From Amoeboaphelidium protococcarum X5 (Eukaryota; Fungi; Aphelidiomycota): a DNA stretch of 64,000 nucleotides. A program made the position numbers and the translations under genes. Below are positions 1 to 64,000 of the stretch, piece by piece; the stretch's first letter is position 1, and each line of letters starts with the position of its first letter. The stretch covers positions 531,147-595,146 of the forward strand of contig JALDTO010000155.1 of the NCBI GenBank assembly GCA_023515725.1. The letters run 5' to 3'. The notes beneath the pieces are model-generated. The model searched no databases, had not been told where the DNA came from, and saw only the letters and a program-made list of their open reading frames with translations.

Positions 1-2437
1 GCTCACCATTCTTCCTGTCAGCATCTTGGACGCGATGTTCAAATGCAGAGAGTGTAACAATCTAACTCTGCATCTAACCTTGTAGCAAGTTGAATTGTTG
101 CAATAACTCTGTATACTTGCGCTCCTCGACCATCGGCTCACTAGGACTAGCAATGACTGCTGATGTCTGACTAGGAGTGGATGCAAGAGGTGGCGAAGTA
201 GGGGGAGTGATTTTACGAGTATCGGTAGCATTTCCACTATTGCTCAGAGGTTGACGCTGAGACTATTATTAAGCCTTTTTACTCTTTGAAGATTACGGCT
301 GGCCACTAGGTGATAACGCGGGCTGTGCATTCTAATCCTTCTTGGAACTAGGTGATACTTGGGTAGATGATACGGCTTAAGTAGATGCTGCATTTCTTTT
401 AGCTTAAACAGGCTAAGCACTTGATACAGGAGTATTCTTCACACTAGTAGCAGCAGGGTTATCAACTGCAGTTTTTCCGACAGAATCGTTACAATTAGAA
501 CCACCTTTAATATTCTGGGATTCAACAGGCCTTTTCAGTGAGGAAGACGGTAATGGCTCCACTTACGTAGATTATTACTAATTCCCCTTCTTTGAGTTGG
601 CCGCAGAGTTGTTGTTGGACTTCTTCTTACTCGCAGTCTTCTACTCCTGCTCTGCCTCAAGAGATCTCAACAACTCATTCTACGCCTCCAAAGCCTTGTT
701 GTCAAAATATTTCTTCTACATTTCGCGGTGCAATACTTTAACAAACACGTTTGATAATTCAACGCAACCGCTACTAAGACCGGAGAGATACTTTGACTTG
801 CATATAGAGCTATCGTGCAAGAACTTCTTTACTTCCTCAATTCTCTTAGCGATGGCGTTACTGATAATGTCACTCTCTCTACCAGTATTCTCATACACAA
901 AGAACTTGACAATCATGTACACCACCAACACCAGATAGAACGATGGAAATGCATTAATAAGAGCTGAGTTAAACTACTTGAGGAGCGTTTGCAACATCAT
1001 CTCAATTCTCTTTACGCGCTTCTTGAAATCCTTCTTCCCAATACGCTCCATTCTTCCCAGATAGGAGGCTTTGGACTTTCCACAATAGCTATCGTTCAGA
1101 TAATCAACCTCCGCCAGCAGCTCCTCCTTCTTGCACTGATAATCTTCAATAATTTCACGGATGCGCGTCTCTGTGATAGTAGACAAATTCTAAACCGAAG
1201 ATCTCGCCTCACTCTCAATCTGCTCAACCAGCTCCTTACTTCTAGGTATATCAATCTTCTATACTCGACTGAAAAATACGTCAGAGAAGCGACTGACAAA
1301 CTGCTACAACTTCTCACCAATACGCTCGGCATCACAAAATAGCCCTTCATCCGCAAGAATCTCATAAAAGCAATCGATATAACTCATGATATACCCATCC
1401 AGTTTCTACAGAGCTTCCTAGGCATTTTAAGAAGCCAAAACATCCAAAGACTACTTGAAGTCTTAGAAATACTAATCAAAAGGAATATGTTCAGGCATAT
1501 GAGCCTGTTCACAACGCTCGCTGGTTGCCTTTTATATGGCATCAGCGCCTACAATCAGTTCAAGTTCTTTCAGATTATCGCGGATAAATACAATCAAATC
1601 CTCAATAGTCTACCATTAAACTTTCAATTTTGGCTTCAGATCAGTCTCGATGCACTTTTCAATGATCAAGCGACGCTTATCCAACTCTGCCGCCTCCACT
1701 TCAATTTCAGTAGGCATCGTGTCAGTGGCGCGATCATGGCAATAGTAATCTTTAAGAGTAAGGGACTCCTCTACAAATAGGTCTTGGTACTTGCACAGAT
1801 CAGACATCTTGATGCGGAATCCCTTCTTATCTTGATTGATTGTGCGCAAGAACTCAAAATTGCGACGATCCTTAATAACGTTACCATTATGATTATTCAT
1901 GTCCGGGTGAGGAGTGGGCAGCACAAGAGGCTTAAGAACATCCTAAGACTTCCACGCGTTTGGTCTCTTCTCCATCCACTAGTTATAGCACTTGAGCAGA
2001 TCCTCGACCATCTCCACCACAGAATCGGGCTAATTATCACCACCTTCACCGCCATTAGGATTAGATGTAACACGCTTAGTCTAAGTGAATGGATCGTGTC
2101 TTACGTATTTCTCAATTCTACCGCACATAAATTCAACCATCAGCGACGACTGGTCTGTATTCTACTAAGAGGCATCAAGCGATTGTGACGATAAGCCAGA
2201 ATTTCCCCTTTTACCAGATGATGATTACTGACTACTAATATTGGAGGATGTACTATTATTATAAAAAGACTTGTATATAAACTGAGCCCATTCCTTGCAA
2301 TAGAAGCACGACATCCCATCACATGACGGAATAGACCGTATCTCCTTCAACACTGTCTCTTTGTCTACATGCAGCACATAGTCTTGTGCGAATTTACCGT
2401 TCATCCACTTGAACAGATGCATAATATCTTCGCCCAT
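1..2437 (-). CDS. Large hypothetical helical/coiled-coil protein (>810 aa, 3' end runs off the window)
   Basis: Minus-strand ORFs 2225-2437, 1616-1924, 974-1186 and 716-931 are in one frame and join with no TGA when TAA/TAG=Gln (MGEDIMHLFKW...QFNLLQGQMQSQIVTL...). No family recognised. Confidence 0.75.
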
Positions 2438-3260
2438 CTTGAATTTGTAATCAACAGAGTAGATAATGAACGCAGCTGTATAATTACGAAAATACTAATG
2501 GAAAGAAGCACAATGACAATTTTTGCTGTAGAATATAAGAAAAAGCCTGCAACCCCTGTGCTGTGAAAAGAGAATATTTTTGTGAAGAAATTGAAAAATG
2601 ATGATCTCTCCGTTGAACGCGCCCGCTCGCCTCGCCTGATGTAAATTTGGATGCGATCACGTTTTGCTTGTCTGAGTGGCCATCCATCTGCTGATCTCAA
2701 CGACGCGCTTGTTTGGGTGATCGCGCTTCACAAAGATTGGCGCGGCGCTCAGATCGGTCGTAAATGTGGCATTTAAATCGTAATGACTAAGCAAGCATCA
2801 CTAGACCCATGTTTATATTCATGATCTTTCGTAGGCGATGGTAAGAATAGAATACGACGTTTTGATGATGTCGAAGGGCACTGTTAGAGCTAGAAAGGGG
2901 TATAAGTGTTCACTATTGACTACTAGTTTTAAATCCCGCCATTGACAGCCGAATCTCTCGCGAAATCTGATACATAGGGCGTTCAACATAGCAGTCAAAT
3001 TAATTAAACACTGGCCTACCCTCATTATTTATTTTACTTTTTGTTGTTGTGCAATAAAAGAATTACACAATTAAATTGCTTGGCGTGTCACTGTCACACA
3101 TGGAACCACTGCTGATTGGATTCGCAACCAACTAGGTGGTACATGAACTTGTGGATGTGTGATTGCGCCATAGCTGTATTCGACCTTTATCCATCCGATT
3201 GATATATCAGTTAAATTATCTCGTTTTTATATACTTATTCTGGCTTTATTATTATCTCCT

Positions 3261-4907
3261 ATGTATTATGCAATATACTTGGTATTGTTGGTAATGATGT
3301 CAGTGCATGGTTTGCCTGAAGTGGTGTCTGCTGAAACTGCGATCAAGTGCCGTTAACGAATAGCTACCACTGCTCCATGTTCAAGTGCATCACCTGTTGC
3401 GAAGTCGGTCACCTCTGCTTCATCAACAGTCTTCTCTACTGTTGCTTAAAGCATAACTACCACTGCTCCATCGGAGGTTGCTACTCCGTGCTCCAGCTCG
3501 GTGATGTATTCTATTACTGCTAATCTGACAACTGCGCGTTCATCATCGTCATCGAAAATAACTACATCTTCTCGACTTTAGTTGACATCGTCTACTCCTT
3601 GCTCTACTTCCACCCGCCAGCAGTCGTCCTCTGTCACAATGTCTTCGCGTCCTTTTAATACTAGCACTCCTTATGTTAGTACGACTAGCACTCTCACTGT
3701 GGTATCATCTAGCTTAACTAAAGTTACAACTACCTCATCAACGCCGACTGCATCGACATCTGCCATCTTCACTGCCTCTACATGCACCTCATGTACTACG
3801 AAGCCTGTGGTTTCAAGTTCAACTTATCCGATTATCTCTTCATCTACTTTGATTAGCACTACATCTACCGCTACTGTATCATAAACACCTCCTGTGCTTA
3901 TACCTCCACCTCAGAAGCCTCCTGTGCCTGAGCCGCCAATCTCTCCTCCTGAAAGCAGGCCCCCTCCGAGAGGTCCGCCAGACTCACCTGGGCCACCTAC
4001 TAGTGAACGTCCTCCCTCACGAAAACCTCCAAGCCGAGAGAGACCTCCAAGTCGAGAGCCACCGAGTATGGAGCCTCCAAGCCGGGAGAGACCTCCTAGT
4101 CGTGAACGTCCTCCAAGTAGAGAAAGCCCGCCAAGTAATCCACCTTCTAGAGAGAATCCTCCGAGTCGAAGTTCTCCACCTCCACCACCACCTTCTCCAC
4201 CTCCACCTCCAACTGACGATTCTGGCTCCCCTCCTCCATCAACATCTTCTCCGAGGCCTAGACCACCTTCATCTTCCTCACCAAAGCCCCCGTCTAACAG
4301 CAGGCCGCGTAGTACTGGTAAAAATGCTAAAGGCGGTGGCGGTGGGGAATGTCCATTGATATTTGATATGAACAAAGATGGTGTTGTCTCCGCGTCTCTG
4401 AAGACTGGCATCTCGAAAGACCCTGCTAACCCACATTTACGCCACGGTGGTGCAGTTGGTGGCGATAAAATGCTTGCCATGTCAGATTTGAATGGAAATG
4501 GATTGATTGATATTCATGAGGTGTTTGGCGATTAAACGCTGAGTCCATTCACTCGCAAACCATATAAAGCATCTAATGGCTTTGACGCGCTTCATAAGCT
4601 GGCCATGGAAATGCAGACTGTGCCTGAGTGCCAAGGAGGTACGGAACAACGAGACCATGATAGTCTGCTAGTGTCATTGTCTTCTGTCAAAAAGTGTCTC
4701 AACACCCGCGGCATTGACTTGGGCTTCATCAGTGATTCCAATATTGCTGAACTTGAACCTTTGGGAGATGCTGATCTAGTTGACGTCACAGAATATTCTC
4801 ATACTCCCGATGATTATCGTAATGGCGTTCTTCATGGTTAAAAGGGATCATTCTATGCCAAAGATGGAACTAAGCACTAAGTTGATGATGTCTGGTTCAG
4901 AAAGTGA
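3261..4907 (+). CDS. Secreted Ser/Thr- and Pro-rich protein with a C-terminal bacterial RTX/hemolysin-associated-like domain (548 aa)
   Basis: Signal-peptide-like start MYYAIYLVLLVMMSVHG, S/T-rich stalk and SRERPP repeats. C-terminus CPLIFDMNKDG...DLNGNGLIDIHEVFGDQT...SNGFDAL...QKGSFYAKDGTKHQVDDVWFRK ends at TGA 4905-4907. Confidence 0.8.
4002..4210 (+). repeat. Coding tandem repeat, about 11 units of S(R)(E)(R)PP followed by SPPPPPPSPPPPP
   Basis: SERPP-SRKPP-SRERPP-SREPP-SMEPP-SRERPP-SRERPP-SRESPP-SNPP-SRENPP in the translation. Confidence 0.85.
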
Positions 4908-5236
4908 TTGTTGTTCCAATTAAACGTGATATAAATTATCGTTGATTGGTTCAATTCTCAAATTATGAGTCTAAAGCTTTTTGTTAATATATGTGAATAA
5001 TTTAATTTGTTTATTGCCATCATTTTTCTAATTGGCAATACCTATACGCGCTAAATTTAATCAGTTGTATATACTACTGTAGAATACGTTAACCGAAAGT
5101 AGCGTACCCGCGTTAGAGCTCTGTTCTGAATGGGAATAAAGTTCTTCTTGAGACACACAGGCGAAGGTTTTCTGGCTCTCTTTTCTTTCAACCAATCTCG
5201 CGTATACTTAGCGATAACTGAGCATTATTAAGACAA

Positions 5237-5832
5237 ATGAACAGAACATTATAATTGACTTCTAGAATTTCCAGTAAGATTGACCACCATTTGCAAGGAA
5301 TTAGATTCAAGTATCATTGTAGGGCGTTTTTTGGCTGACTAAGCTCCGGCAACACCTAGTCGTAGTAAATTGTTGCTTAATTTGGTCACTCCCCATTAGG
5401 TTCGATCTTTATATTGATTTGCTCTCATGATTTTCAATTGTAAATGTAATCTACTATATCGTGGTGTAGGCTATTTATTAGAATTAAGAAGTTGAGCGTG
5501 TCGACTTGCCAGCATCTACTGGCGATATGGGTGTACTCGCTAATCACGTTCCTACCATTCAGCAACTGAAGCCTGGTATGGTGGATGTTGTTATTGATGC
5601 CACCAAGTCCAAGAAGCTTTTCGTCAGTGGCGGATTTGCTGTTGTCAGTCCTGATAACGTACTGAATATCAATGTCTTGGAGGCCGCCACCATTGACGAG
5701 ATTGATAAGAGCGCCGTGAAATCGCAGCTGGCCGAGGCTCAACGCAAGTTTGACAAGGCTTCAAATGAAGACGATAAAGCGCTTGCTGGTGCTGAACTTG
5801 AGCTATTTCAGGCGTTGGAGAAGTATGTCTGA
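5237..5832 (+). CDS. ATP16: Mitochondrial F1 ATP synthase delta subunit
   Basis: VDLPASTGDMGVLANHVPTIQQLKPG...FVSGGFA. Introns 5274-5322 and 5400-5469 (GT..AG) give MNRTLQLTSRISRRFLADQ...LNLVTPHQAIY. TGA stop. Confidence 0.95.
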
Positions 5833-5874
5833 TTTATATAGTGACTCAAAAAGGATATAAAACTCTAGTCATCA

Positions 5875-6693
5875 TCAACTATTAAACATACGAGAATACA
5901 GCCTTGTGTGAGAGTTTTGTACCATGTCCATGACTGGATCTTCATTGTAAGATTGATCCCATGGCACATCATTATACTTTACCGCCATTTTTTCCGCGTC
6001 ATGCATCAGATTAATCAACACTTTCTGCGATCTCAGAGGTCCAATTACATTCAATCTCACTGCAGCAGATATTATACCTCTCAATTGCGAATATATAAAC
6101 ATTTCCACGCATTCATCTACACTAACAGGCACTTGAAGTGTTGTTTACTTCTTTACTCAAAGACACGTGCGCAACATACCTTCAGTAAATGATAAACAGT
6201 ACGCGACAATGCTAAAGATGAACACTTGATGAGGATAAATCACATCTTGACGTACTAAGGTGAGAATACCCTTAAAGACTTACGCTCTTTGTGAATCAGC
6301 AATTTCAGATTAGAAACTTTTTGCGGTTAGTTGTAATAGTGCCTATCCTTGGGCACTAGAACTTCTACATGACGCGATATTTCCCACCATAGTCGCGTTC
6401 AGATGCATGCCAAGTTATCGCAGCTGCACAAGACATTAATCCAAAGAATTATTGACCGCTGCAAGAGGTTCAAGTAATTGAAATATTCCTCTGCAATATG
6501 GAACTTATTGAGTCATCAAGTTCGTCATTACTTAGTCCACAAATACTGTGAGGCCCAGCTCATCGTGAATTAATCCACAAGTGTAAGCACATTCTATACC
6601 ATTGGATGCTACAAAACCACCAGTTGGTATAGCACTGTCCACTAGCATCCACTTCAGCCATGAGGAGCGTTTCTAATGCTTTGATTCCGACAT
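5875..6693 (-). CDS. ureF: Urease accessory protein UreF
   Basis: LVDSAIPTGGFVASNGIE at the N-terminus; SAAVRLNVIGP...HTRLYSRMFNS* at the C-terminus; 273 codons in table 6. Confidence 0.93.
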
Positions 6694-6843
6694 TCTCTCA
6701 CTTACAGCCAAGCGAAGCGTTTCAACGCGCTCCAATGTCCGTTTTCTCTTTCTCTCTTTGTCACTCAAAAACGATCTTTGAAGTAATCGAGTGCAGTCGT
6801 TTATCAGGTAACATTTTCTTTAAATTTAATTAGCGTAACAGAA

Positions 6844-9800
6844 ATGAGTGGGTCAGTATCTTTGAGTTCAAAGTTGCAATAATTGAATAGTGAATGCAAG
6901 ACTAGAACTGAATATGCCGACAAATCGACTGTCATATTGGATTAGGCGTCTGCGGAAGAATACTTGGCATGGCTGGAGATTGAATTGCAGTCAACAACAC
7001 AGAATGACAAGAACTTGTTACTGTGCTTAAATCTGCTATTTCAAGGTAAATTTGACCATGATTGTATGAATTCGTATGTGAATCTTGATGCTTGTAGGCT
7101 CCTAAGGCGCGTAAGAGACTTGTCTGAAACGGAAGGTGGATTTGTTTCAGGCGTGTTTCAAATGGTTGATTACTGGCACAGCCGTGTAATGGGAGGCCAA
7201 TGCTCAAGGTGTAGTTTCGCGTATTTAATTGGAAATCGGTGGCTTGCCAGTTTAGAGCTTGAAAGAGTCATGCGAATAGTTACTGCCATGTTGTCGCCCT
7301 GATGGCAATTGTAGTTTACATATATTTCAGCTTCTACCTCTATTACTACAGGCGATTGTGAACCATAAAGATTTTACTACCAGCCAGGAAAGCTCTATTC
7401 AACAGCAAGGTTTGATTTATAGAGAAATCTTCCTTGGCAAATTATTAAGTTAAGACTTGCGCGCCGAAGTTATTCTCAAAGTTGTGATATCGTTGAGGGA
7501 GGTTCATTTGAGTGATTCTGTGCTCAAGTTGATTGCGAGAAAGTCATCATTGTTTTTTAAACAAGTTCCTGAAGATGCTATTCCTCAGCTGTTTTATAAT
7601 CTGCACCTGCTATGCAAGTAGCAGTATGCTCTTGATTTGATAATGAATCTCCTAAAGTACATCAGTGAACTGTTAGTTGATATGAAGTCAAAGGACGGAT
7701 CAATCAGTTTCTAATTCTGTGACAACATTGCTATCCTCTTGCATCACATTGGCAATGCTTTTGTTTAAAACAAGTCCCTGAGTGATCATTATGTGAAGAA
7801 GCTAAAAGAGTTGGAGCCTGCTGAAATTGGGCATTTCCATTTAGTCGTTCTTGCAAGCATGACTAAATCTTATCAGTTGCAGTCTATTGCCATTGGCGCT
7901 TTTAAGTATCTACTGCAGCAATTTTTTGTTGTCTCCTCCAAGCAGGCTCGAATTGCTTGGTTGCAGAGTTGTCCATGCTTGGCCTAGAGTGATATCAGTA
8001 AAATGTTAGATCTGATCGTTGAATGTGCCTTCTGCGGGTGGGATGATGTTCTGAATGGGTTGATTCTGTTCAGTTAAAGTATTCTTGATGGTGGTCACGC
8101 TTTAAAATGTTACGAGACTGAATCAGATTCCGACTTTAAATTGGCTGAGAAGGATGCGTTAATTGTTATGGCAGTTGATGTACAGGCAAAGATCTTTACG
8201 AAATGCGATTTTCTTTAAAAGTCAATTTTCGAGGCAGTTGTAGATGCTGTGACTACTGACAGTGCTTGTTCAATCAACAACATTGTTCTCTTCTGCAAAT
8301 TGGTTAAATGTAATGCATTGGCCTTAAATAAATATCACGCAGCAATTTCAAGCGTCATGTCTGTAATTACATCCATGCCATATCAAAGAGCTGAACTGTT
8401 AATGTATCCTTTGGCTCAGCTATGTCTCAGTAATGAGAATTTATTGAATGGTTTCATGCTCATCCTAAAGAAGGCCTTATTTTAAAGCCATCCTAATGGC
8501 AAAATGGTTGCGCTGTTGGGTTTTGTGGAATTATTAAGAGTAAATGTTAAAGTTGGTTCGCCAAACGATATAAGTTTCGAAATCCTTGAAGAGCTGGAGA
8601 AATGCTTTAATCTTCCTGAAGAGTTTAAATGTATGTTTTATCTGAAATTAATCAGTCTTTTTCAGGAGTGTAAAGACATAAAAGTAAATGAGTACACAGT
8701 GGAAATTCTTTGGGGCTGTTTTAATCAATACATTGACAACAGACCAAATGGTAATAGAGTCGTAGTTGATTTTAATCTTGCAGTGTAAAGGAATGAAGTT
8801 GACCGCCGTTACGAAGAACCTATTGCTTTATTGTTCAAAACTATCATCTGTGGATGTATTCAGCTGAAATCATTGGGATCAGCGTCTGATGCCATTCAAA
8901 AAGTTAAGGATATCATGCAACAGTTGCTAGTCCGCTTCAATGAGATTGATGTTTCTCTCTTTGGATTTGATAAGTAGACTGACTTTAACAGCGGTACGGT
9001 TATTGGTTAAAAGAATCTGAAATAGTCTGGGATGATTGTGGATCTTCTTGTTCTACTTGTTCAACAGTCTCTGGAAGGCCAAATGATAGATGGTAAGCTG
9101 TTTTCCGCTGGTTTAATCAAGTTGGTTACTCAGCTATTGACGTTGAGAGGCTAAAAGAATTCCGTTATTGTGCATTCTCTGTCCATCAATGAAATAATGA
9201 CATTAATTTCAACTATGCAAAGCGAGAATTAGGCTGGCTCTGCTTCACTGATTCAGATGCTCGTATAGAGTATTTTAAAGCTTCTTAAAGATCCTGTCAG
9301 TAGTTTTACTTTAGGTGAGTTGGAGTTTTCTATCGAGTGGGCTAGCAAGATGATTAGCGATATTGACAGTGAGCCTGTATAGATCATACTACTATAGATT
9401 TGTGTCGGTTTATTGCAGCATTGCTCGTAATATAACATTGTTGGTCTATCTTCCAAAATGGTGGTCAATCTGACAGCGATTGTCAAATATGTTGTCTAAC
9501 AGGAGTCTCCTAAGATTGCAAAAGAGTTGGGAAGATTGCTGTCCAATCTGTCATAATTTAAAGGTGTCGATAGCTAATTCTATGATGATTTGATACCATT
9601 GCTTACTGAGGCTTTAAAAGATGGAAGTCTTGGCGATCCAGTGTCGGCGCATTTTGCCATCTATATGAGCTGTCTGAGTAATTTGTCGACTGATGTTTTG
9701 AAACTGGTAAGATATTTGTGTACGTATCAAAATTTTATTATAAAATTTCTATTATAGAATCTTTGTAGGCAACTGAGTATTCTGAGGATGTATTTGGCGT

Positions 9801-10645
9801 GTTGGGAAATTACACTGCCTCTGGTTAGACTCAGGGTGTGTCAAAGAATCTGTCCATCACTCAGCAGACTGCGTTGGCAGCAGCATTGGGATTGTTCTAA
9901 TTATACGGTGATGCCGCAGATGAAGTGGAGTGGATCTCTCAGAATGTTTTGATCCACGATGATGGTCAGTATTTCTATTAGGTATTAGATCATCTGAATA
10001 TGATTATCGATGGATTGAATAAACTGATCAAAACGCCTCTCTATGAGCATTCAGTCATTACCTACAAAACGGTCATTCAACTGTTCAAGTTGTTTGCAAG
10101 AATTGTTAAAATGGTAATTTTATGCCTTTAAATGAATAAATGATATTTACTTCCATGCATTATTGACTGTGTAGGTAATTGACAACCATAACAAGGCGTC
10201 TTAGATCCAGTTGAATGATAATGTGATTGACTTTATACGGTCTGTATCCCAGGATTTGACTCCTCAAATTTATGGTTTCATGTCGTATGTGAGTCAAATT
10301 GATATGAACAAATCGAGATAAGACTCTGAGATGGGCAAGGCGAAGAAGCGAAAAGGCAAAGCCGGATCGACCAATGCCGCAACGCTGGGAGCTGACGCTA
10401 AGAGCAAAGTCATTCCTAATATGATATTTGCAATTGAGTAGTACGAGAAGCATTTAGTTAGATAATCGAAGCTGACCAAAGTTGATCTGATGCAATATTG
10501 TAAGAGAAGCACCACGAGGGATTTCAGAATTAAGATGGACGAACTCGAGAAGTTTTAATCAGATGGAGAGTCTACAGCGGCGGAGAATGACGATAACAAC
10601 GATGACGACGAGGAGAACGACTTGAAGAAATTGAAAGCCAATTGA
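6844..10645 (+). CDS. FANCI: Fanconi anemia group I protein (multi-exon)
   Basis: C-terminus [43 protein letters not shown] and internal MLILKKALFQ...KMVALLGF. Short introns at about 7046-7097, 9707-9757 and 10114-10174; exon structure is approximate. Confidence 0.88.
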
Positions 10646-10696
10646 AAAGATTATTGATATAAATTACGCACTTTATATTTTCTTCATATTCTCTAT

Positions 10697-13600
10697 TCAA
10701 GAACTGACTTTCACCTTTTTTTTCTTCTATTTCTTGTCTGTTTTAGAAACTGTCTTCTAATCTGCGCCTTACTCTGATGACTTTAACATTGCTTTCAACT
10801 CACTCTTTTTAATATTACCTTTCAACTCTTTCAGTTTCTAAACTTGTTCATTCTCAATATTCTTGCTGCAGATCTCATGCTACAAAATCTTTGCAATATG
10901 TTTGCCTCTAACATTGTGCGATAAGTGTGGCAAGAGGACATCAGATACCAACTGATGCAACTCTTGGTCCATCTCAGAGGACCCCGCGCAAGCAACCTTC
11001 AAGGACCATATGGAAAGATCAGCCACGTTAGCATACAACTCTGCTCTAATTCCACTCAAAGATAAGTAGACGTCCTCAGTTTAGGCAGCCATCAACTCGG
11101 CACAAAACTTGAACAGCTATTTAGCACCATCCTACACAGTGGATGATTTCGCATTCAATTTCTTCAGAGACGCCAGATCAATTTTCATTGAGGCTGTCTT
11201 GCCAACAATAGAAGCTACTCTAGAAGAAAACTAGGCTCTCTGCTCAGGAGCAAATATTGCGTTAATCTCGCTGACCTGCTCAATACAGTCTTTCAAATAA
11301 GACGCCTTATCTCCACTCTCCTTGATAGCTTTTTAGGCATTCTACGCAAAGGCCAAAGTGTTACCGTACACAGCTGCAATTCTAACTAATCTCTACAGCA
11401 ACTCAAAGCAAACAGTCCATCCTTCTTCTGATGTGACTCTATGTGCCTGTTTGAGCCAGATTTCAAGCAGTTCCAGCACTTTGATCTTGAAGGAGCGCGT
11501 TCTTTGCACCACTAAATCTCTCTATTTCTTTTCACCATTTCTAGAGCGGAATATCTCGGCCAATTTAGCGTCAAATCCCATAGATATCATTTGATCGTCG
11601 TCCAAAAGTTCCTCCTCATCTTCATCTTCGTCGTCGTCGTCACCATCACGTAAATTATTGTCAATAGCATCGGCCAACTTTGACTACAGCTCTAGCTTAA
11701 GCTACTCATCAACGATTTCCATATTATTCTGGTCATCATCATCGTCACTATCTGAGCTGAGACTGTTATCTTCACTATCATCCTCACCAACAACAGAATC
11801 CGCCATCTCTTAATCTTCTGCGTCATCTTGTGCTTCGGATTCGGACGATTTAACGGTAGGATCAATCACATTGAGAAGCAAATCCATACCTTCACCGTCA
11901 ATCTTGGAGCAAACAGAGCGCCAAGTCTAATCCACCAAGTGAGCAAATAGCTTTCGGCTAACATCAATAGCGGAAGTAGTCGTCATATCTTTATACTCAA
12001 CCACAGCCTAGTCCTCAGGATCCGATATACGCGACAATATGGATAACATTGCATCCACCAACACATTAATAGCCATAGATTCAACCTGGTTAATATTGTC
12101 ACAATCAGCCACTTTACGCAATACGCTCATCAAATCTTCCAGTAATGCCGCAAGTTCACCAACTTCATTCTCAATCAGAGAGTATCTCATCTAAATGGCA
12201 GTATAAAAGACCAAGTTGGCAATGCTCTTACATGCAAATGAAGCTTTTTATGGCAAGTTAAACTTGACAGCAGACTTGAATAGTGCAGATACTTCAGCGT
12301 CACATTCAACAGCCAGTGGTGGAGAATCTTTACACTTTCGGTCCACAGTGGTGATGAACTTGAGAAGATCCTGCGCAAAACTTCTACCATCTTCTGCATT
12401 CAATTTACCATTCGGGATCATACCGACAAAGGTTAGCAGATTCCATAACTTGGCTCTCACGTCATCTCTGACTTTGCCGGATAATGGAACGACATCAAAA
12501 TCCAACTAGAAAGCAGTGCTGACTTTGAGCAGAGAGTGGACACTAAAAAACTTTACCACTTCCAATAGCCACTCGTATGACTTCTCCACCTTTGGATCTC
12601 TCACAGTAGCGACCAATTGCTCCAAATATAATAGCTATTAATCGTCAGACTAGCATGACGCAAAGAGTTTAAAGATTGAACGCACATACTGCAGCATATC
12701 CTTCTAATTCTTTTACTACTCCCCAGTCCCATCATCTCCGGCGGATGGAAGAGCAACAGATATAGAGGCAGCGGTCAATTCAGATCTAACCTTCTAAACA
12801 CATTTATTGGTGGATATCTTCTTGGTACATTCAGTGAACATAGCCAGTGCCTTCTGAGGGCCACCAGGATACGAAGTGAGTAGATGCTACTTCAATTCAT
12901 CACATCCAAGTAGCGCAAACTTGTGCAGGGCAGACTTTTGATTAAGAGCTGAATTGAATAGAGTCTTCACCACATTAGGAGTCAGAATAGTATCACAATG
13001 AACATTCTCCATTTTCAGGCAGACTGAAAACAAAGACAGCGCGACGTGCATCCTCTCCACAGATGAATTGAACAGATTCTCCTCCACGCACTCTGTCCAG
13101 AAGTGACTAAACTTACCATCACCCGCGATGACATCATTCTTCAACAACAAATGCCACGCAGAATTCAATCTAGGATGACTGAATTCATGAGAGTTCTTGA
13201 GCAATGCGGCCAACTATTAATACTATGTATCATCGATCTGTACCAAAGCTTTCAAGTGCATCATAAGAACGCCAAATTCCAAAGTATCATTCAATTTCAA
13301 TTCTTGAATCTAATCTGCACATGTCTTTACCACAGCAGCCTTGAGATCACCACTAACTGGCACAGACTCACACAATTCTAGCAGAATCATCATGACCAGT
13401 TCGCGCAAGAACGCCTTCTACTTGGCAGCATGCAGAAGAATAGACACCACAGTCTACAAATGATCATTACTATCATCATCACCACTAACAGCAGATGTCA
13501 GACGACCAGATTTGATCAGCGATACGCAAAAAAAGACGCGACCAAACAGAATACCGCGCTATTCACTTCCACTCTGCTGTGTACCTGGAGATGCACTGGT

Positions 13601-13930
13601 GGCCAAGTGCTGATTACACAACTCTAAAGCATGGCTGATGGTGATGGCTGTCACCTGCTTCAAAATAGAAGTCAATGCCACATTGTATCCTTGTCGCGCA
13701 CCTTGTCTATCAGATGCCAGTCCCTTGACAAGACGCGTCAAAGCGTACTCAACATCAGTGTGTACTGTAGAACTATTATCGGCGGTCATAGATTACTGCT
13801 GCTGCAATTTGACCACTTATTCCACTAAACTCAGCGCGGCCTAATCTCTAATCGCTTTATCATTAGAAGACAAGTCCCAAAAGAGGCTCATCAACTACTT
13901 CTTACCACTATCTTCTGTGACTTCTACCAT
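10697..13930 (-). CDS. POL5: DNA polymerase phi / MYBBP1A nucleolar rRNA-biogenesis protein
   Basis: LFWDLSS...VEYALTRLVKGLASDRQGARQGYNVAL, an acidic tract and DDDQMISMGFDAKLAEIF; 1078 codons open in table 6. Confidence 0.9.
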
Positions 13931-13984
13931 TTCCGATAATATATAAGTGTTGATATAATTTCTTCAAAGAGTAATTGAAAGAGA

Positions 13985-14035
13985 TTTTTATCAATTTTCA
14001 ACAAAACGCGCTTTGATGAGAAAATTGAGCAAATT
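13985..14035. promoter_or_regulatory. Divergent POL5/HAS1 promoter with PAC-like (GATGAG) and RRPE-like (TGAAAATTGA) motifs
   Basis: 188-bp head-to-head gap; GATGAG at 14015-14020; TCAATTTTCA at 13991-14000. Confidence 0.5.
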
Positions 14036-14118
14036 CCTTTACCATTTTATCATCTAAAATCTATTATAATTACACGACGTTATATAATTTCTAAAGTTAA
14101 CAAGTGTGTAGAATTAAA

Positions 14119-15810
14119 ATGAGTTCTTCCGATAGTGATGTGGAAGTATCTGAACAAGTCGCCGTCTAAAAGGGTAAAAGCCGCTAGATTTAGGCTGAGA
14201 ATGTGGTTGATTTCCCAACCTCTCACGCAGAATCTATTGAAGACTTAATTGAGAATAACGTCGAGGAATAGCAATAATTGTCTAGTAATGGTGGCAGTAA
14301 AGTGACGCGTTTTGATGGCCTCAACTTGAGCGATGCTACTATGAAAGCTATCGGTGAGATGGGATTCGCTGACATGACCGAGATTCAGGCTAGATGTATT
14401 CCACCATCCCTGACCGGACGTGATATTCTCGGTGCTGCAAAGACTGGCAGTGGAAAGACTTTGGCTTTTCTGATCCCTATCGTTGAGTTGATGTCCAAGA
14501 TGAAGTTTAAGCCGCGTAATGGTACCGGGGCTGTAGTTATTGCTCCTACGCGTGAATTGGCTCTGTAGATATTCAGCGTGGCTAGAGAAGTTCTCAAGTA
14601 TCACTCGCAGACCTTTGGTATTGTGATGGGCGGTGCTAATAGACGCGCGGAGGCTGATAAACTGGCGAAAGGTGTTAATTTGCTGATTGCCACTCCCGGT
14701 AGATTACTCGATCATCTGCAGAACACTAAAGGCTTCATGTACAAGAATTTGAAAGCCCTGGTGATTGATGAAGCTGACCGCTGTCTGGAAGTTGGTTTCG
14801 AGGAGGAGATGAAGAAGATTGTGCAGATTCTACCTAAGGAGAGATAAACTTTACTGTTTAGTGCCACTTAGACGACCAAAGTTGAGGATTTGGCCAAGTG
14901 TGCTCTTAATAAAGCTCCGCTGTATATTAATGTTGTTCAAGAGATGGACTTTTCCACCGCTGATGGTTTAGAGCAGGGATACGTTGTATGTCCATCTGAG
15001 CTGAGGTTCTTGCTTCTGTTTGCCTTTTTGAAGCGTAATTTGAAGAAGAAGGTGATCGTCTTCTTCTCCTCTTGTAACAGTGTCAAGTACCACGCCGAGT
15101 TGTTGAATTACATTGATATTCCAGTACTAGATCTTCATGGTAAATAGAAATAGTAAAAGAGATCTAGCACTTTTATCTCTTTCAAAAATGCTGATCATGG
15201 TATTCTGCTGAGTACTGATGTTGCTGCGCGTGGACTGGATCTTCCAGCTGTTGACTGGGTGATCCAGTACGATCCTACCGATGATCCTAAAGAGTATATC
15301 CATCGCGTTGGTAGAACTGCACGTGCGGGTGGTCGTGGATCTGCACTGCTATTTCTGCTGCCAAGTGAGCTAGGATTCTTGCATTATCTCAAGTAGGCGA
15401 GGGTGCCTCTGAATGAGTATCAGTTCCCATTGAACAAATTGCCTCAAATTCAATCTCAGCTGGAGAAGCTCATCTCCAAGAACTATTACCTGCATCAGAG
15501 TGCCAAAGAGGGGTATCGCTCATATCTACAGGCATATGCTAGTCATGCACACAAACAAGTGTTTGATGTCCTGGGTCTTGATTTGAATAAAGTTGCCAAA
15601 TCTTTTGGATTCGATCAACCTCCACGCGTCAACATCAATGTCAATTTGAGTGGTAGAGAGGGTAAGAGAAAGCAGCATGGTAGCGGTGCCAATAGACCTG
15701 GTGCAGAGTACAAGAATGTCAAGGATGGAAAAGAGCATTACTCCAATAACAACAAGAACAGCAAGCGATCTAAAATTGATAACGGTGACAAGACTCAGTG
15801 GTCCAAATGA
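14119..15810 (+). CDS. HAS1: DEAD-box RNA helicase Has1/DDX18
   Basis: [23 protein letters not shown] (Q encoded by TAG), HRVGRTAR; C-terminal [22 protein letters not shown]. Confidence 0.97.
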
Positions 15811-15929
15811 ACGATCTTTGACATGAAATAAATTTGAAAATAATCAAAACTATAATCATTTTAATAGCCTAACATATATAAAAAATATGGATTTAATCGC
15901 TGTATCATTACGAATATTAGAATCAGAAA

Positions 15930-16388
15930 TCATTCGGTAATCAGTTCATTGCAGGCCCAATCTTCGTACGTGCCATCCGGTAAGTATCGCCTGATGGTGA
16001 GAGGAATTCTTTATTCTCGCAATTCTTTCAAGGCGATCTGAAACGGATCAGTTTCTCCCTCCAACTCGACCATGATCGGCGAGTTCATGCTGATCTACAG
16101 AGCACGCGTCCCCAGAATTCTTGCCCTTTCATACTTGGTCATGTACGGGGTGGTGATACGCTCTTTCAATGGCACGGTATCTCGATTCGCAGGCTATTAT
16201 TGAGAATCGACATCCATTTAATTCTACACCACAGCAAAGTCTTTTCCCTACTCAGCAACACCTTCACGCTGCTATAAGTATTCGCGCTAATTCTCAACCA
16301 CCTCCTGCTCATCCAGATTATAATCGTCATCATAATCATCCGCATTATATTACGCACTATTATCATTATTATATTCTTCGCCCTCCAT
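15930..16388 (-). CDS. RPB6: RNA polymerase I/II/III shared subunit RPB6
   Basis: [28 protein letters not shown]...[13 protein letters not shown] after an acidic N-terminus; probable 5'-UTR intron at about 16407-16430. Confidence 0.96.
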
Positions 16389-16723
16389 TATATATATCCT
16401 CTAAATCTAATGAGTGAGTGAGTGACTTACAATGGCTCTTTAACAAAAATTGAAGAGAAAAAGAGTAAAAAGATAGAGAGCAGGAAAGAGCTTGCTCGCT
16501 TTGTACATCTAGAGAGAGAAACGCAAAACGATCAAGCGTGAAAGTTTTCTTGAAATTGGAAAGGGGAAATAGAAATTAAATCGACGCGTCGCGCATCCGT
16601 TTCTGTTTCAGCACGGTCAAAAGTTCTCTTCATAATACGCTGTAAAAGTGCACAGTTCCATCATACGGTACTCGTTAATTTACTAGTTATAGTTAGCAGT
16701 AACTATAGTCTTTGTGATTAGCT

Positions 16724-18298
16724 ATGTAAAATCCACTTCTTATTCAAAGTACTAAAACCTCGTTTGCGGGAAATTAGATTACCGCTTCCTTGGAGTATCC
16801 CGCCAGGTTGACCATGTACAAGGATGCTCCGTCATTGGAAATATCTTTGGAAGAGTTTGAGCTATTTGCTGTGGATAGACTGAAGGTGCTATTGGAATTG
16901 GAGTCTGCAGTATTGCGCAATAGAACGGATGAACAGATGAGGACTCTATTCCGAGATCATCTGAAGAAGTTGTTCCCTTTCAGTCCGAATAATGCCGCCA
17001 CTCTAGGTGTTGACGTGGACGAGGAGCGACGTAAAGATTACATCAGTCACTTCATTCTACGTTTATCTTACTCCCGCACTGATGAATAGAGATCTTGGTT
17101 TATGCGTAATGAAGCCGTGCTGTTTAAAATGCGTTGGGAAATGCTGACCGATGATGAACGTATGCAGTTTGTGCGTGAGAATCTGGACATTGCTCGCGTA
17201 CCTAACTAGGAGAGATCTGCTCTGTAGTCGAGTCTAAGTGCATCTGTATCATCTCATTCATTTGGAAACTTATAATAGTAATAAGATGGCTCTAATTTGA
17301 AGGCTGAAGTTTATTATCAAGTCCCGTTTGAAAAAGTTTGTGACCTGGTTGGTAGACGTGAGGTTTTTCTACGCAATGGATTTGCCTATGTTAGAAAGAG
17401 TTAAATCTTTAGTATTGTGTTGAGTGAGTTTAAGCAGCATCTGTAGGAGTAATTGTTAGTATGTAGTAGACTGTTACCTCGAGTTGAGTAGGATGAGCGT
17501 CTGAAGCCTCTACTGGTTGGACTGTCAAAGTAGAGTCTGGATAGTGGATATAATAGCGCTAGTGGTTCTCTGTAGTAGCGCGGCGAAGATATCAAGTGGG
17601 ACCAGGTGGGCGATTATGTTCAACACTTTCCACCATGTATGAAGGTTCTGCACCAGTCGTTGAGAGAGAATTCTCACTTGAAACATTAGGGGAGATAGCA
17701 ATTAAGTCTATTCTTAAAAGGTATTGGACTACCATTGGAAGATGCGCTTATCTTTTGGTAGAAGGCCTTTAGTAAAAAGTATAATGAAGAGTAATTCAAG
17801 CGCTAGTACGCGTACAACATTCGTCACAATTATGGTAAAGAGGGAAAGCGCGCTGACTACACTCCATTTAGTTGTATGAAGATTATCACGTAGAATGCAC
17901 CTAGTAATGGAGAAGTGCATGGTTGTCCGTTTAAGCATTATAATAAAGACAGCCTGACCGGGTTGATGAGAGGATACGGACTTAAAGATGCAGATGCAAG
18001 AGAGGTAGTCAACTTGGCCAAGAATGGTGGTCACTGCCAGGTGGCTTGTACAAAGTACTTTGAAATTAGTCGCGGCATAGTACCATCCCAGTCGCAGTCG
18101 AGTAAGAATCAACCATAAGTAAGTTAATCTGAAGGTCAGTTTAAGAATGACACTCAGCATAACGTGATGGACACCATTGCTCATCCTAATCAGTTTTTCG
18201 ATTTGAGTCTAAAGTAGGCGGTTGGGAAGTCTACAACTGTCAACTCTTAATCTCAGTCATCTTAAGGTATTAGTGCAGGCGATGAAGCTGAGCAATGA
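16724..18298 (+). CDS. PRI2: DNA primase large subunit
   Basis: EISLEEFELFAVDRLKVL, RRKDYISHFILRL, HFPPCM, YNIRHNYGKEGKRADYTPFSC, HGCPFKH, HPNQFF (Fe-S domain). Confidence 0.97.
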
Positions 18299-18537
18299 AT
18301 TCACTCTATTTATTTGAATATCACTGTGGTAGTTTTTTTTCCTATCGTGATTGAACAAGTTGCGACAATTCTATTCTGTACCGTAAAAATTCAGCCGCTC
18401 CTCCTCTTTTTCTTCGTCATTGAATTGATCCTGGCGCTTCTCCTTTCTCCTTTCGTTCAGTTAGTTGATCACTTCAATACAAACTTAAAGTTGTAGTTTT
18501 AGTAAAAGTTTAAAGAATAGTATTAAGTAGAAAAATA

Positions 18538-20229
18538 ATGCCAAGAACAGCAAAGTAGGCGTAGATTGAGTAGCAAGATTAGCTACAAAATGGTACTCCG
18601 AAAATGACAGTTTAACAATTGAAAACAGAGTTGAAGTAGAAAGGCTTGCCCACATCAGGAGTGAAAGATGAGTTGATGTAGCGATATGTTCAGGCAATGT
18701 CAGAGTTTTAAACTGGCGATAATACGGAAGATATCGAAGATGTTGTAGAGGATGAGAGCGAGAGCGATGATGATTTATAGGCTGTTGGCAGATACGAAAG
18801 TTGGGCTCTTGGAGAGGTGCAGTCTGAATTGAAGCGAAGATCTCTGCCTGCAAAGGGAACTAAAGCTAAATTGATTGAAAGTCTTATCGCTGATGATTTG
18901 ATGGCAAAGTAACAATAGACCAAGTCAGATGCGGCTTAAATGGGCGGTAAATAGTAATCATCCGGTAATTCGCTTACTAATAAGGTTGCCAAAGTTGAAA
19001 AGAAGGTATTAGCAGATGGTGGTAGCAACAAGGTTGATTAAGAACTGTCATTGTTGTATTAGCCAGTTACAACTTGCTATTACTTTGTACTTGCATTGCA
19101 GGATTATTCGCTAAGTTTTGCTAGATATCTATTGGAGCATAAATCTTATTTATTCATTGCAATGATTATCGCTGGTGTATCCGCTGCTGGTACTCTGCTT
19201 GATAATCCTTATCAGAGTCAATTTGTGCTTGCAGAGTCTTTAATCTCGTGGTATTTGTGGTGGATTGTACTTGGAGTGGCGTCTTCCATTGGATTAGGTA
19301 CTGGACTGCATACTTTCGTACTCTTCCTGGGACCGCTTATTGCAGAAGTGACTGTATTCGCGTATGAGTGTCCTTCACTGGACTTTGATCTGCATGGATC
19401 GGATGCATTCATCTGCAGAAATAGTTACAATGGCAAGGTGGTGTTGTTAAATGTGTACAAAAAGATTATGTTTGAGGCGCTGGCCTGGGGTATTGGAACG
19501 GCCATTGGTGAGCTACCTCCGTATTTTGTGGCGAGAGCTGCTGCACTTGCCGGTCAGAGCGGTAGTGGACAGGCTGAGGAGGAGCTTGATGATATTGAGC
19601 GTCTGCAGAAGATTCCAATGAGTCAGCGCACTGTATGGGATAAATTGAAGCTGTTCATGTTCGAAGCGATGAAGAAGGCTGGATTTATGGGCATTTTGTT
19701 GTGCGCATCTATTCCTAATCCACTCTTTGATCTTGCAGGTATTACTTGTGGACACTTCCTGGTTCCATTCAGCACCTTCTTTGGTGCAACTCTTATTGGC
19801 AAGGCCTTCTTTAAAGCATCGCTGTAAACTTGGTCTGTGATTTTTGTGTTTTCTAAATCCAGTCTAGATAAGTTGTTGGCTGTGGTGAAGAAGTTTAATC
19901 CGCAGTTGCACATGATCATCTCAAAGTTTCTGGCTGAGTAGAGACTGGCGTTTAGTCGTCCGTCTGGTGTTAAAGTCCCCAATGCCTCCACGTCTTCTGT
20001 TATATCCACCTTGTGGAATTCAGTGATATTTCTCATGATCATGTACTTTTTGTAATCCATTGTGGTGTCGATAGCGTCCGCGAAGCGTAGAGCTTCATTG
20101 TCTTCCCAAGCTGCAGCTACTACTGGTAAGAGTGATGTATAAGCTGTCGGTACACCATCAAAGGCTGTCAAGAAACCTAAAAAGTCTCCATCATCCACTC
20201 GCAAGACTCCGTCAAAGAGTAAAAAGTGA
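18538..20229 (+). CDS. VMP1: Vacuole membrane protein 1 (DedA-family scramblase) with two N-terminal SAP motifs
   Basis: LGVASSIGLGTGLHTFVLFLGP, WGIGTAIGELPPYFVARAA, ASIPNPLFDLAGITCGHFLVPF; N-terminal extension in the same frame. Confidence 0.93.
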
Positions 20230-20363
20230 ATATGGCTTGGCTGTGAATGAATTAACTTCTCAATAGCGAAATTTGAGTAATAAAGATATAACATCGCTTT
20301 TTAATAACAATTCTATTTACTGTAATATATAACCATAATACACTTCACGCTTGAATCCAACCT

Positions 20364-22628
20364 TCACTGAGCATCGTTGGCGTGCAGAAAACTAAATTCA
20401 ACGCCAGTAAAGTTTAGCACCAACATTAACGCCATGATAGTGGTGTACCAAACAATCACAGCGTAGCCATACATCTTTCCGACACGATACCGAGACAGTG
20501 GAACATAGATAAGATTAAATAGAACCATCAGAAGGAGGCCGCTGTAAGAAATCAATAAATTCGAATTTAACTGGAACTAAGCTGGCGGTTTTCCAATGCC
20601 CAATAGACCACTAATGCCAAGTACCATCAAGATATTCATCAGAGGTGAGGCAAAAGAGGCTGCGAAAGACATACGTGACAGACCCATCCTGGACAGAGTC
20701 ACATTGGACACCAGATCTCCGACTGAATTGCCCAGTGCAAACACAGTTATACCCAGAATGGCGTCTGATATATCAAAAATCTTGCCAAATGCTTTCATAA
20801 GGCCAACAACTTCATTACATAGACAGTATATCCACAATAATCCAACCAAAAATCCGACAAATGCAAGAAAGGGATGAGATATCGGAACGAGAGGTGTTCG
20901 CTTCTGAGTGGAGATAGAATTCACGTATCGCCGATAATATCTATACGGATTCGTGACGTACCAGCTGATTACTGCCAGTATAGAACCAATTACCAAAGCA
21001 AAAGCGTATGAAGGAATTTGAACATTATTACCAACCTTGACACTGAGCATGTATGCTTTAAGAGCGACCAGAGCAAAAAGAGGAGCTATAAACATCTGGC
21101 AAATGATAATCCATCGATCGATCCACAGACAACTTAGCTAAGTATTAAGCTAGCGTGCAATCTACTTGCAGCACTAATCATGTATTCTGTCATACTGCTT
21201 AGGCTTTAAAGCGGGCGAGCATTAGCCACACATCTCTGGTGTCCTCTTATCACCAACCACATGATCACCATGTCCACACTCAGACTCACTCAACTCCACA
21301 ACAGGTGTGGTGAGACTGAGTAACAGCAGCGCGGGCGCGTTAATAATACTCAAAACTCTACCGGTAAAGAAGGACAGTCTCCAAGTTTTGAGGATAGGGA
21401 ATGCATGATACGCCAGATATGTAACAGTGCCTACTTCCATTTCATCCTCTGAAGATAACTTGTCATTACACAGCAAACAAGTATCTGGCTTATAAACACT
21501 ACTGGTAGATTAGCCATCTTCATATTGAGCAATTCCATCAGAGTCGCATAATTGAGGAGGCAGTTTACTACTTTATTCATCCAGCTAATCCAAGCTGTTT
21601 GGATCAGAGATTAAAAGCATCTAGTCCTCCACCTCTTTGTACGCATCTTTCAATTCAACCGCAGCCACAATAGATGTAACTTGCTATCCATGTTGAACTC
21701 CTTCCAACCTCCGCCTGACAATACTTTCAGCAATAGATTCAACCGCACTACTATATGATTTTATAGACGACGAGTCAAGAAATACTGGAGTCTATGGACC
21801 ATCATCAGAACTACTAGATTCATACACATCTGACAGCAATCTCTGCGTCTCCTCCCTCCTAAACGCCGATTTTCGACGCGCCCTAATGTGACCATAAAAC
21901 ACGTACATAACATAAGACGCGTAGATACCAACCATCAGTAATCCCTGCCACCAGAACATTTAACCAGTAACCAATAGCACGCCGAGATACAAGACAGCAA
22001 CCATAAGGAATCCAATATCACGCACAAACGTGCCCCTCTCCACCTTGACCACACTCTACTTGGACGATATCACCACAGCTCCGGCCACTATACCAGCAAC
22101 AAATAAACCAGCGCCAATAATCTCACCAACACCCATCGCCACACTACCCACCTGATTAATGGCCACCAGAGAGGAAATCAAATCTGACGCGCCATTTCCC
22201 ACGGCAAGCAAAGTCACGCCAGCCACTTCTTACGGCAGGCTGAGCAGATTACTCAAAGTGCTCAAGTTGGGACAGAAATAATCAGACGCTGCTGTGCCCA
22301 GAAATACAAACAGGAATATCATCTACAGTCCAAATAGAATGAGTCCAAGCCATTATACATCCTGCAACTGACAGTAATATAGCTCCATGTATGGTATCAG
22401 AGAGGGAGAATGCTCCTTATCCAAGCAAAAATCTCTCACAAATTAACACCTCTCCTCAACAGGTATTTCTTCCGGAGAAATACATTCAGTAATGTTTCTA
22501 TAATGTACTTGTGAGACTTTCTTATTAATTTCATACTATGGCAACACCACTTCTGATTTGGCATGCAGAGTAGTAGTAGTAGCAAATATAAACAACAATA
22601 ACCAGAAATAACCAGTATTCTTCTTCAT
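20364..22628 (-). CDS. Cation/Ca2+ exchanger (CCX/NCLX/Ycx1-like)
   Basis: Alpha-1 repeat AGVTLLAVGNGASDLISS and alpha-2 repeat GITVFALGNSVGDLVSN; TAASDYFCPNLSTLS. Confidence 0.92.
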
Positions 22629-23131
22629 TGTGATATGATGTGCTTTATCAATAGCGAAAGACTTGAGTATCGCAATAAATGGTCAAGTATCTTACTATTA
22701 AAATTGATTCACAGGCACTCGATTCAGTTAAAATGGAGGGACAGAGAATATTATTATTATACTCCTGTAATATAAGAGCTACCCGTTAGAGTCCAAAATT
22801 ACTGTATGATCGGCCAAGTGAAGATTTTAATTCTGATTGGTCAACGCGATGAATGAAAAATTATTCACCCCCATCACGCGCGCGCTTCGTCTTGGGATCA
22901 CTCTGACCGGTTTAGTTGCTGTGCTTACATCAGTAATCGTCTGAGGAAGTGGAGAAAGCATGTGTAAATTTTGTATTCAAAAGCAAAAAGATATAAAAAT
23001 ATAGTTTCAACTATTATTTAACCGACAGCAAATTTAATCAATCAATTAATCCTCAATTTTAACAACATCGTACTACAATTAGAACAACAGCAACAACAAT
23101 GTATACTCACAAACACAAGTAAGTAAGTAAA

Positions 23132-24149
23132 TCACTTCTTGGCAGCAGTCTTGGCTTTAGCTGGAGTCTTCTTCTTGGCAGGAGACTTCTTCACAGCAGC
23201 CTTCTTGACAGGTGACTTTTTAGCGGCAGCAGGAGCCTTCTTCTTCTCCACACGCCCCTTCTTGACAACCTGCTTCTTGGCAGGGGAAGCCTTTTTCTTT
23301 GGCGAGCTTTTGGTTGCAACTTTCTTCGTGCCGGTAGCCTTTTTACCAGTAGCAGACTTGCTTGGGGATTTGACAACGGCAGCCTTTGTGGAAGATGAAG
23401 ATGCCGCCTTGGTAGGAGAAGCGGATTTGGCTTTTGGTGTAGCCTTCTTCTTAGCTGGAGCCTTGGTCTTTTTTGCAGTAGCAGCAGATGCAGTCTTCTT
23501 GGTTGCCGCCTTCTTCTTGTCAGCCACCTTCTTTGCAGCAACTTTACTCTTCTTGGCAGGAGACTTCTTCTTTGCAGCAGCGGTGGTAGAAGCCTTCTTC
23601 TTGGTACTCTTGGCTGGAGATGCAACTTTTTCAGAAGACGAGGCAGCAGATTTCTTTGGTGATTTAGAAGGACTCTTGGATGAAGCCTTCTTCGTGCTTG
23701 AAGCCTTCTTACTTGGAGACTTTGCTGGAGAAACAGCACCTGCCAACTTCACAGGACCATTAACGCCCTTATCTTGAACCAATTAACCTTCTTCAACACC
23801 CTTCTTGACGGCAAGATTTAGCTGACTATCAAACTTTGGGCCAGACGCAACAGACTTGTTATTTGAAACGATAAACTACACAAAGAACATGGAAAACAAT
23901 TATGAATGAAACACAATAAAACGAAATAACAATTACCTTCTTGATAGCAGTCTTGGTAGATCCATTCTTATCAGCAAGCTAGACAATAGAGTTCACCACC
24001 ATATCTTTGATATCAGCAGCAGCAGATGCGTCACCAGCCTGACTAGCCTTCTTTGGAGACTTGGACGGACTCTTGGAAACAGAAGCCTTCTTTGCAGATG
24101 ACGGCTTGGCAGCAACAGAGGTGGATGAAGTAGAAGCTTTCTTTGGCAT
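23132..24149 (-). CDS. H1: Linker histone H1
   Basis: Globular domain DMVVNSIVQLADKNGSTKTAIKK|FIV...LAVKKGVEEGQLVQDKGVNGPVKL (intron 23876-23936) followed by a Lys/Ala/SPKK tail. Confidence 0.95.
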
Positions 24150-24582
24150 ATCGTATCGTATCTTGAGTAATTAACAGGAGTGATATAGTCTAGTTGTATT
24201 ATTATTATTATACAGTCAGTTGTCTTTCTCTCTCTCAAAGTCTTCGCAGTGAAACAGAAACGGTCGATTGTTATTTGAAGAAACAAAGGAGAGGGAGAGC
24301 GATTTCAGTTTGGCTGCGCTCTAATGAACAAACAATGCAGCGCTTGCTCAAGCTTTGTCGTTTCTGAAACGGTTTTTACTCTACCTAGCAATTAGACTTC
24401 TTTAAATGACATTGAATGTTGTATAATAGTTTAATATCTCTTCTTGATAAATAAAATTGTTACTTGCGATGAACTTATATCCAGACTTATTCGCCTTTTC
24501 AATTCTTTTTCAGTTCGCAATTGGCGATCGAATTCTTCATAACTCGCAATAATAACAATTGATCCTGATATCATCGCGAACA

Positions 24583-24980
24583 ATGTCCAACAGAAATTAC
24601 TGTTTTGAACGCGTCAAGGTATGATAATATAAATATGGAGTCTTTATCTAAATGTATTCTTGGTAGAACGGTGCCACGACTGGCGGAATTATTGGACTTA
24701 CGATTGGAACCATTTACGGCGGTGTTAACATGATCTCGTAAGTTTGTCAGTCTACAATATACAAAATAAGTCTAAACTGACATTATATGTAAAGTGTAGA
24801 GTGAGAGACGCCACTATGGGATAGAGACTGCAGTTGGTGGCCCGAACAGTGGCTGGTTTCGCGCTGTCATTTGGATTCTTTTTGGCCATTGGTAGTGCGA
24901 TCAGGTGTGACTCGCCTATCGCGTGCTATGCTGACCGTAGAAATGTATTGATCAAATCAAGTAAGGATAACTAACAGTGA
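24583..24980 (+). CDS. MGR2: Mitochondrial TIM23 subunit Mgr2/ROMO1
   Basis: CFERVK|NGATTGGIIGLTIGTIYGG...SFGFFLAIGSAIRC; two short introns. Confidence 0.88.
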
Positions 24981-25134
24981 AATTTAATTAGTTATAAATG
25001 CTATTCCTCATATTATTGATTGATTAAAAGTTTTCACCAACGGTGTCTGAGTGTTTGCCATCACTTTATCACTTCTTTCGTTTAGCGCGTTAATATTTTT
25101 TCATTTTATTACAACTTTTATCGCGACTGTTACG

Positions 25135-25980
25135 ATGGCAGACGAGTTGGACTTGTTGTACAATGACGATGAAGTTCCTAGCTATACTTAATAAGTGGAA
25201 GAAAAGAAGAAGATTACCACAGAATCAGCAAAGTAAGCGGGAAGTAAAAATGATCAAGTGATAGCACCTTCTGGGGGTATAGAGACTCAACCATCCGCAT
25301 CTGAGACACCGTAAATCAATGTGGAATTTGCACACGACTTTGAAGATGAAGTGGCAAAACCTGCCACCACAATTAAACTCACGGATAACGCGTCACAGCT
25401 GGAAGATGTTCCTCCTACTCGAGCTCTGTACATTAGCGATCTAGAATGGGTAAGCGTTAATGCGAGCTCTTAGTCTTGATTCTCACACACTCTGATTGTA
25501 GTGGACCAGTGACAATGATCTCATGATCGGATGCGTGGAAGGACTGGAAACTGCGGAAGATTTTAGCATGCGTGACACTCCAATAACTAACATTGTGTTC
25601 CTCGATCATAAAGTGAATGGGAAATCAAAAGGAGTGGCATATGTTGAATTCAAAACAGAACAGGATGCAATCGCTGCCAGAGCTCGATTGTCGTTAGTTG
25701 AGTTTAGCGGTAAGAAGGCTCGCGTTGCATTTGTAAATACGTAACAGCTTGGTTCTCCATTCTTGGATACACCTCTTGGTATGTTTACTTTTAATTTTAA
25801 TCGTTTACGTTATACTATTAGTATTAATGTGTAGACTCTCTTGGTAAATTTGCCATTTCTAATATCTCACTAATACCAGGCAATAAGGATGTTAATCAGC
25901 AATTTGAGCACAAATCTCACAGAGGAGGTCGCGGCAGAGGAGGTGGATCCTACAGAGGGCGTCAAATATATCAATCTTGA
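25135..25980 (+). CDS. RRM protein, CFIm68/CPSF6-like
   Basis: MADELDLLY start; RRM ALYISDLEW|WTSDNDL...DHKVNGKSKGVAYVEF; RGG tail; two introns. Confidence 0.75.
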
Positions 25981-26175
25981 AATATACATTCAATAATATT
26001 TAACATACTATATCTTTATCACACTAATTGATACGTAACGTCTAATTAATGTCTCGTGACACCTCGTGAAAATGCAGATGTTACAAAGTCGGACATTAAA
26101 AAGTCTCCGATTTAATCTAAAATCTTTCTAATCTTCAATTAAGATAATTAGATTCTATAGATTATTAAGCTGTTT

Positions 26176-26925
26176 ATGATGTTTTTTCTTGCTATTATAA
26201 TGATGATAAGCTTAGCGTGTGCACTCCAAGTTGACAATACGTGTGATGCGAAACAATCTGTGATCAATGGCTTTATCACAGATACTAAATAATGGCCTGG
26301 CGACTCGAGCCCTCTTACTATTTAGAAAGTTACTTAGGTGTTCTCCAATTCTCCAGTATTTAATAGCGGCGATTGGAAGCTGACTGTAATGTGCAAAAGT
26401 CAGCAAAAGAGTAGCCTCTATGACTTCTTTCTGGACTCTGAATCTTATGGGCTGATATGGTTTGCATTTGAGACGCAAGCCTGGAAAGGACAGGTGTCTA
26501 ACGCGGCCAAACTAAAAAAATACGCTCCACAAGTACCAAAGCGGGCATCTCAGAAATTGTTTAACGATTTCGTGCATGTGATTTCGGAGCTTCTGTTGGA
26601 CGTGTTTCCGCGATAAGGTTCTTTTAGTGTGCCCAAAGACAATGATTACTTGAAGCTTACTTTTGATTCTTACGCACTGAGAGGTTAGATGAATTCAGTT
26701 GTCACTAGTGGGCTACCTATCCATTTTGAATCGCCTGAATAGGGGTAGAGATTAGCTGAGATGCTCTAATCCGGGTTTGGTGTGAAGTTGTCGCGCTATC
26801 AGACGCCTAAAGACTTTATTCAATCTCGCACCTCCTCATTTCTAATGCCTGACTAGCGAGAGTAAGTACTGGAATTGGCAACGTGGAGCGGGTACATGGA
26901 TCCAAAAGAGGTGTTGGGTCAATGA
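26176..26925 (+). CDS. Hypothetical secreted protein (249 aa)
   Basis: MMFFLAIIMMISLACA signal peptide; 250 codons open to TGA in table 6. Confidence 0.65.
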
Positions 26926-27054
26926 TGTGCTCTGTCTCTGTTTCATGGACCATACTGATGATCTTTTGATGACTGCGATATGTTTTGAATAACATTGAAT
27001 TAGGTAAAATCTTCAAAATAGTTACATAATACCACGTTTTTACTTTACAAAGAT

Positions 27055-27717
27055 TCAAAGCAAATTAAGTATCTCGCGTCTAGTTACTGACTTCATGTTT
27101 ATACATTGCACTTGCACTATGGGAGAATCCACTTTGGATATATCAAAACTTTCAGTGAATATGATAGGGGAAAGCTTCTTCTGTTCAGCCGATTCAGAAC
27201 TAGGATCAATCTATGTAGATGTTGCAACAATTTAATCGTAAGCAAGTAATTCTTAATTGAGTCTTTATAAAGCCGTCTTCTAGTCGCTGGCAGTATACTC
27301 TTGAAGGAAGGTTATGATCAATAGCAATTTTCCCTTCCTATCCATTCTAGTCAAAACTGTATGCAAATCACGCGCAACTTCGACATTGACACGGTCAGCG
27401 TTTACTAGATATACAACCTGACTCATATTCACCCTATACTAATCTACGAGTTTCGGATGTGATGGTACATCAATAAGTGTATAATCAGTTCCAGTATATT
27501 CATTTGCTTTGGTGGACGGTGTAGTATCCATCTGCTTCCCATACTTGACCAAAGTGAGCAATCTAGTCTTTCCCAAACCACCAGTCATAATTATCCTCCT
27601 TTTACTCTTATACAGCCTCCCCCCTTACAAGGCCCAAAATATTACAGACAGTACCAAGAGAACCACCGCTCCTATACTTAAAGTATAAATCACTTCGCTC
27701 GCCATTATATTTGACAT
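27055..27717 (-). CDS. SRPRB: Signal recognition particle receptor beta subunit-like (divergent GTPase)
   Basis: N-terminal TM helix, then GGLGKTRLLTLVKYGKQMDTTPSTKANE...LIDVPSHPKL; 221 codons. Absent from the supplied ORF track. Confidence 0.7.
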
Positions 27718-27820
27718 GTTTAACGAATCTCTCAAGAAATAAGAATCTTATTTGCTAACCAAAAGTAAGATTAAAAAATTAATTAAAAAATCAGGACTAT
27801 AAAAATGTATTATGGTATAA

Positions 27821-28729
27821 TCACTGAGCGATACCAAGAGCACGCAAGTGAGCCTCCTTCTTCTGACGGACACGATCCTTACGCTGCTTCAAGTTCATGC
27901 GAGTCTTGCGCTTCTTCTTGGACTCTTCAATGATCTTCTTCAACTCTTCGTCGGTGCGCTTCTTCTTCTCCAAGAACGGAGTCTCTCTGATCTTCTGGTG
28001 AGCCTCGGAGTACATATCCTCAATGTCATCGGCAGTCAAATCCTACTCCAGGTACTGAGAGAACACGCGCTTGTACAGCTCCTCATCATCCTCTTCCAGC
28101 TCGCGCATATAGTTGGCAATGTGACCACCATAAATGTACTCACGCAGCACCTCAGAGTCCAACTCCTTGCTAGATGGATCATAACCAGGGAAACGCTTCT
28201 CGCTGTGAGGAATGTACAGACCACCATCGGAGGCACCCTTCATTGCACCGAACACCTTTGCACCAGTGGTAGTTCTCTTCAAACCAACATCGAGATAACA
28301 CTTGAATGGTCTGACATCGTCCTCCAAAGGCTCAACCTCCTGGTACTCACCGTTAGGCTCTTCGATACCCTTGTACTTATCAGCCAAGTTCATCTTGGTA
28401 AGCAATCTACGCGCGCACAGCAGACCGGTAGCGTATGCAGCACTCCAGTTCTTGAGACCGACATTGATTCCGAAATCTCTCAACTCCTTAGAGTAGGCTG
28501 AAGCCAAGCAGATATCACCCTAAATCTTGCTGTACACAACCTGACAGATGACCTGACTGCTGGTGATTCTAACGACGAAGCGGTACTTTGGTGAGTTGTA
28601 CTTATTCTTATCCTGAGCAATCAGACGCTTACGAGCATAGTAATCAGTCTTACCAGCACGGCGACGACGATACTTGACCTAATATCTCTTGAAGTAAGCC
28701 TTGGTCTTTACTAATTTCACGAAAGGCAT
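27821..28729 (-). CDS. RPL5: 60S ribosomal protein L5 (uL18)
   Basis: [54 protein letters not shown]; [15 protein letters not shown]. Confidence 0.98.
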
Positions 28730-28844
28730 TTTATATTTTGTATATTATTGTGTTAGTTTCGGTGTTGAGCGAAAATCTATAAGCGGAGAGCACTCGTCTA
28801 ATGTACTACCACTGACGCGAGATCAAAAGAAATCTTAAAAATTG

Positions 28845-28960
28845 ACCGATTAAGGTTACGACTGAAAATTTTGTCAATTAAAGAACGCGTTACTGGACAA
28901 CAAAGGACAGCGCAAACTTTTGAGAGCTAAGGTTACGCGTCCTCACAAATTTTCAGTAGA
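28845..28960. promoter_or_regulatory. Bidirectional RPL5/RPL14 promoter with duplicated TAAGGTTACG and RRPE-like motifs
   Basis: TAAGGTTACG at 28851 and 28928; TGAAAATTTT at 28863-28872; AAATTTTCA at 28947-28955. Confidence 0.55.
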
Positions 28961-29029
28961 CTTCTGCACGGCTTTCCTGTGATAGCACTAGATTATTTGT
29001 AAAAATACTGGAATTATATAAAATAAAAG

Positions 29030-29757
29030 ATGGTAAGAATTATGCATTGAAAGCGGTCGGTTGGAAATATGTAGTGGAGCAGAGAGAACTAGCGAAGGGT
29101 ATGCGGCACATATATGATGATATTATAGTTCAACTGAACCACATTTTAAATGGATGTAGATTAATTACTTTCGCTCCTATCTGATTATGCTCATACGCTT
29201 TGAATAGAGAAAATTTCGCTTGGTTTAGTGCTTCCTGATTACTACTAGATTCTACCGACCGCTTTTATAATAGTTTTATTAGACATGTCCATAACGCGTC
29301 ATTTTGTTTGTAAGTGTAGGTATTCAGTAGATTTGTTGAGGTTGGCCGCGTCGTCTTTATCAACTACGGCGAGAACTATGGAAAGCCAGCTATTATCACC
29401 GATATTGTGGACTAGAGCCGCGTCATGCTCTCAAATCCTCACCCAAAGTACAATGTTCCTCTCTAGATGATGGCTCTGAAGCGTGTCAGTTTGACTGATT
29501 TCAAGGTGAAGATTCCACGTACTATTGGTGAGCACGCACTGAAGAACAAGCTATAGAAATGGGAGGAGAGCGGTGATTGCAAGCTGTTCGCTGAAGGCGG
29601 TGCCTGGGAGAAGGGATCATGGAGCAAGAAGTTGGTGTTGAGAGCCAAGAGATCAGCTATGACCGACTTTGACAGATTCAAGCTGATGGTGGCCAAGAAG
29701 CAGCGCCGTCTGTTAGTCAACACTGAAGTTAACAAGCTCAAGAAATAGGCAAAGTGA
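29030..29757 (+). CDS. RPL14: 60S ribosomal protein L14 (eL14)
   Basis: ATG, then intron 29033-29319, then [35 protein letters not shown]...[10 protein letters not shown]. Confidence 0.95.
29109..29190 (+). ncRNA. Intronic box C/D snoRNA, U80/snR60 family
   Basis: Box C ATGATGA 29114-29120. Guide ATAGTTCA before D' CTGA (29134-29137) is antisense to LSU UGAACUAU. Guide CTTTCGCTCCTAT before D CTGA (29181-29184) is antisense to LSU AUAGGGGCGAAAG with one G-U pair. These are the two sites guided by yeast snR60 (Am817, Gm908). Confidence 0.85.
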
Positions 29758-29903
29758 ATTTATTGAACTGTTTGAATAAACAGACATACACTCTATTTTT
29801 TAATTGTTTAACTTTCTCATTATGTACACGTTTACACACCTCACAGCATTGAATATCTGCATAATGCCTTTACTTATTCAAGTAAGACAAATTCTATGAT
29901 GTG

Positions 29904-32683
29904 TCACATAGCATGCGACCGAGCGTTGGATTTCATTTACTGAATCAAATTCATCTTGTTGCTTTCATCAGAGGAGGTCATAGTCATCTATGGTAACCCA
30001 TTAAAAGGACCGAGACGCGGAGAATTATGACTTTGATGATGTTGCTGAGACGGAGATGAGGTGTAAGTACTGCCACCGCTCTTATTCCTGATATGCTTAC
30101 GATATGGCTTGGTATTATCTAACGAGAGACTTGTGGCAGTTTTGGATCGCTAACCTTGAGAGTGTACTGAATAGCTACTATAACCAGGCGTGTCGGTTAG
30201 AGGCAAATCCTTCAGCGCAATGGAGACTGATGAGTCGCCCTGTTCATCTATTTCAATATGCGTGTCTGAATTCTTAAACTTGGAACTTAGAGATAGTGAT
30301 GTGCTAGATCTTTTATCAGCACTTATTCTGTTTGGTGGCAGACCTAGAGTCTACTACATCTGCTGCAACTTCAACTTCATCATGGCCGTCTTGTATTTCG
30401 CGCACCACAGCAGTATAATCCTTCGATGTCCTGGATTCACTATACCAATCTGAGCCAATTGATCATCCTGTGAATTGACAAACTAGTTGAGAGGCATAAC
30501 TTTCACCTCCTCAGTGATATATTACGGCAGATCCAGATATACCAGAACATCAGAGGAGGACTAGACGTCAGTGATATTTTCAAATGTGACGCTCTCTGTC
30601 ATTGATCCATTGCCTTGCCGCCTGAGACTCCCAATACTCTTCTCGCTGACATTATCATGGATGGAATTTCTAGAATTGGTCGATGATATCCGCCTATTGT
30701 TGTTGTTGCTGTGCTACTTCTACGAGCTTTCAATGTCCCCACTCAAATCTTTTGAATGTCTACTACTGAGACTTCTATCGTGATAATGAGGGTCTCTAGG
30801 TGATCTATCAGGATGGCTTACATCGTGAAAGAGTTGCCCTACGATACCGGGAGAATTCTTACCATTACCATTAGTACCAATAGATGCCTGAGTAATCTAA
30901 AGTTCTGGAGAAGTGCGACTGGAATCGATGTAATCACGATTATCATCAAAAGATGATTTAGTCATTTTCTTTTTCATCTAGACAGGCCTCATGCTAATCT
31001 TCATGGCCGCAATCTGATCTATATCCTGCTGCTTCAGTGACTATCCAGCTTAACTATCCTTCTTTGCAAATAATTTTGAAAACCATCCAGTCTACATTAA
31101 AACAAAAGAAATTATATAGAGATGCATTATAGATAATTCTTACCGATTTCTCTTCTGACTCTGCTCTCTATGATGAAAAACTTTAAGCACCTTCGTCAGA
31201 AACTGTTCGATAGTGACCTTTTAGCAATGACTGTGGCTTCAAAGAGTCCATACTAACAAGTCGCCCCACTTTCAGCAATTCTAAAATCTCTTGATTTTAA
31301 GTGAGAGATTACAAGAATTATGTCTGCGCATCGATGGAATCTAACTATGGAGAAGGTATGATGATGGGGCACTTGCGATCATTTAACATTTGTACCAGCT
31401 CAAAATGATTGTAGAATGCAGCATACATTATAGCAGTCCATTAAACATTATCATACGCATCAATTTGAGAGCCACAGTCTAGAAATAATTTAACCAGAGA
31501 TAGGTCGCCCTTGATGGATGCCAACATCAGCGGCGTAAACTAATCTTCAGGATCCCTGGCGGCAAGGCATTTGACATCCTATCTGATGTAATCTTCAATG
31601 GCTGACGCGTCATCGTTCGTAATCGCGTCGAATATGCCATGTCGCTCGTCTCCAGTCCTTACTGAGAAGTTTGTACGGGTCCTTTCATCTTGCTCCGCGC
31701 CTAAATACTTCATAACCATCTCTGCAATATCCTGACATCGTCGCTCCAAGGCCACGTCTAAAGCAGTCTTACCCGACCAAGATTTAACATAAATATCTGC
31801 GCCATTATCGAGCAATAATTTGACAATTTGCATGCCAGCACCCGCTGCAGATATTTTACTCTATTTCCCGTCCGATACTGAAGCCGTTTATTTAATTTAT
31901 AGCATAGCAAGAGACTAAGTACAAGCAGAGTTGATTGCATAGAATATGGCGCTCCATCCATTCAAAGAATTCTAATTGTTGCACTCAGCGCCTTCCTGAA
32001 GTAGAGCTTGGACAATTCCAACGCTTTTCCCGACATGACACGCCATCATAAGAGGACTAAGACCAGGTATGCTTCGGCCAATTGACAAAACCTTATTGGG
32101 ACTGCACCCAATATCCACCAGCAGAATTTTTACCAGCGAAAGATTAGACTCATACACGGCGCACAATAAAGCGGTCACACCATAATCATTTACGTCATCA
32201 ACCATCAGGCCGGGTGTTTCAAGCAACTTTTTAATTATCGCGGAGCTGTTTCGGGCGCATGCAAGCATAAAGGGAGTCCAGCCGTAATCATTTCGATCGT
32301 TATTTCTAGCTCCATTCTACAATATAATTTGAGTGACATAATTAATTAAATAAAGTTGAATATCAATTGATTACCTTTAAAAGTATTTTGCAAACTTCTG
32401 GCGAAGAGTAGTATACTGCGTGATGAAGCAGATTACCTTGATTCACTTTGAATGGCCTAACAATGAGCGAGGGGTTCGCCTGTAAAAGTTTAGCGATGAC
32501 TGAAACGTCGTTTGAGCATACGAACTTGTACAGCTCATTGCAATCACTGAGAAACTTCTCTTGCGACAATCGCTCATCGTCCCGCCTGGCATCAGATCCC
32601 CCCACTGACGAAGAGTCGCTTGATCTTGAACTTTACTTTTTGGGAGACTTGCTACTCTTCAAGGCTGCCTGTGCCTTTTTCAT
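29904..32683 (-). CDS. Ankyrin-repeat protein with a C-terminal SAM domain
   Basis: Multiple ANK repeats (GWTPFMLAC, GVTALLCAV, SGKTALDVA, TPLMLASIKG); SAM-like DVLVYLDLPQYI...DQLAQIGIVNPGHRRIIL; introns at about 32322-32374 and 31096-31143. Confidence 0.82.
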
Positions 32684-32955
32684 TAATGTATAATCTTCTT
32701 AATAACTTTAACGCAATCGGGGCTTTTATTGAACTAATAGCAGTTCTATAATGCTCAAGTATCAGTATGGATGCAAAACAAAGTACAAATGTTAATCATC
32801 AACCAAAACGAATTACTGATTATTGATCAAACAGATTATTATTAGAATCACGCTTGCTTATCAACCGTTTTAAAGTCAAGTAGGGAGGGCAATATCCTAA
32901 AATCGGAAGTTCGATATTATGGTACTTAATTTATTTATATTCCAATTTTGTATAA

Positions 32956-34227
32956 TCATTGAGCATAGCCGTATTTGCAGACACCACGAGGATCACGCAA
33001 AAATTTCTGTAGACCAGGATGGCGTAACTAAGTTCCATGATTGCGAGAAACAGACGGAAAGCTGTAAGGACTACATCCCCCATGAGTGTGGATGCCAATT
33101 GCAACTTTAGATCCATCTTGAAGTGTGACTTCAATGGCAGACCCGCTGTTACCACCAGTTGTGTCCGCCAAGTGATCCAAGGACAGATACGAGTTTACAT
33201 TATCTGGGTATTTGAATCTACTATCGTACAAATCTTTAAGTGTTCCATAATGAGTCTGCAAAGTCTGACTTTTGTACTGAATCTTTGGATCTCTAACAAC
33301 CCCGCAACCATTGATAGTCACATTTTAACCGAGAACAGACTTGACATCAATCAAAGAAGTGTTATACCAAGCGGACTAGACCTCAAATGCAGCTTTACCG
33401 GTGTTCGAGTTGACAAATGTCCCATAATGCATGTAATCGCGCCCAATACCACCATTTACAAACTGCACAGAGCTCAAATCTACAGGATACTAGTCCTTTG
33501 GATGCGGATGATTTACAGTGCCATTTTTCATCGACAGTGGAACATTAAACTGCATAACCAGAGGATCTTTATAGCGAGGATCAGTTCTTGGTCTTGGATA
33601 ACAGTGACCAGCGGTAAGGAAGCAGTGATGCTCATCATCAATCAGCCATCCAGTACATCCAGTAGGAAACATTCTAGCTACTCTTGCATCCTTGATAGGA
33701 CGACGTCTATCTTCTTTCGTACAAAGAGTGAGCGATTCTTGATCACTAGACGCGCTGTCACCAACACTAACAGAAGTTATCTTAAATTAAGATTGCCCAG
33801 AGGTGGACTCAGCCATGCTCTATACCAGCATAATTTTAACGGCATTTCCATTAAAGTACGCGGAGATATGCTGCCATTGACGAAGAGCGCGAGCATCCAA
33901 CTTTTGATAGAATGAAGCATCAACCACAGACTGAATCACCAACAAAGCACCGCCATGCAAGTAAGTATTATCAGTATCAAACGCGATGCGCATCCACTCA
34001 GCACCATCAACCTCTACCAGCTCCTCCATGACCACACCGTGTGATGGACTCAAGCCTGCAGTGTAATCATTACCTGATGACTCCTGCAAAAACAGACGCG
34101 GTGCATCTGCAGAGTAACGCGTAGGCTCAGCTTTCCATTCAACAACTTTCTGCTATAAAGGCGCAGTTTATGCAGCAACCAATACAGCGATACACGAAAA
34201 TGTCGTCAGTGCTAAAGCATAATACAT
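32956..34227 (-). CDS. Secreted trypsin-like (S1) serine protease of bacterial type
   Basis: Signal peptide MYYALALTTFSCIAVLVAA; catalytic His motif CFLTAGHC and Ser motif ADTTGGNSGS; pro-region GAEWMRIAF...WQHISAYFNGNAV; intronless, 424 codons. Confidence 0.88.
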
Positions 34228-34354
34228 GGTGTATAGTACACTAAATAAGTAGTATTGTAATTAGAAAAAAAGAGAAAAATGCTGATATAAAATGTGAATT
34301 TTAAAGGTCACTTGAGCATCCCCTTATTATTTTTCAAGCCGATCACGTCAACTA

Positions 34355-35212
34355 TCACTTCTTTAAGGTTGGAATGATGACAATCTTTCTAGTTTTCAAA
34401 TAACTCCAAGTATGACGCTTCCACCAGAAGGCAATAGGTGCCAAAGTGCCCAGCAAGATCATAACCTTCATACCCCACTTCTTTCTGGTGTCATGCTCTG
34501 GCTCAGAAGCCCATGCGAGGAAAGTCACCACATCCTTAGCCATCTATGAAGAAGTCGCCGGCGTGCCATCCTCATAATCAACTATGCCATCATACAGCAC
34601 ACGAGCCATGGAGATTGCACCACCAGGCATGTATGGATTGTAGTGCAGGCCTTCTCTCAGCTTAATGCCAGCAGGCGGTTCCGTGTAGCCAGTCAGGAGA
34701 GAGAACACGTAATCCTCATAGCCCATTCTAGCCTTCACAATACATGATAAGTCTGGCGGCAGAGCACCATTGTTCGCAGCTCTAGCAGCCTCCTCATTCG
34801 GATACACCGGAGGAAAGTAATCACTCAAGCGACCTGGCCTCTTGTACATCTCACCCTAATCGTTCGGTCCATCTTCAATCTCGTACTCGAGCGCCAGTTC
34901 CTTAGCCTCATCCTCAGTATGAGATACGCCCACCAGATTTCTGAATGCAATAAACTTGAGCGAGTGGCACTGCGAACACACCTCCTTATACACTTGGAAT
35001 CCACGGCGAATCGCAGCGGCATCAAAAGTTTTCACCGGCGAATGATGCTCCCAATGATGATGTGGAGGATGCAGACCATGGTTTCTATCATCGGAAATGG
35101 CGATATGAAGTTGGTGCATAGGCTGAGCCTTCATCTACATGACCTTGTACGCCAGAACCGCAGACACGGCAGAGGCGGCATACGTCAAATTACGGTTAGC
35201 TGCGAACATCAT
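34355..35212 (-). CDS. CYT1: Cytochrome c1
   Basis: [18 protein letters not shown] (CxxCH), [22 protein letters not shown]. Confidence 0.98.
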
Positions 35213-35715
35213 CAATACTCAGATTGGTTTCTTTCCAGATGTTAATTTAAGTCTAATTATAAAGATTATCTTTCCACTATCACTTGGTCACAATGTTAGC
35301 GAAATATATATAAATAAGTGGCAACCTTGAGTAGAGAATCGAATCAAATCGTCCTTAAATAAAGATCAGGTAAATTCGCACCCTCTCAAATAGATGTTAA
35401 GGAACGGAAAGAGAACAAGTTATGAAGGAAAACGTCGTTGACTCTGACGAAATGTCAGTTTTTCTCTTCCTGTTCGCTAGTCTTAGTTTTAGGCGATCGG
35501 ACAGACGGGCGAGCTACTGGAGATTTCTTCTTTCGTTCTTTTCACCAGTTCTCTCGCTGGTTTTGTTCTCGCGCGCGTCGTCTCGAAAGGTTATTGCTCT
35601 CCCTCAGCGTTGGAACTCGCTGTTTATATTGAAGTTGTAGCCTATATATATATATACGTTTGGAGACTAATTTAGTATCAATTACCAAGTTATATTCTTG
35701 GATTTTAGTTTGGAA

Positions 35716-37818
35716 ATGATCAGTGTTGTACCCAAGACGTTTAGTTTTGATGCGTTTGATGCGTCTCCAGAGTTGAACCAAAAGTTGCAGTCATCCTTCA
35801 AGGTAGAATAGAATGAAGATGTTAATATTACACCTCAGCCTAATCCGGAAGTTACTAGGCTAGTAATACAGTTTGGGAGCCATTCTACCAAATGCGGCCT
35901 ATCTGTTGATGCTCTGCCAATCGCAGTACCTTCTATAGTCGCTCGTCGAGTCTCATCTTCTGCCTAAACTGACAGCTGGAATGGCTATACTAACATGAAT
36001 CAGAATAAAGATAATGATAACAAGGATGATGATGATAGTTTAGATGATGGTGAAGTTATAGAACGCGATTACTTAGATCAAGCGCGAAAGCTTATGATGA
36101 GTCGATTACGTGCAAAGGAGCTGCGGTATGATAAATAATTAAAGAAGGAGTGTCAGCGATTTAATGCAGATCTAGATTTTAATGATGATAATGACAATGG
36201 GCATGTTTAGATGCTCTAATATCATGAAAGTAATATCAATATTAAACTCGCCTCTGAGGTGGCGGATGATGATTTCCTCTTTGGATAGAAGGCTGTTGAA
36301 TTACTGGATGTTCTAGGGTTATTTTATCGCCGTAGACTTTTTGTCAATGGCTGCATCAATCCGCGATATTAGTCATTGGAGGAGTGGAGATGTGATCTTG
36401 CTGCTTTTATTTGTGGAATTGTGGAGCAGTATTACAATGGCGTCATGTATCCAGATGTCATATTGGTGGTTGATGAATTTATCGATTCCTAGACTGTAGA
36501 GGCGGTGTGTGATGTATTGTTCTAACCACTTTATGGACTTGGTGTCAAGACTTTGGCTGTTATTAATGAAAGTGTAGCCGCTTCTTTTGGGTGTAATATG
36601 TCATCTGCTTGTGTTGTCGATGTGGGATTTGATAAGATTGGTGTTGCCTGTATTGATGATGGATTAGTTTTAAAAGGTACCTCGTGTACAGTAACTAATT
36701 CTGGTTCTTATATGATGCAGACTAACCTATGGAATATATTTAAAATCCAGAATGACCAGATATTTACTGGCATGTTGTTGCCTGAATATGACAGGGTGTC
36801 TCAATTGTTGTTAACTTTGGATGATTAAAAAATTCTTGGTCTAGCTGATTTTGACTATTAAGCTCATTTAAAAGGGAATCAATTGCATAAAACTACCATG
36901 AAGTGTCATGATGAAGGCTACTTGGCTGCTCTCTGCCTTTTTATCAATAGAATTGATGCTTAGTTAGCTAATCAATACACTTAATCAAAGCATTTTGTTA
37001 ATTGCCTAGAGTTGGGTAATCTGAGGACAAGGCTTCGATTACATTAATTATTACTTGCTCAAGATGAAAAAAAGTCAGATTAGATCTAGACTAAAGATCA
37101 AAAGGGACATTTATTGCTTAAGAATTAGATTGAGATAAATGTTAATCCTTAAGATTAAATGCGTGATGACAATAATAAAGCTATTTTACCCTCAGAATAG
37201 CTGGAGGACGCTCAAGAAGCAGTAGAGAAAGAGACTGTCAATGAAGAGGAGTAATCAGATAAATAAGATATTGGTCCGAAATAAAGTCCGCTTGAGGTAG
37301 AAGAGTTTATGAAATCGGACGCTATCCATCATCTAGTGGTGTTATCAATTCTATCTTCAAGCAAGAAGTTGGTATCTTGGATTCGAGGTGAGACTGAATT
37401 GGCGCTTGAAGATATACTGAGATCGCATGAAGTGACGCGTATAAAGAGAATGTTTGCTAATATCAAGCTGGTTGGCAGTGGTTTATCAAAGGTGCCTAAC
37501 TCTTTTGCTATGTTGGAAGATTTGATTTATGAGAGTTATTATGATGAAATTGGCCCTAAACTGCGGCTTCTACCCAGTGATGAGCGTGGTGGTAATGATG
37601 ACATGCAAGTAGATGGTAAACCGTAATTCTTGGAAATTGAAACTGTGGCCATTGTTCCAAACACGAAAAACGTCGATCCTGGCTGCTTGTAATGGAAAGG
37701 CGCTTGTATCGCCGCGTCGCTCGAGAGCTTTCTCTCCATGTCTCTATTCAGTGCTGAAGAGTATCAGTCACAACGCCTCACTGTTGTAGATAGTCGATGG
37801 TTTCCTTCGCGTAATTGA
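35716..37818 (+). CDS. ARP8: Actin-related protein 8 (INO80 complex)
   Basis: RLVIQFGSHSTKCGLSVDALPIAVPSIVARR; ESVAASFGCNMSSACVVDVG; VDPGCLQWKGACI. Confidence 0.85.
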
Positions 37819-37859
37819 ACTTAAGGTAATCATTATCAAATTGTTTAACATTATGTTTT

Positions 37860-38075
37860 ACCGATTGCACAACGCGTTTTTACTATGTACTGTACTCTAG
37901 TGAATTCCTATGTTCTCTGCAATATAAACGTTTCATGAAGCACAGCATTTCCTTTTAAGAGTTTCCCGTTCCGGCAGAGTAAAACTGTTTCAGTACGGCA
38001 GCCTTTCCCGTTCGCGTTTCAACTCTGCGCTTTCTGCTGGCTCTCTCTCTCTCTCGCGTCAATTCGCGTTTCTCT
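37860..38075 (+). promoter_or_regulatory. POL1 promoter with clustered MCB-like (ACGCG) and E2F-like (TTTCCCG) sites and a (CT)7 tract
   Basis: ACGCGT at 37872; TTTCCCGTTC at 37962 and 38004; TCGCGT at 38012, 38054 and 38064. Confidence 0.5.
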
Positions 38076-38190
38076 GTCGTATCAACGTGTGTAATTGCAT
38101 TATCTCTTTACAGTACTTCACTCTATACTGCACTTGTACGCTTGCTCAGATTGTGCTTTTCACAGAAATAGAGTTTCTTAACATTTAGCA

Positions 38191-41100
38191 ATGTCATCCA
38201 ATAGAGCGTCTGCATTGAGAGATTTGAAGGCTGCTCGTACCAGTGGCAAGGTGTCTAGATTGAAGAGTTTCAAGTAGGATAAGGAGGGGAGTAAAGTCTT
38301 TGATGAGCTGGATGACCGCTAGTATTAGGCAGTGGTGCGCAAGAGGCTGGAAGATGATTTTGTGGTGGATGATGATGGTCTTGGCTATGTAGATTATGGT
38401 GAAGATAATTGGGACGATGAATAGGATTATAGCAGTGACGAAGACTCTGAGCAGTATGATAAATATAAGGGAAAAGCGTCCAGCAAGGTAACTGGTAAAA
38501 AGTCACAATAGTAATCAATCAATACTCTCCTTTAGAAGTAGTCTATGAAAGTGGTCGGTCCGAAGAGTAGAATTGGCGGTGATTCCAGTAGTTCTAAATG
38601 CAAAGACAACGAAGAAGCTGATGTAGATCTGCTGGCCGATATGCTCGGTGAAGTTGATGAAGCCTCTAAGGAAATTGCTGCTAAGCGTAAGAAAGTGGAC
38701 CATCCTCGTTAGTAATCCGGATATGATAGACATGCGTAGTAATAGCATCACTCAGTGTAGAGAGAGGCTAAAAGGTTCAAAGTTGATCAGGATATGGTGA
38801 ATTCAAGAAAAGATTATGACGACTTTAATTAAAGTGGATACCAAGATTCCATGTAACAGGATGTTCCAGAGTTCAATGAATCTGTCAATTATCCTGATTA
38901 AAGTTAGCAAAACTGTATGCAGACTGTTGAGGATTAAAGTAATGCTGCTGACATACAATCACCATCCCTTCATTCGACTGTTGATAAAGTAGATCCAGAG
39001 CCAGTCCCTCTTGAAGATCAGATTAAAATTGTGGATAAAGTCATCAAGAAGGATAAAAGTAAAATTCTGAAGCCCGCCTTCACTGGTCCGACAAGAAATG
39101 TGAATAGCTTACCATCTTAAGATCTGAATGCACAGAACGTGTTTAGTAATTACAATTCTTAGTAAGCTAGTGGACTTTTGAACATTGAATCTAGTTAAGC
39201 GTCTCTCAACAAATCTGCTGGAATTAATAATATGAACACGAATGCTTTGGTGCCGAGTAATAACTAATTAGGCTCTGACTTTGAAAATAGATTTTTAGGT
39301 GGGCCTAATGGTGATAAACTGTTCATGTACTGGTTGGATGCGTATGACGGACAGTCTGGAGTTGTGTATTTGTTTGGTAAAGTGTACGACTCTATTTAGA
39401 AGCAATTCATCAGTTGTTGCCTTACCGTGAATGATATTGAGAGATCAGTTTACCTCCTTCCTAGGCCTTTTGTAGTTGATAAGAATGGAGTTTAGTAAGA
39501 AGACGAAGAGGTGACGTTAGAGTCATTATGGTAGGAGGTTGATGGTGTAATGACTAGGAAGAAGATTGGCAAATGGAGTATGAACACTGTTACTAAGAAG
39601 TATGCGTTTGAAGTGCCTGAAATTCCAGCTGAAGGAGAATGGGTAGAGGTGAGTTATGGTTACAGTTATCCACCACTGAGTCGAGAAATGTCAGGCAAGA
39701 CTTTTAGTCATGTATTTGGAGGTAGTACCAGTGCCTTGGAGAATCTTATTTTGAGGTGTAAAATGATGGGACCTTGTTGGCTCGAGATTTCAAATGCTCA
39801 ACACTCTCCTCTTAATATTTCTTGGTGTAAAGTTGAAGCTAAAACTGTACTCTCCTCCTCATCTACTGATCAGAATGATGCCGTATATTCAATAAGGCCT
39901 GTGCAAGATACCGATTTGGACAATGATCTTGTTCCGTAATATTGCAAGTCGTCTCCACCTTTGACTGTGTTGAGTATGAATGTGAAGACAGTTCATAATT
40001 ATCAAAAGAATCAGAATGAGATTGTCATGGTCAGTTTGCTCAGTTACGATAAGATTCAAGTCGATGGTTAGACTGAGGAGGTGGATCAACAATCGTTCTC
40101 AGTCTGTACGATTGTCAATGAATTAGAAGGCCAAGGATTTCCAATGCATTTGTAGGAGAGCATTGCATAGAGCAAAGGCAATGTCAAGACTGTGAACGGT
40201 GAGCGTATTCTGCTCAATCTGCTCATAGCGATGCTGCAGAAGATTGATCATGACATGTATGTCGGTCATAATTTGTCTGGATTTGGTTTGGATGTTGTAG
40301 TTAGTGCATTGAAGCGATTTAATACCACTGGCTGGTCAAAGTTGGGTAGATTAAGAAGATCTAATTGGCCGCGTTTGAATTCATCTCAGAACGATTCATC
40401 CAAGAATATTAAAGAGGTTATTTCTGGTAGGTTGATGTGCGACACTTTCTGGCTTGGTAAAAGTTATATCAAGTCGAACAGTTACTCACTTGGTGTGCTT
40501 GCGAAATCTGTTCTCGGAATGGAGAGGCCGGAGCTGGATGTGGAGCAGGTGCCGCAATTCTATAATACTGCCAAAGACTTGCTATGGCTGGTCAAGCATA
40601 ACGAAAATGATGCCTTTCTTGCAATGCAGTTAGTGTTCCGTATTATGCTGATTCCTCTGACCAAGTAGTTGACTAATCTTGCTGGAAATCTTTGGTAGAA
40701 GACTCTTACCACGGGAAGGAGCGACTGCAATGAGTATTTGCTGTTGCATGAATTTACTAATCGCGGTTACATTGTCCCTGATAAGTACTGGATGGAGGAT
40801 GCATCCAGAAAGAACAATGGCAAACTATCACAGGATGGGAAAAAGTAGAATAAGATGTCAAGTGTTTATGATGTTGATGCTGATCAGGCTGATTAGGGAG
40901 ACAAGAAGGGGCGCAAGAAGCCGCAGTATCTTGGTGGTCTTGTGCTGGAACCGAAGAAGGGCCTGTATCAGAATTATGTTCTATTGTTGGACTTTAACAG
41001 TTTGTATCCTAGCATAATACAGGAGTTCAATATTTGCTTTACCACTGTTGAGAGATCAGATCAAGATTTAATGGGTGGAGGCGATGAAAATGAGTTGCCA

Positions 41101-42810
41101 GAATTGCCAGATGATTCGCTAGAGTAGGGAGTTTTGCCTGCGTTACTATCTTAACTAGTCGGTCGTCGTAAATAAGTGAAAAGTCTCATGAAAGCTGCTG
41201 ATCCAAACTCCTCTGATTATACCCAGTTAAACATTAGACAGCAGGCATTAAAGCTTACGGCCAACTCTATGTATGGATGTCTTGGTTATGTGAAATCAAG
41301 ATTTTATGCCTAAGCTCTGGCTAAAATGATCACTGCCAAGGGAAGAGAGATTCTATAGGACACTGTAAATTTGGCCGAGAGTTTATTAAATTTGGATGTC
41401 ATCTATGGTGACACTGACTCTATCATGGTCAATACCAAGAGCGACGACCTGAGCGATGTGAAAAAGATTGGTGCCAAGTTGAAAAGTGAAGTCAACAAAA
41501 AGTACAAATTGCTTGAGATTGAAATGGATGGATTCTTTAGAAGAATTCTTATTTTGAAGAAGAAGAAATACGCTGCCATAACAGCTGTTGAGCAGTCTGG
41601 TGGTAGTGTCAAATTGGATCGTGAAGTCAAAGGCCTCGACTTGGTGCGTCGTGACTGGTGTGATGTGTCTCATGATGCATCTGATTATGTGTTGAATTAG
41701 ATTCTCTCTGAGCAAGACCAGGATCAAGTTGTGTTGAATATCCATCAATTTATTGAGTAGTTGGGTAAAGATATCCGTGAAGATAAGATTCCTGTGGAGA
41801 AGTTTGTGATTAATAAAGCTCTCACCAAGTCCCCTGAAGCTTATGGTGATGCCAAGTCGTAGCCTCATGTGCAAGTTGCGTTAAAGTTGAAGAAAAAAGG
41901 TATCGTTATGAAAGCTGGAGAGACTGTTCCGTATGTTATATGTAAAGATGAGGACATGACCAAGTCTTTTGCTCTGCGTGCTTATCATCCTGATGATGTT
42001 ATCAAGAGTGAAGGCCAGCTGTAGATTGATCATGATTACTATCTCAATGTGCAGGTGCATCCGCCTATTGGGCGCTTGTGTCAACCTATAGAAGGCACCA
42101 GTGATTCTCTGCTGGCTCAACATCTTGGTCTTGATGCTAGCAAGTTTAAGAGCTCAAATTCAGCAGCTCAGTCGTCTTTTTCTCTTAATGAGGATTTTGG
42201 ATCGTCATTCACTCAGAATTTGGATGATATTGAGCGCTTTAAGAATGTAAAGAGACTCTCTCTTACGTGCAGCGTGTGCAAACATGTTAATTCTGTTGAT
42301 AGTATGTTTAACTCAGATGTTACTGAAGGGAGTGTGGTCTTGAGCTGCTTGCAGTGCCAACAATGCAAGTAGCAGATGAATATTGGTATGCTATGTAATC
42401 AGGTGCTTCTTCAAGTGCGCGCATCTATCAAGCTGTTTGGTGCAAGAGGTTTTACATGTGATGAAGTTGCTTGTGGTCAAAAGACGAGACAACTTCCTGC
42501 TGATGGTAAATGCCCTGTAAAGCATTGCAATGGCTAGCTAGTGATGGACATTAATGCCAATACTCTGTACAACTAATTATACTATTGGTCCACGCTGTTT
42601 GATTGTGATCGATTTATGAGAAAGTGTAAGAAGTATGATTTGGAAAAGTACTAACAAGTATTGCTGGTCAATAGACCAAGTATGACTAAAGTTCATGGTG
42701 TGATTAAGGAGTATTTGGACCTGAATGGCCGCAACGTTGTCAACCTGTCCGAAGTGTTTAATGTTCACCAAAGTTTACGGGATTTGAAGTTGACTGGTGG
42801 CATGAAGTGA
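38191..42810 (+). CDS. POL1: DNA polymerase alpha catalytic subunit
   Basis: [54 protein letters not shown] and C-terminal Zn fingers; 1540 codons open in table 6. Confidence 0.98.
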
Positions 42811-42907
42811 TGTGAATGTAAATTGTCTGATGAGGAGAACTTGAAGGTTACTAAAATGTCTTATTTTTAATTATTTAACTTTATCTAGTTTCTTAACACG
42901 TTCATAA

Positions 42908-44686
42908 TCAATGGGAAGTATGGAAGCGATCCACAAACTCGGCGGCACTTGCAATTTGTAATCCTTCGACCATTGTTATGTTCTTATCCAATCTAGGATC
43001 TAAAGTCAAGGAACCATCTGCAACAGCATTTAATAGACTAACTTGCGCCTTCTCAAACAGAGTATCATCTAGCTAAAGTAAATTCTTCATATATAAACCA
43101 ATGTTTGTATTCTCTTAATTTCCACGCACTGGATGCAATGCTCTCGAGTACTTCTGTCCAGCATAAGCGTAAACATTAACATCAACTCCAGTGTGGCCAT
43201 GAGTAGTAAAGGCAATCATTGCGCGCTCATTCACCAGACTTCCAAATATGTCTTGAATTTGATATATGTCATCGCTATCGACCAACTACTAAACAGTCTC
43301 TTCACTAAAGTCATCAATGCCGAATACTTCAGGAAGAACGCGCAGTACAAAGCTCTTCTTATCTTCCTTATTCTTAACTCCCAACAACTACTGAGCAATG
43401 ACCTCGGTGGAATTTTTAACAGCAGCCACCACTTGTGGATACCAAACATAATCAGGATACTTTGGTCCAATCTAGCGTCCCAGAGTAACACCGCCAGTCT
43501 CATGATCTGAAGTGCTAATCATGACAGTGCCTTCATTCTAGTCAATAAAATCTTTAACCACCTGGATTGTTTCTTAATATGCCAAAATCTCATGAGCATG
43601 AGCTGCTGCATCATTACTATGAGCTGCGTGGTCAATTCTAGATCCCTCAACAAGAATGAAGAATCCTTTATCAGAATTTTTAGATAAATCAGCCAACTGC
43701 TTCAGCGCAACGGCAGTCATCTCAGCAAGTGATGGCTCCTCCGCTGGATTTCTATCAATCTCGTATGACATATCCTGATCAGTGAACAGAGCCAGTAAAG
43801 GCAGTTCATCTGCAGAGCCAGTTAGCTAATCAAACTCCGATCTACTATTAATCACAGTGCTATATCCCAGATGCTTGGATGCTAAATGCTCCAAATCAAC
43901 ATCGTCTTCACGACAAGAGCGGCCACTATCATCATTACCTGGCTTATAGAAGCATCGTCCACCACCCATGATAACATCAACGGATCTTCCAAAAGGTCCG
44001 AATCCAACCTACTGATAAGCAATCTCTGGTTAATACTTTCTATGCACAAGATGCGATGAAAAAGAAGCAGGGGTGGCATCAGTGATTCTACTTCTCACCA
44101 CAAGGCCAGTCGAATATCCAGCCATTTTGGCCACCTCCATCAGAGTAGGGCATGGATGCTGCGTGGCATTTACTCCAACTGCATTATTATACGTCTTCAA
44201 TAGGCAACTGAAGGCTGTGGCACCTGCAGCACTATCAGTGATCAAACTGTCATATGATCTGGTACGAGAGGTACCCACTAAGATTGTATCGAGGGGAAGC
44301 ATGGCATCCAAATCACCTCGTGGAGTAGTAGATGGATCGTTTCTACCATCCTTAAGATATTGATAGAAGTATCTCGCATAAGTCTCACTCGTCGGTCCAA
44401 ATCCATCAGATACCATAAAAATAACATTACGCTTCTCTGGCAGAGTGGCGTGTTTAGAGCGACGGCGACAAAGAGACATACCGAGCTTACATGGCACATC
44501 AGTGTGGAATAGTGCAATATAAATCAGCTGCGCAATACCAAGCAATAATAGAAGTGTGGTGTAAAATTTCAGCTGACATGAGCTGCTTCTCAATTAATGG
44601 CGCATCTTGTTCATCACGTCCACCTACATCTTTTCCTCATCATCCAACGTATCTACTCTCTTATAATGGACTTTCACTGCGGCCAT
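42908..44686 (-). CDS. PHO8: Vacuolar-type alkaline phosphatase (type II membrane)
   Basis: NVIFMVSDGFGP, ITDSAAGATA, GFFILVEGSRIDHAAHSND, SDHETGG, HSGVDVNVY. Confidence 0.95.
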
Positions 44687-45054
44687 GACTATTATTCAAG
44701 TATCGATACAGAAATACACGCTAATACGAATTTGAATACTATATTATGCGATACTGAGCAAGTGAAGCCTTATTTAGATGTACTAAAGCAGATACTAAAG
44801 TGGCGCAATTGTGAGAAAATGTGATTGAAGAGAGAAAACCCGAAAAAACAATTTCCGTGGAAAGGCGCAGAAAGTCCCATCCTGATCACGTCAATGATCG
44901 ATCAATAAACACTCAAGATTTTTCGTAAAAAATCTATAAGTCGACTTTATAAAACTGAATTAACCTTAATGATGTGCATATTATTAAATTACATTTCTAA
45001 ATCTTTCATTGCATTCATTCACAGTAATAATTCAAACATCTGTGAACCTACTTG

Positions 45055-45984
45055 TCACTGCTTACGACGGATAACGCATACTAAACCATCCCAGGTAGAA
45101 GTGATGATAGCCTCACATTCAATCATAGACGAGGTGGTACCGATGTTCCTCCACGTAAAGTTGAGATGGTGTATATTGCCAGAGCTACGCACAAAGTCAA
45201 TTTCACTCTTGACACGGTCCAGCGACTTGATGCCGTGCGACACGTCGTCCTCACTGTCAGCGATGAAGTCCAGGAAACTTTTCCCGATCAGCTCATGATC
45301 GTCCGACTGTAAAACTTCTTTCGCGCCCATCGTGGCAAACTAGATTGTGGCTTTGTTGGTGAAACGGTTCAGAATGAGGCAGACACGTGGCTCTTTAGTT
45401 GAACTGACTGAACTCTCCCAGGTGAGCGTGTCGGATAGTAGTCGCATCACTGTCTTCTCCCTGGACATCCAGTTCTCAATGGTGGATCCGCATGCGTTGA
45501 TACGTACAAGATCTTCTGCAGACTGTCTGAACGCTATGCTATTCTGGTTGTACTCGTGCAGTGCTCCAATGACCACAAGGCAATCATAGCAAAAGTTCAC
45601 GGCCATATCCAACAGTTTATACCTAAGCTAACCATCCTTTTCCTTGAATAGCCACCTCATAGTCATTATTCTTGCAATAACAGACTCTGTCAGATTAAAC
45701 ATGTGATTCTTCTCAGTTACTTCAATGTCATCGGGATGCACGAATGCATATCCACTCTTGCCAACCATTTCCTCTTCTCTGAACCCGAGAAGATCATAAC
45801 ACGACGGGCTCACCCACAGTATGGTACAATTAGGCGTCAGATCAGTAAACCAGAAAACATTAGGAGCTCTTTAGGAATCTGATAGCAATGACGCGCGACT
45901 TCCATTCTAAACACCATTATTAGTGGGTAGTGCATCTTTAGACTGAGGTGAAGGGCTTTTCTTATTTCTCTTCACAGCTGGCAT
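45055..45984 (-). CDS. Tandem PAS-domain protein (fungal type)
   Basis: SPSCYDLLGFREEEMVGKSGYAFVHPDD; EPRVCLILNRFT; EAIITSTWDGLVCVIRR. Confidence 0.85.
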
Positions 45985-46694
45985 CCTCGGCTGATGATGA
46001 ATGATGATTCTATACCAATATGAATAAAATATATGCTTTGTATGGGGTTTATGTGCTTCTTTGTAAATAATGTGATGTCCAATCAGGTAATATTAACTAT
46101 ATGTATGTACTATGTAATATGTCACTAATGTGATATACTCCCACAAATTGCTGACTAATACAAAGAGCGCGTGTAATGGAATTTTCTAGGAAAAAATACC
46201 GTCGGCCGGACCATGAAAACGTCAAGAATTCGCCCCCTATTTCCCGGAAACCGCGTCAATTTTCGTCACATGAGAACGCGTGATGAGTCATATAATAGCA
46301 GTCTTGGCTCTGACAAATGGTTGTGTAATTAAGAATTTTAGAAGTACAAGAATGTAAATTACAGCTTCTCAATGACCCCTACCGAATTATCCTGTATGTG
46401 TAGTGGTTGTTGCGGTGACGATAGCGATGATGATGAAAGTATTGCTTTTGATATTGGAACTAAGAGCGTATTGATCAAAACAGCGAGAATCTACACTTGG
46501 GAGACAGCCAGGAATGCTGTGGCTGAGTTCGCATATGAATAAGCTGAACTTGCTGATTCATTGAAGCCATTAGGATTTTCAGAGTATTTACGAATATCAA
46601 GGCAATTGAGATTGTAAGTACGTTAATTAACACGTGTTAAAGGAGCGGCTTAGTCTTCAACTACCAATGAAACTTTATTTCACAACATTACACT

Positions 46695-47603
46695 TCACCC
46701 TTCTGACAGATCATCTTCATCCTTGACGACAAGCTAATCAGGGCTGTAGAATAGTGTAGCCTTCACAGCGATATTCTTAAGAGAGGCAACCATTTCGGAC
46801 GTATATTCAGAATGAGGAATAATAATGTAAGGCTTCCCATTGCTCAAATTTGGTAACTGACCATCATGAACCCTCTCGCCTGCATTCTTGTTGAAGTGAC
46901 TAACTATGTTCCACTCACTGGGCGAAAATAAGTCTGGTAATCTCTCCTTCTTCAACGGCTCCCCACGGTGAATCACGCTATATAAACCTTCAGAATCCAC
47001 TTGTTCATACGTTCGTCTCGCTTTTATGAAATCCCAATATACTTCTTGATCACTATCTCCTTCTTTCCAACTTCCTTGCTTTCCGTCCTTCGCCATCAAA
47101 ACATCTCCAATGGTAGGTCCATCACTGTGTCGGTAGTCAAATCCGTAGAAACACGATAGCTTCGTAGCAATTGCGTTTAAGTACTTTCGGCAAGACGTTT
47201 CAACACTCATTTTCTTACATCGTTGTTGCCGATATGGCGTTATACTAGATTGAGCCGACTTGGTAGTAAGACAGGTTTCTAACGGCGAGCGGCTAGACAC
47301 ACGGGATTCTGGAATCAATACCAGCAGAGCGGTATTCTTCTTCTTTCCTATCTATCCAAGATCACTGATAAGAATCTCTTTATCCAGAGGCAAGCTTGTT
47401 AAATCTGCCTTGCTCTTGAACAATTTCAACTGTGAAGCAACGACATTGGGAAGGATGGCTTCATTCTCAGCCTTGATTGCTTTGCGGAGGTCATCAATGA
47501 TTTAATTAAGAGACATAAGCACAGTGGTAGCGGTAGAATTGCCAAATGGTGTACCATCAGCCCGCACAAGAGAATACCAAATTCGATACTGGTCACTCGA
47601 CAT
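46695..47603 (-). CDS. Crinkler (CRN)-family effector
   Basis: N-terminal CRN ubiquitin-like header IWYSLVRADGTPF...IDDLRKAIKAENEAILPNVVASQLKLF...GKKKNTALLVLIP, then a C-terminal domain CRKYLNAIATKL...; 303 codons. Confidence 0.8.
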
Positions 47604-47884
47604 TGTGCAAGAATAGAAAATTCGTCAAATTTTCATACATCGTTTTCATTATTTCACAATCTGTCGTATGTTTAATCAGTCTGAGCGCAATTTCATGCAA
47701 TAACTCCAACTTTAATTGGGCTCTATCACAATCGCGTTATTGCAAATTAATTGGTATTTTACATTCCACTTAGTTTTCTGTGTGCGGAACGAAATTGCAG
47801 TCAAAACCATAAAATGTCTCAAGACCATCATCCCGGCCATGTTCATCCTCAAATGTCCCATCCTCATATATCTCATATTCTAAT

Positions 47885-47980
47885 TGTCAGATTTATGATC
47901 AAACATCCACATGGAGCTGCTGCGCCTCATGCCGCAATATTCCCACGCTAAGGTTAGAAGTGAAACGGACTCAGATAAGG
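47885..47980 (+). repeat. Truncated 5' LTR (96 bp)
   Basis: Identical to 49880-49975. Confidence 0.92.
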
Positions 47981-47996
47981 GTTCACTGTTCCCCTT

Positions 47997-49868
47997 ATGC
48001 CACCGGTACACCATCATTCATCATAAGAGGCCACAGTTCAGATACTGCCATTAAGTTAATCTTAACCGACTGAAGATCTTGACATGCTGTAAGCTCCACA
48101 GTCAACTGCGCCTGCAATGAGTTCTTCTCCTAACAATGCCTAACCTGGATCTACCGTTGTTGTTGACTCAGACAGTACTCCATCTGCGCCTAAAGAGATT
48201 GTGTCTAGAGTTGATCCTTCTAATATTGTCAGTGGAAAAAGAGTGCGAAAGCAATTTAAAGCACTCACTACAAAGTTGCAGAGAAATCCGCAAAGTGTGC
48301 GCGAAGCATTATCAGGACCTGACGGGGATCATTATTACAAGGCTATGATGAAAGAAATTAATGGCCTTGAGAATCGAAAGACATGGAGGAAGGTATAGCG
48401 ACAAAAGGGAGACCGTGTAATCAAGTGTCGATGGGTATTTACTAAGAAGAAGACTGCGGCTGGCGATTACAAATTCAAGGCTAGATTGGTCGCGAAGGGC
48501 TATTCACAAGTTTCTGGGGTGGACTACTAGGAGACTTATGCACCTACAGCAAGAACGAACTCACTCAGAATTATGTTATCCAAATGTGCCTCTCTTGATT
48601 ACGAGATAGAGCAAGTTGATGCCGTTTAGGCTTTCGTTGTGCCTGAACTCAAGGAGGAAATTTATATGGAAGTCCCGGAAGGTGGCCTACTCGACTGCGG
48701 AGACGATGTTAAACTTCAACTTCTCAAGACACTCTATGGATTGAAGTAGGCTGCGGCAGAATGGTATAATCACCTTATGCAATGTTTAGCATAACTTGGA
48801 TTCGTTCCTACAGAGGCTGATCATTGCCTATTCTACAGAAAAGAAGATGATGCCCTCATACTGGCGCATGTTGATGATATGCTACTTGGTATTAAGGGGA
48901 TTGATCAAGCATAAAAGCTGAAGAGAGATATCGCGGCCATGATTGAGATTACTGACCTCGGTCCCGCATCGTATTTCCTTGGACTTCATATCGAGCGTGA
49001 CAGATAAGCAAAGACGATATTGTTGCATTAGCATAGATTTATTGCTGAACTGTTGGAGGATTATTAGATGAGTCTCGTGAAACCAGCACCAACGCCGATG
49101 GACTCTACAGTCTCTTTGTCACTCTAGGACTGCCCATAGACGAAAGAAGAGCAAGAGTTGATGTAAGATATCCCTTATTAACAAGTCGTCGGCGCTCTAT
49201 TGTACACTGCATGCGCAACTCGTCCTGATATATCAGCCGCTGTTGGAAAGGTTTGCAAGTTTTCTTCTAATCCAGGTCAAAAGCATTGGACTGCTGTAAA
49301 GAGGATTTGTAAATATTTGAAGGGCACAAGTAAGTTGGGTATTTAGTTAGGTGGAGAACACGGGACCGTGATTTAAGGATGGTCTGACGCGGACTGGGCA
49401 GGAGATACCGATGGTCGGAAGTCTACTGGCGGTTATCTGTTTAAGCTTGCTAATTCTCCAGTATCTTGGCAAAGTAAGCTTTAAAATATAGTGGCTCTGT
49501 CTAGTTGTGAATCCGAGTACATTGCGTTATCCAACTCTGCTTAAGAAGCTATTTGGTTGCGAAGATTACTGCAAGAAATAGGATGGACACAGGACGCCGC
49601 TACACTGATACATGAGGACAATTAAGGTGCTATAGCCGTTATTAATGGTAATAAGACTCATTCAAGAACAAAGCATATAGACGTGCGTCATCACTTCATC
49701 AGAACTTGCGTGCGAGATGGTCATCTACGTGTTGTCTATTGCCCTACTGACCTGATGCTCGCAGATATACTCACAAAGCCACTGCCGACTCAAAAGTTTC
49801 TTGCGCTTCGTGATATGATGGGAATGTCTGAATCTGTGGCGGATCACGGCGGCGAGCAAAGTGTTTGA
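47997..49868 (+). CDS. Copia reverse transcriptase-RNase H (C-terminal part of pol)
   Basis: KARLVAKGYSQ, LYGLKQA, HVDD, SDADWAGD, KHIDVRHHFIR; uninterrupted in table 6, with Gln often encoded by TAA/TAG. Confidence 0.85.
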
Positions 49869-49879
49869 TCACGGCGGCG

Positions 49880-50049
49880 TGTCAGATTTATGATCAAACA
49901 TCCACATGGAGCTGCTGCGCCTCATGCCGCAATATTCCCACGCTAAGGTTAGAAGTGAAACGGACTCAGATAAGGTCAAGCATGAGAATCTTTTCATGAT
50001 AAGAAATATAGTAACTTACATCATCCACTTTACTTATCATTTCTTAACA
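49880..50049 (+). repeat. Complete 3' LTR (170 bp)
   Basis: Begins TGTCAG, ends TTAACA and is followed by the TSD. Confidence 0.9.
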
Positions 50050-50499
50050 CTAATGATCCCACTTTCTAAATTTGATATGTTCATCGTGCATTCACGGTGG
50101 GAAAAAGATATAATCTTGGCATCTTTGACGCGACACATTTCAGTGCAAAACACGTAATCGAAAGTAGCTGAACGGTGTCTCTTTTCAAATAATAACGCAT
50201 AAGTCTCATCCATAATTTATTTTTGATTCAAACAAATAATATATCACTTAATTGCAAAAGTTACATATCTACGGCATGTTTCGAGGCTTCTAGCTCATGC
50301 CTTGTCGTCTAAATAGTACTTCGCCGCTCTCTACTCCTCTTCTGCGTCTTTGCTAGAAAGACTCGCTGTTTCAAATAGTGTTTTCGATTAGAGTTCGTAA
50401 CGAGAGCTCAGTCCTTTTGATCCAAACACTCCTCTTAAAATCCCAGTAATAATAACGCCTCTACCAACACTATTTCTATAAACGTGAGAGAGATTAAAT

Positions 50500-51291
50500 A
50501 TGGCGCATCCTTTGAAATTTACGATTACTTTTAGTCATACTAATGATGTGCTGTTTGAGCACGTTTGGACGTAGAAGGAATATGCCTCGTTGGAAGAGCA
50601 GCGAAGAGCTAATAGGAGCGAAGCTACTGGATCCCTGCTTGCCGTTCTGTCGCAACTGTCAAGGGAAATCGATTCAGGGTAGATTGGATATGTAAAATTT
50701 AATACTCCCGTTGATCCGAATGATCAGTCTAAGAAGTCTTAGCTGTAGCATAAGAGAAATGAACTAATGGGCAGTGACTTGAGCGGGTTGGGGGTATCTG
50801 GAGATGTCAAGTCTGGTCACAAGCGTTAAAAATCTAGGCGCGGTCACAATATACCAACTAGTACGCAGGCACAGTCATCGCAGTAAAAGAGTGGATAGTA
50901 GTCAAAGCAGCCAACGTAAATCACACTGATGCAGGTTAAATTAGAATAGATAATAGGCGGCCTGCAAGTGTCCGCAATTGGCAAAGATACTCAAAATCCA
51001 TTTATATCTACCACAGAACTGCATAAAGATTGGACGTCGCTGTGTAAAGCTCTGTTGTAAGAATTTGTCGATCTCTATAATAGTGAACTGCAATTATTAC
51101 CAAAGACTATACCGGAGAAGAGGAGTTAAGAGGAGGAGGTGAAGATTAGAGAATTTGCACAGTAAGTTGCTTCATCTCAAGTTTTTGAAAGAGGTTTGAT
51201 TAAGAGAGTGGCCTCTATACCAAGTTTAGCTCGAGAAGATGGGGCGTTGTAAGATGTTCCGAAATTGACTCATATTGTGGAATCTACTTGA
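50500..51291 (+). CDS. Hypothetical protein, possibly longin-like fold (263 aa)
   Basis: 264 codons open in table 6 (MAHPLKFTITFSHTNDVLFEHVW...GSLLAVLSQLSREID...LCKALLQEFVDLY); absent from the supplied ORF track. Confidence 0.65.
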
Positions 51292-51382
51292 ATAACGATA
51301 ATAAATTAAGATCTATGGCCAATGTAACGAAATATTTATATTTCGCAACATGAATACGCGTCACATAATTACTCTTTTAAGA

Positions 51383-52702
51383 TCAATACAGAGGATTCTT
51401 CTCAGCCTCGTCCATAAAGTACAGCATTGCATTGTAAATCTCTTCTCCAGTAGGGACAATCTGCTTTGGACTGATGATAAAGCCACCCTCCCACATGGAT
51501 CTTGGTCTCAATTCAATGGTGAAGCCATAGATTCTCTGCCCGTCATATCTCTTCTTCACATCTTCAGACGCGTAAAACCAATCATGAGCACTACCACTGG
51601 TTGGATACAGATCAACTGAAGGCATGTTCTTGTACACTTTTCCATTCACTGACTTGATAGCGGAGGAGATCCCATCACCGACAGCCTTCAGGCGATCATA
51701 ATCACGAGGCTTACGGTTAGTGTGGCCCAGAGGACGCAGCACCAACTGACTAAAGGAGTGGAAATCAATAGCACCCACAATACGAGTATGATTCAGAAAG
51801 AAGCTAGTGACAGCCTGAATCTCATTTTCACTAGCAGCAGTCTCGCCCTTATACGTCTCAGAATTTGGATTCTTGGAAGCACCACCAGCGAAATCCCAGT
51901 TCACGTCATAGTTTCTATTCAGATCAACACCATAAGTTCTGCCAGAGATGAGCTTTCTGTTCTTTCTCCACAGACGGTTAGCAGTGTGAGTGTATTCATA
52001 ACCATCAGGATTGACAATAGGCACAACTAGCAATTCGACACGGGAAAATAGCTCCACAACTTCCTCATCACCACTGTTGAATTAATCAATGAGCTTATTG
52101 ACAACATACTGCACAGTAGCACCACTGATCCACTCACGCGCGTGTATTTAACTCTGGAAGTAGATTTGCTTCTTCTCAGCAGCGACACCATTAGGCGTAT
52201 TGATCTCGATAGCGAACAAATCGCGTCCTTCATAAGTCTTACCAATGGATGGAATGAACTTGATAAACTCGGAATTACGTTCAGCCAAATTCTTGTACCA
52301 AGCCTTGATTTCGTCATAACGGTGGAATTCAGAAAACCAATTGTCACTTTGAACAGAAGCTGGCATCATCTGGAAGATGGCCATTCTAGCGAGCTCAGCA
52401 TCAACATCCTTCTGAATGTTGTGATTCAGCACACCATACGATATTCCCTGCTGATCCAGAGCAGGCATCTCCTCTGGCGATACCTTGACGTACAGACACT
52501 TGTCATCACCACCCCACACATCCATCTCCTGGATGAATTTCAGAGTAGATGCGCTCTTATCGCACACAGACACCAGCTTGTGGCCATCGAATCTCTCCAC
52601 ATTCATCTCGGATGATGACGTGAAAGCATGTTGTTGCTGGTTAGCCGTCACAGAGCAGACTCCAGCAATGAGTAATAACGCGATTTCAGTAAATTATTTC
52701 AT
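51383..52702 (-). CDS. Secreted M14 zinc carboxypeptidase (CPA/B-like)
   Basis: Signal peptide; IHAREWIS, NPDGYEYT, WRKNR, GVDLNRN, DFHSFSQ, FTIELR. Confidence 0.95.
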
Positions 52703-52956
52703 ATCTTTATTTTTACTGTATGATAATGATAGTAAGCAGATGTGAGAAAGAGAAAAGGCACTAACGTCGTCTACTGTGATTAACCGACGAAGATTGATTG
52801 GAATGTGTGCCTCCTGATTGGAGCTTTATCACAATACTTTATTTCAACCTGTTATGTAAGATCGACTCTTTTAAGTTTTAATCAAAACTAGTTTATCGCT
52901 CGAATAATAAAAATATTGCGTCAAGACTTTCACCTTGTATTGTGAATATTTTATGA

Positions 52957-53622
52957 TCATTCCTTCTTTATGCAGGTACCCAACTTGATCTAAGTATTAC
53001 GTAAAAACACCTTAACAGCGTCAATCTTCTGTTTCAGAATGCTCTTGTACTGATCTTCGTCGCTCATTTCATCACATTTACGCGACAATTTCTCTTCTGA
53101 AGCTTGTAGAGTTTGTAAAGCGTTCTCATGGTCTCCATTACGATCATAAGCAAGTCCTAGATTAAACAAAATCTCGCCGTCTTGAGGATCTAGCTCTGTC
53201 GCCTTCTTGTAGTACTCTATGGCCTTCTGAGAGGACTTTTAAGCGTCGCCTTGATCAAACATTAGGTAGAAATTTCCCAGATTCGTATAAGCATCACTAG
53301 ATGGTTTTATGCTGAGACTCTACTCCCAATTAAATTTTGCTTAATCCAAGTCGCCTTTCTAAAAGTACACATTTCCAATATTGTAATACACATCAGCATT
53401 AGACTTGTCACGTTGCAAGTATGTTTAAAAGTGCCCAAGTGCATTATCAACGTCTCCATTGAGAAGGCAATCATGTGCTTGTGATGTCAACTGATCCAGA
53501 GATGGCTCTTGATTATTTACGATAGACGCGTAATTACGCAAAGATTTCACATTATAACGTTTTAGAACTTGAGCAGACTACAAACTGACGCGTTACACTA
53601 CAGTCTTATTCAATCTCAGCAT
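52957..53622 (-). CDS. TPR-repeat protein with a probable mitochondrial presequence
   Basis: Arg-rich N-terminus MLRLNKTVVQRVSL; TPR repeats ADVYYNIGNVYF, DAYTNLGNFY, EILFNLGLAY; 222 codons. Confidence 0.82.
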
Positions 53623-53819
53623 ATTTTGTATCTAGTTATAGCAGATAATAAAAATATTGATGGAAAGGTCTCGCGAAATAGAGACAGTGAAGAAGCAATG
53701 AAGACGATCTGCTCGCTCAAGTTTCTTTTCCCTTGAAAGCCTTCAAGTCGAATTTCACTGTTAATTTTAGCTTTTTCGGCTCTTATAGCTTCAACAACCG
53801 TCAAAAGTCTTATATAAAG

Positions 53820-54603
53820 ATGGCTGATGATCCATTTTATATAGTTAAAGAGTAAGCTTTATCTTCTTGTATTTTTATTTTGATCATGAAATTCATATTG
53901 TCAGTGTAGTGAGGTCTAAAAGAGTTTGAACAACTTGCAGTAATAGTTTAGCCGACTGGCAAATTTAAAGGGACAATAGGCTAGTCATGTCAGAGAAGAG
54001 ATTACCTCTTAATTGAAGACCATTGAGTGGGATATATAAGATCTGGAAGAGACTGTGAGGATAGTAGAGTCTAATCCGGCCAAGTTTCGACTCACTACGG
54101 CTGAAGTAACGTCTAGGCGGTCATTTGTCGAGCAATGCAAATCTACGCTAGATCGAATGCACAAATAGATATAATAGTAGTAGTAGTAGCAGTCTGCATC
54201 CACCAAGTAGTAACAGATTAATGCGAATTTTAACAACAATGGCAGTTTTAAATAAGGAGCTGGCGGCGTTAATACTAACAATGCTGTGAACTCTATGATT
54301 TAGAATGAGGGTGATCAGTAGTAGTTGTTTATGCAGAGATAGGATGAACAGTTGGATTCTGTATTACATACTGTGGTCAATATCAAGAATATTGCCAATA
54401 CAATGACTACAGAGCTAGACGACTAATAGATATTACTTGATAGATTGGATGAGAAGGTTGACTCGAGTGGGAATAGACTCCGTGCTGCCCAGAAGCGGCT
54501 TGACCAATTGTTGAAAGCTAATGGCACAGACATGAAGACTTTTATGTGCATAGTTGTCCTGGTCATCATAGTCATTATTCTATTCTTTGTCGTTCTACTA
54601 TGA
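53820..54603 (+). CDS. TLG1: Qc-SNARE syntaxin-6/Tlg1
   Basis: MADDPFYIVKD|EV (intron 53852-53909), IEWDIQDLEETV, QDEQLD SNARE motif and a C-terminal TM helix. Confidence 0.92.
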
Positions 54604-55528
54604 TTATGAGTGATTCTAATGACATAATATAAACATCCTTTGTCATAATCACTCGAGTTTTTGATGCTTCTACTTGGCTTAAATTGTTACAAGACTGGAG
54701 ATTTAGCAGTCTGATCGCTCTTTAAATTGATTAGGAAAGTAATTAGTGCCAAAAATAACTTGAATCTAGTATTAAAAGCACACCAAATTGATCCAAGTCA
54801 ATTTTGAATGAGTTGGAACCAAGTCGTTTCTAGAAAGAGGCCCCTAGCAGATCTGCTATGGTCAACGCGCCACTCCCTAGCAGTTTGGCTATGGTCCTTC
54901 TTTGGGTAAATCAATTAAGCAATTGGAATTAAAATGACTTAAATCTTGCATGAACAGCTCAATAAGGTATTCAAGTGAGTTTTATTAATTTTTTAAAGTT
55001 AGTTGGCTCCAATGAGGACACGCACTCCTTCTTTTCTATAATATTCTCCTTCAGTGATTGTACTGTATTGAGTTGTTCTTGAGCACTGCCTGACCTTGCT
55101 GCCCATTAAACGCGTCACATGAATTTGGAATAGAGATTCGTGAAGAGTTCCATATCGCACTAAGAGACAATTGGCCAGGATAAGATCATGAAGAATTGCA
55201 AAGATGCTACTGACAAGACTCATAGTGATCCGTTTGACGTCGTAGTAACACGTAAAACCTCAGTCTGGACACCGTCTCCTCTTCTCTGTGAGCTATTCAA
55301 TGTCAAAGTTCCATCACCATCAACTGATTACAAGACTGTGCAAAAGTAAATCTAATGAATTCATTGACATGATATGACATGTTTCTTACCTTGAGGTGTC
55401 TTTACATTTTTCCATCACGCGCCTTCATAAACTTTCTTCTTTGTTACAATTCATGTCATTATAATTAGACTTTACTCTAATTGTTATATTTGTAAAGCGA
55501 TTCACTTGTGAAATACAGTAATAGTAGT

Positions 55529-56488
55529 ATGGGAGATGTGTAATAACTAGTGAGAGATGCGGAAAAGGCATTGGCCACATCGTTCTTTAAGAGAAAGCCT
55601 GATTATGAAGAGGCAAGTACACTGTATGACAAGGCTGCTAATATGCTCAAAGCCTAGAAGCAGTACGACCAATCTTATGACTTGTTCATTAAGGCTTCCG
55701 ACTGTCATTACAAGAATGAATCTGTGTACTTTGCCGCCAAGAGTATGGAGATGGCCGGCAGTCTGTACATTCAATCCAGTAATAAGGATGTGAAGAAGGC
55801 TGCAGATGCCTTTGTCAGTGCTGCCAAATTGTTCTAGCAAAATAACAATGGAGATCGCGCTATAGATATGTATGATAAGGCTGCCAAGTATCTGGATGAA
55901 CAGGATCCGAAGTATGCTCTGGAATGTTACAGCTAAGCGGTATCACTGATTGAAGATGAAGAGCGTATTAGAATCAATGGTGAAGTATTTCAGCGTTACG
56001 CGTTTCTACTCATCAGGGAGAATTAGTTGCAGGAGGCTTCCCAAGTCTTAATGCGGTACATTGAAGGTTTACGCAAAGCATAGAATACTCATCTGCATAA
56101 CAGAATGGGAGTGAGCTGTGTGATTGTTCAACTGGCCGTGGGTGATGAAGTTGCCGCGTCTAAACTGTTTGAACAGCTGACTCTCAACACCCCGCAGTGG
56201 CCCGTCAGTGATGAAGGTAAAATTGCGAATTAACTGTTGGACGCGTTCGAACAGAGAGATTAATAGAAAATAGATCAAGTTCTCAAGATACAGCAAGTGT
56301 CCTTCTTGGATCGGTAGATTATCAAATTGGCCAAGAGTTTGCGTGTTTTGGGTGAATAACCTGCAGTTGAATAACAAGTATATAATCCCGACGTGTCCAC
56401 TAGTCTTGTGGATGATGTTCATGACTCTAATCCTCACAGTCAAATTCAAAATGGTACCAACATTGAAGAGAGCACTGATCTATGTTGA
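55529..56488 (+). CDS. NAPG: Gamma-soluble NSF attachment protein
   Basis: AEKALATSFFKRKPDYEEASTLYDKAA...YFAAKSME; ends EESTDLC*. Confidence 0.85.
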
Positions 56489-56658
56489 ATTTATTATCAT
56501 ATTATTAATACTTCATTCATATCTTCAATTTATTTTATTTCAATCTTCTCCACTACAGACTAATGTGAAAGATAGTTGAAGGTTCTGTCTGTCGGACGAT
56601 CTCCTCTTCTTTCCAATTCAAAACTGAAAAATTATTTAGAATCAATTATTGAGTAAAG

Positions 56659-59577
56659 ATGAAGATTGTGTAGAGTAAGACGATATTGCGCAAGAATCGC
56701 AAGGGTGGAGTGTAAAAGATATTGAGAGAGCATTATCTGAGAACTGATATTCACTGTGGATATAGTGCGTGTATTGAGTGTAATGCCAGCTGTATTCTGC
56801 CTCCCAGTACGCGTCTTCTCGATGGATAGATGGTGATTGTGTTGGATTATTCAATGATACTCCACCAGATGGACATTGTAGAGCATCAATGTGTTGATTA
56901 GGTGGTGTTACTTAGAACTGTGCTGGATGTGATTAGAGATAAATCAATGGCTCTTTATAATCGTGCGAGATAGCTGGTTGGTGGTGATGGCGTGGATGTT
57001 GATATTACGCGTCAGTTTTATGTGCTTTCAAATGAGAATATGTAATAGTTGTATGTTCAAAGGTAGAAGGGAGAGTCGCTGTAGGATAGGAATTGTAGAG
57101 CTATTATGACGGCTCTGGAGTGGTATTGCAATCATCTACCTTCTGTGCAATTTCAATTTTTGACTGCTAATTCTGATACCGCTATAGGTGCTCAGAATCT
57201 ATTGGGACATTTGAGTAATTTGCAAATACTCACTGTATAGTAGTTTGTTGAATTACATAAAGTTGATGCTCCAGAGTTGTTGGATATGGTTGCGCAAGAG
57301 TCTAATGATACTGATGCTATGGTGGACTCATCAGGTTAGCTGTATCGCGACTATCTATCCAACTCGTAAATATAGAGTGGTCTGCTTAGTGGAAAGCTGT
57401 TTCAAGGTAAGATTAGTATTGCTCTGAATAATGTTTTCGAAGGCCAGCTTCACACTTCTATTGGTGGCAAGGATGTGACTATCAAGGTGGTTGGCAAGTA
57501 GTCTCTAAACAGGGCCATCCATGATGATGTCGTGGTGGTTCAGCTGCTTCCCAAATCTTAGTGGAATATTGCTGCAGAGACGATCATTGATGAAGAAGGT
57601 GATTTGCAGGCTGAAGTTACCGCATAGATTACGGATGCTGATGGCTTAATCAATGATACTAGTGCTGAGGAGATGGTAAATTCAGACGATAATAATGCAG
57701 ATGCACCGACTGTCAGTGAGGGCGATATTCCAGTTGCGCAAGTTGTGGGAATTGTGAAGCGTAATTGGAGATGTTATGCTGGAGTTATCGATGCCTCTAG
57801 AGTGGATGCAGCTGGTGATATGGGCGCGCAATCTAGATCTGTGTGGTTCTATCCATCTGAAAAGAGAATTCCAAAGATTAGAATCAAGACGAGATAGTTG
57901 AATTAGCTTAAAGGTTAGCGCATTCTGGTCAACATTGATGGTTGGAGTGTGAATGACAACTTTCCATCTGGTCACTTTGTTCGTACTTTGGGCCAGCTGG
58001 GTGATAAAGCAACTGAATTGGAATCTCTTTTGCATGAGCACGATGTTCGTTATTAGGTATTCTCAAATCAGATTTTATCTGAATTACCTGCGGATGGTGC
58101 AAATTTCAAGATTCCCGAGTAGGAATATTCAGTAAGAAGAGATTTGAGATCGCTGGACATTTGCAGTATCGATCCTCCGGGATGTACTGATATAGATGAT
58201 GCTTTGCACTGCAGAAAGCTGTCAGATAATCTTTGGGAGTGTGGTGTCCACATTGCTGATGTGACGTACTTTGTGAAGCCAGACACTGCAATGGATCAGG
58301 AGGCGAGTGTTCGTGGCACTACGGTGTATCTGGTAGATTAGCGTATAGATATGCTTCCACCGCTTTTGGGTACTAATCTATGTTCTCTCAGATCCAATGT
58401 CGAGAGACTTGCGTTTTCTGTGATTTGGTAAATGACTGAACAGGGTGAGATTTTGAAGACTGAGTTTTGCAAGAGTATCATACAGAGCAAGGCATCTCTC
58501 ACGTATGAAGAGGCTCAGAGACGCGTCGATGATCCCAAGATGCAAGATGAATTAACTCAGTCTATTCGCCAATTGAACAGATTCGCCAAGTTGTTCAAGT
58601 AGAAGAGACAGGAGGCTGGTAGTTTGACTCTAAGTTCTCCTGAAGTCCGCTTCCAGTTGGAAAGAGATACTCAGGATCCTGTCGATGTGGAGATGAAAGA
58701 GTTGAAAGAGACCAATGCCCTGGTGGAAGAGTTCATGCTACTGGCTAACATTGCTGTGGCCAAGTAGATTTACACGGCGTTTCCAGAGGTTGCCGTTCTG
58801 CGTCGTCATCCTTAACCTCCATAAAGTAATTTTGATTAGTTGAAATAGGCTTTACACCCGTATGGCATCACTTTGCAGACGGAGACTTCTAAGTAGCTGG
58901 CTGATAGTCTGAATAAAGCCATTGTTTAAGGAGACGACTATTTTAATACTCTTGTGCGTATATTGACCACGCGTTGCATGATGTAGGCCGTGTACTTTTG
59001 CTCCGGTCAGCTCAGTGATAATGAATATTGGCATTACGGTCTCGCCACTGAAATCTATACGCATTTCACGTCTCCTATAAGACGTTATGCTGATGTGATG
59101 GTTCATAGATTATTGGCTGCCTCTATTAATGCTGATGAATCTGTATCGTAGTCTCATCTGCTCTTTGATCGTGTTAGAATGTCTGAGATTTGTGATAATC
59201 TAAACTATCGTCACAGATAAGCGTAATAAGCTGGACGTAGCTCCGTGGAATTGTATACGCACTTATTCTTTCGCGGTAAGCAGGTGGATGAGGTTGGATA
59301 CGTGACTGCTGTGATGAAGAATGGAGCCTCTGTAATTGTGCCTAAATACGGAATTGAAGGCTTTGTACATGCTTCACCATCTGGCGGTAGAGATGGATCT
59401 GCCAATCCAAAAGATGGCGGTGATAGTCATGAGTTTGTCTATGATGCTGAGAACCGGTCTCTCAGTTCACCAGCTGGTACTTTGAAAGTATTTACCAAAG
59501 TCAGAGTTATAATTACCATCGATGAAAGTACAGTGGCCGGGTTAAGACAGCGACTCAGAATGGAACTAACAAAATGA
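56659..59577 (+). CDS. DIS3: Exosome catalytic subunit Dis3/Rrp44
   Basis: [11 protein letters not shown] (CR3 motif), [37 protein letters not shown]. Confidence 0.97.
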
Positions 59578-59864
59578 AAATTTTTATTAAGTCCGGTTAT
59601 AATAGACTGATTAACTATTTATTCTGCACTTTTGACTACAATTTTACGCTGTAAAAGCTGTGGCGTAAGAACAATGATCGTGATCAATTCGTTTTTTCAG
59701 TCGATTGACCGTTCGGGTGAACAACGCGTAGAGAGATTCCTTCTCAAGCGACCTTTTTCAATTTCCTTTTTCCCGACTGCTTCATCTACGTGTGTAAATT
59801 CGAACCATCCTGCTTTAGATTTAACTCATTTACTCTTTGAATTACTATAAGACTGAGTTATATA

Positions 59865-61508
59865 ATGACGCGTTACGAAGATAGCTATAGAGGTAAAGGA
59901 TATTAGTACTCTGGTGCTGCTGCATAATTTACTGAGAAGAATCCTGGTTCTTATTAAACGGATTATCAATAATCAAGAGGCAGAGATTACAATAGAAGGT
60001 CTGATTATGGTGTGCATCGACCTGGTTCATACTCACAGTAGAATTATTAGAACGGTTCTGGCGCAGCGAAATAATCTTAGCCGTAATAATATCGTAATAA
60101 TGCAAGAGATTACTCGCCTGGTTACTATAATAGCAAAGCGAACAATCACCAGGGTAATATTAACGGTGGTGCGCGTACTTCTAGTGTGAGGTAGAGAGAT
60201 GATTACTCATTGCAACAGCAGCCGTAACAACATCGTCGCCAAGAGCTAGCAGAGATTAAGGCGCCGCAGTACAAGTTAGAGCTATGTCAGACGTATATGG
60301 ACACTGGTATGTGCGGCAACGGTCTGTATTGTAAATTCGCACACGGTCAGAGTGAAGTTGGTATGATGGTGGTGGAGAAAGATTTTGCTATATCTGCTGT
60401 TGTGTAATTGTAATCTGGATAACGTGGAGATGATTATATCGCCGGTGGTAGTGGTGTTCGTCACGCTGATAATGGCAACAATTATGATAGCCAATAACAA
60501 CAGTAGCGTTCTTATGATGGCGCAGAGTATGCTGAGGATTAGCAGTATGATTACGCACAAGATGGAGGAGAGTTTGCGGAAGAATATCCTCCTTAAGGCG
60601 ATTATCGTTATAATGAATTCAATGCTGAACAGGAACTATTTAATCGCAAAGATAATCATCATCATCAATTCGATGAGCGAAAATTCCGTACTGCCATGTG
60701 CTCTTATTTTGTCAAAACTGGCCATTGTCGATTTGGAGATGATTGTAAGTTTGCTCATAGTAAGGATCAGCTGTAGAAACCTTAATCGGAACATTCATAT
60801 GGGAGAAATGATTAAGCTAAAGATTAATAGTTTTCATAGTAGTAGGAGTAGTTCTAGTTTGAAGACCCGAAGAATTAGAGGCAAGTATAAGGAGATTAAA
60901 GACGTGATGGGGAGATGTATTCCCGTCCGCCATAGCAGTAGTATAATAAGAGTGGTCGTTCTCGTGATTATGGCGCCGAATATCCAAGAGGTGGTGAGAA
61001 TAGAAGATATGATAATGGTGATACCGAAAATGATAAATATTATCCGAATGGAGATTTCAATTATCGCCACGAGTCCACTTACCAATAGTAGTATGACAGA
61101 GACAATGGTGTCGCCGGTAAGAGTCATTATGATGGTCCAAGATAGCGAGGTCCATTCCCCGGGAGATCCACTGTTGGTATCCCTGCTGATTAAATCTTTG
61201 AACGACGCGCTAATAGTAGTCATTACAAGTCCACTCTATGCAAGTACTTTGAAGAGTCTGGTCGCTGTAAGCTGGGAGATACTTGCACGTATGCTCATGG
61301 TAGACATGAATTAAGATAGCCATCAAGTGGTATTACCCGGTATTCTGATGCCCAAAACAACGGTAGTAATAGTAATAGTAACGGTAATGCTGAAAGTAAT
61401 TAGGCGAATGACTTGCCAGACATTTGGGCTTGTGATAACGGCAGTATCGATCTTCATAACAAAAGTCATAATAACAGTACCATTGCCGGCGAGGAAGGTG
61501 AAGTCTGA
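59865..61508 (+). CDS. CCCH zinc-finger RNA-binding protein (3 dispersed fingers, Y/Q/N/G-rich)
   Basis: [26 protein letters not shown]; [26 protein letters not shown]; [26 protein letters not shown]. Confidence 0.9.
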
Positions 61509-61707
61509 ATATATATACTTGAAGGTGGCAGATAGTATCATCTACTAGAATAATGACCTCTGTGAGAATATATAAAGAAATCAATACGCAGGCAACTCGA
61601 TTTTAATTTATTTAATTCACAATTTATAAGTGGTCATTGGTCGATTAATCAATTCTGCCACCAACACACAAGACTACTCGTATTTTGTGCAATTACAACA
61701 CTACCAT

Positions 61708-63150
61708 TCAACTTGCACTTGCATTAGATTGCATCACAGGAGCACTAGACTGAGACTACTACCTTGACGGCTATTAGTTTTACTATTATTGAGACATTTA
61801 AGACATTTGTAAATAATGTCTGTACATGTTCTAAAATTGTTATTACTAGATCTACTATTCTTGTGTGATGTATTGCGGATATTATAAAGACTGATTAGAC
61901 TACTGTTACTATTAAAGCTGTTACTACTACGCTAGCATCATCTATTATTACTACTTCTACATTTAGTAATAATGATCTCCTTGTGCATCCCCACCATTCT
62001 AATAATATGCCAAGTTGGCAGAGGCAGCTTGATATGCCATGAACGCATTCACACTAAACTTCATACTGTCTTCATATCCACTTGTTTATTACTACTATTA
62101 TTACTATTGGTGAGATGGCATCATTGAAATGTTCTACGCAGATGAAGACGCACTAAGACCGCCGCCATCAGCACCGCCAGACTTGTCTTTGCCCCACGCA
62201 ACTTTCAACTTGGCGCCATTAAATGCCGCGTTGGCTAAGTAACAGATGGCCTATGCAGCATTCTCGTGACTGTCCATCTTGACGAATGCGTATCCCTTCT
62301 CATGATGAATCTTAATATCCAGGATATGGCCATACGGAAGGAAAGCAGTTTGTAGCATCTCTGTAGTTGTATTAGGAGGAATACTAACGTACACGGTGGT
62401 GACACTGGGCTAACTCTAATTCAGCACAGTATTCAAATTCAGTGTAGGCCTCTTAGGATGTTCAAATACAGGTGCAGTGGAATATGTACCAGTACTCGCG
62501 GCACTCTAACCTTACTACGAAAACTACTACTACGGCTAAAATTACTACGCGCCATCCCCTTATTAAGGTTAACCAGAAGCATTAGAGCCAGCTTGTAGAT
62601 TTGCTTTATTATGAGCCCAATTGATTTTGACACATCGCTAGCCAATCTGGCGACCGTTCATCATCTGAATGGCACGCTCAGCATCTCGCTTAGTCCTGAA
62701 AGTCACAAATCCATATCCTCTAGTCTTGCCCGTCTACAGGTCCCACATTACACGCGCATCTGATAGAACACTCCCACCTAGAGCATCAGCGAACGCTCTA
62801 GCCAGAACTTGATCATCAACATCGCCACTCAAATCGCCAACATAGAGAGAGTAATGACTCGAGATATCCTCCTTGCTCTTTGTAATCTGAATATACCACT
62901 TCAACTGCACACTCAAATCATAGATGCGCCTTCCATTCAGCGTCAATATAGCCGTCTCTGCAGACTAATGATCTTTATACTCAATGTATGAGGTAGAGGT
63001 TGAGCCTGATGCGCGATCATGTATTGTCCTTATAGACACTATAGGGCCAGCGGTGGAGAAAATAGATGCCAACAGCTAATCAGTCACTCTTTAATCTAAA
63101 TTGCTGGCCTGTATAGTCGTTCGCCCAAAGCTATCTTGGATTTTTGGCAT
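61708..63150 (-). CDS. PUB1: TIA-1/Pub1-like triple-RRM protein with a Q-rich tail
   Basis: LYVGDLSGDVDD, DARVMWDLQTGKTRGYGFV, IRANWAH, TTVYV, KGYAFVK, LKVAWGK. Confidence 0.88.
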
Positions 63151-63297
63151 ATTGTCTAACGCTGAATATGTGATAATTTCGTATTTCGGCCTGATCGGAT
63201 GAAAAAAGATATTTTTGTGATGAAAGAGCTAAGGGAAGCTAAAAGTGCTACTATAAGCGAAACAATAAAATAGGCATAATTAATTATTAATTAAAGA

Positions 63298-64000
63298 TCA
63301 TGAGCTAACCTGTGTGGTGATAGCACTAGTAGAATTGTTCTTCACCACCTTGGATGTACACCGCTCACACGCTCGCCACCTTGGTAGTGATCTTTCATTA
63401 TCATCGTTATCAGTAGGAGAATCTTCACTTTACTGACTCGAGCTTATTATGGCAGTCAACACATCAGACACACCAAGTCTATATCGCGAACAATCAATAC
63501 AAACTATACTTGAGCACCAAGTGCATTAGAATTGACTATCCTAAGCAAAGAATAGATGCTTGCAATTGGAGCATTGAGACTGTTTACTATGACTGACCAC
63601 AGCATGGGACTATTACTATTATTAGAGATTAAGTTCAGATTAAGACTTTTACTACTAATCTGCCGACTAAAGCCGGGGAGTAGATTTAGTGGATACTTCA
63701 CTACTAGGTAAAGGAGGTAATTCAACACTTGTCGATGATTGTAGAATCTTCTACCTGAGATTCTCTATCTGAGCATCGAGATTGTGAAGATGATGTTGCA
63801 GTAATGAATCGGTATGAGAGCACTTGTCCAGCGAGTCTTTTATTTTACTTGAAGCTTCCACATAACTACCAGGAAGTCTTCTATACGGATGTCTGACTGT
63901 AAAAGGCGGTACAGAATCTGCAAAATCACAAAGCGACAATCCACCACCACAATGAGTCGAATCATCAGCACTAAACAGTAATCTTCTCCATATTGAGATA
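63298..64000 (-). CDS. 3' end of a protein with a coiled coil and an atypical FYVE-type zinc finger (partial)
   Basis: CSNC...CTWCSSIVCIDC...RACERC (8 Cys) upstream of TGA 63298-63300. Confidence 0.7.

Follow-up and report, generated by a model that had tools for sequence, protein, structure and literature searches.

A VMP1 orthologue with tandem SAP motifs and a basic S/TPxK tail in the aphelid Amoeboaphelidium protococcarum, and the occurrence of SAP-VMP1 proteins among non-vertebrate opisthokonts

The question raised by this locus is how a gene for a membrane protein of the VMP1 family comes to carry two SAP-like motifs at its 5′-end and a lysine-rich extension at its 3′-end, and what such additions may do. 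The gene lies at 18538..20229 on the forward strand of the window, that is, the whole stretch of 64,000 nucleotides of Amoeboaphelidium protococcarum X5 DNA analysed here. It consists of an intronless ORF of 563 codons followed by a TGA stop, in which TAA and TAG are read as Gln. From the N- to the C-terminus, the product comprises a first SAP motif (SAP1), an acidic linker, a second SAP motif (SAP2), a further linker, the complete VMP1 core, and a tail rich in Lys. The region has 20 in-frame TAA/TAG codons and, under the standard or the bacterial code, falls into short ORFs. The translation with table 6 was analysed in scripts, and database searches were run on stop-free pieces. Upstream, the gene for the large subunit of DNA primase ends with its TGA 242 bp before the ATG at 18538 (GC content of the gap, 33%); downstream, a convergent Na/Ca-exchanger gene ends 137 bp past the TGA at 20227 (GC content of the gap, 29%). 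An H1-like ORF, rich in Lys, Ala, Ser and Pro and containing many SPxK motifs, is located 3 kb from the gene.

Reading of TAA and TAG as Gln, with TGA as the sole stop, is a property of the window as a whole and not of this single gene. The window contains 18 ORFs of 444–1623 codons, each having 4–59 in-frame TAA/TAG codons, and TGA terminates all 17 of them whose end falls inside the window. In these 18 ORFs, the last TAA/TAG precedes the stop by 4 to 233 codons with no pile-up at the 3′-end, as is expected if TAA and TAG never act as stops. When the product of the gene is aligned with its homologues, the TAA at aa 430 stands opposite Gln in every one of 236 sequences, the TAG at aa 468 in 216 of 234, and the TAG at aa 48, inside SAP1, in 68 of 121. 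UAR codons have been reported to specify Gln in the aphelid A. protococcarum, together with a fungus-like protein set (PMC5304391); Paraphelidium retains the standard code (PMC6299283). The code, taken with the Holomycota-like VMP1 described below, agrees with an aphelid of the Amoeboaphelidium type. A tRNA scan for a suppressor tRNA-Gln found zero tRNA genes within the window, and the sole match in an Rfam scan of the window was a snoRNA.

The VMP1 core (aa 176–515; 19063..20082, forward strand) extends from the first to the last hydrophobic segment of the protein, such segments being found at aa 202–223, 229–278 and 486–516, and includes a VTT/DedA match at aa 319–423 (19492..19806). This match to Pfam VTT_dom scores 26.2 bits (E 1.2e-5), which is under the Pfam cut-off of 33.9; all VMP1 proteins scanned against Pfam, named and unnamed, also score below it (25–33.6 bits), so that the shortfall is typical of the family. 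When a 254-aa piece of the core (19063-19824) was used as the query, the E-values of the VMP1 proteins found ranged from 6e-82 to 1e-63. Named fungal and animal VMP1 proteins are 43–51% identical to this piece over 82–100% of its length (E 4e-72 to 1e-63), and the best match is an unnamed protein, P0001, with 57% identity (E 6e-82). The motifs SS.GLG.GLHTF, WG.GTA.GELPPYF, AS.PNP.FD.AGI and PF.T.F.A are invariant, and in an alignment of 11 sequences including the window piece, GLGTGLHTF, GELPPYF, PNPLFDLAGI and PF.TFFGAT are invariant or nearly so. Human VMP1/TMEM49 and the other characterised VMP1 proteins have the same DedA/VTT core and conserved motifs. By sequence similarity and conserved motifs, which bear out an earlier note's identification of the core as VMP1, the gene is an ordinary orthologue of VMP1, a phospholipid scramblase of the DedA/VTT family in the endoplasmic reticulum (ER). 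The characterised functions of VMP1 are all ER-based and concern autophagosomes, lipid droplets and lipoproteins, and scramblase activity has been demonstrated for the human protein (PMC8077175).

The earlier note also described two SAP-like motifs upstream of the core in the same frame, and both do lie in the uninterrupted ORF, at aa 23–50 (18604-18687) and aa 86–116 (18793-18885). SAP1 (aa 22–50; 18601..18687, forward strand) aligns with SAP1 of the nearest relative and includes three sense TAA/TAG codons, which divide the motif into stop-free pieces of 7–13 aa. It was scored against a local HMM made from six Pfam-verified SAPs, SAP1 itself excluded, and obtained 37.7 bits. For SAP2 (aa 85–124; 18790..18909, forward strand), the stop-free piece 18781-18909 matched Pfam SAP (PF02037) with 26.6 bits (E 4.4e-6), the cut-off being 23.9. 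An AlphaFold2 model of this piece, for which 24 VMP1-linked SAPs were aligned, reaches a pLDDT of 93.3 and places helices at residues 10–19 and 28–42 of the piece. The top PDB matches of the model in Foldseek are solved SAPs, namely those of Tho1, E1B-AP5, SF3B2, MKL1 and Hcc-1, with TM scores of 0.64–0.88 and rmsd of 0.5–1.8 Å; the shortness of the query, 43 aa, makes the E-values weak. As modelled, SAP2 has the SAP fold of helix, extended loop and helix. The near-invariant Arg of its second helix is substituted (IESL). The profile of the 24 VMP1-linked SAPs is nearest to the SAP of Tho1 (E 2.8e-15), the PDB entry of which is titled as a DNA-binding domain. The Pfam HMMs for the HeH/LEM domain gave zero matches at E ≤ 10 on the window pieces, and membership of the window protein in the HeH/LEM family was rejected for this lack of a match; one relative, P0047, scored 15.1 bits, under the HeH/LEM cut-off of 28.9.

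The segments that connect these domains are distinguished by composition. The acidic linker between the two SAPs (aa 51–84; 18688..18789, forward strand) consists of 34 residues with zero Lys or Arg, and the net charge over aa 50–84 is −13. The hydrophilic linker leading to the membrane domain (aa 125–175; 18910..19062, forward strand) is rich in Gln and Lys and cannot be aligned to the homologues. At the other end, the basic C-terminal tail occupies 20083..20226 on the forward strand, with a net charge of +13 across aa 512–563. Its last 28 residues (aa 536–563; 20143-20226) contain nine Lys and one Arg but no Asp or Glu, and include the motifs TPSK (20152-20163), SPSS (20185-20196) and TPSK (20206-20217), as the earlier note had it. 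Most of the full-length fungal homologues aligned terminate approximately 15–25 aa past the last hydrophobic segment, and the tail continues approximately 30 aa beyond most of their ends. No comparable tail was seen in the homologue C-termini inspected, and an S/TPxK tail as a C-terminal extension appears to be present only in the window gene among the sequences examined. Sporadic S/TPxK stretches occur in relatives, after the SAP in the protein of EukProt ‘Sdes’ and at the C-termini of the metagenome ORF L035 and of a Cyprideis protein. The tail resembles that of linker histones, and the two TPSK motifs fit the CDK consensus and are candidate sites. The tail follows the last in-frame TAA, at aa 535, and exists only if TAA is always sense. 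Termination at this TAA, with loss of the tail, was rejected as the main reading, because aa 430 shows TAA to be sense, the 18 long ORFs have no excess of TAA/TAG codons ahead of their stops, and the GC content of the tail is coding-like.

The nearest relative was found in a metagenome contig, L001, which is the source of P0001. In that contig, the VMP1 ORF is preceded, at a distance of 26 nt, by an ORF of the same strand but of another frame, in which Pfam finds two SAPs (87.8 bits). An interval of 62 nt bounded by GT and AG (429-490) would link the two ORFs in frame, and L001 probably has a 62-nt intron between its SAP and VMP1 regions. The SAP and VMP1 exons of L001 were searched separately. 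The N-terminus of the window protein is colinear with the SAP exon, SAP1 matching SAP1 and SAP2 matching SAP2 (47.8 bits). The two proteins thus share two SAPs in identical order before VMP1 and a core of 57% identity, whereas L001 differs from the window protein in its standard code, its probable intron and the lack of an S/TPxK tail at the C-terminus. In a further relative from a metagenome, L002, the gene model begins with an incomplete SAP. A quick maximum-likelihood tree of VMP1, rooted at the midpoint and made without a non-opisthokont outgroup, placed the window protein and P0001 as sisters (support 98) among chytrid-grade Holomycota. In this tree the window core falls inside opisthokont VMP1, and SAP-positive rows occur on both the holozoan and holomycotan sides.

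How far SAP-VMP1 extends beyond these relatives depended on the length of the proteins searched. A first word search with the 254-aa core as the query, covering proteins of ≤445 aa, returned VMP1 of Zoopagomycota, chytrids and animals at 43–57% identity. SAP-positive proteins among them numbered four by the local HMM and three in the precomputed Pfam column; the four are one protein of B. dendrobatidis, two gene models of B. salamandrivorans, and a protein of EukProt ‘Sdes’, which we take to be Sphaerothecum destruens. ‘Sdes’ adjoins animals in the VMP1 tree and adds a holozoan protist with SAP and VMP1 in one protein. A word search with the N-terminal 80 aa of the Batrachochytrium protein, which relies on exact-word matching, returned the query itself only. 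When JGI metagenomes were scanned with the VMP1 alignment, 80 loci were obtained, five of which (L023, L026, L035, L036 and L056; 453–479 aa) encode SAP-VMP1 as single transcript-like ORFs. A second word search used the 459-aa ORF of L036 (P0121) as the query with a length ceiling of approximately 800 aa, and 56 of the 116 newly returned proteins have SAP and VMP1 together by the local HMM (approximately 54 by the precomputed Pfam column). The first search, limited to ≤445 aa, had missed nearly all SAP-VMP1 proteins, an example of how a length limit may keep longer relatives out of sight.

The proteins recovered in this way come from sponges (Oscarella and Corticium), cnidarians (Xenia, Acropora and Actinia), echinoderms (Asterias, Lytechinus, Diadema and Antedon), molluscs (Haliotis, Mytilus, Biomphalaria, Pinctada, Argopecten, Littorina and Elysia), an annelid (Owenia), insects (beetles, locust, termite, thrips and louse) and other arthropods (tick and sea spider). 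A Pfam re-scan of P0121 and eight named proteins, from a sponge, coral, starfish, abalone, locust, termite, annelid and sea spider, gave SAP scores of 37–50 bits. The same re-scan gave no SAP match in platypus VMP1, and the vertebrate VMP1 proteins returned are approximately 405 aa long and lack SAP. The SAP of a chytrid (WTVKKLQDELRKRKL) and that of a cnidarian-like transcript (WTVKQLQQELRKRTL), which have WTVK.LQ.ELRKR.L in common, are alike across a kingdom-level distance. Such likeness argues for a single origin rather than repeated fusion, and SAP in VMP1 looks like an old opisthokont feature. Two SAPs were present in none of the 236 proteins of either search set, so that among these 236 proteins and the 82 loci examined the tandem SAP appears confined to the window gene and L001.

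SAP-VMP1 proteins of non-vertebrate opisthokonts, for example BATDEDRAFT_37041 of B. dendrobatidis and the VMP1-like proteins of Oscarella, Acropora, Asterias, Haliotis, Schistocerca and Zootermopsis, resemble the window protein in that a single polypeptide contains, in order from the N-terminus, SAP, a hydrophilic linker and the complete VMP1 core, and they share with it the SAP consensus TV..L..ELKRR.L...G.KAEL..RL. They have one SAP and are 440–540 aa long, whereas the window protein of 563 aa has two SAPs, an acidic spacer and the Lys-rich tail. Vertebrate VMP1 is unlike the window protein in its shorter length and in the absence of SAP. Outside the VMP1 family, SAPs of the Tho1/SARNP type are the nearest solved structures to VMP1 SAP both by profile and by fold (TM ≤0.88); unlike the window protein, however, Tho1 and SARNP are soluble nuclear proteins without a membrane domain. 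The HeH/LEM proteins (Heh1/Src1, Heh2, MAN1 and LEM2) are membrane proteins with an N-terminal helix–extension–helix module facing the nucleoplasm. The window protein, a predicted multi-pass scramblase, differs from the two-pass MAN1 type and has neither an MSC nor a winged-helix domain. The HeH proteins of the inner nuclear membrane offer a functional analogy, not a family to which it belongs. Direct DNA binding has been reported for HeH domains of fungal and amoebal inner-nuclear-membrane proteins (PMC4810098).

On these comparisons, the explanation that we favour, with moderate confidence, is that the gene encodes a VMP1 orthologue to which a duplicated SAP and a tail add affinity for chromatin. 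In this lineage the SAP is duplicated, and the acidic linker lies between its two copies. Both termini of the protein are predicted to lie on the cytosolic/nucleoplasmic side, because the N-terminal region of approximately 200 aa has no hydrophobic, signal-like segment, the first one starting at aa 202, and because the tail is strongly positive. The membrane core would balance phospholipids across the two leaflets of the ER and nuclear-envelope membrane, and the SAP motifs and basic tail would give the protein an affinity for nucleic acid, DNA or chromatin being the likeliest target. Through this affinity, part of the protein may be retained at the inner nuclear membrane, or at contacts between the ER and chromatin during growth or re-formation of the envelope, and phosphorylation of the TPSK motifs might loosen the binding to chromatin in mitosis. 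The extralumenal domain of approximately 22 kDa should be small enough to cross the pore membrane. Cytosolic ends have been reported for VMP1 and for its sister protein TMEM41B. In TMEM41B, the N-terminus (S35) and the C-terminus have been mapped to the cytosol (10.1101/2020.12.18.423352), and the topology inferred for the window protein matches this. ER scramblases have also been speculated to influence the curvature of the nuclear envelope (PMC13061601). Several points stand against this mechanism: the acidic linker could counteract DNA binding, SAP2 lacks the near-invariant Arg, human VMP1 is functional without any SAP, and RNAi of VMP1 left the distribution of nuclear phosphatidylserine unchanged in human cells (PMC11329639).

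A different role for the same domains has to be weighed against chromatin affinity. The SAPs could be cytosolic modules binding protein or RNA, through which a chaperone, a lipid-transfer partner or mRNPs might be brought to the ER, with the tail acting as a membrane-proximal polybasic or sorting signal; the protein would then be a scramblase of the bulk ER having no contact with chromatin. DNA binding is indeed not universal for SAP folds, and there is a precedent in the ER protein MANF, whose SAP binds the ATPase (nucleotide-binding) domain of BiP. For other SAP proteins, roles in RNA metabolism are the better known. Tho1 and Hcc-1/SARNP, which provide the nearest solved SAPs, are mRNP factors, and the ER-based functions of characterised VMP1 are also in keeping with this role. 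However, the solved or described examples of SAP and HeH that we met are mostly in nuclear nucleic-acid-binding proteins, the combination of two SAPs with the H1-like S/TPxK tail also suggests nucleic acid as the target, and no partner is known for a cytosolic SAP of this kind. We consider a cytosolic role the less likely of the two.

Two further explanations concern whether the fusion is real and whether it is new. Under an artefact of the gene model, the SAP region would be a separate small gene or a 5′ leader, or would be bypassed by an internal Met (e.g., aa 135), or else the tail would be untranslated. With TGA as the only stop, long frames arise easily: from base composition, an estimated ~4% of runs of 175 random codons are free of TGA, spurious antisense ORFs of approximately 300 codons are present in the window, and the first 21 aa and the linkers of the protein are not conserved. 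Nevertheless, the two SAP motifs agree in frame and order with those of the relative L001, and SAP and VMP1 are encoded together by single ORFs in intron-free transcripts, and also in many annotated genomes. Just 242 bp separate the previous gene from the ATG, and the GC content of the SAP region (40%) and the tail (45%) is coding-like in comparison with the flanks (33% and 29%). An artefact is therefore very improbable. Still harder to maintain is the idea that a previously unseen, lineage-specific fusion has created a new kind of chromatin-tethered scramblase. It is true that the searchable literature contains no paper pairing VMP1 with a SAP domain, ‘SAP’ in VMP1 papers being severe acute pancreatitis, and that, within the set of sequences examined, the tandem SAP and the tail seem confined to this lineage. 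But single-SAP VMP1 is widespread in Metazoa and is present in Batrachochytrium and a holozoan protist as well, with strikingly similar SAP sequences across these groups, and this wide distribution refutes the fusion as a novelty of one lineage. The earlier note had suggested that the protein could be an undescribed chromatin-tethered scramblase. The fusion itself proves to be widespread, and it is already described at the level of database annotation, UniProt giving the name ‘SAP domain-containing protein’ to many of those from invertebrates. What is special to this lineage, as far as the sequences compared go, is the tandem SAP, the acidic spacer and the basic tail.

The reading of the gene as a VMP1 orthologue with added chromatin affinity can be extended to the family. 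SAP may have been an ancestral, overlooked module of opisthokont VMP1 that was lost in vertebrates and that served to anchor a pool of the scramblase to chromatin or nucleic acid at the nuclear envelope. The aphelid form, with its tandem SAP and H1-like tail, would then be an intensified version, switched by CDK for growth or re-formation of the envelope. This wider proposal is rather unlikely. What had appeared to be an exotic fusion is an ordinary VMP1 orthologue with two lineage-specific additions, and a well-conserved SAP is present in many non-vertebrate VMP1 proteins but absent from the characterised vertebrate protein. If it is true that this SAP binds chromatin, VMP1 would have a role at the nuclear envelope that is invisible to work in mammalian cells.

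TGA is the sole stop codon across the window (1-64000), and long ORFs contain up to 59 in-frame TAA/TAG codons each. These two codons make up 11% of the codons in a Gln-rich ORF at 61711-63297(-) and 7% in another at 59841-61505(+). With TGA alone ending frames, the window abounds in spurious antisense ORFs, 150-500 codons long. Two long TGA-delimited ORFs on the minus strand, 29907-31238 and 30949-32442, overlap by ~290 nt in different frames; both may belong to a single gene that contains either an intron or a frameshift.

The VMP1 gene is flanked by genes for the DNA-primase large subunit (16718-18295(+); Pfam, 42.2 bits in one piece) and for a membrane protein of the Na/Ca-exchanger family (20367-22682(-); 72 bits), neither of which is related to VMP1. 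At 29106-29192(+) lies a snR60/Z15-family C/D-box snoRNA, which scores 48.8 bits where the gathering score is 41. The ORF at 23132-23782(-) encodes 216 aa rich in Lys, Ala, Ser and Pro, with abundant SPxK and KKxx repeats, and looks like a linker-histone tail; Pfam returned no match for it because of its low complexity. An upstream ORF, 23979-24149(-), is its possible first exon, and the different frame of this ORF suggests an intron between the two.

The nearest relative of the window gene, on metagenome contig L001, belongs to an organism using the standard code. Here the two-SAP ORF (153 aa; 54-428) and the VMP1 ORF (366 aa; 491-1591) are probably one gene divided by the metagenome gene caller, and the 62-nt GT..AG interval between them (429-490) would fuse them in frame.

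The first search, with the VMP1 core as query, spanned proteins of up to 445 aa and missed nearly all SAP-bearing VMP1 forms. In Batrachochytrium salamandrivorans, the same VMP1 gene is modelled differently, as P0014 and P0051, in two assemblies; one model starts within the SAP, and the other retains the SAP but skips the stretch preceding the first membrane segment. Thus, some of the "SAP-less" VMP1 entries may be annotation losses rather than genuine ones. Among the search matches from animals, SAP is often present in "isoform X1" entries but absent from the shorter "X2-X4" of related species, and this distribution hints at alternative first exons behind the animal VMP1 entries with and without SAP.
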